The translations under genes and the position numbers were made by a program. This document shows, piece after piece, positions 1-64,000 of a DNA stretch of 64,000 bases. A model generated the notes under the pieces. The model was not told where the DNA came from. It did no database searches and was given only the letters and a program-made list of their open reading frames with translations. Source of the DNA: Octopus vulgaris (taxonomy: Eukaryota); assembly GCA_951406725.2 (NCBI GenBank), contig OX597817.1:67208001-67272000 (forward strand). The letters are read 5' to 3'. The first letter of the stretch is position 1; every line of letters begins with the position of its first letter.

Positions 1-111
1 TCCTCGCGTTCGGTACAATGTGTTTATTTATTATGATAGATTTGGCTTTAAGAGTCCCTCCTAGTGTGAGGCATTTATGTATAGTAATGCCCTTAATATA
101 AGTATATAATT

Positions 112-171
<60 letters not shown>

Positions 172-685
172 ACACAGAACCTTTTCGTCGGTGATATAAT
201 GCTTATAGCTTGAATTGACACTTATATGTTAATAATTTTGGAACTTCCGCTGTTTTCTCGCATCATTATGTTTTCTTGCTTGCATAATGCATATCATTGC
301 TTGAAATGGTCACCAAATTTTCGAAACAGCTGTAAAGACGTTGCGAGGACAATTTCTTTTCTTCTTAATGATATTGATGTTTATGTACATGAGAACAAAA
401 TTTTTGATGGCACCTATAGCTGCTTACCCACCTGTTGTTTTTTTATTATTCGCTCAGCCTATGCCTTTCTTATAGTCAACTTTTGTTAAGTTAGACATTT
501 TTCTCGTGGTTAGTATGCTAGATTTTAAGAATTAGGTCTGGTTCGAGCACTAATTTGGCGATTATCTATTCTACAACTTTACTGAAGTTTTCTTTTTTAC
601 ACATGTGTATAAGTGTGCGCGTGTGTGCGCATGTGAGTGTGAGTGTGTGTATACGTGTGTGTGAGTGTGTCTATGTGTACATATT

Positions 686-729
<44 letters not shown>

Positions 730-1759
730 TACATACACACATTCGCGTACACACAAAAGCACGCGCGTGTATGTTTGAGTGTGTATGTGTATATATATTT
801 ATATATATATAAATACAAACATACGTGTACACACACACACACACAGATCCACTCGTATGGCTCCTTATAAAATTAGGACCGTTGCTCAAAGTCCTATGCA
901 ATAAATACGAGGTAAGTGTTTGGGACCACTTGGATGCGAAGCGAATTCCCTAACCATACAGCCATGCGTGTACCAATATATTTCCTATCTTTCTCACTTT
1001 ATTCCAAATTGTATGAATTATCACATCTACCACTAACCATCTTTATTTATCTAAAAAGTAGCAATAATGTGTGTTGTAGAGAAAGAAAACTATTTAACTT
1101 TTCAGACAGAACCTTTTACTTACCAATAAATTTTGTTTTTGTTCATCTCATGACACACTAACAACATAACTCCTTTTGGAATTATAGTTGAATAGACTTT
1201 CGTCAACAAATTGCGACTAGACTCGTCAAATTCTTATCAGTCGCAGTCTTTATTTTGAGGTTCTTTTATAGTTTCTTCCCGATTTCTCTCAATATCTATT
1301 TTTCAATCTCTCCCAGCCCAGCTCTTTTCACCTCCCATCCTTCCTCTCTCTCCCTCGTCTCTCTCACAATCTTAAACACAGCTAATTTTATTTGCTAGCA
1401 ATCATACTAATAAAATAGCTGAAAAAAATGTCAAAGTTCAAAGGTCATATATAATGTTAAGTACAGAAATTCCAAAATGTTTTGAGTGTATGTGACTGAA
1501 ATCAATAAAGCGCTAAAATTAAGCTTTATTCATATCTTTCAGGTTCTTACTGCTGTCGGATATCAAGTTATTTATTGTTTTGTGTACGTGTGTGCGTGCA
1601 TGTGGATGTAATTTTGTAAATGTGTGTGTGTGTGTTAGTGTTATTTTGTATATTCTTGATCTGTGTATGAATACAATATCTTCTTATTGTGGTGTGTAAG
1701 TGTGTGTGTGTAGTGTTTGTGTGGTGGAATAGGTGAACAACAAAATAATCTGGCCTTAC

Positions 1760-1826
1760 CTCGGTTACTGACTTCCTACTCCAGGGCGTGTCAAGGTGGT
1801 CTCGAGGCAAAAATACCCGTTCTTTA
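1760..1826 (-). CDS. Candidate 67-nt internal coding exon of an unidentified host gene (xKERVFLPRDHLDTPWSRKSVTE)
   Basis: Minus strand reads ctctcttctcgttttcAG|taaagaacgg...aaccgag|GTAAGG: polypyrimidine tract, acceptor and donor around higher-GC, apparently non-repetitive sequence, with one open frame. No homology recognised. Confidence 0.35.
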
Positions 1827-2029
1827 CTGAAAACGAGAAGAGAGGTACAAATTTCAATGGCTTTCAGAAACGACGAACGCTAACCACCCTCTGGCATCTA
1901 ACTTTGTTACCATGGGCGGACATATAGATATCTGTCTATCACACAAGCTGAGCTTGATCTAAATATCTCTTTACAAAACAGTATGCTAACAAAGAATTAA
2001 GAATAAACAACCAAATATATTTTTAAAAT

Positions 2030-2480
2030 ACGATAAACCTTCACGGCCGTCATTGGTTCTACTCTCAAATTTTTCCACTCACACTCGACTACTATCAAAA
2101 AGCTTCGACTCCTCAGCCTGGGATGTTTTCTGTTTGGTTGTACCTGTGGAAATTTTTAATTTTAGTGAAAATTTTAAAATTTGGTGTATTTATGTTGTCT
2201 TCCATGCTGAATTCCAGGGGATACTTAGCTCTCTCCAGAAAAAAAAATTTAAGTTACAGAGTTTAAAAGTTTGATCATTTTTACACAGTCATAAAATTTG
2301 GAAGCTGTCATTTTGTGCGAAACAGCGCGTGTAAACAAATGAAATATTGACGCAATTCTGCTTTACTCACACCATATAAACCCCGCATAACTTTATTTAT
2401 TTTTTCGAATTTTCAGAAAATTTTGCGAATTTGTAATCTACACGCCGGAATTCATACGATTATGCAAAAATAAAAAACAT
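2030..2480. mobile_element. Interspersed repeat, probably a non-autonomous DNA transposon fragment; second copy at ~52192-52505
   Basis: Shares blocks with 52192-52505 (tccaYgctgaat..., acaaatgaaatattgRcgSaattctg..., gaattttcagaa...tacgat). Confidence 0.5.
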
Positions 2481-2529
2481 GCATTCCTACACATTCTATA
2501 TGCAGCTCTAGAGAAGAATTTGACATTCT

Positions 2530-4370
2530 ATTTGTCCAGTATTTTCAGTGATTCTCACCGAAATGTAGTACTGTGTCCATCAACAGCCATCTAACGGACG
2601 TCTCTCCGAAGATATTTCATTCAGCACCCTTACAATTTCAATGACAGACTCTACTCTGATCTCCCTTCACATAACCACTCATCCAGATCCAGATTCTAGT
2701 CATTCAGAGATGCAACCCTTGCCTATAATGCGTCACATAAATTGCCAATTTCTTCCAGTTGTTTTTCACAATAGTAATTCGCCTCTGTCCATCTTATCTC
2801 CCAGCTTGTCCCCCACAAGCTCTACTTTTTACATGGCTGCTTGCAGTTCTGAGCCATCCAGTGATAAATATAATGGCCTAATATCTTCCTACAAATCGAG
2901 AATAGTTTCTGTTGACTCTGATCAACATACAGTTCTAGAATTTTATTTCTGAAATACCAACTTACTCGCCCTGTATTTCTTCAGCTTTAGCCCCAATGCT
3001 GTTCTCTTTACCACTGTTTCTGGTGTCTTTGCAGTGAGTCCCAAACTTTTCAGATGACCTGTATACTCTGCCACTGTCGTCCACCAAAACACTATCTAGT
3101 TAAAAGTTAGTAGGCCTTTTCGTTGTCTCACTTTCCCAATATCGTTTTAAAGAGAGTCGCTATTATCTTTAGCGGAGAGTTCAGCCTGAACCCCATCCTT
3201 GTTAAACTATGTCTTGCCCTTATATTTCACCAGTTGGTATTTCTATAATTTCTTAGCTACATGAAGCGATAGGGAGCTGATTTTAAACAAAAAATTGTAG
3301 GGGGTCCAATCATTTAACCCTTCCCCCATAAAGTCTTCTCACATGCATTTTTGATCACAATGATAAGTCACATAACATTTTAACTCCCGAAAGTCTAATG
3401 TTGGCCAGGCTTATTTTTTGTGCTCTGCATTACGGCCCTCAGTGACAACACTCTATCTTCCATTTCTTCACTACAATGCATTAGAATAACTCTTCAAATC
3501 TATCTTCCCTTCGATTTCGACTTTCACTGCCCCCAACTTTTTTTTTTTTGGTGAACACGTATCAGCTCACATATTTTCGAACGTCAAAATCTTTCCCCAC
3601 CAGAACCATTTGACTACGAATTTCCTGCTGTCAAACTCCTTACAGAAATCCTTATCTTCGATAAAAAATTATAATCCCTTACCTGCAGCTGACTTCAACA
3701 ATTAAACAGTTACCACTTTGGTACTACATTCACTGCACATTGTACCTCCACCCCCATTTTGGCAGCACAGTCGCAGCTGTCCCTTTAACTACAACCCCAT
3801 TATTGATTGTGACACATCTAGGTCCGCCGATCACATTCATAAATATCCCCACGACTGCACCCTCATCAGTGTAGTTAATCGCGATGAACTGGGCCTTCAG
3901 CAGGGTTCCATATATCGTCAATTCTATACTCATACCACCCCAGTTATCCACCATTCACCATGTCACAAAATAGTTGTACATTTCGTGTCAACGAGAGCTC
4001 CCGCTCTTGCCTCCCAGTATTTCCTTTTTGGGCAGCGGACACAGACGCCTCTACACAAGGAACAGTTTAGCTACACTCATAATACCCAACCCTTTCGATT
4101 GTTTTCCTGGCTTTAATAGCTCTTTATATTTCTTATCAAGAAGGGAAGACAAATCAACTGAGAAACAGTGAGTAGCGCTTATTACTTCACTATCACGGTA
4201 CATATCTGCCTTAGGGGCCCTCATTCCAGATTTTTTTTATAGGTTTTACTCCCTCTGCCTTTTCTTAACGCTCAATAAATTACCCTAATGGGCAATATTA
4301 TAGTCAGAGCGGCTTGTGCAGAACCAGCTACACTATATTGTCCCACAGCTTGTATTTTCTGGTGCAAATA
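2530..4370 (-). mobile_element. Decayed Ty3/Gypsy LTR retrotransposon gag-pol remnant (protease, RT, integrase fragments)
   Basis: Minus-strand fragments: ALVDTKCTT (retropepsin DTG-like, ~3975-4000), EDKDFCKEFDSRKFVVKWFW, LDFREL, KYQLVKYKGK..LTRMGFRLNS (RT), GWLRTASSHVK, IVRVLNEI (integrase-like). Many stops, frameshifts and an internal deletion. Confidence 0.8.
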
Positions 4371-4956
4371 ATGTCACGAGCCAGTGGTTGTCAGGATTTG
4401 TACGGAGTTACCTTCTCTTAGATGAGCAGCTAAAGAGCTGAAGGGCCTCATCTGCCCTTGGTCCGGTGGGATGTCTGCGAGTGACCTTCCGAAGGCACTT
4501 CCGTGACATGGTAATTAATCCACAGCTGAGACTCAGACAGGTATTACTATTCTAGGTCAGAGCCGACCGGGGAACAGTAGAGGCTAAGAGGTGGTTCTAT
4601 AATCCTCAAAACTCTGAATCTCCCAAACCAGGGTTCCCCTATCAGTCACAACGTGGACATATATATATATATAATATTGTACGGTTAAAGAAGTTGTATT
4701 CCGAAAAAAAAAAGAAGAAAAACGACAGCGTTGTCTTTGCTAGAATACTTTTGATTATAAGTCCGCCGAATCAGAGTAGATTTGGGACTAAACAACAATT
4801 TGTGACACATGTTTAGAATATATTTACGGTAATTAAGATACAGGTAAGCTACCGGTAATCTGAAGCCATTTCATTTCCTACTACATGAGAATGTATTCGT
4901 GCAAGTCATATTAAGTCAACAAGTATGGTTGCGCAAGTCACAGGTCTGAGATAGAA

Positions 4957-5036
<80 letters not shown>

Positions 5037-6012
5037 AAAGAATAATGTTTTCCCCCACTCAAGTGAAGGGACAGATCCTAAACGTCAAATTATTCTTTAC
5101 CCTACATTGTATAAATTTAAATAAACTCACAATCACTGCTATACAATTTTCATCAACGTAGACAATCACCATTGTTTTTTATTTTACTTCTTGTAATATG
5201 ACCGTGTCCATCCCAGTTTTAGAATAAGTTCATTATATGCCCGTGTGTCGTTAAAGGCAACTAAAAGTGTTGAAGGACATCAGGCCACAAAAAACCAATT
5301 CGAAAAGCGAACCAAGATGATTAAGATTCGATATCTGTTTGAGTATCACACTTTTAACCACCTAAAATATGAAACGAAATCGAAGACGATCGAAGTTTTT
5401 AACGTAATGGAACAATTCCTTTGCTCAGTTAGAAGTCAATTATTTTGTAGAGGAAAGTAATCATCTGAGTTTATCCATTGTGCATATTTATTTATTTATT
5501 TATTTATTTATTGACCTCTCTAACTTGAAAGGGAATTCAAACTCTCAGCGCGCAGGATACTAATAAATATTGTACCATCTTTGGTTTCTGATTCTGTCAT
5601 ATCTGCCATCTTGGAATATTGTACAATTAATGCTTCTGTTGTGTTATGGTTTCAGTCTCAGATTAGCACTGATAGAGCAGATATAATACGAAAGGCGTTT
5701 TGCTCCTTTTAGATATAATCTATCTAGATATACATTATCCATTGCGGTTGCACTTTTGAAATAGAATATTGTGATCTGAGGTAGAATTGTCTCTTAATTT
5801 CTAGCAGGTCGAGTTTAAACGTATTCGTATGCCAGGTCTGTAGAAGAGTGATGTTCATCATGCTGATTTGACCTGTATAGTCTACATGAAAACGAATGGA
5901 AGATCTAGCGCGGTCGCTTGACCTGCCTGAAGTAGCAGTGAAATTTCCATTAAAACATATTATGCTGTCTTAAATAAAAATGACACCTACTTAGTATAAT
6001 GTAGCATTAGGT

Positions 6013-6230
6013 CAGTAATTCTCAACCATTTTTTACCTGTGGAACCCTTTGATTGCTATTTTTACTCGGATGAATCCTTATAACCATTCGAGGATAAAGA
6101 TACTATCAGGAATTGTATTTAAAAAATTGTTAAAATTTTTCGTGTGTTGTAGAAGTAAAGCCAGTTTACTGTACATCAACTTATATATGGGACCCCCAAA
6201 AACCATATGTACCCCGGTTGAGAACCACTG
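6013..6230. mobile_element. hAT (Charlie-like) MITE
   Basis: Imperfect TIRs cagtaattctcaacc / ggttgagaaccactg; degenerate 8-bp TSD cattaggt/tattagat. Confidence 0.65.
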
Positions 6231-7525
6231 TATTAGATAGATGGTATCTGGGGTACAAAAAAAAAAGAAAGAGTGACCAATGGACCATTGCTGGAATGCT
6301 TTCTGTCAGAAAATTGCTCAATCACGACAGAATTTGTGTTTAACTACATCAACAGCAACAACAAAAAGACGAAGTCGTTAAAATTTTGTTCTAAGAACTC
6401 ACTAGTTTACGAAAGCTCACAGATTGTTGATATATTTTTTGGTAATTGTTTCATTCTTTCTCATAAAGACAACATCCAAACTGATGCCTCAGACTGTTTT
6501 CCCCTCTTTTTTTTTTTCGCTCTTGAAATAACACAACTTACACCAAAGACCACCCAAAGAAACCTTGTTATAGAATAAAATAAAATAGTTAACAAAAAAA
6601 AAAACTATTTGCATTCATTCTTTCGTTGAATTTATCGCTTTTGTTTTTTTTAATTTTACCCTTCATTTACTGTTGTTTCTTTTTTCACATAATTATTTTT
6701 CCCTACTTCCCCAAAATTCCAAGAAAGGCAGGTTTTTGATAATTTTATTTTGAGAATCTAAGTTTCAATGCTTTGTTGCTTAAAGAAGTTGCTTCATGAA
6801 ATAGTGAGACTTTAACATGTAGATGTTTACGGTTATTTTACAGATTATTATTATTGCTGTTGTTGCTGCTGTTGTTGTTGTTGTGTCTACTATCGTTATT
6901 GTTCTTTTTTATTCTTGCGATGTCTTCATCAGAAACCTCACCCAAGGATTCATTTCTTCGCTTAGTTACTTTAACAACAAAATGAATTAAAAATAAAACC
7001 CTTGTTTTATTCATTTTCATACTTGTGTTTTTTTTCTTTTACAATCTCGTATTTCGTAAACAATTTCCGATCCGCCCAACCAAAGTCTGAATCCTTTTTT
7101 TTTCCTCAGTTACACCAATATATCATAAACGGAGTATATCCTGTGTGACATCTTTTTTATTTAACGAAACCTTCTTTCTGTCTCGTCAAAAAAAGGAGGA
7201 AAAATTACGGGAAATGATTAAAGTTTAGGCTATACCGGGGCAAAAATATCTGCTGATTCTGGAGGGGGTGGGAAAGAGAATACATTTCTTTATTCAACTT
7301 ATCTATAAATAATGTCTCTCAGTTGTTCCTCATAATTCTGTTTCTCTCCGTCTGTCTCTGTATCTCTATCTCTCTGTCTCCCTCTCTCCCTCTCTCCTCG
7401 CTCCCTCTGTCTCTATATCTCTCCCACCTCTGCCCCTCTCTCTGCGCATCGGTCTCTCACTGTTTCTCACTTCCTGACACAAACCCATTTTCTCTCTTCT
7501 GCCCAACTCTCTTTTTGTTCCAGTC

Positions 7526-7742
7526 TACGAAGAGGTACTGAAAATTTCCTGGCCTTGGGTAAAAGAAAATACAATAGAATTAGTTAATTATGATTTTATT
7601 CAAATTATTCCCCTCTCAGAATCACATACTGCAACGGTCCTTCAGGGTTTCAAAGCCCTGTAAAAGAACTCGGAAGGTTGGGCCTCCAACCAGGCCTTTC
7701 GCAAAACCCTTAAAGCCAAGAACTTTTCAGCTTCCCCTCGTA
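7526..7742. mobile_element. Tc1/mariner-type MITE
   Basis: TA-flanked imperfect TIRs tacgaagaggtactgaaaatttcctggc / gccaagaacttttcagcttcccctcgta. Confidence 0.7.
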
Positions 7743-7787
7743 TATCTCATGGTATTTAATTCTCACGCGAATCTCTCTACTCCCTTT

Positions 7788-8478
<691 letters not shown>

Positions 8479-8935
8479 CAAGATCGAGATATACAGACAC
8501 AGAAAGCTTAATCCAACTATCACAAAATCCATCAACTCTTCCTTCCTTTCTTTTTCTTCCTTTTTTTCCCTGTCTGTGTGTCTGTCACGTTTTCCGTTCA
8601 CATTTATTTATCTTCACTTTCTTTTCTAAGTTTGTCTCAAGTTTTCCCTCACATTTATTTCCTTGACGCCCCCTTCTAAATAATATCTACCCTCTTTTTA
8701 CTTACCCGTAATTTTCTGTCATTTACTTTCATTGCCGTTTCAAATGAAATCGTGTTCAAATCAGGTACATAGAGATTATTCTATTTATTTCTGTCATTTT
8801 TCATTAAACGTTGTTTTAATAACGTATAAAATTAAATAAAACAAGTTTTTCCAGACTTTCTAAATCTCAGCAAATTTTTTCCTGTTTATACACACACACA
8901 TACGTACACACACATACACATGGAAATATATATGC

Positions 8936-9025
<90 letters not shown>

Positions 9026-9052
9026 ATACATATATGTATTAATATATGTTAA

Positions 9053-9129
<77 letters not shown>

Positions 9130-9130
<1 letters not shown>

Positions 9131-9478
9131 CTGCTCATATCCTAAGAAAAATATTGTCTATGTGATTCCAAAAACATTTTAATCTGTGGACATTATCAAA
9201 AGTACTTTTAAATATACATAATAGCCAACACCTTTTAATGTCATCTTAAAATCACACTATCATCTTACCATCAAATTACTTTTAAAACAAACTATGAATA
9301 TTCTTATGTTTTGACACACACTCTCTAGAACAGCACTCTGTGCAAAACCAAAAGTATGGTATCCTAGTCATAATATCGACTTGAACATCTAAGTTGTTGT
9401 CTCTTAAGGTCTCTGGGTGAGACCTGCAGTCAACTTGTACAAATACAAAGCAAAAGCCAAACATAATATTATAATAAT
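9130..9478 (+). mobile_element. R4/Dong-clade LINE extreme 3' end
   Basis: Starts right after (AAT)n with [11 protein letters not shown] (typical C-terminus), followed by a 3' UTR ending in an ata-rich tail. Confidence 0.6.
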
Positions 9479-9489
9479 ATCAATATTTA

Positions 9490-10637
9490 TATACTCAGCA
9501 GCCTTTGTAGATTGGACGAAAACTGAATTAGTAAAGCTAGACAGAAGAACTAGGAAGGAATTCAATATGAATGGTGGACTCCACCCAAGGGCAGGAGTAG
9601 CAAGATTATATTTACCTAGAAAAGAAGGCTGAAGAGGGTTAATATCAGAAGATTGCGTAGGGTTAGCTAGAGTAGATATGGACTTCTATGTAGGTAATAG
9701 TGAAGAAAGTTTATTAAAAACTGCAAGAATCACAGCAAGATGTAGGGAAACCAAAAACCTAAGCGAAGTTAAAAAGAGAAAAAAGAACAGAAATTATCTG
9801 ACTGGCGTTGCACGGTAGATTCCCAAAGATAGTTACAGCAAATAGTAGTAGTGAGACATGGCTATGGTGGCAGAAAGGAAAGATGAAAAGGGAGACAGAA
9901 AGTTTGTTAGTAGCTACACAAGATCATGCATTAAGGACTAATTGGATAAAATTATGGTTAATTTTAGATAATTTTAGATAATTGGATAAACTTAAGTTTA
10001 AAAACCAAGTAGATTCCCAATGTAGATTATGTAAATCAAAAGAGGAAAGCGTACTCGTATAGTAAGTGAATGTAGCATGCTGGCACGGAAAATATACAAT
10101 AAAAGATATGACAACTTAGGGAGAGTAATTCACCGGGAGTTACGTAGAAAGCTAGGATTTAAATATACTCATAAATGGTATGAATATGAACCTAATAAAG
10201 TACTAGAAAGCAAGAACTATAAGTTGTTGTGGGACTTTAACATTCAGCCTGACAGAGTAATAGAAGCTAGATTTAGCCATAGTAGATAAAGAGGATAGAA
10301 AGTGCTAGATAATTGACTTTACAGTCCTAAATGATGAAAAAAATCAATATGAGAGGTATTAAAAAATAGCTAAGTACCAGAACCTTGCCGTTGAATTACA
10401 GAGACTATGGAAAGTGCGAGTAAAATGTATCCCTAAAGACCTGAACAGATGGATAAAAGAAATAGGCATAAAACTCAGTTTAGTACAGCTCCAGAAAACA
10501 GTGTTGTTAGGGACAGCTAGAATACTTAGGAGGGTTCTTGGCATCCAAGATTATTTGTTGTAGTCCGATGTCAGGAATCTTTCTTTTCTAGCAGTCTAAT
10601 CTGTTGTGTGTATATGAAAATAATGATAACAATGATA

Positions 10638-10730
<93 letters not shown>
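9490..10730 (+). mobile_element. R4/Dong-clade LINE 3' fragment (post-RT, CCHC knuckle, RLE endonuclease) ending in (TAA)n
   Basis: YSAAFVDWTKTELVKLDRRTRK..LHPRAGVARLYLPRKEG; KRETESLLVATQDHALRTN; CRLC..ECSMLARKIYNKRYDN; LLWDFNIQPDRVIEAR; KYQNLAVELQRLW; LQKTVLLGTARILRRVL. Confidence 0.9.
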
Positions 10731-10732
<2 letters not shown>

Positions 10733-10769
10733 CAAGAGACAAAAACTTTCAAGAACAAGCCCTTAGAAT

Positions 10770-10945
10770 GAATCCAGTATAGGCAAAGATCGACAAAACT
10801 CAACAAATGTCAGCAAATGTAGAATATGCAAGGAAAGAGACGACAGTACCAACCACCTTTTGAGTGAGTGCAGTATACTAGCACAAAAGGAGTATAAATG
10901 CAGAGATGACTGTAGGCAAAAGAGTGCATTGTGATGTTAGCGCTT
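10770..10945 (+). mobile_element. R4/Dong LINE fragment (zinc knuckle)
   Basis: SKCRICKERDDSTNHLLSECSILAQKEYKCR. Confidence 0.75.
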
Positions 10946-11345
10946 CCGTATATGGAGTGTTTCTTTTAGAACTTCAACTTGCACTGAACTAATTATTTAT
11001 ATACTTATTTTCGAAGATATTCCATATCGTTAAACAATATTTTCATATGTATACCTCTGTGTACAAATACATACATACATATGGTGATCTTTTCATCTTC
11101 AAAGATAATTACCGTCTTTTTGTACTTCCTCGTTCTCAACGGTATTTCTGACTTCCGTTCATGACCTCTCAAATGACTGTTCAGTTCTGCTGCAAATCAA
11201 TCTGTATGATTTCAAGCAACTGACGAATGCTGTAGCTTACTGTGCGCTTCCAACTGGTTAGGGCTGCTCACGTCACCACCTTTCCATCACCATAAGACTT
11301 TTACTTAATAGAATGATAAATTTGGTCACCATAAATTGGTCACCA

Positions 11346-11530
11346 TAGGCGTAGGGGTGGCTGTGTGGTAAGTAACTTGCTTGCGAACCACATGGTTCCA
11401 GGTTCAGTCCCACTGCGTGGCACCTTGGGCAAGTGTCTTCTGCTATAGCTTCGGGCCGACCAAAGCCTTGTGAGTGGATTTGGTAGACGGAAACTGAAAG
11501 GAGCCCGTCGTATATATATATGTATATATG

Positions 11531-11585
<55 letters not shown>

Positions 11586-11790
11586 CCCCCCCCCAACATC
11601 GCTTGACAACTGATGCTGGTGTGCTTACGTCCCCGTAACCTAGCGGTTCGGCAAAAAGAGACCGATAGAATAAGTACTAGGCTTACAAAGAATAAGTCCT
11701 GAGGTCGATTTGCTCGATTAAAGGCGGTGCTCCAGCATGGCCACAGTCAAATGATTGAAACAAGTAAAAGAGTAAAAAGAGTAAAAAGTA
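11346..11790 (+). mobile_element. tRNA-derived SINE family A (CORE-like domain, internal TA microsatellite, CR1-type tail), full length
   Basis: A/B boxes tggctgtgtgg / gttcagtcc, gcaccttgggcaagtgtcttct core, tail ggcggtgctccagcatggccacagtcaaatgattgaaac; several near-identical copies in the window. Confidence 0.9.
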
Positions 11791-12814
11791 TAAAGAGACA
11801 TCTGCACATCATTTGATTACACCTATAAACTCTAGTACAATTCTAGTTCCACTTGTCGAGTCCCCATGATTAGTGATCTTACCTTGTGATGAACCGAAGC
11901 GAGATGACCAGTAATCACGTGAAACCGCAATTTTGCATCAGTGTCCCTCTTCTGGCAGGATGCTGTGACAACAACAATAGAACCCTCACACCGAGTAGTT
12001 TTACTACGTGCCCTGACATCAACCAAGGTTATTTCTGTGTCACCGCACTCAGATGAATTACACATCACATATGCTAGCTAACTCATAGCCCTGACAGGTG
12101 CTACTGCTCCGGGTTAGAGTAGACTACCCGGAAACACTGGTTTTTCGTTTATCTATCAGATGTAGTTGTCCATTCATCGATAAACATACCCTCTTTGTAC
12201 ACTCACACTCACACACACACATACATGCATGTGAGTGTATTGAACAACCGAAGCTAAAACAGAAAACACGATCTATGATACTGCGCTATGGGATCAATCC
12301 CGAAACCACGCCTTTGCGAAGTTAATTTCTTAACCGCTTGGCTCTGCTATATTATAGTCTTTTTTTTAATTCATTATGTTAATTCTGATGTTTATTTAGT
12401 TAATTTTTTTTTCTATTTGATTCATAGTAAATTATATGGCCACCCACATCTGATTACTCTAAAACACTTAGGGTGGTCTGATATTTCTGAGATGAAATGT
12501 CAGATTTTTGCTTTTATCTGATCATATGGAAGGATAATTTTTTTCATTATTTTGTGAAACAAAACTTTATTATCTGATTGCATTCCTTTTTGGGAGATCT
12601 GATCCAAATTGTAACCCGAAATAGAAAAACAAAATAAAATAAATAAATAATTAAACATTTAATATGTAAATTCCACAATTAGATATTTGTATGAGCAAAT
12701 ATGCATGCGACCTTAAATGACTGATATGGAACACATGTCACGTTACTCTTTTACTGATTTCGGTCGTTGTAACAAAGCCTCATGCTTTAGCAACAGTATT
12801 AAAGGTTTCAATTT

Positions 12815-12955
12815 CCAGAGAAGGGGGTTAGTCGAACCTAGCACTTAACTTGTACTTTAGTTTATTAACCCCAAAAAAATGATAGGCAAAGGTGAACTCA
12901 GCATGATTTGAACTCAGAACCTAAAAAGTCGGAAGGAATACCGCAAAGCATTTTT
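12815..12955 (-). mobile_element. SINE family B, decayed
   Basis: Matches reverse complement of 19712-19925 (aggcaaaggtgaactcagcatgatttgaactcagaac). Confidence 0.6.
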
Positions 12956-13396
12956 TGAAGGCTTTGACGATTTTAGTAAAAGTATAACAAAGGAGTTTCT
13001 AGAAATGCAGTCTTTGTCGGGAAATAGAACAAATCTGGTTGCACCTTAGAGAAAGCAAAACACAGATTGACGCCGGCTGGAATTGATAAAGAACACGAAA
13101 TATTTTCACTCGAATCATATCCACCAAAAGATTAATCCGTTAATAATGAAATAAAGTTATGGAAAAGTATGATGATGGTGGTGATGATGATGATGATGAT
13201 GATGATGGGGGTGATGACGATGATAGTATATGCGTATGTACAAATATTCCCCCACTCATTCACATACTCACATGAACATACACTTGTACAACTATGCATA
13301 CATACATTGAATCAGAAAAAATTCCCTGTCCTACCTTCCTGCTGACCAATCTGCTTTGTCTACCTTTTTCCGGTTTTTGCAAGCAAAATGTCGCAT

Positions 13397-13443
<47 letters not shown>

Positions 13444-13734
13444 AACAATTTAAGGAAGGTCGGTGTCAGAGTCCAGCATTACAGTTTCATTGCTGAAAGC
13501 ATAAAAGGTCAAAGGTTAGTATGTGTGTATATACAAATACACACATACATAACAAACACGCGTACACACACACACATTCCTCTCTTCAGCAATCCATTCT
13601 CTTATTCGCGTATCTGTCCGTTCATCCATCCACTATGCCATACATACACACACACAAACACACACATACATACATATTTTTGGAATTCACACAAGCATAA
13701 ATAGCAAGAGTACATACGCACAAACATAATCATA

Positions 13735-13887
13735 CGTACGTACGTACATACATACATACATACATACATACATACATACATACATACATACATACATACA
13801 TACATACATACATACATACATACATACATACATACATACATACATACATACATACATACATACATACATACGTACATACATACATAC
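13735..13887. repeat. (TACA)n microsatellite
   Basis: Directly visible. Confidence 0.95.
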
Positions 13888-14304
13888 AAGGCCAGATTAA
13901 GACTCATAGAACACTAAGGAATATTTTGGTTCCCCCCATATACATGTAATTCAAAATATAAAGAATAATAAACCATAGAATAAACTTTTATTATTCCGAA
14001 TGAAACAGAACTCACAGTAAGATGGAAAATAATCATTATTTTTGTGTAGTTTCACTTTACTCATAAGTAAAAAGTTTTTTCCTACGTTTTTTAATTGCAA
14101 AGTATTTGATCAGATCCTCAAAATGAATCTTAAGTAAGACGTTGCTTCTATATTTGGTAGCGATAAGACATTCCGATTATTATTTTAGCAAGCTTAATGT
14201 GATTACTTTTGTGCCGTCAACCATTTACCATTTCTGTGGTGCTCCTCCTCTTCCCTTGATAACCTAATCACGTCCTTATTTTGCTTAATGGTTAATCCAG
14301 CACT
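13887..14304. mobile_element. Probable hAT-type MITE
   Basis: Imperfect TIRs caaggccagattaa / ttaatccagcact. Confidence 0.45.
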
Positions 14305-14305
14305 A

Positions 14306-14343
<38 letters not shown>

Positions 14344-14523
14344 AATATATACATACGTACATACATACATTCATACATACATATATACATACAATGTAAT
14401 ATTGCACCTTCTCCATAAGGCGTGGAGGCGTAGGAGGACCGTTTAAAAATGTGTTTTGGAACGTTTTCCACAACTATGCAGACTCCTTGATCTTAAATCA
14501 ATATATGGCTTATTTATTCTGTG

Positions 14524-14908
14524 ACTAGCAGTATCGCCCGGCGTTGCTCAGGTTTGTAAGGGAAATAACTATAAAGCATTTTTAGAGAGTTATAGCCAAA
14601 AAATAGCAAAAAAATGGAAAAAAAATGATGGTAAATTTTTTTTTGAGAGTTAAAAAAGGTGGAGTTGCGTCCCCTAGACGGTCTGTGGTTTGGGTTTCTG
14701 ATTCTCGACCCCATGTCGAATTTATCGATTTTTTTCAGAACTGGGGGAACTTTTCAAAATTTTCGCTGCGTTAGTTTTGAATTATGACATTGGGCTATGT
14801 GTGTGTCAAGTTTCATCAGAATCGGTTGAAAGCCGTGGTCAGAGTGAGGGTACGAGAAAACAGACACACAGAAAACGCACAGACAAACTGCCGTTTATAT
14901 AGAGAGAT
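14524..14908 (-). mobile_element. Non-autonomous Helitron
   Basis: Minus strand begins a|TCtctctatataaac and ends with a GC-rich subterminal hairpin plus CTAG|t. Same termini as 50449-50838. Confidence 0.7.
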
Positions 14909-15457
14909 AAATGAGTGAAGTGCCTTTTTCTCTTCCAACGTAGCATTATTCAGACAGGATTATAAGATATATATTACACCATGCAGAATTTAGCTTTTAC
15001 GATCATGGCTGATACTGATAATAACAATATGAATATCGATACCAACACAAGCAGCACTATGATACCTATATGTTAAAACAACGTAAGTACTCTTCTCACT
15101 TCACTTGCTCTTCACAGTTAAATCATGATTTACTCTTGTTCTATAAAATAGCCCAAATTGACTTTTCTGTTGGCTATATGAACCACTTAAAAAGTGCTAG
15201 GACCTACGTCACCTAAACAGAAAATATTTTACGAAAAAACAATTTCGGCAGCATCTTTGACCGTAGGTCTGCTGTTTTATGATTTGCCTGCAAGCAAACA
15301 ACACTAACGGAATAATTAGAAAAAATTATAATGCTTCTGCCTAGAATGTTTTCTTTTACGAGAAAAACTTGTAACAAGTTGAGACCTACTATATCTTTAT
15401 GGTCTGTTTAGGGGATCACAAAGTTTCGTATCGTTAATTTCAAATCATTTATATTCA

Positions 15458-15872
15458 TAGGCGCAGGAGTGGCTGTGTGGTAAGTAGCTTGCTTACCAGC
15501 CACATGGTTCCGGTTCAGTCCTACTGCGTGGCACCTTGGGCAAGTGTCTTCTACTATAGCCTCGGGCCGACCAAAGCCTTGTGAGTGGATTTGGTAGACG
15601 GAAACTGAAAAGAAGCCGGTCGTATATATGTGTATGTATATATATGTGTGTGTGTGTGTTTGTGTGTCTGTGTTTGCCCCCCGCCAATATTGCTTGACAA
15701 CCGATGCTGGTGTGTTTACGTCCCTGTAACTTAGCGGTTCGGCAAAAAGAGACCGATAGCATAAGTACTAGGCTTACAAAGAATAAGTCCTGGGGTCGAT
15801 TTGGTCGATTAAAGGCGGTGATCCAGCATGGCAGCAGTCAAATGACTGAAACAAGTAAAAGAATAAAAGAGT
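15458..15872 (+). mobile_element. SINE family A, full length
   Basis: Near-identical to 11346-11790. Confidence 0.9.
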
Positions 15873-15883
15873 ATTCTTCTACA

Positions 15884-16400
15884 TACAAGGTGTATTCCAG
15901 AAGTTTATAGACTTTTTCAGGATAAATATTTATTAATTTCATAGAAATACAAAACTCTAAACCCCTTCAAAGTAAGATGCCCTGACTTCAGAGTAAGGCT
16001 ATCCTGGATCCTTGTTACGGCCTCCTTCAGTCTGGAGAACAACCAAAAGTCACAAGGAGTAAGGCCTGAACTGTAGGGAAGCTGAAGGACAGTTTTGATG
16101 TCCTTCTCTGTCAAATAGTTGGTTACCAGGATGCTTGTCATTGAGCACCGTGAGAATAAACTTTGCACATGTTCATATCTTCATGAATTATTCTGTGCGA
16201 GGTTGCCACACCAACTTCATACTATGCGTATTGTCTTTATAGACACACGACAGTCTTCGTTCAGAAAATTACCAATTTTCTCAACAGCTTTGATGTTCTG
16301 ACGTCCCTCTCCCTTCCACTCCTCTTATCATGTCTCACCTCCTCTCTACCGTCCTTGAACCTCTGGTGCCTGTGAAAAAAATTAGTCAATGGGTAGTCTG
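15884..16400 (-). mobile_element. mariner transposon remnant
   Basis: QLPYSSGLTPCDFWLFSRLKE (YSPDLAPCDF motif); TIR-like tacaaggtgtattccagaagttt at the left end. Confidence 0.75.
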
Positions 16401-16739
16401 GAACATTCCTTTAAAAATAATTACCTTTAGGCTCTGCTAACTTATGAATTTAAATTATCATTTTAGGATAAAGATGGTTTCTTTTTTCCATTAATCAAAC
16501 GAATTGATAACATATGAAGCTACCATAGGGATGGTAATTTGATATTTAGTGTACTCAATGCCATGAATGGGTAGAAAGGATCAAGTAGAATGTGGCACAG
16601 TAGTTAATGTTGTCACACTACAGTTAAAGAAAATTATTTGTTATTGCGAAGTAAAATATGCTGTATTACGCGATCATCTTCAACGGGGTTCAACTTGAAT
16701 ATTGCCTGTATTCAATTTAATCATATTATTTTAGTCTGG

Positions 16740-17085
16740 AAAATCGTTAAGGAGACGGAAATATGCCTTGCGGTTTTTATTGTCCCTTCATGTTGAGTTC
16801 ACATCCCGTCAGGGACGAAAAATAATTGCCAGTTGAGTATTGGGTTCGATGTAGTCGGCTAGCTCCCCTCCCTAAACTATCAAGCCTTGTGCCTGAAGTA
16901 GAAAGGCAAAAAAAAACGAGTTCTACCGAGTCAAGTTTACCTTCCATCCTCCCAGAGTCGATAAACTAAAGTACCAATGCTTTATTTTTGGTAGAAAAGG
17001 AGACATTTTAAGGGAAAAGGGTTAACCCATGATATTGACTAAATCACTTCCCTCAAAATCACTGACCTTGTTCCAAACGTAGAAA
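16740..17085 (+). mobile_element. Two decayed SINE family B fragments
   Basis: Partial matches (gagttcacatcccg, ccttccatcctcccagagtcgataaa, ccttgtgcc..gtagaaa). Confidence 0.5.
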
Positions 17086-17768
17086 CAATTAATTTAGCCC
17101 GGCATTCTAACGTTTTTGCCATCTTATTGGCGTTGATGGTTAAATAATAAATGAATTAATTTTCCCTTTTTTGATAGAGGGTTAGAGCAACTCTAAACGT
17201 TATTCGTTTTACGTAAAATCAAATAGTGGAGGGAAATATATTTATTGAAGATTTACGAATAAATAATTCGATAATAATGCACTAAACTAACCCCAAAAAA
17301 CTAGTGCTAAAAGTACGTCATGCGTGATTAATAGTTCTGAGATAAATAAATTAAATCTTAAGTGTAAATCAATCTATATTGACAATGAATTATTGATAAG
17401 CAAGGAAACAAATAAAATATAAACATGAAACGAAATGAGAATAATAATCATAAGAAATAAATTAGTACACAAAAGGAAATGACTGAAAAAAGATAGGAAC
17501 TAATTCCGAATGTGTGAAGCTAATAGAAGCTAATGGAGTGAGTGCATTGTGTGGTAGAGGTCTTGGTGATGGAATGATTTGAAAAACTTGGGAGTTAGAT
17601 CTGTGTCAGTTTGAATTTAGAAATTTGTTCAAAAACAAACTCGCTATTGCGTCTTGTACTGTGTAAATTTAGCTCCGTTTTGTTCAAATTCATTTTTGTT
17701 ATTTTGTTTCAATTCATCGTTTAAACGTTCTTTTTTTTTCGTTTTAGCTTTATAATTTTAATACCAAG

Positions 17769-17812
<44 letters not shown>

Positions 17813-19711
17813 CATTATTATTATCATTATGATTGTGTTGTTTACCTTAGTGGTTGGTTTAGTGCGTATGGGGGGAAAAAAGCACACAACAACGTTTGTG
17901 TGCTTCTTTCCAACTTCAACATCCTATATCTGTCTGGTCTCCTTTAAACCATCAAACTGCCGGGATCCAACCTTGCTCGTGGCCTTGTCTTGTCAACAAA
18001 CTTACATTTTATCTGCAAATAAATGTCAACGCTGTGAAGTCCAAACAGCTTTTTCTAGATGTGCAAATCTTCACACATATTCTTTGTGTTATTTAAAAAG
18101 CAAGAAAAAAGACTGTGAGAGAGAGAAAGTTAGCGAAGTTTACGTCATATATATATATACGTGTGTATGTATATATGTATATTTATGTATGTATTATCTA
18201 TCTATGTGTGTTCGCGCACATACGCACACACACAAACGCGCTCGCACACACACACACACACACACACACATATGCGTTCTTGTATTTTGTATATGATAAC
18301 AAGAGCCGCATTGACATCACAGAAATATTTAGACATATTATAAATGGTATTGAAACAGGCAACTTTTAGTGAACAGTCATCTCTTTTGACAAATGTAAAT
18401 GTAATGAAAATGGTTGTAATACTATTCTCTGTTTTAATTATAAATTCCATCGTACATCATATGACGTAATTTATAATGAGTATGCAAAGTTAGTCTGGGA
18501 ATAATGAAGTTAATGAAAATACGTGCTCAAAAACTAGACCACCATTTCTTTGAATCTTCTTGAACTATATGATGCCTGGATTAGATTTAGAAACTTATAT
18601 AGAGGTTATGTAACGTTTAGAGTTTGATGGTGAGAAGACAATGACTGTAAACAAATATATCTTTTACTATCTGGATCGAGATAATGCCTTACATTAAAAG
18701 CCTCATTGCGAAAGTACGTCACACACGTTAGCAGTATACTTGAACAATAAGTATTTGTGAACATTTCCTGTACACCGATGCAAACTTTATGAATTCTTTA
18801 TTAGTGTTTTCTTCCATATTGATTCAGCATTGTGGAATACTATTAGCTAATGTGTACTTCGTATTTTTAAAAAGGTAAGGTTTGAATTGAGGGGAGTTTC
18901 GCTGCAAATGCAAATAGGTTGAGTGATTTGTTAGCAGCAGTAGTAGTTCTAGATATCGCTGTCGCCGTAGTTGTGGTTATTATCGTCGTTGTTGTTGCTA
19001 TTGTTGTTCTAGTTGCCGTTGTTATTGTTGTTGATGCTCTGGGTTGTTGTTGTTGTTGCTGTTCTTATTGGTTGAACTCACGCCAGCTCAGATAAAGTAT
19101 GCCTATGATGAAATGTGTTCAAGCCGTGGTCATATAAGACCAAGTGGGTTGTGATTTGAAGGGAATTTGGCTGCTATTTCTAGCATTTCAGTCGACAATG
19201 TAGAAGCCATTTCATCGGTTCATCAGTAATAGACTAAGTTTCAAGAAGTTGCAATAATTCAAGAAATAATAATCACAGGTAACAACATCCAGCGACACAT
19301 TATGTCTAGGCCATCAAGCTTTCCCTTTAACCATAGAAATCACGTGATTTTCAATTCCTAGGAGTGAACATCTCTAAGGAAGTAAATATATTTCTTCTTG
19401 AATTTTAAAGAAGAGAGAAAAGGTATCGGTTACACGTATTTTACTATTTTTAAAAAGTTCAACAGAGTAGAACTAAGTGTATCGAATCACAAGACCAGTA
19501 GGTAGTAATGATATACTAAGTGTATCGAATCACAAGACCAGTAGGTAGTAATGAGTAGTGTCGATACCTCTTTGTAGCATGTAAGCGGTTAAGGATTACA
19601 ACAGTTTGTAAATTTGAATATCTATACACGAAGCGATTATATTTCTTTGCGAAGAAACATGATCAACTATAAGCTATGACTATGTTATTATTTGCATTAT
19701 TTCACACAGTT

Positions 19712-20140
19712 AAGGTGGTGAACTGGCAGAATCGTTAGCACGCTTGACAAAACCCTTAGCCGATTTCGTCTGTGCTTAAGTTCAAATTCCGCTTAGGTCG
19801 ACTTTGCCTTAGCCTTTCGGGGTCGATTAAATAAGTACCAGTTACACCCTGGGGTCGATATAATCGACTTACACACTCCCCCACTACAAATATCAGGCCT
19901 TGTGCCTTTTGTAGAAAGGATTATTTCACACAGTTAGGCGGCAAATTGGCAGAATCGTTAGCACACCGGGCAAAATGCCGCTAAGCATTTTGCCCTGGCA
20001 TTTCACCTGTCTTCAAATTTTGAGTTCAAATTCCGCCGAGAGCGACTTTGCCATTTTTACCAGTTGAGTACTGAGGTTGGTGTAATCGACTTACCTCTCT
20101 CACCGAAATCGCTAGCCTTGTGCCAAAAATTGAAATCATT
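19712..20140 (+). mobile_element. Two tandem tRNA-derived SINE family B copies
   Basis: Each begins ggYggNNaaYtggcagaatcgttagcac, has a gttcaaattcc B-box and a gccttgtgcc tail; attatttcacaca flanks both copies. Confidence 0.85.
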
Positions 20141-20339
20141 ATTTCACACACTTGAAGAACAGAACTTAAATATATATTTGAAAACTTATTTCGCTTCTTG
20201 CGATCAGACAATAAAAGCGTTTATGGTTCTTACTGAAGACAGGACTAATTCTAATTAATGATTAAGCATTTTGACTATCATACTTTGAAGAAGTATATTT
20301 TATTACAGTATCTTTATCTTTAGTTTTCACGTGTTTTAA

Positions 20340-20770
20340 TTGACAACCGGTGTTTGTTTGTTGTTTGTTTGTTTGTTTGTTTACCTCCCCGTAACTTGGC
20401 ATTTCGGCAAGAGACCAATAGAACAAGTACCAGAGTTAAAATAAGTACTAGGGTCGATTTGTTCGACTAAGCCCTTCAAAACGGTTTCCCACCCTAGTAC
20501 TTATTTTAACTCTGGTACTTGTTCTATTGGTCTCTTGCCGAAATGTCAAGTAACGGGAAGGTAAACAAACAAACACCGGTTGTCAAGCAGTGGGGTTGGG
20601 ACAAATACAAAGACAAACACACATATAGGAGGCTTCCACACAGTTTCCGTGTACCAGATTCACTCACAAAGTATTGTTCGACTCGCGGCTATAATAGGAG
20701 TCACTTGTCTCAGTGAGATTGAGCCCGAAACCACATGGTTGCAAAACAAGGTTCTTAACCACAGAACCAC
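20340..20770 (-). mobile_element. SINE family A, 3' part rearranged into a fold-back
   Basis: Head at ~20770 on minus strand; 20340-20454 is the inverted copy of 20491-20586. Confidence 0.8.
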
Positions 20771-21604
20771 ATCGAATATGATCAGAGTAAATTTTTCTTT
20801 TTAATTAAAATTCTTTTCCAACAAGGCAGGAAGCAACCAATAATAAAATAGGATCAAATAGACGATAATCAAGCATTTAGTGCGTTAGAAGTTACAAAAG
20901 TAAAGGTAAGAAAAATGTCTAATGAAATGTTGACCTAAGAATCATAAAATATTTAACCTAAGATTTAAAAGACTTACGAGTATGTTTATCTGGCAAAGGA
21001 GAGAGTTTCTCAACTGAGCTGCTTAGAGAAAAAGAGAATAATAGCATAAAAACACTTTTTACAACAAGAGTGAAAGAATGAAAGTTAGCAGAAAGGCTAG
21101 TTACTTCATTTTACCTTAACCCTTTGCCTATCTAAAGCATTTTCATAAGTCTTTCTTAAACGTCCATGCTTGGTTTCAGACTTTTAGTTAGCCCTTGTTT
21201 CTTACAGTTTAAAGCTTTCCCTTTAAAGTCCCAAGTCACATTACTGGTTGAAAAGAAATCGAGAATGTATATCATACAGGAAGCATGGACGCCAGGGAAA
21301 TATGTCTTGGGTATCAAATGTGATATTCAGGTCAGGCAAAGGATTAAGAGAAGTTCGGTACAAGAACGACCATGGAATTATATATCGAACTGAAACAAAG
21401 TAGCGATGTTCCACTGATGCGAAAGGTTTTGAAATCTAGTTACTGAAAATAAAAAATAGCGTGTTTAGAATACGAATAAAGGTAAACGAATGTAAAAGGG
21501 AACTTAATAAATTAACAATAGTAGTCGAGAATGTATTAAATAAAATCGATGTCAAGAGGGAGTAGTTCTTGAAATGAAGATATCTAATATTTGTAGTCAA
21601 GAAG

Positions 21605-21745
21605 GGATCGAGCTGGCAGGATCGTCAGCACGACGCGCAAAATGTTTAGCACAATTTCGTCTACCTCTATGTTCTGAGTTCAAATCCCACGGAGGTCAAC
21701 TTTGCTTTTTATTCTTTTGAAATTGATAAAACAAGTATCAGTAGC
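21605..21745 (+). mobile_element. SINE family B, partial
   Basis: gagctggcaggatcgtcagcacg...gttctgagttcaaatcccacggaggtcaactttg. Confidence 0.7.
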
Positions 21746-22249
21746 AAAATGCATTTCCTAACACACCACGCCTTCTCGAAAAAAAAAAAAAGAAAAAAAA
21801 AGAACATATTGGATGTTATAGTCTAATATAAAGTATTTCTGAAAAGGTAAGGTGATCATGGCTAGATAGCCTTTAATTATAAGTCTACTCCATCAGAGCT
21901 ATGTGAAGCTAAACAAGAAAACAACTGCAACAATAACAACAGCAGCAATGGCACCAATGGTTTTCAAAATGTAGCAACGAAAAAATTGGTACATAAAGCC
22001 TTTTTAGAGGGTTTAAAGCTTTAGATAGAAACCACTTTAAAATGGAATAACTCAGTGGAAGCACTTCATCTATCTACTTCATAATCATAGTAGTGATGCA
22101 AAACATGGTTCAGGTGTACTCAGCTATTGTTCCATACCTGAGTTTCAGAGGTCCACGGCGAGTTTTAGAAGATCATAGATGTCACTGATTATTCACATAA
22201 GATATTCTAAAATCAAAAATCATTTAAAAGTAAATTTACGCGCATCTTT

Positions 22250-22635
22250 ACCTTTTACTTGCTTCAGTCATTGGACTACGGCCATACTGGGTCACAGCCT
22301 TGAAGAGATTGTACTTGAACAAATGGAGCCCATTACTTACGCTTGTTTTATTTTTTAAAAGTCTAATACTTATTCTATCGGTCATTTTTGCCGATCTGCT
22401 AAATTATGGGGACGTAAGCAAACCAACGGCGGTTGTCAAGTTATGGTGGGGGACATACACAGGTCAAAGACACGCACGCGCATGCGCACACATACACACA
22501 TGCGACAGGCTTCCAAACAGTTTCCGTCTACCAAATTCACTCACGCGGTACTGGTTGACCCGGGGTTACTAGTCCAAGGTGCCGTGCAATGAGATTGCAC
22601 TGGAAACTGTGTGGTTGCAATGCGAGCTTTTAAAT
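22250..22635 (-). mobile_element. SINE family A, diverged
   Basis: Matches reverse complement of the family A tail, body and head. Confidence 0.75.
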
Positions 22636-23646
22636 CACACAGCTATGCTTGCACCATGAAGTTCTTCATTTCAAATATCCATGCCTCACCGTGATCAGAG
22701 GGTGAATTAACTGAGTCTTCAGCGTGTAAGATAGAATGCTTCACCGTATTTGTTGCGATCCTCTGTACTCTGAATTCAAGTCCCACCGAGGCCAATTTTG
22801 CTTTTTACTCTTTTGGGAGCATCGGTCATGATGTTTTGCGGTATTTGTTCCTGCTTTGTCGATTGTGAATTCAAACTCAGTCCTTTCGCCGTTCAGTGGA
22901 GAAACCTCTATCCGATGTTCCCACCAACGGATTGTAACTATCAGTAATTTGCAAAATCAATGGAATTGTAGTTTCCTCGGTTTGATCGAAGGATCAATTA
23001 TTTGTTGTTACATAAAATATTTTAAAGTAAATTTTTAATCAGTGGTCCCTAAAGTTTCTCCGTGAATTTCGTGAAGCACCTTCTAGAAAAGTTATATGTC
23101 AATCACAGTTAAATGAATGATTAAATTTCCCATTCACGATTTTGTTAACACTTTGAATTTTTAATATAACTGCTTAACCACTGATTTGTGAAAGAAGGGA
23201 TATATTCAGTTCAATCAAAGCGTATACTTTAAATATGGCTACATATATAACTAGCTTAAAAGTCGCACTCCGTGCAGACTTTTACACTAGCTCCTGCGGA
23301 GGGCTAATTGGACGGAGGCCAAATTGAATTCCAACTACTGGTCAGTTTGTCCCCAAGTTATTATCTCGACGTTAAATTAACGAAGCTAATGTCATTTATC
23401 TCCGTCTTAATCTCTGACGTAATCTCACAAACGCCAACCAAGATGGCGTGAATCAGTCAAGCTTTACCTACTAGAAATAGCAACCCAAATACTATTAAAT
23501 CAGATCCCAATGCTTGAGGTTTAAGAACCAGATGAAGGGCAGATTCTCAGTCTTGGGATCATCCTGATTCCAAGAAGGTATACGTCTATGTTGAGCAAAA
23601 GTAGAATGAGATACAAGAGTCTCATAAAAACAGAATTTCGCTTTTA

Positions 23647-23704
<58 letters not shown>

Positions 23705-23708
<4 letters not shown>

Positions 23709-24120
23709 CGCAGGAGTGGGTGTGTGGTAAGTAGCTTGCTAACCAACCACATGGTTGCGGGTTCAGTCCCACTGCGTGACATCTTGGGCAAGTGTCTTCT
23801 GCTATAGCCCCGGGCCGACCAATGCCTTGTGAGTGGATTTGGTAGACGGAAACTGAAAGAAGCCTGTCGTATATATGTGTATATATATATATGTGTGTGT
23901 GTGTTTGTGTGTCTGTGTTTGTCCCACTAGCATTGCTTGACAACCGATGCTGGTGTGTTTACGTCCCCGTCACTTAGTGGTTCGGCAAAAGAGACCGATA
24001 GAATAAGTGCTAGGCTTACAAACAATAAGTCCCGGGGTCGATTTGCTCGACTAAAAGGCGGTGCTCCAGCATGGCCGCAGTCAAATGACTGAAACAAGTA
24101 AAAGAGTAAAAGAGTAAAGA

Positions 24121-24122
<2 letters not shown>
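23705..24122 (+). mobile_element. SINE family A, full length, inserted in (TA)n
   Basis: Near-identical to 11346-11790. Confidence 0.9.
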
Positions 24123-24164
<42 letters not shown>

Positions 24165-24165
<1 letters not shown>

Positions 24166-24225
24166 TGATTTTTTGATTTTTCCAGTTTCAGCTAATGAGC
24201 TGTGGCCATGCTGGGGCACCGCCAT
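24165..24225 (-). mobile_element. Isolated CR1-type LINE 3' tail (also 43780-43850 on +)
   Basis: aatggcggtgccccagcatggccacagctcattagctgaaactggaaaaatcaaaa is identical in both copies. Confidence 0.7.
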
Positions 24226-24426
24226 TATATATAATACAGATATCTTAAATGTAATCGACTGGATCAAAATAACACCTTTCTTCTGTACTATGATATTTTA
24301 GACAGGGCTCCAATTTTGTTTTCGGAACATCATATCATTTACGAAGTTAGCGATATGCCTTGTTGAAAATGATTTAATATTATTCATAAATCAACCGCAC
24401 TATGTTGTACAGAGTAACGTTAAAAA

Positions 24427-24751
24427 AAAGGTAATCCTTATATCCAACTTAACGAGGATATCTTGTTAGATCACTGAATACTGCGTTATTAGCCTTGAGA
24501 GAGCCTCTCATATAGGCGTTTGGTGCATAAAAGCGCACACATAGATCGTAGCCGATGAGAATCGTCTACCCAGTAGACTGAAATAGCGTGACATGGGAGT
24601 TCCGGCGTCCATAACACATACGTCAGCTACGATCTAAGTGTGTGCTTTTTTGCACCAAAGGCCTATATGAGAAAATCACCCAGGGCTAACAACGCAGAAT
24701 TCGGAGTTCTAATAAGACATCCACGTTAAGATGGATATAAGAATTGCCTTT
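24427..24751. repeat. Imperfect long inverted repeat (~130-bp arms, ~60-bp spacer); fold-back MITE
   Basis: 24427-24558 pairs with 24621-24751 (cttatatcca/tggatataag, ctcatataggc/gcctatatgag, gatcgtagc/gctacgatc). Confidence 0.85.
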
Positions 24752-24954
24752 GGCACTAGTACTGCTTCCGTTGCTAATGATTAAATATTAAAAAAAAATC
24801 AATGCAGTTGAAACTGATAGCTTTATCGGAAGTCCGGAATATAGTTAGGGTATAATCAGCAACATTATTTTATATTAGAGCTAAGAATGTTTTAAGCGTA
24901 TACACGTGTTTTAATCACATGAAAATGCTTTCATCCGCTGATTTCGTTGATTAA

Positions 24955-25260
24955 TGTATGTATGTATGTATGTATGTATGTATGTATGTATGTATGTATG
25001 TATGTATGTATGTATGTATGTATGTATGTCATTATTCAGTTTTATTTCGAAATTCCTTGCTAATAAAGAAAGAGTCGGTTTCTAACCTAAATCCAAGGCT
25101 TCCCCATTGGAATTTCAACATCAACAACAGCGTATGTATGTATGTATGTATGTATGTATGTATGTATGTATGTATGTATGTATGTATGTATGTATGTATG
25201 TATGTATGTATGTTATGTATGTATGTATGTATGTATGTTTGTGTATGTATGTATGTATGT
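24955..25260. repeat. (TATG)n microsatellites
   Basis: Directly visible, two blocks. Confidence 0.9.
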
Positions 25261-25344
25261 ATTTATACGTGCAGATTTGTATGTTTTATTTTATGTAAGT
25301 TTTCTCAAGTATATACCTGCACATCTAGACATGCTCATGTATAC

Positions 25345-25820
25345 TTAAATGATAAACGTTTGGAAACTTTTCCAGTGATGGTTTGGATCTGTAGTCTTCG
25401 AATCAGCTTTCTCCTTTCTGGTTTCGAGAAACCTAATTTCTCAAGATTGATACTTGGGCAGTGTTTTACATATTCCAGTGCCCCAATAATTACATGTATA
25501 AACTTGAACTTGTAATCTGGATAGAGTAACTACAGATTTCTCAATAGTTCAGCGTCAATATTCTCTTTTTCATTGTTCTTCAGCTTTATGTTAACATTTG
25601 CTGAGCAGCTGACTTCCACAAATGTATGCAGTTTCTCTTCTCTGTTTTAAATCATTATATCCGGTCTACTGTGGTTACATTTCATTGGGGTTTTCACTTG
25701 AACTTTCCACCAGCATTCCTTTTTATTATGAATGTCTATGGCTACTACCACACTGTGGGTTCTAAATGCTTTATCCTCGGGGCTATCCTTCCAACAGATC
25801 TTGTTATACAGTGCCCTGGT
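25345..25820 (-). mobile_element. R4/Dong-type LINE RLE endonuclease fragment
   Basis: ECWWKVQVKTPMKCNHSRPDIMI*..FVEVSCSANVNIKLKNNEKE..LLRNL*LLYPDYKFKFIHVIIGAL (PD..E RLE motif). Confidence 0.85.
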
Positions 25821-26028
25821 TGTGTTTGTATAATCACACACATACACACACGCGCGCGTGAATATGATGCATTCATGTATGCATGCAAATTAGAGGTGCG
25901 GGATGCAGCTTTAAATGGAATATAAGTGAATGCAATCCTATTTGATAAGTTCGTGTACACCTAGACGAAAGGCCTTCTCATGTCCGAGGGTACATGAAAC
26001 TGTTAAATATGATTGCACACACGGATGT

Positions 26029-26095
<67 letters not shown>

Positions 26096-26194
26096 TGCGT
26101 GAGTGTTTATGTATGCATGCATGTATGGATGCGTGTGTGTAATCCATATATAATATAAATAAAATATATGTGTATGCATATATACGTTCTCATT

Positions 26195-26244
<50 letters not shown>

Positions 26245-26429
26245 ATAAATATTAGGGAATAAATCCAAATTTACAGGGAAAAATCAGATTTAGGATTGAA
26301 TCCAATTTTATAGTAAAATATTGTATAATATTAATTAGAGACAAAACCACTATTTTGCAAATCAAACAAAGAAAGACTTAATCCAATACATAAAAAAAAT
26401 TTTATATAAATTAAATAAAATTAAATTCG

Positions 26430-26475
26430 CCACTACAATTGTTTCGTGTCTCTTCTAAGGACATTCATCAGGTGG
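26430..26475 (-). ncRNA. Minimal type-I hammerhead ribozyme (canonical core)
   Basis: ccac-CTGATGA-a-tgtc[cttagaaga]gaca-c-GAAA-caattg-TA-gtgg. Confidence 0.85.
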
Positions 26476-27121
26476 ATTTCAGATCTAAAAATAATCAATA
26501 TTTTTAAGATATAAATTTAAAATGACTAAAACTATAAATAATATAAATTTATCAATGAAAATATATATATATATATAATCTATATATAATCTATATATAA
26601 TCAATAACTAAAATAACCTCTATAAACAATTGAATATAAAGAAACCTAGTATTTAAGTTCTCATATTTATAGATGAAGAATCTAATTTCAAAAAACAAAA
26701 AATAAAAATAAAATATATATACACACATGCTCATACGCATATATCTAAGTATATATAAACATATCTAAATACATACACTAACTCACACACCCATATATAT
26801 ATCTCTATACATACACATAAACATCTAGGCAACGATAAATTAATAAAGTAGCCGTATACTTCTACACATTACTTATTCATACTCCCACACACACACATAC
26901 AATCCTCATTCATAAACACACTCACTCTGCATGACAACCACACATCCAGCAGCCGCATATACTCAACCACAACAACATAAACATTTCATTCTTAGCAAGA
27001 AACTACCAAATACCATATACCACATATATACAACAACCATACATAAATACTTAAAACAAACACACACCCACACATATTCCAAATACCACATGCATGCAAC
27101 AAACATACACAAATACGCAAA

Positions 27122-27162
<41 letters not shown>

Positions 27163-29489
27163 TCACACATACATAAACACTCAAAAGAAAACAACATTTC
27201 TACACATAAACAATGCACACCCACACACACTCACACACAATCACTCACATACAACCGCACTCCTACCGCCACTCCAACACAGAGGAGTAACAAATTCAGC
27301 AGATACATACACTCAGCCACATACATAAAGTAACATTCCCTACTCAGCAATATACTATTAAAAACCCCAACACCACTCTAAAACAAATTTATGAATGTGA
27401 ATAATAACTTATATAGAATTATTCTATTATTAAACCATTTGAAAACGAACCTATCTATTTATCAAAGTATGTCTAAGTTATTTAATAATTAATAACAAAG
27501 AAAAGTACGATAAATAGAACACTACATAAACAACAAGATTAACATAAGGAGAATATATTATTATTCAAAAGCTTATACATATTAAAATTACAATTAGGAG
27601 ATCTTAAAAAAGTACACACCTTCTATTCAATTTTAAGTTATGAAGTGAATTTAAAAGTCTAACTATTACAGCGTTTACAAAATTACGTTACCATAGAAAT
27701 AGAATATATTTTTAATAAATTCTTTGCGCGTGATGAACGAACGTTATTTTAAAGATTATGAATGGAATAGAACGGAATAATATGTTAATCAACGTAAATA
27801 GACTAAATTTACTACAAAATTCTTTAATAAAACAATCATGATAAACGAAACCCATACATACAAATATAATGATAAAACCTCCCTTTACCATACACAATAA
27901 CAAACCTATATAGCAATCCCCCTAATCTATACATTCACACACAAATACACACACATATTTACACACACCCACAAACATATACACACTCACACATACATAT
28001 ACATATGTACAATACTCGATATATACACCAATATATTCACACCCACACCCATACAGATTAATAAATAAATAGATATACATCCATAAATATATATATATAT
28101 ATATACTTTCACACATATCATCACATACACATATATATATAAAAATACACACATTCACAAAAAATAAATAAATAAATATTTATTTATTATATGTATATAT
28201 GAGTGTGTACACAAGACGGGTGCAATCTCACGCACATTCAAACATGCATGTATACAAGTGCATAAACAAGCACACTCATTTATATAGTACTCACGCACTC
28301 CCGCATCTACACATGCACTAGTACACGCGCATACATGCATACACACCCATACATGCATATTCACGGACACCCTCCTAAACATCTATATAAACGTATATAT
28401 GGCTACAAACTATACCCAAATAAAAAAATAAAACTGCCATGATCACCATACCAAATATAATACAAGGGGATTGGAAACATTCACAATATATAGGGAACAA
28501 CCATACAAAAACATCCCTAAAAACCTAGTGGCTCCCATTCATCCAAATCAACCCGTAACAAGTTATACCCATATAAGCCATAAATTAATATTATATTATA
28601 ATAAATTAATAAATTAATGTAAATAAACAAATCTAAATACGTACATACACAAACAAACTTATATAGCAATACCCCACCCTATAAACTATTTCCCACACCC
28701 TCACATCCCAAACTAAAACTAATATTCAAACAAACCCATTCAGCAAAATTATAAAACAACCACAACACGTATACACAATATAATAAAATACCAAATTCAC
28801 ATCTGCACATATACATATATACACATAGACACATACACATACACATACACAAATACGTATATATACACACACAACTACATACAAATACATATACATACAC
28901 AAATACACATATATACTCACATACTTATATACACACATATGTACACACACCTGCAACACACACTTTTTCATACATTATACTTACTTATACATACTAAACA
29001 TACATACAATACTCGATATATACACCACTATATACACGCCCATTTCCATAAAATAATATATATCCACATATATACATATAAAATATATATATATATATAA
29101 TAAAATAAATAAATAAATAAAATAAAATAAATCTAATATAAATAAAATTGTAACTTACCAGACTCAATGTTCCATAAACAGTTATATATTAATATACATT
29201 AATAATAAATGAATTAATACAAAGAAATACCATTTATAGCCTAACTATAATTAAAACCTAAACTACATAACTAAAGAATTATAATGGTACTCTAAACACA
29301 TAAAGAGAACTTAAATACTAGGTTTCTTTATATTCAATTGTTTATAGAGGTTATTTTAGTTATTGATTATATATAGATTATATATAGATTATATATATAT
29401 ATTTTTTCATTGATAAATTTATATTATTTATAGTTTTAGTCATTTTAAATTTATATCTTAAAAATAATGATTATTTTTAGATCTGAAAT

Positions 29490-29535
29490 CCACCTGATGA
29501 ATGTCCTTAGAAGAGACACGAAACAATTGTAGTGG
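29490..29535 (+). ncRNA. Minimal type-I hammerhead ribozyme (canonical core)
   Basis: ccac-CTGATGA-a-tgtc[cttagaaga]gaca-c-GAAA-caattg-TA-gtgg; palindromic stem III, GUA cleavage triplet. Confidence 0.85.
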
Positions 29536-29638
29536 CGAATTTAATTTTATTTAATTTATATTAAACTTTTTTATGTATTGGATTAAGTCTTTCTTTGTTT
29601 GATTTGCAAAATAGTGGTTTTGTCTCTAATTAATATTA

Positions 29639-29704
<66 letters not shown>

Positions 29705-29708
<4 letters not shown>

Positions 29709-30700
29709 TATATGGGTACAGGACGTTACAAAACATAAACAACATGAAATATGAAGACAAACTTGGGTATGCGAACAACGAGAGAAGCAAATGGAAAACA
29801 AGACAAGTAACATAAAGAACGACTGTTCATCAGTTGCGGCTGTCCATCTACTCATTATTTCGAGCATTTAACGACAATATGAGGCTTCGAAAGGCAGTTT
29901 CTTCCGCGCACCAAAATATAATTCGGGATTTTCGGAGGGTCAAAATTGGTAATAAAAACAGGACAGTGGACACATACAACAAACCAAACGAAAACAAATA
30001 CGGAGGGCCGTTAGGCCAGACGAGGTGAGTTAGCGAACGCTGGAAGAATATTGTCTTTGACAAAAGAGAAAATAGAAGAGGAGACAGATAAGAATGCGTC
30101 TGGTCTGTAAGACATACTGACAGAAAAGAAAGATGAACATGTGAGGAAAAGAAAGATAGATGTTGGTCACGTGTGAGCAACGAGAGTGAGTAAAGAAGAA
30201 AGAGGGAGAGAGAGAGACAGACAGACAGATAGAAAACGGTGAAAGGGAGAAAAAAGAATTAGAGAGAGGATAAGAGAGAAAAAACGAAACGGACGCCGCT
30301 TGGCTGACCGGATCGCGGAACACCTCCGAGGCATCAGACTTGGCAACGACGCTCCGGTTTTGCGCCATTTCCGCTCTACCGGTCATTCCTTACAACATCT
30401 GTCTGTGTTCAGTTGTCCTTCCACAGGGCCATCCGGACTCCCATCTTCGCCGTAAACAGGAATTAATCTTCTCTCTTCGATCCTTTGCGCCAATGGGCTC
30501 AACTCTCCTCCCCTCTTCATCTAACAACCTCCTCTCTTCCACTCACACCTATATCCTCCCTTCACTCCCACCCACCCCTCTCCTCTCCTCTCTTGCTCTG
30601 ACACCTACTTCCTCTTTTCACTCCTACCCACCTCACCTCCTCCTTCCCACTTCCCCCTCTCTTCATTGTTACCCTCCATCGTTACCCACCCCTGAGTAAA
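29705..30700 (+). mobile_element. 5'-truncated Penelope-like element: inverted pLTR (29705-30285) + GIY-YIG endonuclease C-terminus + CT-rich 3' UTR
   Basis: 30286-30505 translates ETGRRLADRIAEHLRGIRLGNDAPVLRHFRSTGHSLQHLSVF../..RRKQELIFSLRSFAP, typical of the PLE GIY-YIG domain. The upstream segment resembles 33945-34140 and 47515-47690 in reverse orientation. Confidence 0.85.
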
Positions 30701-30924
30701 CTTATGATCATAATCATTCCTGCCATTTCCATGTCGTCCCTTATTTTATCTTGGTGTTTCTAGATAATCTTCTTTACATGTTTCCCTTTTCTAAAAGTAA
30801 TTGGGACGAAATCTATCTGTCATCTGTATGTGGTGGCTTTTTCGTTTGTATTTCTCAGTCGCATTTACCAGCAGTATGTAATCATTAACCAGACAACGAA
30901 CCGGAAAATATTCTTTTCTTCTCT

Positions 30925-31492
30925 AGGCACAATGGCTGACATTTATGGGGAGGGGCCAGTCAATTAGATCACCCCCTGTACGCAACTGCTATTTAATTTG
31001 TCGACCACGAAAGGATGAAAGGCCAAGTCGACCTCGGCGGAATTTGAACTCAGAACGTAGCGGCAGACGAAATACCTATTTCTTTACTACCCACAAGGGG
31101 CTAAACACAGAGAGGACAAACAAGGACAGACAAACGGATTAAGTCGATTATATCGGCCCCAGTGCGTAACTGGTACTAATTTAATCGACCACGAAAGGAT
31201 GAAAGGCCAAGTCGACCTCGGTGGAATTTGAACTCAGAACGTAGCGGCAGACGAAATACCTATTTCTTTACTACCCACAAGGGGCTACACACAGAGAGGA
31301 CAAAAAAGGACAGACAAACGGATTAAGTCGATTATATCGGCCCCAGTGCGTAACTGGTACTAATTTAATCGACCACGAAAGGATGAAAGGCAAAGTCGAC
31401 CTCGGCGGAATTTGAACTCAGAACGTAGCGGCAGACGAAATACCGCGAAGCATTTCGCCTGGCGTGCTAACGTTTCTGCCAGCGCACCGCCT
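30925..31492 (-). mobile_element. SINE family B with internal 184-bp tandem triplication
   Basis: ccacgaaaggatgaaaggc recurs at 31005, 31189 and 31373; the tRNA head occurs only once (~31490). Confidence 0.9.
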
Positions 31493-31926
31493 TCGAACCG
31501 GAAAATATTGGGTATAAGCTTGCCTGCATTTGACACCTTGTGGATATATGTTTGCAGTAATCCGCTCATGAATATGGCAGTGAGTGTTTCATCCGCCGTA
31601 TCACCTATCAAGCGGAAAACTACGAATTATTGATCGTGAGGACAATGACAACCACGATGACCAGGAGCGGGGTATGGTAGGGGGTTTGAGAGCTTTGGTA
31701 GTTTTGGTGATGATGGTAATGATGACATTGTAAAAGTGTGAGCATCTATACCCGGCTCTTTCAAGCTGAGTCATACAAGCATTTTTGTGCAGCTAAAAAT
31801 ACACGCAAGTGCGTGACATATTGAAGCTATCTACACACTATACGCACGCGTGCGCCTACTCACATTCATACATACATACATAGACTCACAGATATAATAT
31901 TACGTGTGTGCACGCGTGTATGTGTG

Positions 31927-31976
<50 letters not shown>

Positions 31977-32139
31977 TACATGTATGTTTATGCGCATGTA
32001 TATAAATGTATATATATATATACATATATATAAGTTAATAGATAGATAGATCGATAGAGAGAGAGAGAGAGAGAGACAGATAGAGAGACAGAGAGAGACA
32101 AAGAGAGACAGAGCGAGATAAATAGATATATCTTGCATC

Positions 32140-32530
32140 CTTTGCTTGTTTCAGTGATTGGAATCCAGCCATGATGAAGCACCTCATTGAAGAGTTTTTT
32201 TTTAACAAATCGACTCTATTCTATTTTTTAAAGTTGCGTACTGGGGTCGATGTAATCGAATGGGCCCTCCCCATTCTTTGCCGAACCGCTAGGTTACGGG
32301 GACGTATGCACACAAATACGAGTTGTTAGGCGGTGGGTGACTGTCGGTAACATGCACGACCGCGCACGCACCACACACTTCTTTCAATTTCTATGAACGA
32401 AGTCGACTTACAATGCCTTGATAGACCCAAGGCTCTAGTAGAGGACAATTGCTCAAAGTACCACGCAGTTGGATTGATCCCGAAACCATGTGATTGGGAA
32501 GCAAGCTTCTTAACACAGCTACGCTTGTCC
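32140..32530 (-). mobile_element. SINE family A, diverged
   Basis: tttgccgaaccgctaggttacggggacgta etc. match the reverse complement of family A. Confidence 0.7.
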
Positions 32531-32729
32531 CTACAAATTTCGCCTGAACACCTTGTATATATGTATTTTGTCTTTCGTACCCTACTGTAGAAGTATATTT
32601 TTGAAATATAATAAAAGGGGATAGACAATTTGCAAATAAGTAGCCAGTTTTCTGTAGCGACTGGATTTGTTGAATATGTAAACACAGTGGCTGCTTCTTT
32701 CTCTGAGATTGGTCAAATTGATGTAGCCA

Positions 32730-32770
32730 CCTCTGATGAAAGCCCAATAAGGTTCGAAAATCGTTTAAGG
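32730..32770 (+). ncRNA. Minimal type-I hammerhead ribozyme (canonical core, weak stems)
   Basis: cct-CTGATGA-a-agcc[caataa]ggtt-c-GAAA-atcgtt-TA-agg. Confidence 0.65.
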
Positions 32771-33929
32771 CTGATCATCACATTTTTCAATCTACGCAGA
32801 AACTAGTTAAATTTTCCTAGTTTATATATCTGCTACATAGGTTACATTATGTAATGATATTTCTTTTGAGCAAAATGTAGGAAGCAAGCCTTTTAACGCA
32901 ACCATGCTTGTCTCTATAAGCCATGCCATCGACAAATTTAACCTGAACACCCTATAAATATATATGTATTTTGTCTTTCTCACCCTACTGTACAAGTATA
33001 TTTCTGAAATATATTAAAGGAGGAAATTTGTATTTTGTGGAAACATCTAGTTATCTATTTGGAAGATAATTAATAGCTTGGATTGCTATATATAGTAGTA
33101 GCATAAGAAGATATAACAGAGCTAATCTCTTAGCATTGCAAATAATTCGATAGTCGACTACATAATTAATAAAACTATATATATGGAAAGCGTAAGTTAG
33201 AATACTGAAGCATGTATTATGTAGCTATATCTACAGTTAATTATTTGAAAGCATTTAGTCGAGGATATTGTAGACAATGTGAAAACATCTTATCGTAGCC
33301 TTGAGAGAAAAAATTACGAGGTATCCACTTACAAATTTGGTACAGAGATGATTGCTCCCACTTCCGTCCTGTCAATATAGTAGGGGAGAACAGTACTCTT
33401 CGGTTGCCCGGAGACCTAGCAATGTATCATTATATATATCTGTATGTTTTGTACACACACACACGAGCGCATGTATATATACGTTCAAAATATTACTGAC
33501 TGTGTGATTTAACAACGGTCCACTGTATTAAATTTATTCATATAATACTGCCTAAAATTTTAATTTTATTCTATAATATATCATAGCTACAATGTATTTA
33601 TATACCTATTATGTATCAACATACATACACACACAACCCCTCCCCACGCACATACTCAACGCTAGTAGCAGCTACCGATGATATTTAAAGAGATAATACT
33701 GTCCATGTGCAGGTGTGTTTTGAAAGGGTTTCGCCCTTTTCCATGTTACTACTTTCATTGCTATAATTTCATTTATTTTTATGTTGCACTGATTTTCCTT
33801 TGTTTTTCAATTATATATTTTTAAATATGAATTATCCATAGTTTTCGATACACATTAATATGCATTTTATAAATTCCAATTAATATTATATGCGGTTTAT
33901 AAATTCCAATTAAAATCATATACTTTTTA

Positions 33930-34136
33930 TATATTCTGAGTGCGTATATTGTTGTTAAATTTTCGAAATACGAGACTCGAAAAACAGCCAACAACTGATG
34001 AAGGGTCGTTCTTTATGTTGTTTGTTTTGTCTCCCATTTTTGTCTTTCGTTTTTCGAAAGAATAATTCATATTCCATGTACTCGTGCTTCGTACTTTTTT
34101 GTTGTACACGTTTCATGACGTCCTGTGCCTACATAT

Positions 34137-34142
<6 letters not shown>
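33930..34142 (+). mobile_element. Penelope-like pLTR fragment
   Basis: Similar to the reverse complement of 29705-29880 (tcgaaata..cagcc..caactgatgaa..gtcgttctttatgtt...acgtcctgtRcc). Confidence 0.6.
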
Positions 34143-34234
<92 letters not shown>

Positions 34235-34275
34235 GTACATATATACATATACGTATGTATATATGCATATATATA

Positions 34276-35187
34276 CAGGGTGTCCATAAAGTCTCTTTAC
34301 AATTAAAAAAAAATATTACAAAGGCAGTTGATGAGATATTTTAATCAGATTTGTTTTATTTTAATAATTGTTTATCAAAGTTTTTATTGATATTAAATTT
34401 TTGTGTTTCAGATACTCTGTTGATGGAAGGCAACTGATTCACTGAACTCCTATAAAATGAGGATGAAGCATTCCTCAAGCAAGTTTGTTTTAGTGACGAG
34501 GCGACTTTTCATGTTTCAGGGAAATTAAACAGACACAATGTGAAAATCTGGGGATCAGAACACCCCTATGTAACTAGGGAGCTTCAACGGGATAGTCCAA
34601 AAGTGAATGTGTGGTGTGGAATCATGTGTAATCGAATAATTGGTCCATTTTTCTTCAACGAGGCAACAGCAGATGTTTACCTCGACCTTCTGACCGAATA
34701 TTTGGCACCACAACTGATTGATTTACAACCAACCAACATTTTCCATCAAGATGGTGCACCACACATTGGGGACGGCATATTCGTCAGTTCCTCAATCAAG
34801 ATTTTCCAGACCAATGGATTGGAAGGGATGGGCCAATTCCATGGCCACCGCGTTCGCCAGATATCACTCCCTTGGACTTCTTGTTATGGGGTTATGTAAA
34901 AGATATGTATCAAACAAAAATATGGGACATTGCTGACTTGAAGCAAAGGATTCGTAATGCCATTGCCACCATTGATGAGGCTATCCTTCAGCGAACATGG
35001 CAAGAAATCGAGTACCGTCTTGATGTGCTTCGCGCAACTAATGGTGCCCATATTGAGGTCTATTAAATAACTATTAAAGAAACTGTAATAAATAATTATT
35101 ACAATAAAAGAAATTTGGTTAATATATCTTGTCAAATGCCTTTGTAATAAAATTTTAAAATTGTAAAGATACTTTATGGACACCCTG
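34276..35187 (+). mobile_element. Tc1/mariner DNA transposon (rosa/DD41D-like), internally deleted
   Basis: TIRs cagggtgtccataaagt..tttacaatt / aattgtaaag..actttatggacaccctg with TA flanks; FSDEATFH, VWCGI..IIGPFFF, QDGAPH, WPPRSPDITPLDFLLWGYVKD with frameshifts. Confidence 0.92.
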
Positions 35188-35191
35188 TATG

Positions 35192-35278
<87 letters not shown>

Positions 35279-35862
35279 TATATTATTGTATAACTGAACA
35301 CCACGCATCCTCTTCCAAATAAGTTTTATCTTAATAATTCTGATGTCCACTCTATACGATCTTTTTACTCGTTCGTTTTTCTCTCTTTTTCTCAGTCTTA
35401 TTCTTTTACCTGCTCCCACTATTCTATCCTATTACTCTGTCACTCTCTCTCCCTCACTCCTTCTTCCTTGCTCACGTGGCTCCCACGTGACCATCGGCCA
35501 TATTTCTTTCTTTCGCTCCGTTGTAACTGGAACAAGCAAGACGTGTTCTTGTTCGTCTCCTGTTCTAGCTTGATTCATGCGCTCACCACCACAACCTCAT
35601 TTAGGCTTAGCAGCCCTTCTTGTTTATTTTCTCGAGGATGTTTAGCACGGGGGCCTAACACTGAGTGCATTACAAAGTTGATGCCAACTTCATTTGGGCA
35701 ATATTGTCGGAATATTTTCCATGTCATACAAATGTTATAATGTTCTTGGTGGTGTTGGAGGCAATAGAGTTTCAGCTTCACAAGACAACCGAAATAATCA
35801 ATACATACATACATGCATGCATACATACATACATACATACATACTTACATACATACATACAT

Positions 35863-35899
<37 letters not shown>

Positions 35900-35935
35900 A
35901 AGACATACACACACACACATACATACATACATACA

Positions 35936-35966
<31 letters not shown>

Positions 35967-36334
35967 GTAGTCCTATATATTCCGTATATTTGTAATATTC
36001 TCTTTCTCACTTCCTTTTCCACTCTGTCTGTATATACACGCTCGCACGCGCGTACAGACACACATACGTACGCACGCACACGCACATACTCACGCATTTT
36101 ATATATTTGCATACATTTATGCATATTTTTGAAAGGCATCACCAAGATTTCTGTGATGACTAGTTGAGATTCTATTACGGAAACCATAAATTCTGAGATT
36201 AATATATGAGATTTTGCAGCGAACATGTCCTAGATGAAGCGATTAAAAATGCGAATGTACTCAGTTTTATACGATTATACATTCATGCATACTCACGCGC
36301 AAGCATACACACAACACTTATGCACGCACGCACA

Positions 36335-36376
<42 letters not shown>

Positions 36377-36588
36377 CACACACACACACACACAAATATA
36401 TATATGAATGTGCAGTTTGCTTGTACTATCTATATCAAGGTCTCTTTTGTTTATCTGTCTACCTCTGTCTGTCTCTCTCTTTCTCCCCCTCTCTGTATAT
36501 ATATATATATATATATACTTTGATAGGTTTCGGCCATTATTGGCCCAGGCCATGTCTAACTTAATAGCACCACCTGGTAAATTAATAC

Positions 36589-36682
<94 letters not shown>

Positions 36683-36864
36683 GTATATTTTTTTACACGT
36701 TTCAGCCCAAAGGCTGTGGGCATGCTCCAGGCTGAGAGATGATACGTATAAAAGAATAAAATGATATATATATTCTTTAGTATTGACTTTTCTCATTGTT
36801 CATGCCATCCCCTATATAGGCACAAATGTAAATTTGCCAAAAGAAATTGCACTTTATATTCGAG

Positions 36865-36943
36865 GCTCCGATAAAGCTATAAGGTGTTATTCAGGCACTC
36901 AACTATGAGTTCACTGTATCTAATAGCAGAAACAGCTGTAAGC
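36865..36943 (+). ncRNA. Decayed hammerhead-like motif
   Basis: gct-CCGATAA-a-gctat[..]atagc-a-GAAA-cagctg-TA-agc: all three stems present, core has two mutations. Confidence 0.45.
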
Positions 36944-36990
36944 TAATGAAGTTTATGAGGTAATCTCACTTTCTTGACAGACTTCTCTCA

Positions 36991-37062
<72 letters not shown>

Positions 37063-37166
37063 AATGGAGAAGTACTAATGAACAACAATTGACTTACATC
37101 AATTATTATTTATTAATTCAGTGCATATAGACTGCATTCCATCTAACAGCTGTTTCTGCTCCCAAT

Positions 37167-37986
37167 GTTGTATGGTATTACTATTGATATGCACAGATAA
37201 TGCAAAAATATTTATCAGATTTGGTAATAAGATCTGAAACAAGGAGCTTCATGAGAGTGAAAAATAAATAAAGAAGAAAAGCATAGAGAAGAAAAGGGAA
37301 AAGTTTTGCTTGTGTCTCTTTGGGACGTTAAGTAAAAGACTAAAACAAAATACCAATTGGTGGACTAATCCTTTGTACAGGGGGTGGGGGAAGATAGCTA
37401 AATAATAAAAAATTAAAAAAGCAATAAATAATAGTGGGATACGCCAAAAGGTTTTAGTCGGAGAAGGGGTGTAGATACAGCAAGTTCTTATATTAATCAT
37501 AATAATTTATAATAGTTGTTTGTAGAACTAATTAATAGTATTAATAAAGTGATAATCTTTATCATTATGATAAAATCTTTATTATGGTTAATACTATTAA
37601 TTAGCAATACAAACATAATTATTATAAATTATTATGGTTAATATAAAACCTTACTGTATCTACACCTCTTCTCCGACTAAAATCCATTGGCGTATCCCTC
37701 TATTATTTTTAATTTTTTATTTTTAATTATTTATCCATCCTATCCACCATCCGTACAAAGGATTAATTCACCAGTTGCTATTGTGGTTTTGCCTTTTACT
37801 TAACATCCCAAAGAGACACACAAGCAAAATGATATGATTGCAACCATATTCAGCTTTTTCTCTTTTCTTCTCTAAGCTCTTCTTTATTTATTCTTCAATC
37901 TGATGAAGCTCCTTGTTTCAGATCGGTTTTATTATCAAATATGATATTTTTGCATATTTTTGCATATCAATGGCAATACCAAACAA
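37167..37986. repeat. ~820-bp diverged palindrome centred at 37566 (fold-back of a PLE-type repeat)
   Basis: Arms pair throughout (gatctgaaacaaggagcttcat/atgaagctccttgtttcagatc; ttagtcggagaag/cttctccgactaa; gtgtagatacag/ctgtatctacac). Confidence 0.9.
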
Positions 37987-38279
37987 TACCAAACAATACC
38001 AAACAACTTTCATTCTTTCACTTTTATTTCTATTATATTTGGAATAAATGAGTAATTTACATCCTAATGTAAACAACATTACGCAGATGAAGTCTCAATA
38101 CTGAAGGGATATGAGACTTTCCCAAGATCAGCAAATGCATGCTGCAGCACGTCAAATGGAGTCTCAACACAGAAGCGACATAGAATAGCTCTCAGAATTC
38201 GTTCTTCACAATTCCTGGAGCTTCTTTCAGATATGATCCATCCCATTCTTATAAAAATGATAATTTTGTCCAAATTGGT

Positions 38280-38650
38280 GTGCTAAACTCAAATTGTCAT
38301 TTCTGCAAAGCTTTAAGATTTCCAAATGAAACTAATGGCATGTGCTGCTCAGGCGGTAAGGTAAGATTGCCAGCACTACCAGCTCCGGCTCAATCTCTTA
38401 TGGATCTTCTAGAAGGCACTTCCATCCAGTCAAAGGATTTTCTGAACAGTATCAGACAATACAACTCTGCATTTCAAATGACATCGTTTGGTGCATCTAA
38501 GAAGATAGTTGAACATAGATTTATGCCAAAGTTCAAGCGCAAGTCTATTACCTCATTCGTTCCCTGTTGCCCACAAATGAACAACCACACTTCCTCCAAA
38601 GTTACTTTATGAGTGATGTAGGACAACAAACCCAAAGGAGGTGTCAAAAC
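38280..38650 (+). mobile_element. Helitron Rep/helicase N-terminal fragment
   Basis: CHFCKALRFPNETNGMCCSGGKVRLP...FLNSIRQYNSAFQMTSFG...FMPKFK../QVYY: conserved Helitron RepHel motif. Confidence 0.9.
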
Positions 38651-38900
38651 CTCAGACGATCGGTTGTGTTAGACGCAGTGCCGGATGCCGAAAAGGAAAG
38701 TACATCCACTGACAGCTTTTCGGTGCGTTTAAAAATCCCATAACCCCCACCCCCAATTTTCCATGACAGGTTAATGGCCTGGAATACTCCAAACAGATGC
38801 ACAGCATGCTGCTTTGTCGAATTAGCCCATCATTTACTCCACAATTTTTTTGTTATCAATGGTGCACTTTCCAGTATCACCTCCTGTTTCAACATAACTG

Positions 38901-38939
<39 letters not shown>

Positions 38940-39037
38940 AGTTCAGCAAAAATTTAGATTCAAATGAATATGGTACTTAATTTAGATGCACCAGAATTCC
39001 GTGGGGTGATTCGGAGTCATTCTTGTTGCTTATTTTG

Positions 39038-39124
<87 letters not shown>

Positions 39125-39128
<4 letters not shown>

Positions 39129-39760
39129 TTTTTGGATTTCGTTTGCAAGATTCTTTATATGAGTTCGTGTGTTGAAGCATATTCTGTTGTGTCTGGGGAG
39201 AGTCGTTTTCTTTTTGTGCCTTATAATGTAACACACTCACCGGTAAAATTTACACTTTTTTCTTACTTTTATTTTCCTAAAATTTTCGTTGCGTCTTGCA
39301 ACCTTTTCAATAGTCTTGAGAGTCAAGACTATTGAAAATGTTGTGCTAGTTGTATATAAATATTGATGTTGTATTAATGTCGTCCGTCTTGGCTTCACTC
39401 ATATATAAGTGCAAACGTACATGTGCTTGTCAGTGTTTATGCATGTGTATGTTAGGGTTATATTTATCTGTATGTGTTCATACAGTGAGAATGTGTGAGT
39501 ATGTGTGTGTATGAGCGTGTGCGTGTGTGTATGTGTTTGTGCGTTGGTGTGTGTGTGTGTTCATTCATGTGTATAAGTGCTAATGAGTAAGTTCTTTATT
39601 CTCTGTGTTGGTGCTTGTTTTGTGTTCGTGCGTGTGTATGATTGTATGTGTGAGTGTGTGTATGAGGAGTTTGTGTATGACTGTACATGTGCGCATGCGT
39701 GTGTGTGTGTGTCTGTGCGTGTGTGCGAGTGTGTGCCTGTGTGAGTTCATTGATGTGCGT
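39125..39760. mobile_element. Penelope-like remnant: inverted pLTR piece followed by TG-rich tract
   Basis: Hammerhead-like motif at 39277-39313, short fold-back at 39299-39343, then TG-rich sequence resembling the interior of 26660-29305. Confidence 0.5.
39277..39313 (-). ncRNA. Hammerhead variant with U3-A8 core
   Basis: cta-TTGAAAA-g-gttgc[aagac]gcaac-GAAA-at-TT-tag. Confidence 0.55.
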
Positions 39761-40060
39761 TTATTATTCCTTTAGGATCTTTTCTATTCTGAAGCCAGTT
39801 TTTTCAAATTTTTCCTACTGAACCAAACAATTTGAAACTTCGTATACTGGTAGAATGTGTCAAAAGTAAACTTAATTGTAAACCAGAATGAAAACGGAAT
39901 TGTAACTTCTAAGTTTAACGTTGTTTAATAATTAGAATTTTAACCAATGATATTCCGTCATTCGGCTTTATTTTATTTACTCCTTCTCGACCACCAATTT
40001 CGTGACGTATTAGACATCTTAAATGTAAACAAGCTATAGTCAGCCACCTTCTAATAACAA

Positions 40061-40101
40061 AAGTTTGTCTTTGAAGTTACCGTCTAGGGGAAGCATTGAT
40101 G

Positions 40102-40137
<36 letters not shown>

Positions 40138-40613
40138 ATGGGGTGTGGGAGACAGTATGTTGTGTAAGTGAAGTGCTTCTGTTAGTGTGTGTGAAGAGAC
40201 AGAGAGAGTAATGTGTGAAAGAGAGAGATAACTGAAATTTTTTACTCGGTGTATGTGTATATGTATGTCTGCATGTATGTGTGTGTGTATGTATGTGTAA
40301 GTATGTGTGTGTGTGTGTGTATGTGTGTGTGTGTATGTATGTATGGCCGATTCATCGTAATTACGATGAATCGGCCATACATACATAGATACATACACAC
40401 ACACACATACATGCAGACATACATATACACATACACCGAGTAAAAAATTTCAGTTATCTCTCTCTTTCACACATTACTCTCTCTGTCTCTTCACACACAC
40501 TAACAGAAGCACTTCACTTACACAACATACTGTCTCCCACACCCCATCAAACACACACACACACACACATGTACATCAATGCTTCCCTAGACGGTAACTT
40601 CAAAGACAAACTT
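40061..40613. repeat. Spacer-less near-perfect ~550-bp palindrome
   Basis: Centre ttcatcgtaa|ttacgatgaa at 40360/40361; arms differ mainly in microsatellite lengths and one G-run. Confidence 0.95.
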
Positions 40614-40754
40614 CCCTCGTCATAAAATCGCTTCCTCTTAGTCTCTTTCGCTCTCATTACTTATGTAAAAAAATAAAAGTTTTTTACGGAAATCGACGGA
40701 AAACTTGTGCTACGACAAGCGAAACTTCGCCGAAATTTAATATTAAAAAAGCAA

Positions 40755-40812
40755 AGAGCTGGCAGAAACGTTAGCACGCCGGGCGAAATGCGTAGCCGTA
40801 TTTCGTCTGCCG
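40755..40812 (+). mobile_element. SINE family B head fragment
   Basis: gagctggcagaaacgttagcacgccgggcgaaatgcgtagccgtatttcgtctgccg. Confidence 0.75.
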
Positions 40813-41189
40813 TGTTTGTTTACAGTTTTCCGAACGTTAGTACGTCACAAAAGCGCTTTCTACGTCACACTAATAGAATGCAGTCAAGTTTTACACATGA
40901 AAACAAACAATCTGATTGGTTAAAATTCGCAGTTTTAATCTACGATTAAAGTCATAAAATAGATTTTTCTCAAATAAACTAGTTCCAACCTGTGTCTTGT
41001 TTTGCTAGACTCTATCAGCATACGAAGTTTCAGATTATTTAGTTAAGTAGAAAGATCTGTGGTCCTGGCTTCAGAATAGAAAAGATCCTTCCTTTATGTG
41101 ATCATGAATGTATGCAAGTGTGCATTTGTGTATTTGTGTATACGTGCGTATGTACGTGTGTATGTGTGGGTACGAGTGTGTATGACTCT

Positions 41190-41228
<39 letters not shown>

Positions 41229-42234
41229 AGGGAGAGAGAGTGTGTATGTTTGAACGCGCACGCATATATTTCGTTTTGGTAAATTTCTTTCAGCGAATAT
41301 GAAATTAGATATACGTATAGCTACTGAAAGAAAGAGTTTATCTGCTTGGAAAATGATAAAAAAAAATATAGAAGAAAGAAAAAGAAAATGAACGACAGAC
41401 ATTCACACGGAAAGAAAGAAGGAGAGAGAGAAAGAAAAAAGAAAGAAAACAATTCGCCCTACTTAGTTCGGGGTCTATCGGACAACAGAATAATAAAGCT
41501 GTTACAGTGAGAGATCTGGCGATAAGAGTTCGAGATAAATATCAGCTGCTATCAAAAGGTTATCACCTTTGACTAGAGTTTATTTTATACGGTCAGTTAA
41601 CGAAAGACTTTCAACGTTTTCTCTTTTCGTCGTCACATCACTGATCAACAGAGCAAGAAGACTTTTGAAACATAAATCTTAACACTTTTATATTAAGCTA
41701 TGTGATCTGCCACCACCTACTTTCTACTAAAGGACCATCAATAAAAACTATATAAAAAAAAAACGAACAAACACTACTGCGGATACAATGATACATTTGC
41801 CTGTGCCCGTGTGTGTGTATTTGGATTTCTAGCAGGTTCAGCGAGCACGCAGGGGTTGTCTCGGTTGTACACATCGTGGGATGACATAGTGTATGCAAAT
41901 ATATTTGTGATTGTGTGCGAATATGTGTATGCCTGTGTGAGTGTAGTCAGTGGTTAAAAAAGAAAAAGAAAGAAAGATAGCTACATAGAATAGATAGATA
42001 GATAGATAAAAATGTAGTTACAAAGGTTACTATTAACAGAGGTAGAAAATGCATTTATCATCGTTAGGATTATGTGCAAGTAAGACCCCAGGAAAAGTAA
42101 AGCTAAGGTCACACCAAGATAAAATTCACAACCTAAGCAAGCAAAAACTTTCAATATCTAAAAAAAATTCCACAAGGAAAATTCTTTAGTTTTTATTCAT
42201 ACGAAGAAGAAGGAAAACAATAATTTTAATAATT

Positions 42235-42430
42235 CTTTCGACTATAGGTTCAAGGCGTGAAATTTTGTAGAAGCGGGGCTAGTCGATTACATCAACCCCA
42301 ATATTCAAATGATACTTATTTTATCGATCGCGAAAGGATGAAAGGCAAAGACGGCCTCAGCGCAAATTGAACTCAGAAAGTAAAGACGGACGAAATACCG
42401 CTACGCATTTTGTCCAGCGTGTTAACGATT
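42235..42430 (-). mobile_element. SINE family B
   Basis: cgaaaggatgaaaggcaaag..ttgaactcagaa..gacgaaataccgct. Confidence 0.75.
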
Positions 42431-42511
42431 TTGTCAATAATGTATGTACATAAGTATTATGTATGTATGTATGTATGTATGTATGTATGTATGTATGTAT
42501 TTCTTTTTTCC

Positions 42512-42715
42512 TTTTTTACTTGTTTCAGTCATCTGATTGCGGCCATGTTGGAGCACCGCCTTTTAGTCGAGCTAATCGACCCCAGGACTTATTCTTTGTA
42601 AGCCTAGTACTTAAACTATCGGTCACTTTTGCCGAACCGCTAAGTTACGGGAACGTAAACACACCAGCATCAGTTGTCAAGCGATGTTGGGGAGGGGACA
42701 AACACAGACACACAA

Positions 42716-42746
<31 letters not shown>

Positions 42747-42926
42747 CATACACTTATATACGACCGGCTTCTTTTCAGTTTCCGTCTACTAAATCCACTC
42801 ACAAGGCTTTGGTCGGCCCGAGGCTATAGTAGAAGACACTTGCCCAAGGTGCCACGCAGTGGGACTGAACCTGGAACCATGTGGTTGGTAAGAAAGCTAC
42901 TTACCACACAGTCACTCCTGCGCCTA
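42512..42926 (-). mobile_element. SINE family A, full length
   Basis: Reverse complement of the 15458-15872 type. Confidence 0.9.
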
Positions 42927-42934
42927 TATGTAGA

Positions 42935-43150
42935 GGAAGCCATAGTTAGTTCCAGGGAAGTATGTTTACAAAACTGAAACGTAATTGAATTGACAGGTAG
43001 CTACTATCAGGAGTGGTTTAATTTGACCAGCATGGGTATACCCATCCGATCCAGCCTCCGATCGCATTAACTGACCGATAGCTCTTTCTCAATATGTTGG
43101 GTGGTAGTACCTGACCGCTTTTAGTTGGTTGTGCGATGCGTCTGGTTTAT
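42935..43150 (+). pseudogene. Decayed 18S rRNA fragment
   Basis: Colinear degenerate matches to conserved SSU blocks: gggaagtatg..aaactgaaac, gaattgac, caggagtgg, ttaatttgac, gatagctctttctc, gggtggt, ttagttggt..gcgat..gtctggtt. Confidence 0.8.
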
Positions 43151-43634
43151 ATATATAAAGGAAAACAAAAAGGTTGTTTATATAGTAACTAGTTACATCA
43201 TCATCCGCGCTTTCCACAAACAGTGAATAAATATCAGTTATATGCGGAAAAATCTTATTACTTGATTACATTGTAAAATCTTCAGAGATTGTGTAACTCT
43301 CATTAGAAATGCTTAGCATTCATACCTGGCCGGCGACAGCGTTTTCATATCAACTAGTGGGAGAAGAACGTCGTATCTTCACGAGAGACATTTTCCTCCC
43401 ACAATTAAAGACAAAAAGTAATTGACTAAATTCAGCACAGTCGATGATGTAGTTGATACGACAACGCTGTTGTCTATTCAACATGAATACAAGTATAACT
43501 AATGAGTGTGACATAATCTGTGAAAATCTGAAATGCAGCTAGATAATATGATTTTCAATATATATATATATATCGTCATGTTGGACCGTTGAACTCTGCA
43601 CATTTTTCTCTCTCCGTTTATTTCCCTCTTAATC

Positions 43635-43670
43635 CTTTCTGTCGAAGAGTGCAGGCTCGAAAAGTAAAAG
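43635..43670 (+). ncRNA. Hammerhead variant (A6U core)
   Basis: cttt-CTGTCGA-a-gagt[gcag]gctc-GAAA-ag-TA-aaag. Confidence 0.5.
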
Positions 43671-44017
43671 ACTTTTCCATTCTTTCCCAGCGTTAAACTA
43701 ACACACCTGCTTGTTGTTCCTACACCGGTCTTCGTCTTTATTTTCTGTAAATTTGAGCTGGTGGCTGGTCTGCTTTTCAAATGGCGGTGCCCCAGCATGG
43801 CCACAGCTCATTAGCTGAAACTGGAAAAATCAAAATCAAAAAAATCAAATATATATATATATATTTCTCAACATGCCTGACTTGCATTCGTTCCTCCACT
43901 TTGAAAGAACTTTTCTTCACCCATTTCCTTCCGGTCATTCAAAATGTGACCGCGTGTGTACCGTTGGCAATTTTTTTCCCTCTGTCTTCCCTTCTCTGGA
44001 TCTTTCCCTTCACCTAT

Positions 44018-44052
44018 GTTTTCGACGAAGAGCTCCGCTTGAAACGTTATAC
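44018..44052 (+). ncRNA. Decayed hammerhead-like motif
   Basis: gttt-TCGACGA-a-gagc[tcc]gctt-GAAA-cg-TT-atac. Confidence 0.45.
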
Positions 44053-44144
44053 CCTCCTTCATTCCTTCTTTCCTGGGCGTCCAATAATACTATATTTGTC
44101 CTCGCGTTGTTGTGTTTTTTTTTTGTGCTTTCATGTTTGGATTA

Positions 44145-44182
<38 letters not shown>

Positions 44183-44183
44183 C

Positions 44184-44234
<51 letters not shown>

Positions 44235-44379
44235 TATAGATATCTTTTACTTAGACTGCGACCAAGTTGATGCACCGACATCGGGAAATTTTAGTCGAAT
44301 AAATTGCCCCCGATATATTTTGTTAATGTTCTGGTACTTTTTCTCTCGAGCCCTTTTTGATAAACCTTTTGGTAAATTA

Positions 44380-45050
44380 TGCCGTTGTTGTCATACGAGT
44401 CGAAGACAGCGACTTAAAAACTGCTAAGTTTTTAAAAGATTTTTTTGTACACAAAATTCGGTTAGAATTTGAAGCTTCTGGCGGGAATGTTTCAACTATC
44501 AAAGAGAAAAAACACTCTAAAGCATTTGTACGCTATAAAGATATCGCATTTCTTACAACGGGTTCAAAACACTATCGACGGCGATCCTGGAAAATCAATG
44601 AGAGGTACTGTTAATAGAACTTCAGGTGGCCTTCAGAGCTGTAGTTCATGTCACCTCACATCTTCCTGCACAATCTCAAAACTAATGTTACTAGATATGT
44701 TGTGATACTGGAGAAAGTTGTTAAACACTAATTGGATGAAACACACGATAGAAGGTTACACGTATTTCAATAAAACTCAGCATCTTTCCACGAAGCCCAT
44801 GTAACCCATGAATGGATGTCAGACGATCTTTAGAATCATGAAACCCTGAACTTGTGGCCTCCAAAGCTCATCAGATTTAAATCTTATGTAATACTACGTT
44901 TGGAGCGTTGTTGAAGCGGGAGCTAATCGTCATTCTCACAATACTGTAGTCTCACTGAAGGGTGCTATTGTCCTGATGATGTTCGAAACGAATAAGGACC
45001 ATTTAGTGTAGGTATGTTTGCTTCATCGATGCTGAAGTCGGGTTCATACA
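44380..45050 (+). mobile_element. Tc1/mariner (maT/DD37D-like) transposase remnant
   Basis: VFQ*NSASFHEAHVTHEWM; NLWPP../SSDLNLM*YYVWSVVEAGANRHSHNTVVSLKGAI. Confidence 0.7.
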
Positions 45051-45422
45051 ATAATATTATAAGAAAGTTTATCAAGAACGTGTGCACAAACTTTTCTTAA
45101 AATACTTTTGGGTCTTGCTAGGTTAGAGGTTGAATTACTAAATGTGTCCTCAAATACCTCTCGCACTATGTATGTATATATGTATGTAATTGATGTATGT
45201 ATGTATATATGTATGTACATATGTATGTATCTATTTAGGCGCGCGCATGCGTGTGTGCTAGCATGCATAGTTTGTTTTTAGATTTTTGCTTGTCGTATTC
45301 ATTACTCAACTTGTAAGAAATAACTAAACTTTATTGAGGCGGAAGTTGTTGGCAAACTAGACTGAGTACGTATGAACTACCAGATATAGAAATAGACAGG
45401 GGATTAACTTAATTTATATACA

Positions 45423-45454
<32 letters not shown>

Positions 45455-45463
45455 CATACATAC

Positions 45464-45575
<112 letters not shown>

Positions 45576-45680
45576 GACAAGGCTGCTTTGCAAATATATA
45601 AGAGATTTAATAATGCTTACAGTCAGTTTTTCGAAATCAGTGACAGAAGTCACTAGAAAAACTCTTATGTATTTGCAAAG

Positions 45681-46510
45681 ACGACGTCCTAGGAGGGGCT
45701 CTGGGGTTCGACGAAGACCAGCTTACCAACCTGTTTAAAAAGACTTTCAGGACGGGGTATTTGGATAATTTCCAAAGATCCCTGGCCTGGCAGTGTAATA
45801 GGAATGCTTTACCTGTTCGCGAGAAGTTATCGCGGCACGGAATTTCAGTGCCACCGACATGTCCAAGATGCGGGTTGGACGATGAAACCGTCCAGCACGC
45901 TTTTGTACACTGTCGGCAGTTGTCAGACTTGATAAGTTACGCAGAACACGTGTTATCGCATCTGGGACGAGTACAGCTGTCGGCTGAGTCTATGATTAAG
46001 ATGATACCGCCAACTGGACTCTCGAAGGAAGGTGAGGCAGGTTTTCACTGCACGGTTGCAGTAGTAAAAGAATGCATGTGGCGTACAAGAATGGAAGGAG
46101 TCGCAATAGGATCATTTGTCTCAGGCCCCGGCTTGCTCACTTACTTCAGATATCATCTGAAGAGCAAAATGGGGCTGGAAAAGAAGACCTTACTACGAGG
46201 TGTGTATGAAAAAAGATGGAAAGAAGTGGCGAAAAAGGTGGGTGTCAGAAACCCAGTTTAACTATGGATGGAGAAGAGGAAAGGAAAGCTGCGGGGCCTT
46301 ATAGGTTGCTGGGGTTTAAAATATATCGGTAAGATTTCAATCTAATGTAATGTTATATTAGTCAATGCAAAGGACAATTTAAATACAGTTTTTTGTATAA
46401 TGAATAATCCATATATTTTGGAAATTTTTAAACGAACCACTTAACTGTTTTTTGTATGTATGTCCTGTATTGTTCTTCTATGTACTGATTTTATAATCGT
46501 AATAAAGAAT
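45681..46510 (+). mobile_element. L1/Tx1-clade LINE 3' end (zf-RVT domain, 3' UTR, AATAAA)
   Basis: ORF 45761-46261 has AWQCNRNALPVREKL..CPRCGLDDETVQHAFVHC..MWRTR; aataaa at 46501. Confidence 0.85.
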
Positions 46511-47072
46511 TAATCGCGACAAAAGTCCCGAAACTAGTCCGAGCGTATCACTCAGGCTTGCGAAAAAGGGATGGCCTCCCTTTGCAAATACTTCAAGGGC
46601 ACTGAAATGGTGTCTAAAGCCAGCCGGAGAAGACGATCTCCTGGGGCTATAGAGCTACAGTAACACCCCCTCCCCTATGTGGTTAGCTATATTAAGATGG
46701 CTTCTATACTTTACATTATCGAGCGATTACTGTTTACATCTCATTCTGAGATTTAATAATGCTTTTCTGAATACTTTAAGACAAATATCTGAAATTTTTC
46801 TCGGATATCAAATTTATTAATCTTTAGCAAATATACGGGCGAAACAACAGTTGTGCTATATACTGAAGCTTTATTTCTATTAAAATTCTCGTTTAATATA
46901 TATATGTACATATAAATTCTTACATACAAGTTCTATTCTAGTAGGTTTCAAGAATATTACACCTTAATATCTCATCTTTTCTCATATTTTATGCCTAAGA
47001 CGTATTTTCTATTCTGGTTTATATATACCTCTTTCTACTAATACTTTATATTTATATCTACATTTATAAATA

Positions 47073-47218
47073 TAAGTAGCTTCCTTACGAACCACATGGT
47101 CCCGGGTTCCGTCCCACTGCGTGGCACCTTGGACAAGTGTCTTCTACTATAGCCTCGGGCCGACCAAAGCCTTGTGAGTGGATTTGGCCGACGGATACTG
47201 AAAGAAGCCAGTCGTATG

Positions 47219-47306
<88 letters not shown>

Positions 47307-47490
47307 TGTGTCAGTGTTTGTCCCCTCAATATCGCTTGACAACCGATGCTGGTGTGTTTAACACGCCGTAACTTAGCGGTTCGGCAAAAGATACGGATAG
47401 AATAAGTACTAGGCTTACACAGAATAAGTCCTGGGGTCGATTTGTACGACTAAAGGCGTTGCTCAAGCATGACTGAAAGAAGTAAAACAA
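47073..47490 (+). mobile_element. SINE family A, 5'-clipped
   Basis: Matches family A from taagtagctt to the tail. Confidence 0.88.
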
Positions 47491-47689
47491 AAATTTCTAA
47501 TTTATTTTAACCGAAACGGGAGCAACAGTTTGAGACGAAGACGCATTTTGTCGAAATGCGGAGTAGATACAAAAAGCCGATAACTGGAAAGCTTTTCTTA
47601 TGTTGCTTGTCTTGTTTCTTTCGTTTCTTCGATGTTTTTGTATTTCATGTTTTCGTTGCCTAAAACGCTGCTGCATATGTGTACGTGAG

Positions 47690-48070
47690 ATTGAACATAC
47701 ATGCATACACATATATATACACAAACATACATATTCATACATACATACATATACATACATACATACACATAGAGAAACACACACACATACACACACACAT
47801 ACATGCACACACATACATACACACACATACATACACACACATACATACATGCATACACGCACACACATACATGCACATACATACATGCACATACATGCAC
47901 ATATATACAGATACACACATACATACATACACACACATACATACACACACACATACACACACACACACATACACACACATACATACATACGTACACACGC
48001 ATACATACATGCACATACATAGATACATACATGCACATACATACATATATACACATACATACATATACAT
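47690..48070. repeat. Degenerate (CA/TACA)n microsatellite field
   Basis: Directly visible. Confidence 0.9.
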
Positions 48071-48071
48071 A

Positions 48072-49671
48072 CAGTGGGGGGAAATAAATATTCGTAAACG
48101 TCAAAATTCTTTATTTATTTAATTTCTAATGAACATAAATGTGATATACCAATACTATATTTGCATACACATGCATAAGCTAAGAATATGCAAAAGAAAC
48201 TTATAAATTATAGTAACTAAGGAATTTATATTCAATAATAAATATTTAGGGGTGAAAAAAGTATTCGTACAGAACATAAATTACTGATAATTCTGATTTA
48301 ATACTTCGTAGCATAACCATTATTCAGTTCCACTTCAACCAATCTCTTCTTGTAGTTCTTAATCAATGATTCGTATGTTTCTTTAGGAATTTTTTCCCAT
48401 TCTTCTCGACAAATTTTCTTCAAATCTGCAATGCACATTGGGGCTCTTGAATGAATTTTAATTTTCAAATAATGCCACAAATTTTCAATGGGGTTCAAGT
48501 CAGGTGACTGGCTTGGCCATTCTAATAATTTTATATTGTGATCAACAATCCATTTTTTGTAGACTTCGCCGTGTGCTTAGGATCGTTATCCTCTTGTAAA
48601 ACCCACCCTTCACATAGCTGGAGCTTTTCTACATAGTCCCATAAATCATTGTTCAAAATATTCTGGTACATCTCTGCATTCATTCTACCATCTATCACAT
48701 GTAAATTGCCAGTACCATTTGCAGAGAAATACCCCCGCACCATGATGTTGCCACCTCCAAACTTTAGGGTAGGAATTGTGTTTTTGGCGAATAGGCGGTA
48801 CCATCTTTCCTCCGAACATGGCTCCAAACAATTCAATCTTCGACTCGTCTGTCCATAGAACATTTTCCCAGAATGTATCAGATTTATCTTTATGTTCATA
48901 AACAAATTTTAAAAGGGCATCTCTATGCTTTTTAGTCAACAGCGGAGTGTCTCTAGGAGAGCGTGACTTCAGTTCATTCTTATGAAGTTCATTGCTGATT
49001 ATTCGCAGTGTATCACTAGTCTCTGAAGCTAACAAATCTTCTTGCAACTCCTTTCTGGTGATCATTGCGTTTTTTCCTATTCTTCGCTTCATTTTTCTTA
49101 AAGATCTTGGGGAAATCTTGCATGGTGCATGGGATCTTATTCTGTTTCCAACAGTTTCCGATTTTTTTTATATATTTGAATAAATGAATAAATGAAGGGT
49201 GGGTTTTACAAGAGGATAACGATCCTAAGCACACGGCGAAGTCTACAAAAAATGGATTGTTGATCACTTTTACCTGCTTTCCACTGTTCAATAATTAAGT
49301 TTTTCACTGAATTTGAGTTCTTTACTTTTCGCCATAATTACGTTGTCTCAATGCTGAATGAAGAAGCTAGTGTTTTGACACTTAAAAATGACAACTATTG
49401 GAACAAACGAGAAAGTTCTAGTAAAAAAAATTATTTTAACAGTATTTTGTGGCATAGAAAATCATAAATTTATTCTGTGCGAATACTTTTTTCACCCCTA
49501 AATATTTATAATTGTATATAAATTTATTAGTTACTATAATTTATTAGTTTCTTTTGCATATTCTTAGTTTATGCATGTGTATGCAAATATAGTATTGGTA
49601 TATCCCATTTATGTTCATTAGAAATTAAATAAAGAATTTTGACATGTATGAATATTTATTTCCCCCCACTG
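48072..49671 (-). mobile_element. Tc1-like (DD34E) transposon with ~210-bp TIRs; transposase disrupted
   Basis: TA|cagtggggggaaataaatattc ... gaatatttatttccccccactg|TA; [56 protein letters not shown]. Confidence 0.95.
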
Positions 49672-49687
49672 TATAAATATATATATA

Positions 49688-50350
49688 CACAAAGATAATT
49701 TGATAGATGCAACTGAGTGGGCAAACAAAAATATGAGACACAGCGTACTTATTCTATTAGTTTCTTCTTGTGAAACCAGTAAGTTATGGGGATGTAAATA
49801 AACGAACAGCAGTTGTGAAGCAGGGATGAGGGTGAAATACAGAAACAAAGTCACACACATACACTTAAATATATACATACATATATATACGATTGATTTC
49901 TTTAAGTTTCTGTCTACGAAATATATATATATATATGTCTGTGTGTGTGTGTGTATGTACACACACACACACACACACTCACACACACAAAGATAAATTG
50001 TGTGGGCAAACAAAAATATGAGATACTGCCTAGTTGTTTTTTTAATTTTGATAAGCCTGGTACTTATTCTATCAGTTTCTTCTTGTGAAATCAGTAAGTT
50101 ATGGGGATGTAAATAAACGAACACCAGGTGTGAGGCAGTGATGAGGGAGAAATACAAAGACACACACACAGACTTACATATATACATACGATTGATTTCT
50201 TTCAGTTTCTGTCTACAAAATCCACTGACAAGGCTTTGGTTGGCCTGAGGCTATAGCAGAAGACACATGCCAAGTCACCACACTGTGGGACTGACCTGAG
50301 GACCATGTGTTTTGGAACGAAGTTTGTTATCACACAGCCACACCTGCACC
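49688..50350 (-). mobile_element. Diverged SINE family A with tandemly duplicated 3' part
   Basis: tgggcaaacaaaaatatgaga...cagtaagttatggggatgtaaataaacgaaca occurs twice (~49720 and ~50000); head at ~50345. Confidence 0.7.
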
Positions 50351-50448
50351 TCTGTGTGTGTGTGTATGTGTGAATGGGTGTATATATGTATGCATGTATA
50401 TATGTGAATATATATGTGTACATATTACATGTACATCTATATATGTAC

Positions 50449-50838
50449 ACTAGCAGTATCACACGGTGTTGCTTGGGTTTGTTTCGACCCTTTAGAATTG
50501 GAATTTTTGAAAAGTTAAAATTTTGCATTATGCAACTTGTTATTCTTTTCAAGTGAACATTTTCCCAGTTGAAATACATCGAAAAATGGTGACACAGCAG
50601 TCAAAAATCGTAAAAAATAGGGATTTTCATAGAAAAAAAGCACCTTTTTGATGTAAATAATTTTTGGTGTGAACACGGTCCGATTTGAATTTTATCTTCT
50701 ACAGAATGAAGAGCACGCCTTCTTCTATCATATTCTCAATTTTGGTCAACTTGCGCGCAGGGTCTCGAAGGAGATAGTGTTAGTTGAAGGCTACCAAACC
50801 TGCCACACACAGACAACTTCAGCTTTATATATATAGAT
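50449..50838 (-). mobile_element. Non-autonomous Helitron
   Basis: Same termini as 14524-14908 (actagcagtatc..gttgct...acagacaa..tttatata.a.agat). Confidence 0.7.
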
Positions 50839-51778
50839 TTGCTACACACTACTTTCCATCCTTAATAATGAAACTTGGTAGATCCAAAAGTTAAACACAG
50901 AGACACACACACAAATACACACACAGGCACACAAGTTGAGTTTTATATATATAGATTTCTCAACGGGAATTTCAGGGGAGAGTTTCAAGGAGCCGCTGGC
51001 GATGTATCGTGATGATCAAAAATCCGGCCTGCTAAAATTTGGTTAAAGTGATTCAAACTGCAGACTCATCGCAAAATGGTCACATTTAATTCAAAGTGTT
51101 AAAAATGTTATGAAAACAATTGGTATGTGTTCACAAAGTCCAAACGATTAATACGAAAAAACCCTCCAGGCTACATCCCGAAAATTCATTTTTTTGCCGA
51201 ATTTCTACAATGTTTACGGCGATTCGTTTTTATATCTTGATTTTTTATTTTTCATGTAACTAACGCATGCTTGCACGCGTGGTGAACACAGTTCACGTCA
51301 AACATGCATGGGATAAGGCCTAAACAAACACAGTATCAGAAGTGGGTGGGTGCCAATGTGCATAATGAAGTGGAGGAGGCGATACATTCCTTAATGATAT
51401 GAGACTTTCACGAAGATGGAATGGATATAATTACCAATCCTTTCCTCCAATTGAACTGTTGTTGCTATTTTTGTCATTGTTGTTGTAGTTTTTCATGTTC
51501 TTCTCATAATCTTCATCATCGTCATCATCATTATGAATTTTTTTTTTCTTTCAATTTCCTTTCCGTTTCTTACCATGCATCTTCCCGACACCTAGGGCAA
51601 AGACATTCACTGTATTCATTGATAGGCCATTGAAATAAGCACACCAGATTGTTGATTTACAAAATCAAAGTAATGTAAAAAAATAGATATTTACGTGGAA
51701 GGTTATCGTTTATCGTTCTCACGGCGAAATACTGACTTAATACGTGTGACGTACCAATTAAAACAATCTTTTGCACAT

Positions 51779-51823
51779 CGTCTTCTTCTTCTTCTTCTTC
51801 TTCTTCTTCTTCTTCTTCTTCTT

Positions 51824-51853
<30 letters not shown>
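51779..51853. repeat. (CTT)n microsatellite
   Basis: Directly visible. Confidence 0.95.
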
Positions 51854-51854
<1 letters not shown>

Positions 51855-52192
51855 GGCATGCTATGGATTTTAATGCGCAGACACGCACTCAGGTTGCACC
51901 ATCTGCAGCGATTTCTAGACGGTGAACGTGTGTGGGCTCCATTTGTGAGACACGCCTTTCTGCAGCTCGTCTCCTTGACGTAGCTGCAGTCCTGGGTAAG
52001 GGATTGGCCTGGCACTTAGAGTGTCGTCAGGCGCTCACTTTCCTCTAGAAGTCTGGCAGATTAATAGCGGAGAAGTGCGACGACGTCCTCGGGGAAACCC
52101 TAGTCGTCGACGAAGACGAACTGGCAAGTCTGTTCAGGAGGGCTTTCCAGTCGGGGACTGTTATGGATAATTTCCAGATGTCTTTGGCCTGG
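51855..52192 (+). mobile_element. L1/Tx1-clade LINE fragment, same family as 45681-46510
   Basis: DDVLGETLVVDEDELASLFRRAFQSGTVMDNFQMSLAW aligns with DDVLGGALGFDEDQLTNLFKKTFRTGYLDNFQRSLAW. Confidence 0.8.
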
Positions 52193-52835
52193 TGTATTGA
52201 TGTAATTTTCCACGCTGAATCTCATGGACTGATTCAAGTTTTTTTTTTTTTTAAGTTAAGAGGTTTAATGTTTCATAATTTCTATCCAGTCAGAAAACAG
52301 GATTTGGAAACTGTTATTTTGTGCATTACTGCACGTGTTGTCAAATATTAACAAATGAAATATTGGCGGAATTCTGTTTTACGCTCGCCATATAATTCCT
52401 CATAACATTTTTTCATTTTTGGGAATTTTCAGAATATTTTCGCAAACTTGCATTTTATACACAGGAAATTCTTACGATCACGCAAGGAAAAAAAAATTAA
52501 GGCCTATTTAGCTGTTTAGCCCGTGAGTATTGACCACATGGGTAAGCATCTTGGTAACAGCCTGGCTTCTTACTATGAAAACAGACACTTATATGTCTGT
52601 CTTTCGATTGGCTAAAATAATCCCAAATTTGCAAACTTTAAAAGCTATTAACTATTTATTGATCTATGGCGAAAATGAATTTCATGTCAATGATTACCAT
52701 ACAATATTACATCATACACCAAATATGAAATCAACTGGAACAAAAATTGAAGTAATTGAAATGTGGCAGCCAAGTAGAAAAGGGCCTATATATATATATA
52801 TATATATAGGACGTATATATAAGCACACACACACA

Positions 52836-52907
<72 letters not shown>

Positions 52908-53218
52908 ATACACAGTATATATTTTGCGTGAATGTGTATACGCATACACACACGTAAAATAAAAATGAAATGATACCAGCCTCAGATGTATGGGTAGAGC
53001 AGAGATAAGTATACTCAGGTATTAAGAACGCATCGTAAAAATCAGTTGCCAGAAAGAGCAGTCAAATTGGTCTCAAATTACATTTTTTCTTAGAAAAAAG
53101 AACGGATTTGATAATGTAGTTATAGGTACGAAATTGTCTCCGAAATAATACTACTACTACTAACAGGGGTGGAATGCCTTTGATCGTGAGTTTGCTTAAT
53201 GAAAATTAACCGCGGGCT

Positions 53219-53329
53219 AAACAACAACAACAGCAGCAACTACTGCTACTACTGCTGCCACCGCCGCCGCCGCCGCCGCCACCACCACCACCACCACCAC
53301 CACCACCACCACTACTACTACTACTACTT

Positions 53330-53377
<48 letters not shown>
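53219..53377. repeat. Compound trinucleotide run (AAC)(AGC)(TAC/TGC)(CGC)(CAC)(TAC)
   Basis: Directly visible. Confidence 0.9.
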
Positions 53378-53882
53378 TATCGTCATTGAGATACATTTTA
53401 CTCGCCATACAGTATTGGCCATTAAACATTAAACAAAGGTAACTAAGTGCAATCATACAAAATCCCCACCCCACCCACCCTGACAGCTACTACTGTCACT
53501 ATTGCCATGATGGGTTTCAGCTTCTCCATATTTTGTACAAAATATTAAGAATACTTCGCAAAACACTCTTGCTCCACTTAAGATGCTGTTCACACTACAG
53601 ATTAAATCAGCTCTATAAAATGATTTGATCAAAATACGCTTAACACCTCTCTCTCTCCTTTTCCCCTCTCTCTCCATTTCCTTCTCTGTCTGTCTGTCTC
53701 TTTCTCTCTCCCTCCCCCCTCTCTCTCTATTTATCTACCTAACTGCTTACCTACCGCCCTTTCTCTTTTAGTCAGTCTGTCTGTTTCGATTTACCACAAG
53801 TTTCATCTCTAATTCACTTGTAACGTTTTACTAGCTATTTCGCCCACATATTCTTCGTTCTTATAGTCTATATATGTGTGTG

Positions 53883-53915
<33 letters not shown>

Positions 53916-54040
53916 AAAGACTTCTTTTTTCTGTCAAGGGCTTATATGCCGCTTTATTAAACTATTTTTTCATTTTTCCTTAGTCATTGCACGGTGATCG
54001 CCATAAGCTTTAAGCTTATACAAATACCATATGTGAATCC

Positions 54041-54119
<79 letters not shown>

Positions 54120-54299
54120 ATGATTGTGTATATATGTATGTATATGTACATACACTCACATATATGTGTATGTATATACAAGCTTATATATATTGGAAAA
54201 AAGAGAACATGAAGTAGTTACTATATATGTGTTTAAAAACAGTCAATTCCTTACATCGCCACTCAGAGTCTCGTGCTTTCATACATGCAAAGTACTGAG

Positions 54300-55414
54300 A
54301 ATACTTCATACGATATTGAGAGAGATGGCGGAAGATATGCATTTAAAGTCAATTGATTTCTGAACTCCTCTCGCAAGAAACCATCAAGTTGTTTGAAAAA
54401 GTGATAGAGGAATGGAGAAAGGTCTGAGGAATAAGCTGAGTGGGGAAGAACTTCGCGGCCAAGTTCCCTCAGCATCTGGAGCGTTATTATTGAAACGTGT
54501 GGTTAACCATTGTCATGAAGAATGATTAGCCCTCTTCTGTTAACCAGCCTGGGATGAGGGAGGAGTACTTTTTCGTTTATTTTGGCAATTTCGTGGCAAT
54601 ATGTTTCTGCAGTAGTGGTTTTTCCGGGTTTAAGAAGTTATAGTAGATTAGTCCAGCAGTATACCACCAAACAGTCACCATCACCTTCGTTTTGAAGAGC
54701 TGTGGTTCAGGGAAGGTTTTCGGTGCTTCATTTTGGTCCAACCACTGCGAAAAACATTTTTTATTATTGTATAGCATCCACTTTTCATCACAAGTTACAA
54801 TGTAGTCAAGAAATCGATCGGTCTGGTTACGGAGAAGAAGCGACAGGCAAGTTTCATATCTGTGCATTTTCTGATTTTCATTCAAATCGTGTGGTACCCA
54901 TTTGTCGAGCTTTTTTTTATTTTGGTTGCAGGCAGTTTTCTAGCTAACTTGAAGTTCTTTTGCCAGTTCTCGAATAGTTTTACGTAGATCTTTCTCAATG
55001 ACTGTCTTTAATTGACCGTCATCGATGACATATGGGCGTCCACTACGCTCACGATCTTCAAGGCTCAGGTCTCCACTGCGAAATCTTTTAAACCGTATTC
55101 GAGCTGACCACTCACTCGTCATTTCCACACTAAACGTTTCGTTGATATCGCGAGCAGTTTCAGATGCTTTACGTCCATTTTTGAAGTTGGATAGCAAAAC
55201 TGCTCGAATATCGCGCTTTGACAATTCCATTTCAGATGATTGTAACAACGGTGAAAAAATATCGATATTAATTTATTGATACATTTTGAACATGTCTATG
55301 TCTGAATCATCAGACACTTGAAAAAGAATGTTTTAAAAAATTGAATATTCTGCAAAAATCCAATACAAATTCTTTATGGTTCAAAATGTCGCTTACTTTT
55401 TACTCAACCTGATA
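54300..55414 (-). mobile_element. mariner (DD34D, Mos1/Hsmar-like) transposon, frameshifted, 3'-truncated
   Basis: HTH FKRFRSGDLSLEDRERSGRP, WVPH, IVTCDEKW, KVMVTVWW, HDN, HSAYSSDLSP..YHFF; TIR-like tatcaggttgagtaaaaagtaagcg at the right end. Confidence 0.9.
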
Positions 55415-55703
55415 TACGCGACGGGCTTTCTCTCGCAGTTTCCATCTACCAAATTCACTAACAAAGTATAAGTCAGTAGAATATATTTGCCTATAGCAGT
55501 GGTTCTTAACCTTTTTCATCGTCTTAACCCCTGAAACTCTTCAGAGTATTACCGTGGCCCATATAATAAACACTGTAATTGTTGTGGAGCGCGAGATATA
55601 TAATGGTGTATGTTCTAATGAAAAACGAATCGAAATATGTCTTTGGTTTGAACATCTGAAAGTTTGGGGAAAATAGGGTATTGTGAAGTAGGGAAGAATA
55701 AAG

Positions 55704-55762
<59 letters not shown>

Positions 55763-56089
55763 GTGTGGCATGTTGGTGTGCTTAAGAACATTATGATGAC
55801 GACTTCGACTGTGACAATGATTATGATAACGATGTTCAGCAAAACGATAAGAATGTTGAAGCTGATACAGATGATAATGATGAGGATCATCATGATGGTG
55901 AGATGGTAGTGGTGTTGGCGGCCACTATGATGATGACAATAGTAATGACGATGATGATGATGAGGATGATAAAGTGAAGGAAGGGCGTTATTGATGAGAA
56001 TGGTCAGAAAAGGAAGGGCATTGTTGACAATTGTGGGGTAAAGGGGGAAAATAGGGCTGATAATTACAATGGTGACCTCGAAAATGATA

Positions 56090-56110
56090 ATATGATGACG
56101 ACAATGACGG

Positions 56111-56159
<49 letters not shown>

Positions 56160-56270
56160 AGTGGTGATGGTGGTGGTGGTGGTGGTGGTGGTGGTTGTAG
56201 GTGGTGGTGGTGGTGGTGGTGGTGATGGTGGTGGTGATGATGGGTATGATGGTGGTAACGATGACGATGA
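56090..56270. repeat. (GAT)n/(GGT)n microsatellite
   Basis: Directly visible. Confidence 0.9.
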
Positions 56271-56827
56271 TAAAAATGTGAACGGGTGCTTAGACTGACA
56301 CATGTCAAGCATTTATATTCTGAACGGTGTTCATTTTGTTTTTCTTTTGCTTTTGTTTATTTTTCATTTTATTAAAAAAACTGACTTTTTTCTGTGTTTT
56401 TTTTTAAATTCCTTTAGGATTCACAGTTTTTCGAAATTCTCTAGTCGAAAAGTTGAAGAGCCATTTAACTTGAAAAAATTTTAGAGACCAAATGTATTAT
56501 TTTTTTAGCAATAAATTCAAGAATTTCTGGTAAAGTATGTAGCATAAGTAAGTGAGAACATCTTTTGTGCGACGCGCTCTCTAAGCTTCGTTGGAATACT
56601 TAATGTGTCACCTGGTTTAGCATCACTTGACCCTTGTGTGCTTTTAGCAAAAGCGAATTTTTGAAAACATTTGGACCAGGTTTCCAATCTGAGAACATCT
56701 CGATATCTAGAAGCGCCCTTTCTTTCTACAGCAGTACTTCTGAAAGTGGGTGGTACCGTCCCCTGGAGGCGAAGGTAATCTATATGTGTACTGAGTACAA
56801 TGTGGACGGTTGGGAGTGGTTACAAGG

Positions 56828-57153
56828 ACAACCCTCGGTCATGAATAACCATGAGATTGCACCTAGAAAGTTACCCTCCGAGGCACAAGTCCGGGCAAGG
56901 TTGTTTATGAAAGACCAGTAGTCGCCTATATTATCAGCCTCTCTGCGCCACCGATGTTATCCAAGGGAAAGGCAAAGGCGAATGCAGCTTGGTACTAGTC
57001 ACGTCGCAACTCACTTTTATAGCTGAGTGAAATGGAGCAACATGAAATAAAGTATCTTGCTCAAGAACACAACATGCAGCTGGTCCAGGAATCGAACTCA
57101 CTACCTCATGATTGTGAGCCCGACGCTCTAACCACTGAGCTATGCGCCTTCAC
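56828..57153 (-). mobile_element. tRNA-derived SINE family C
   Basis: Minus strand begins ggcgcatagctcagtggttagagcg...gagttcgattcc (A/B boxes), then gttgtgttcttgagcaagatacttt..cactcagct, a central-domain-like block. Confidence 0.75.
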
Positions 57154-57528
57154 ATGGGATTGGCTATAGACGACCTTCTAATTGCTCAAATCTTCTGTCT
57201 AATGACTAAAACAAATAATAGATAAAAGATAAAATATAGAAGACAAAAACACACACACAGATATATACCATCATACACACATACACACATATGCATGTGT
57301 CTGTCTGTATGTATATATATCTTCTTCTTTCATGTCAGTTCATTTCTATCCAGCAGCTTTTGTTGCAGGTGCCGCCAAATTGAAAAACATTATCATAGGT
57401 GTCGAAATCCTGGGGTTATTTCGACCATAACAGATGAAGAATTGGGCTTGCTCGCGTCTATTATGTGTATCAAATGAATTGTAACTACAAATACATGCTC
57501 GCAGTCTGGTCACTTACCTTCCAAATTT

Positions 57529-57568
<40 letters not shown>

Positions 57569-57709
57569 ATATACATTATTTGTCTACTCTCTTAAATATT
57601 TTTTTCATTTGCGATTTATGTATCTTATATATGGAATGTACAGTATTTTCTTCTGCTTTTTTATCCTAATCTTTCCGATGAGTATTATTAATTTTTTATA
57701 TATTCATAT

Positions 57710-58085
57710 CATATTATATGAAAAAAGCAGGAAAATGGACAATTTTTGGTATCATTTACTCTCCATTACATATGTTTCATTTGCTAATAGGAATTACAAA
57801 GATTTACATATTAGATAGACTTGTAAGGATTTTCCCCTTAAAAATACGTGAGAGAGAAAGAGAGAAAGAGAGAGGGAAAAAAAGAAATCTTTTAATAATA
57901 ATAAGTTTTTTTTTATAGTAAAAAGATTATTTTTATTACAAAAGAACTTTCTCTCACAGACGAATTTCTAGTAGTAAATTCCTTATATGTCTATTTTTGT
58001 AATACCTATTAGCAACGAAACGCATGTAATGGAGAATAAATAATACCAAAACATTTTCACTTTCCTGTTTTGTTATACGATAACT
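57710..58085. repeat. Old diverged inverted repeat centred ~57905
   Basis: ctccattacat/atgtaatggag, ttgctaatagg/cctattagcaa, gtgagagagaaag/ctttctctcac. Confidence 0.75.
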
Positions 58086-58535
58086 CTGAAAATCATTTCC
58101 ATAATTCTCAATTTCAATATGTATTTTGACTAACATACAGCAGCAACCATGGATACTTATTGATTCTAATAATGGAATAAGCAGATGTGCTTCAAGAAGA
58201 AACAGCTGGGCTTTAGCCTAACTGCCTATATAATATTCATAATATATTAAATTATTTTATATTCCAAGTTTATTTTACTTGCAGCCTTTTCGTTTTACTT
58301 TATTTTTATTTCATTGCATCTTTTTAACCTTCGTTGCTTATTCTTTATGGCAGTGTTCATTTTATTGCGATGACCTACTCTTGTGCGTGTGGCATTGATT
58401 TCGCGTCAGCTAACTTTAACTTTGTTATATTTGTTTTAAAATAATTATTTATATATATATTTAATAACTTGTCTTATTATTGCGTCTTTCTTCTTTCTTT
58501 TCTTCCTTTCTGCTCGTCAGTTATAAGCACGATTC

Positions 58536-58591
<56 letters not shown>

Positions 58592-58772
58592 ATTAGGGCT
58601 TAGTAAAATAAATTACTTTGCCACATACTGAACTTTCTAGAAATAGCAGCCAAAAAAGTTTTTTAGCCATTTCCACTACTTAAAGAAAATTTCTCTCATA
58701 TAATGTTTACTCAAAATAACTCACGAAGGTATGGAGGTAAAAACAGAAAAATATCACAAGTACAAAGATTAT

Positions 58773-58833
58773 TTGAGAACGTTAACGTTTCTAGATTAGC
58801 CAAATAAACTCAGCATTTCTTTCGTCAGCTCAA
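58773..58833 (-). ncRNA. Minimal type-I hammerhead ribozyme (canonical core)
   Basis: ttgag-CTGACGA-a-aga[..]tct-a-GAAA-cgttaacg-TT-ctcaa. Confidence 0.8.
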
Positions 58834-59335
58834 CATTTCTTATTTTGGATTTGGAAGCACTAAAAAGAAAGAACATACCCTTTGGCGACTTATCACCTCA
58901 GATGACCCGTTCAGACTGCCAGTACTAACAAATTCAAAATGTGCAAGCGAAGATTCACTGCTCTCCCCTTCAACCCACGTGGGTTATCTAGCAAACATTA
59001 TATTTTAACGGTGAGAACCGAGGCAATATGACAGAGAGAAATGAATTATAATATCAACAATTGAGGGTAAAATTAATTAGTTATTAATCAATTTCACCAA
59101 GTATTCAGTATGTAAAAGGACCATTTAAGGCGAATTCAAAATATTACATTATATAATTAGGGCTTAGTAAAATAAATTACTTTGCCACATACTGAACTTT
59201 CTAGAAATAGCAGCCAAAAAGTTTTTTAGCCATTTCCACTACTTAAAGAAAATTTCTCTCAGATAATGTTTACTCAAAATAACTCACGAAGGTATGGAGG
59301 TAAAAACAGAAAAATATCACAAGTACAAAGATTAT

Positions 59336-59396
59336 TTGAGAACGTTAACGTTTCTAGATTAGCCAAATAAACTCAGCATTTCTTTCGTTAGCTCAA
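59336..59396 (-). ncRNA. Second tandem hammerhead copy with G5A core mutation
   Basis: Identical to 58773-58833 except the core reads CTAACGA. Confidence 0.6.
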
Positions 59397-59719
59397 CATT
59401 TCTTATTTTGGATTTGGAAGCACTAAAAAGAAAGAACATACCCTTTGGCGACTTATCACCTCAGATGACCCGTTCAGACTGCCAGTACTAACAAATTCAA
59501 AATGTGCAAGCGAAGATTCACTGCTCTCCCCTTCCACCCTGCTATTTCTAGAAAGTTCAGTATGTGGCAAAGTAATTTATTTTACTAAGCCCTAATTATA
59601 TAATGTAATATTTTGAATTCGCCTTAAATGGTCCTTTTACATACTGAATACTTGGTGAAATTGATTAATAACTAATTAATTTTACCCTCAATTGTTGATA
59701 TATATATATATATATATAA

Positions 59720-60106
59720 TAGGCGCAGGAGTGGCTGTGTGGTAAGTAGCTTGCTAACCAACCACATGGTTCCGGGTTCAATCCCACTGCGTGGCATCTT
59801 GGGCAAGTGTCTTCTGCTAGAGTCCTGGGCCGACCAATGCCTTGTGAGTGGATTTGGTAGACGGAAACTGAAAGAAGCCTGTCATATATATGTATATATA
59901 TATGCATGTGTGTGTGTGTTTGTGTATCTGTGTTTGTTCTAGCATTGCTTGACAACTAATGCTGGTGTGTTTACGTCCTCCATCACTTAGCGGTTCGGCA
60001 AAAAGAGACCGATAGAATAAGTACTGGGGTCGAGTTGTTCGACTAAAGGCGGTGCTCCAGTATGGCCGCAGTCAAATGACTGAAACAAGTAAAAGAGTAA
60101 AAGAGT
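59720..60106 (+). mobile_element. SINE family A, near full length
   Basis: Near-identical to 23705-24122 with a small deletion. Confidence 0.9.
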
Positions 60107-60128
60107 ATATACATACATACATACACAC

Positions 60129-60194
<66 letters not shown>

Positions 60195-60214
60195 GTATAT
60201 GTACATATATACAT

Positions 60215-60283
<69 letters not shown>

Positions 60284-60295
60284 TACATATATATG

Positions 60296-60611
60296 TCCTT
60301 AAATCCTTAAAAATGTTTTAGCCCGAAGGCTGCGGCCATGCTGGGGCACCACCGCTGAATGCGCTACACTAATTTGTGAATCCACCTCTGATACGTGGGA
60401 CTTGATCAACAAGGGAGTTTGATGCTGCTGCCCGCATCCGCGTCTCCTGTCGTGAGGTAGGTTCATCTGGGACTCCCGACAAGAAGAGATCCAGTTTAGT
60501 TTTAAAGAAACCCACATCCACACCATGTAAGTCTCTCAGGCATTTAGGGAGGATGTTAAAGAGCTGTGGTCCTCTGAAACCCAAGCTGTTGCAGTATCTG
60601 GACCTGTATTT

Positions 60612-60615
<4 letters not shown>
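60296..60615 (-). mobile_element. CR1/L2-like LINE 3' end (ORF2 C-terminus and tail)
   Basis: NSLGFRGPQLFNILPKCLRDLHGVDVGFFKTKLDLFLSGVPDEP..AAASNSL*, then tail ggtggtgccccagcatggccgcagccttcgggctaaaac and a short repeat. Confidence 0.8.
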
Positions 60616-60670
<55 letters not shown>

Positions 60671-60747
60671 TGCAGCGTGGAATGTGTTTGTAAGCCATTT
60701 AAGAAACACACAAAAGCTGTTCGATTCACTTCAACATTTAAGTTTAA

Positions 60748-60797
60748 TTTGTCAAAATATTTTCGTCGCTAAAATCCGCGACCTGTTCACTGACAAA
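60748..60797 (-). ncRNA. Hammerhead variant with G3-C8 core (left arm)
   Basis: Exact reverse complement of 60820-60869. Confidence 0.65.
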
Positions 60798-60819
60798 AAT
60801 CCGTGCTGCGTCACGGATT

Positions 60820-60869
60820 TTTGTCAGTGAACAGGTCGCGGATTTTAGCGACGAAAATATTTTGACAAA
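60820..60869 (+). ncRNA. Hammerhead variant with G3-C8 core (right arm)
   Basis: tttgtca-GTGAACA-g-gtcgc[ggatttta]gcgac-GAAA-atat-TT-tgacaaa: 7-bp stem I, 5-bp stem II, palindromic stem III. Confidence 0.65.
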
Positions 60870-61971
60870 TTAAACTTAAATGTTTTAGCCCGAAGGCTGC
60901 GGCCATGCTGGGGCACCACCGCTGAATGAGCTACACTAATTTGTGAATCCACCTCTGATACGTGGCACTTGATCCGTGCTGCAACGGACCGGCGTATTGT
61001 CCAGCTAGGGAATATATAGGCCACGGAAATCCAGGAAACCGGCTCTATGAGGCTTGGTGACTTGGGAAGGAACTTTATCCTTTGCCTCTTTTATTATTAG
61101 TGGCAGTGTTAACCAAACAAACAAAGACTATTTATCCAGCAAATACGGTGTTAAATAGCCATCCCAACTGATTGGTAGTATCGTATTGTATCACTCTCTC
61201 ACTCTCTCTCCTACCTTATAGTAGTCCTGTATCTAAAATTTTTACGACTCTTTTACTCTATCTTTTAGTCCCCCTCATACTTCTTTCCTCTTTTCTTTTT
61301 CTCGCTCCCCCTCTCTCTCACACATTTCTTGGCCCTCTCTTTTTTTAACTCTCACTTTTCCTCCTCGTTTATCTCCCCTACACCATTCCTTTTGTCTCTG
61401 ATTTTGTTTACTAATACTTCAATCCCATTGCCCCCTACCCTCTCTCCTCCTTCCACTTGACCGGTGTCCAGTCAGCCATGATCTTTCTTTCTTGGTCTGA
61501 CAGATGACCCCCGACACCTCTTATGTCCATCTTCTATGTTCTTGCCTTTAGGCTTTCACTTCATACACGACAGCTCAATTTGAATCGTTCTCAGTCGAAA
61601 GACACCTGTTGTTATATTCTTGTTGCTTGTATTTGTAATTGTGTACCATGTTCTCCGTTTTTTGTATTTGTTGCCGTACACATTCGCAAGCTTTCTTTTA
61701 AAAAATCTAATGCTCTTAGCTTAGACGTTTTGGGGAGCAACCAGATTGAAGTGTCTCACGTGTAACTGCTCGAAAGATTAATGACTTTTGGTAACTTGAC
61801 TGAGGAATGAAGGCTACGAATGACCTGTCTTTTTTTTTCGTATCTCTCTAATTGTTATTTCTCCTGTCCGCCTTTGTATCGTCTATCTGTCCGAATGTTT
61901 TATTGTCCTCTATTGCGTTTTTGTTCCATTACACACACACATGTATATGTGTATATATATATATGCATAAT

Positions 61972-62027
<56 letters not shown>

Positions 62028-62582
62028 TATGTGTGTGTATATATATATATTTATATATATATGTATGAATGTGTGTGTGTGTATATATATAATATATATA
62101 TATATATATGAATGTATGTATGTATGTATGTATGTATATGTCGCCTAGAAATTCCTGATTTGGGGTGAAACTGCGAGTCGCTGTGAAAGTTTGAACTTTC
62201 AAGTATCTACAATGAATTTACTCGGCGATTATATTTAACTCTCTTAGTGATAGCAGTACTTTATACATGCAACATACTCTATGCTATGTGTGTGTGAGAG
62301 AGAGAGAGTGGGGGGATTGTGCGTGTGTAATTAATATATATATATATAATTAAAATATTTGCAATATGTGAATGCCATTATTTTGTTAAGCAAAACAGCA
62401 AAACGGTTTGGTTAACTCACACTACCACTGCCATCCCATCCTCCCACTACCTGTCACGCCAATACAGTCCCTCCCTCACTAACACATAGTTATCGCTGTT
62501 TCTCATTATAACTACAACGCTTTCAACCTTCCTTTCCACACAACTTCTCTACATGAAGAAATTAAAACAATGTTTGAGATTC

Positions 62583-62665
<83 letters not shown>

Positions 62666-63169
62666 GTGTGTGTGTGAGAGTGTGTGCGTTTGTATGTGCA
62701 AGAGAAAAAGAGACAAAAGGAACAGCAAATGGGGAACAGGTTATAATAATGCACAAAGCGGAAGGATGGTGAAATAGTGAAAGGTAGCTAGATAAATTGA
62801 TAGTTAGGTAGTTAAATAGAGAGAGAGAGACAGAAAGACAGAGAGACAGAAAGAGATACAGACAGAGTAACAAAGTAAATGGATGAAGTAGAAAACGTAA
62901 GACGAAGACACAAGCAATTCAGAAGGTGAATGAATAAAATAGAATGTGAGAGAGGGAGGGAGTGAGAGAGAGTGAGAAGGAAATGGAATAGAAAAGGAGA
63001 GGGTGTGTTTGTGTGTGAGAGAGAGAAAGAGAGAGAGGGGGAGGGAGGGAAAGAGAGGGGGATTTGGTTTATAGGAAATAAAACTGCCTGGATCAAGTTA
63101 ACTTAGATAATTTATCAACGACTAAGCATGGTAAATGACTAAGTAATAAACACGGATATCTATATCTAT

Positions 63170-63171
63170 AT

Positions 63172-63216
<45 letters not shown>

Positions 63217-63470
63217 GAGAGATGTGTGAGCGTGTCACTGCTTCTGTATGCATGAATGTATGCATGTATGTATGCATGTGTGTATGTATGCATGCATGTA
63301 TATTTGTATGTATGTATGTATGTATGTATGCATGCACACATGCATGTATGTATGTATGTATGTATGTATGTATGTATGTATGTATGTATGTATGTATGTA
63401 TGTATGTATGTATGTATGTGTGTGTATGAATGAATGTATGTATGTATGTTTGTATGTATGCATGTGTGTA
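63170..63470. repeat. (CA)n and (TATG)n microsatellites
   Basis: Directly visible. Confidence 0.9.
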
Positions 63471-63602
63471 TGAAGGCGTGGCAAAGTATTTTTGCATATA
63501 GTTTGAACAAACTTTTACAATGAGGATTAAGGCCTTCTTATGAAAATTCTGTTTTATTAATGACTGTGGCCTACTCTGGATATTTACTCCGACAACGTAC
63601 AC

Positions 63603-63642
<40 letters not shown>

Positions 63643-63729
63643 CCATACATACACACACATTCACCAACACCCCCACACATGCGCGCGCGCATTATTTTGA
63701 TCATGAAATTACAATTATATATATATATA

Positions 63730-63847
63730 TAGTCAATAATAAAAGGGTAAAATTAATTAATTATTAATTAATAATTTTACCAAGTAGTTTTCAGTATGTA
63801 AAAAGACGATTTACGGTATATTTAAAACGTAATGTTTTAAATATACC

Positions 63848-63850
<3 letters not shown>
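63730..63850 (-). mobile_element. Diverged relative of the 58584-59701 repeat
   Basis: agggtaaaattaatta.ttattaat..accaagta..ttcagtatgtaaaa matches 59064-59118. Confidence 0.65.
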
Positions 63851-63904
<54 letters not shown>

Positions 63905-64000
63905 TGGCAAATGAAAGACGGAAGATGGAATATACGAGAATTTATTAATCACGACAATTGTTTCGACACATCTATTATCCATCCCTTATTATACTCAACT

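What the first reader, a model, noticed from the sequence alone, without database searches (positions are those of the whole stretch)
60733..60884. G3-C8 'flipped-core' hammerhead encoded on both strands of a perfect 152-bp hairpin
UUUGUCA-GUGAACA-g-GUCGC[ggauuuua]GCGAC-GAAA-auau-UU-UGACAAA has perfect 7-bp and 5-bp stems and all invariant core positions, but C3-G8 is inverted to G3-C8. This double change is known from mutagenesis to rescue activity and is uncommon in natural hammerheads. Standard CUGANGA searches would miss it. The 73-bp arms place one copy on each strand; the enclosing hairpin would compete with ribozyme folding.
Basis: partly seen in the sequence, partly recalled or inferred. 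Interest (0 to 1): 0.75.

Follow-up and report, generated by a model that had tools for sequence, protein, structure and literature searches.

The report
Flipped-core hammerhead in a Penelope retrotransposon
The hairpin is a head-to-head pair of fragments of a jumping gene present in thousands of copies, and each arm carries a hammerhead-shaped RNA motif whose core pair is swapped from C-G to G-C; related jumping genes in the same genome use C-G or U-A at that pair, so this is likely a natural, self-cutting variant, though cutting is untested.

Summary
The motif is no one-off: 4,572 exact matches genome-wide, 0 in the control. It lies in the 5' leader (pLTR) of a Penelope-like retrotransposon (RT plus GIY-YIG), 55 nt ahead of the ORF start. 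G3-C8 is fixed in this family and shared with an older one. Homologous families in the same genome carry C3-G8 or U3-A8, with compensatory stem II changes. The shape otherwise matches the minimal, dimer-type hammerheads of Penelope-like elements. The hairpin is the usual fold-back of these insertions (49 of 87 scored copies) and would block folding here. Cleavage is not shown. None of 100 copies begins at the cut site; 39 begin 56-63 nt upstream, often behind an extra G, which likely marks a capped start. A young sister family has C at position 9, which argues against strict need for cutting. I found no natural G3-C8 hammerhead in print, but three key papers were not held. This scan noted similar G3-C8 motifs before in two other genomes. 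Verdict: new variant of a known kind, interest 0.5.

The parts
60667..60809 (-). Leader (pLTR) copy of Penelope-like family A, from 4 nt inside the inferred transcription start to the first of two fixed 3' ends
   Evidence: 94.6% identity over 147 nt to a tandem element copy in L227; ends compared
60748..60797 (-). G3-C8 minimal type I hammerhead motif, minus-strand copy (G3=60790, predicted cut between 60755 and 60754)
60667..60698 (-). First 10 codons of the element ORF (start codon at 60698)
   Evidence: translation; same start continues into the ORF in L227
60812..60884 (+). Inverted second leader copy, truncated at 60884
60820..60869 (+). G3-C8 minimal type I hammerhead motif, plus-strand copy (G3=60827, C8=60832, predicted cut after 60862)
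60806..60811 (.). Hairpin loop and fold-back junction (4 element bases plus 2 junction bases)
60614..60666 (.). (AT)n tract abutting the element's 3' end
   Evidence: same junction type in other copies
60878..60974 (+). 97-nt duplicate of nearby flank 60311-60407, joined to the right arm through a 7-nt overlap; likely template switch
   Evidence: 98% identity; the source is a dispersed repeat
60972..60983 (-). 12-nt third scrap of the element's 5' end closing the junction
   Evidence: read directly; short, so weak

Best explanation
This is a head-to-head pair of 5'-leader copies of a Penelope-like retrotransposon, and the G3-C8 motif is that family's fixed variant of the minimal hammerhead, likely kept by selection and predicted to cut weakly and only as a dimer. 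[quoted passage not shown] Inferred: capped RNA starts 58-59 nt before the cut site; the RT primes at nicked (TA)n DNA, starts inside the ORF (about nt 31 or 93) and runs to the RNA's 5' end, giving 145-207-nt leader-only copies; the cDNA often folds back or switches template, which makes the hairpin. Single leaders would stay uncut because helix III needs a partner. In tandem read-through RNA two motifs would pair through the AAUAUU palindrome, possibly with help from the element protein, and cut out a unit. At this locus any RNA spanning both arms would form the 73-bp duplex, so this copy is likely inert.
For: Copy number 4,572 against control 0. Link to PLE ORFs; Pfam GIY-YIG E 1.8e-5 above cut-off. 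In 5 long family-A loci of 8.5-9.9 kb (L225-227, L240, L241) a descriptor open to any 3-8 pair found only this motif. G3-C8 is fixed: in 27 copies picked by upstream sequence, G3 26/27 and C8 24/27; stem I pairs 1-7 held in 25-26 of 27 (3 of 30 loci not parsed). Only 143 matches lack G3, and among the 100 listed the one C3-G8 is a family-B copy. Covariation on 12 hand-picked copies of the five families and one B subfamily: 3-8 pair GC 6, CG 4, UA 2; all 72 cells paired; two stem II pairs also change on both sides; slid controls 6-53% paired. Family C (leader 75% identical to A) keeps G3-C8 while N7, loop II, helix III length and one stem I pair change. Extra nucleotide after A9, G10.1-C11.1 and palindromic helix III match PMC4209133. 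C3G/G8C partly restores a PLE hammerhead (PMC11167929). Fold-back in 49 of 87 scored copies, as in PMC3846280 and PMC8557442. Extra G before the inferred start in 11 of 12 copies ending there.
Against: No cleavage data. 0 of 100 copies start within 1 nt of the cut site; genome-wide 42 matches break there against 39 at a control position 4 nt away (by eye about 32 and 15 are junctions, many explained by stem I microhomology or TA tracts). The young family D, with open 1,312-aa ORFs, has C at position 9, so the core may be dispensable in this clade. The nearest-neighbour model does not favour the hammerhead dimer (-27.2 against -29.0 without helix III and -31.3 for another dimer). The inserted base is G, where the published consensus has non-G. 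The covariation set was hand-picked, families B, C and E were found with patterns that fix part of the core, and it reflects few independent events; the count of covarying pairs alone was reached by 129 of 500 shuffles. Homology of C to B downstream of the motif was not above shuffles (101 of 300). About 8 of the 17 extra-G cases could be microhomology with the inverted arm.
Confidence: 0.7

Rival explanations
1. Same origin, but the motif no longer cuts: the fold is kept for another job (protein binding, RT pausing, promoter or translation element) or is a relic, and the G3-C8 state was fixed under relaxed constraint.
For: C at position 9 in the young family D; no copies start at the cut site; hammerhead mutants do not impair insertion in vitro (PMC11167929); Naiad PLEs thrive without canonical hammerheads (PMC8557442); reaching G3-C8 from C-G or U-A needs a mismatched step.
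Against: Three different Watson-Crick states at a long-range tertiary pair, with U4, G5, A6, G12, A13, A14, A15 unchanged in all 12 aligned copies, are hard to get by drift. In family E all 3 G8 copies (U-G twice, C-G once) fall among the 5 with one loop variant, 0 among the other 95 listed, which suggests a paired wobble route.
Confidence: 0.22
2. The 152-bp hairpin itself is the functional unit, for example a two-strand ribozyme switch, a small-RNA precursor or a miniature inverted-repeat transposon.
For: Perfect 73-bp arms, -117.4 kcal/mol; weak microRNA-precursor scores below gathering thresholds.
Against: Arm lengths and junctions differ from copy to copy; the arms are sense and antisense copies of a PLE leader whose fixed ends are shared with unpaired copies; the duplex removes both hammerhead stems.
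Confidence: 0.05
3. Chance resemblance to a hammerhead inside a repeat.
For: The core is short and the reading allows an inserted base and a swapped pair; Rfam gives no hammerhead hit.
Against: 0 of 20,000 shuffles match; it sits where PLE hammerheads sit; homologous families carry the canonical CUGANGA core at the same place.
Confidence: 0.03

Closest known systems
Minimal type I hammerheads of metazoan Penelope-like elements (Cervera and De la Pena 2014, PMC4209133)
   Same: pLTR position, sense orientation, extra nucleotide between 9 and 10.1, G10.1-C11.1, palindromic rudimentary helix III, mostly solo copies, some opposite-strand pairs.
   Different: G3-C8 core: 0 of the 56 rows of their Fig. 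S3 have it (53 C3-G8, 2 U3-A8, 1 U3-G8, my reading; their descriptors did not look for it). The inserted base is G. Stem I is longer (7 bp).
PAc (Poseidon of Anolis) hammerhead and two-site internal RT initiation (Frangieh et al. 2024, PMC11167929)
   Same: Two fixed 3' ends inside the ORF start, AT-rich targets, uncleaved RNA as template, no ends at the cut site.
   Different: There C3G/G8C is an engineered rescue; here it is the natural state. The motif here lies wholly before the start codon. This element has the CX2-5CxxC linker that Poseidon lacks (PMC8557442).
Natural U3-A8 hammerheads (Perreault et al. 2011, PMC3088659; PMC4209133)
   Same: Natural compensatory change at the 3-8 pair; family E here (3,235 pattern matches) is of this kind.
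   Different: U-A is reached by transitions through a U-G wobble; G-C needs two transversions from C-G.
Neptune/Nematis clades of EN+ PLEs (as described in PMC8557442)
   Same: [quoted passage not shown]
   Different: Clade not placed on a tree here; Neptune versus Nematis is unresolved.

Membership tests
Hammerhead ribozyme (type I) | Stems I and II around the core | tested here: met
Hammerhead ribozyme (type I) | Invariant U4 G5 A6, A9, G12 A13 A14, A15.1-U16.1, H17 | tested here: met
   window sequence; alignment A2
Hammerhead ribozyme (type I) | Literal C3 and G8 of the consensus | tested here: not met
   G3 and C8; no Rfam hammerhead hit
Hammerhead ribozyme (type I) | Watson-Crick pair between positions 3 and 8 | tested here: met
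   GC 6, CG 4, UA 2 of 12
Hammerhead ribozyme (type I) | Site-specific self-cleavage after position 17 | not testable with these tools
   no raw RNA reads; 0 of 100 genomic copies start at the site
PLE minimal (dimeric) hammerhead | Located in the pLTR of a PLE, sense strand | tested here: met
PLE minimal (dimeric) hammerhead | Extra nucleotide after A9, G10.1-C11.1, palindromic 15.2-16.2 | tested here: met
   against PMC4209133; the extra base is G, outside their non-G consensus
PLE minimal (dimeric) hammerhead | Active dimer through intermolecular helix III | tested here: inconclusive
   geometry possible, energy marginal
EN+ Penelope-like element | Single ORF with RT and C-terminal GIY-YIG | tested here: met
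   1,025-aa open frame with YVDD, GGAIG, DKS motifs; PF01541. Pfam gave no RT hit, so the RT rests on motifs.
EN+ Penelope-like element | pLTRs in tandem or inverted order, optional tail, ORF start inside the pLTR/tail | tested here: met
   tail here is 62 nt against 30-40 in PMC8557442
Neptune/Nematis clade | CX2-5CxxC linker before the nuclease | tested here: met
Neptune/Nematis clade | Position on the RT tree | not tested
   no reference PLE proteins fetched

The most novel reading that the evidence does not exclude
A catalytically active natural G3-C8 hammerhead, fixed by selection in two families of an animal retrotransposon, within one clade that has sampled three Watson-Crick states (C-G, U-A, G-C) of the core tertiary pair, and not previously described as a natural family.
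Probability: 0.4. Interest if true: 0.65.

Novelty: new variant of a known kind. Interest (0 to 1): 0.5.

Why it matters
The papers I could read report only U3-A8 as a natural change of this core pair; G3-C8 appears there as a laboratory rescue. A family with thousands of G3-C8 copies shows that standard searches undercount hammerheads. One genome supplies matched natural C-G, U-A, G-C and A9C versions, which makes the open question of whether PLE hammerheads must cut directly testable. The extra G at the inferred start, if it is cap-derived, would favour a capped sense RNA as template, a point left open in PMC3846280.

Tried and rejected
Splice-acceptor reading of the 5' hotspot: upstream sequence resembles a branch point and acceptor, but copies keep the AG, stop there and add a G, so a transcription start fits better; not excluded. 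RNA evidence: no RNA holder listed (20 of 21 rows hold the stretch, under four organism labels, none on record as RNA). Four guessed-RNA runs were laid as contigs; contigs cannot show ends and gave nothing on cleavage. Pattern for other G3-C8 families with the same helix III gave 123 matches; nearly all of the 100 listed are family-A point mutants. Pfam found no RT family in any ORF tested and nothing in 2 of 3 long ORFs. Literature: 'hammerhead'+'G3-C8' gave 1 paper, an engineered variant; 'G3C8' gave 0; C3G/G8C gave 2; C3-G8 or U3-A8 gave 2; hammerhead+Penelope-like+octopus gave 1. Lunse et al. 2017, Seehafer et al. 2011 and Przybilski and Hammann 2007 were not held and could already describe natural G3-C8. 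No tree was built, so the direction of the swap rests on parsimony with published PLE motifs.

Full report
Observation. The hairpin has 73-bp perfect arms (60733-60805, 60812-60884) and a 6-nt loop. The 50-mer folds into stems I and II (z -3.4). Shuffled leaders matched 0 of 20,000 times at these stem lengths. Rfam listed no hammerhead among 104 matches at E<=10.

What it belongs to. The window lies in a 2.8-Gb genome that resembles octopus genomes (recalled, not tested). The motif has 4,572 exact matches and the control 0. Copies extend to two fixed 3' ends followed mostly by (TA)n. [quoted passage not shown] In a tandem copy (L227) the leader runs into the next ORF: inferred start +1, cut after +58, start codon +115, fixed ends at ORF nt 31 and 93. 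In 5 long family-A loci this was the only hammerhead-shaped motif. This is an EN+ Penelope-like element with Neptune/Nematis features (PMC8557442, passages and a supplement search seen).

The locus. From left to right: a dispersed repeat (60296-60610, 98% identical to a copy in L022; its minus-strand translation looks like the end of a non-LTR ORF, by recall), an (AT)n tract, a minus-strand leader copy (60667-60809), an inverted copy (60812-60884), a 97-nt duplicate of 60311-60407 entered through a 7-nt overlap, and a 12-nt element scrap. Fold-back is the family norm: 49 of 87 scored copies are followed by an inverted piece (13 of 100 ran past the stretch and were not scored; two arms of one palindrome count separately). 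PMC3846280 (passages seen) describes the same head-to-head junction palindromes. In RNA spanning both arms the hammerhead stems have probability 0.0; in the native leader 0.66-1.0.

Is the swap real? It is fixed in family A. In 27 copies chosen by upstream sequence G3 is in 26 and C8 in 24. Only 143 matches lack G3, and the 100 listed are scattered changes. Other families are homologous by their N-terminal peptides, EN identity of 42% for B and ORF identity of 55% for D. Family C keeps G3-C8 with other N7, loop II and helix III and a U-A to G-C change in stem I (65 matches, about 12 of them family-A type; leader 75% identical; 27 of 30 loci used). Family B has canonical C3-G8 (1,788 matches to a loose pattern against 386 control; 20 of 30 loci were family B). 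Family D has C3-G8 but C9. Family E, found in this window at 39277-39313, has U3-A8 (3,235 matches; 89 of 100 listed are U-A by my count). On 12 hand-picked copies all 72 cells pair, and the 3-8 pair and two stem II pairs change on both sides. These are few independent events, and the search patterns fixed part of the core for B, C and E.

Template ends. Among 100 copies anchored downstream of the motif, 0 begin within 1 nt of the cut, 81 hold the whole core, and 39 begin 56-63 nt upstream. Of the 12 ending at the modal base, 11 have an extra G. A wider count gave 17 G, 9 C, 2 T and 1 A at non-templated junctions, against 5 G of 28 at control junctions (p 5e-6 with the C cases left out). About 8 of the 17 could be microhomology. 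That RTs copy a cap as an extra G is recalled knowledge. So insertions come from uncleaved and likely capped RNA, as for PAc (PMC11167929, parts 1-2 of 4 read). Genome-wide, breaks at the cut site are rare (42 matches against 39 at a control site).

Mechanism. Shown: anatomy, copy number, family states, ends. Inferred: internal RT initiation and run-off at the 5' end make leader-only copies, and fold-back makes the hairpin. Cutting would need two motifs in one tandem transcript pairing through AAUAUU, perhaps with protein help. PMC4209133 (parts 1-2 of 4 and supplement parts 1-2 of 3 read) found low dimer activity for such motifs. PMC11167929 found partial rescue by C3G/G8C and protein-assisted cleavage. 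Against activity: the dimer is energetically marginal, family D has lost A9 while staying young and intact, and the inserted base is G.

Novelty. PMC3088659 (passages) and PMC4209133 report natural U3-A8. PMC3884650 and PMC8495972 (passages) mention G3-C8 only as engineered. The bioRxiv retrozyme paper (10.64898/2026.07.22.740005, part 1 of 5 read; its supplements are closed), PMC6765202 and PMC6155905 (passages) added nothing on this pair. Searches are listed under Tried and rejected; three relevant papers were not held. Two earlier notes of this scan report G3-C8 motifs behind PLE RT genes in other genomes; I did not test them, and a sequence look-up found nothing.

Verdict. A real and well-supported structural variant of a known ribozyme class in a known kind of element. 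The hairpin is ordinary for these elements. Activity is open. Interest 0.5.

Noticed in passing
window 39126-39339, minus strand (motif 39277-39313): Leader copy of a related PLE family (E) with a U3-A8 minimal hammerhead, a short fold-back at its 5' end and a (TA)n junction; 3,235 pattern matches genome-wide; a sublineage shows U3-G8 and C3-G8 states.
   Followed up: partly
L228:5719-5770, L229, L230, L236, L237: Young PLE family D with open 1,312-aa ORFs and many near-identical copies has C instead of A at core position 9.
   Followed up: partly
L242-L341: Sharp 5' end of family-A copies with an extra G, likely a cap signature that maps the transcription start.
   Followed up: partly
window 58581-59701: 163-bp perfect inverted repeat (59051-59213 / 59539-59701) interleaved with direct repeats 563 bp apart; a related stretch lies near 63744-63827.
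   Followed up: no
window 60311-60407 and 60878-60974: Flanking repeat sequence duplicated into the insertion junction by a likely template switch.
   Followed up: partly
L176-L179: Four near-identical copies of a C3-G8 leader subfamily clustered within 220 kb on contig C1, each ending in (ATT)n rather than (TA)n.
   Followed up: no
window 45644-46258 (+) and 49621-50250 (-): Open frames of 205 and 210 codons of ordinary composition, not examined.
   Followed up: no
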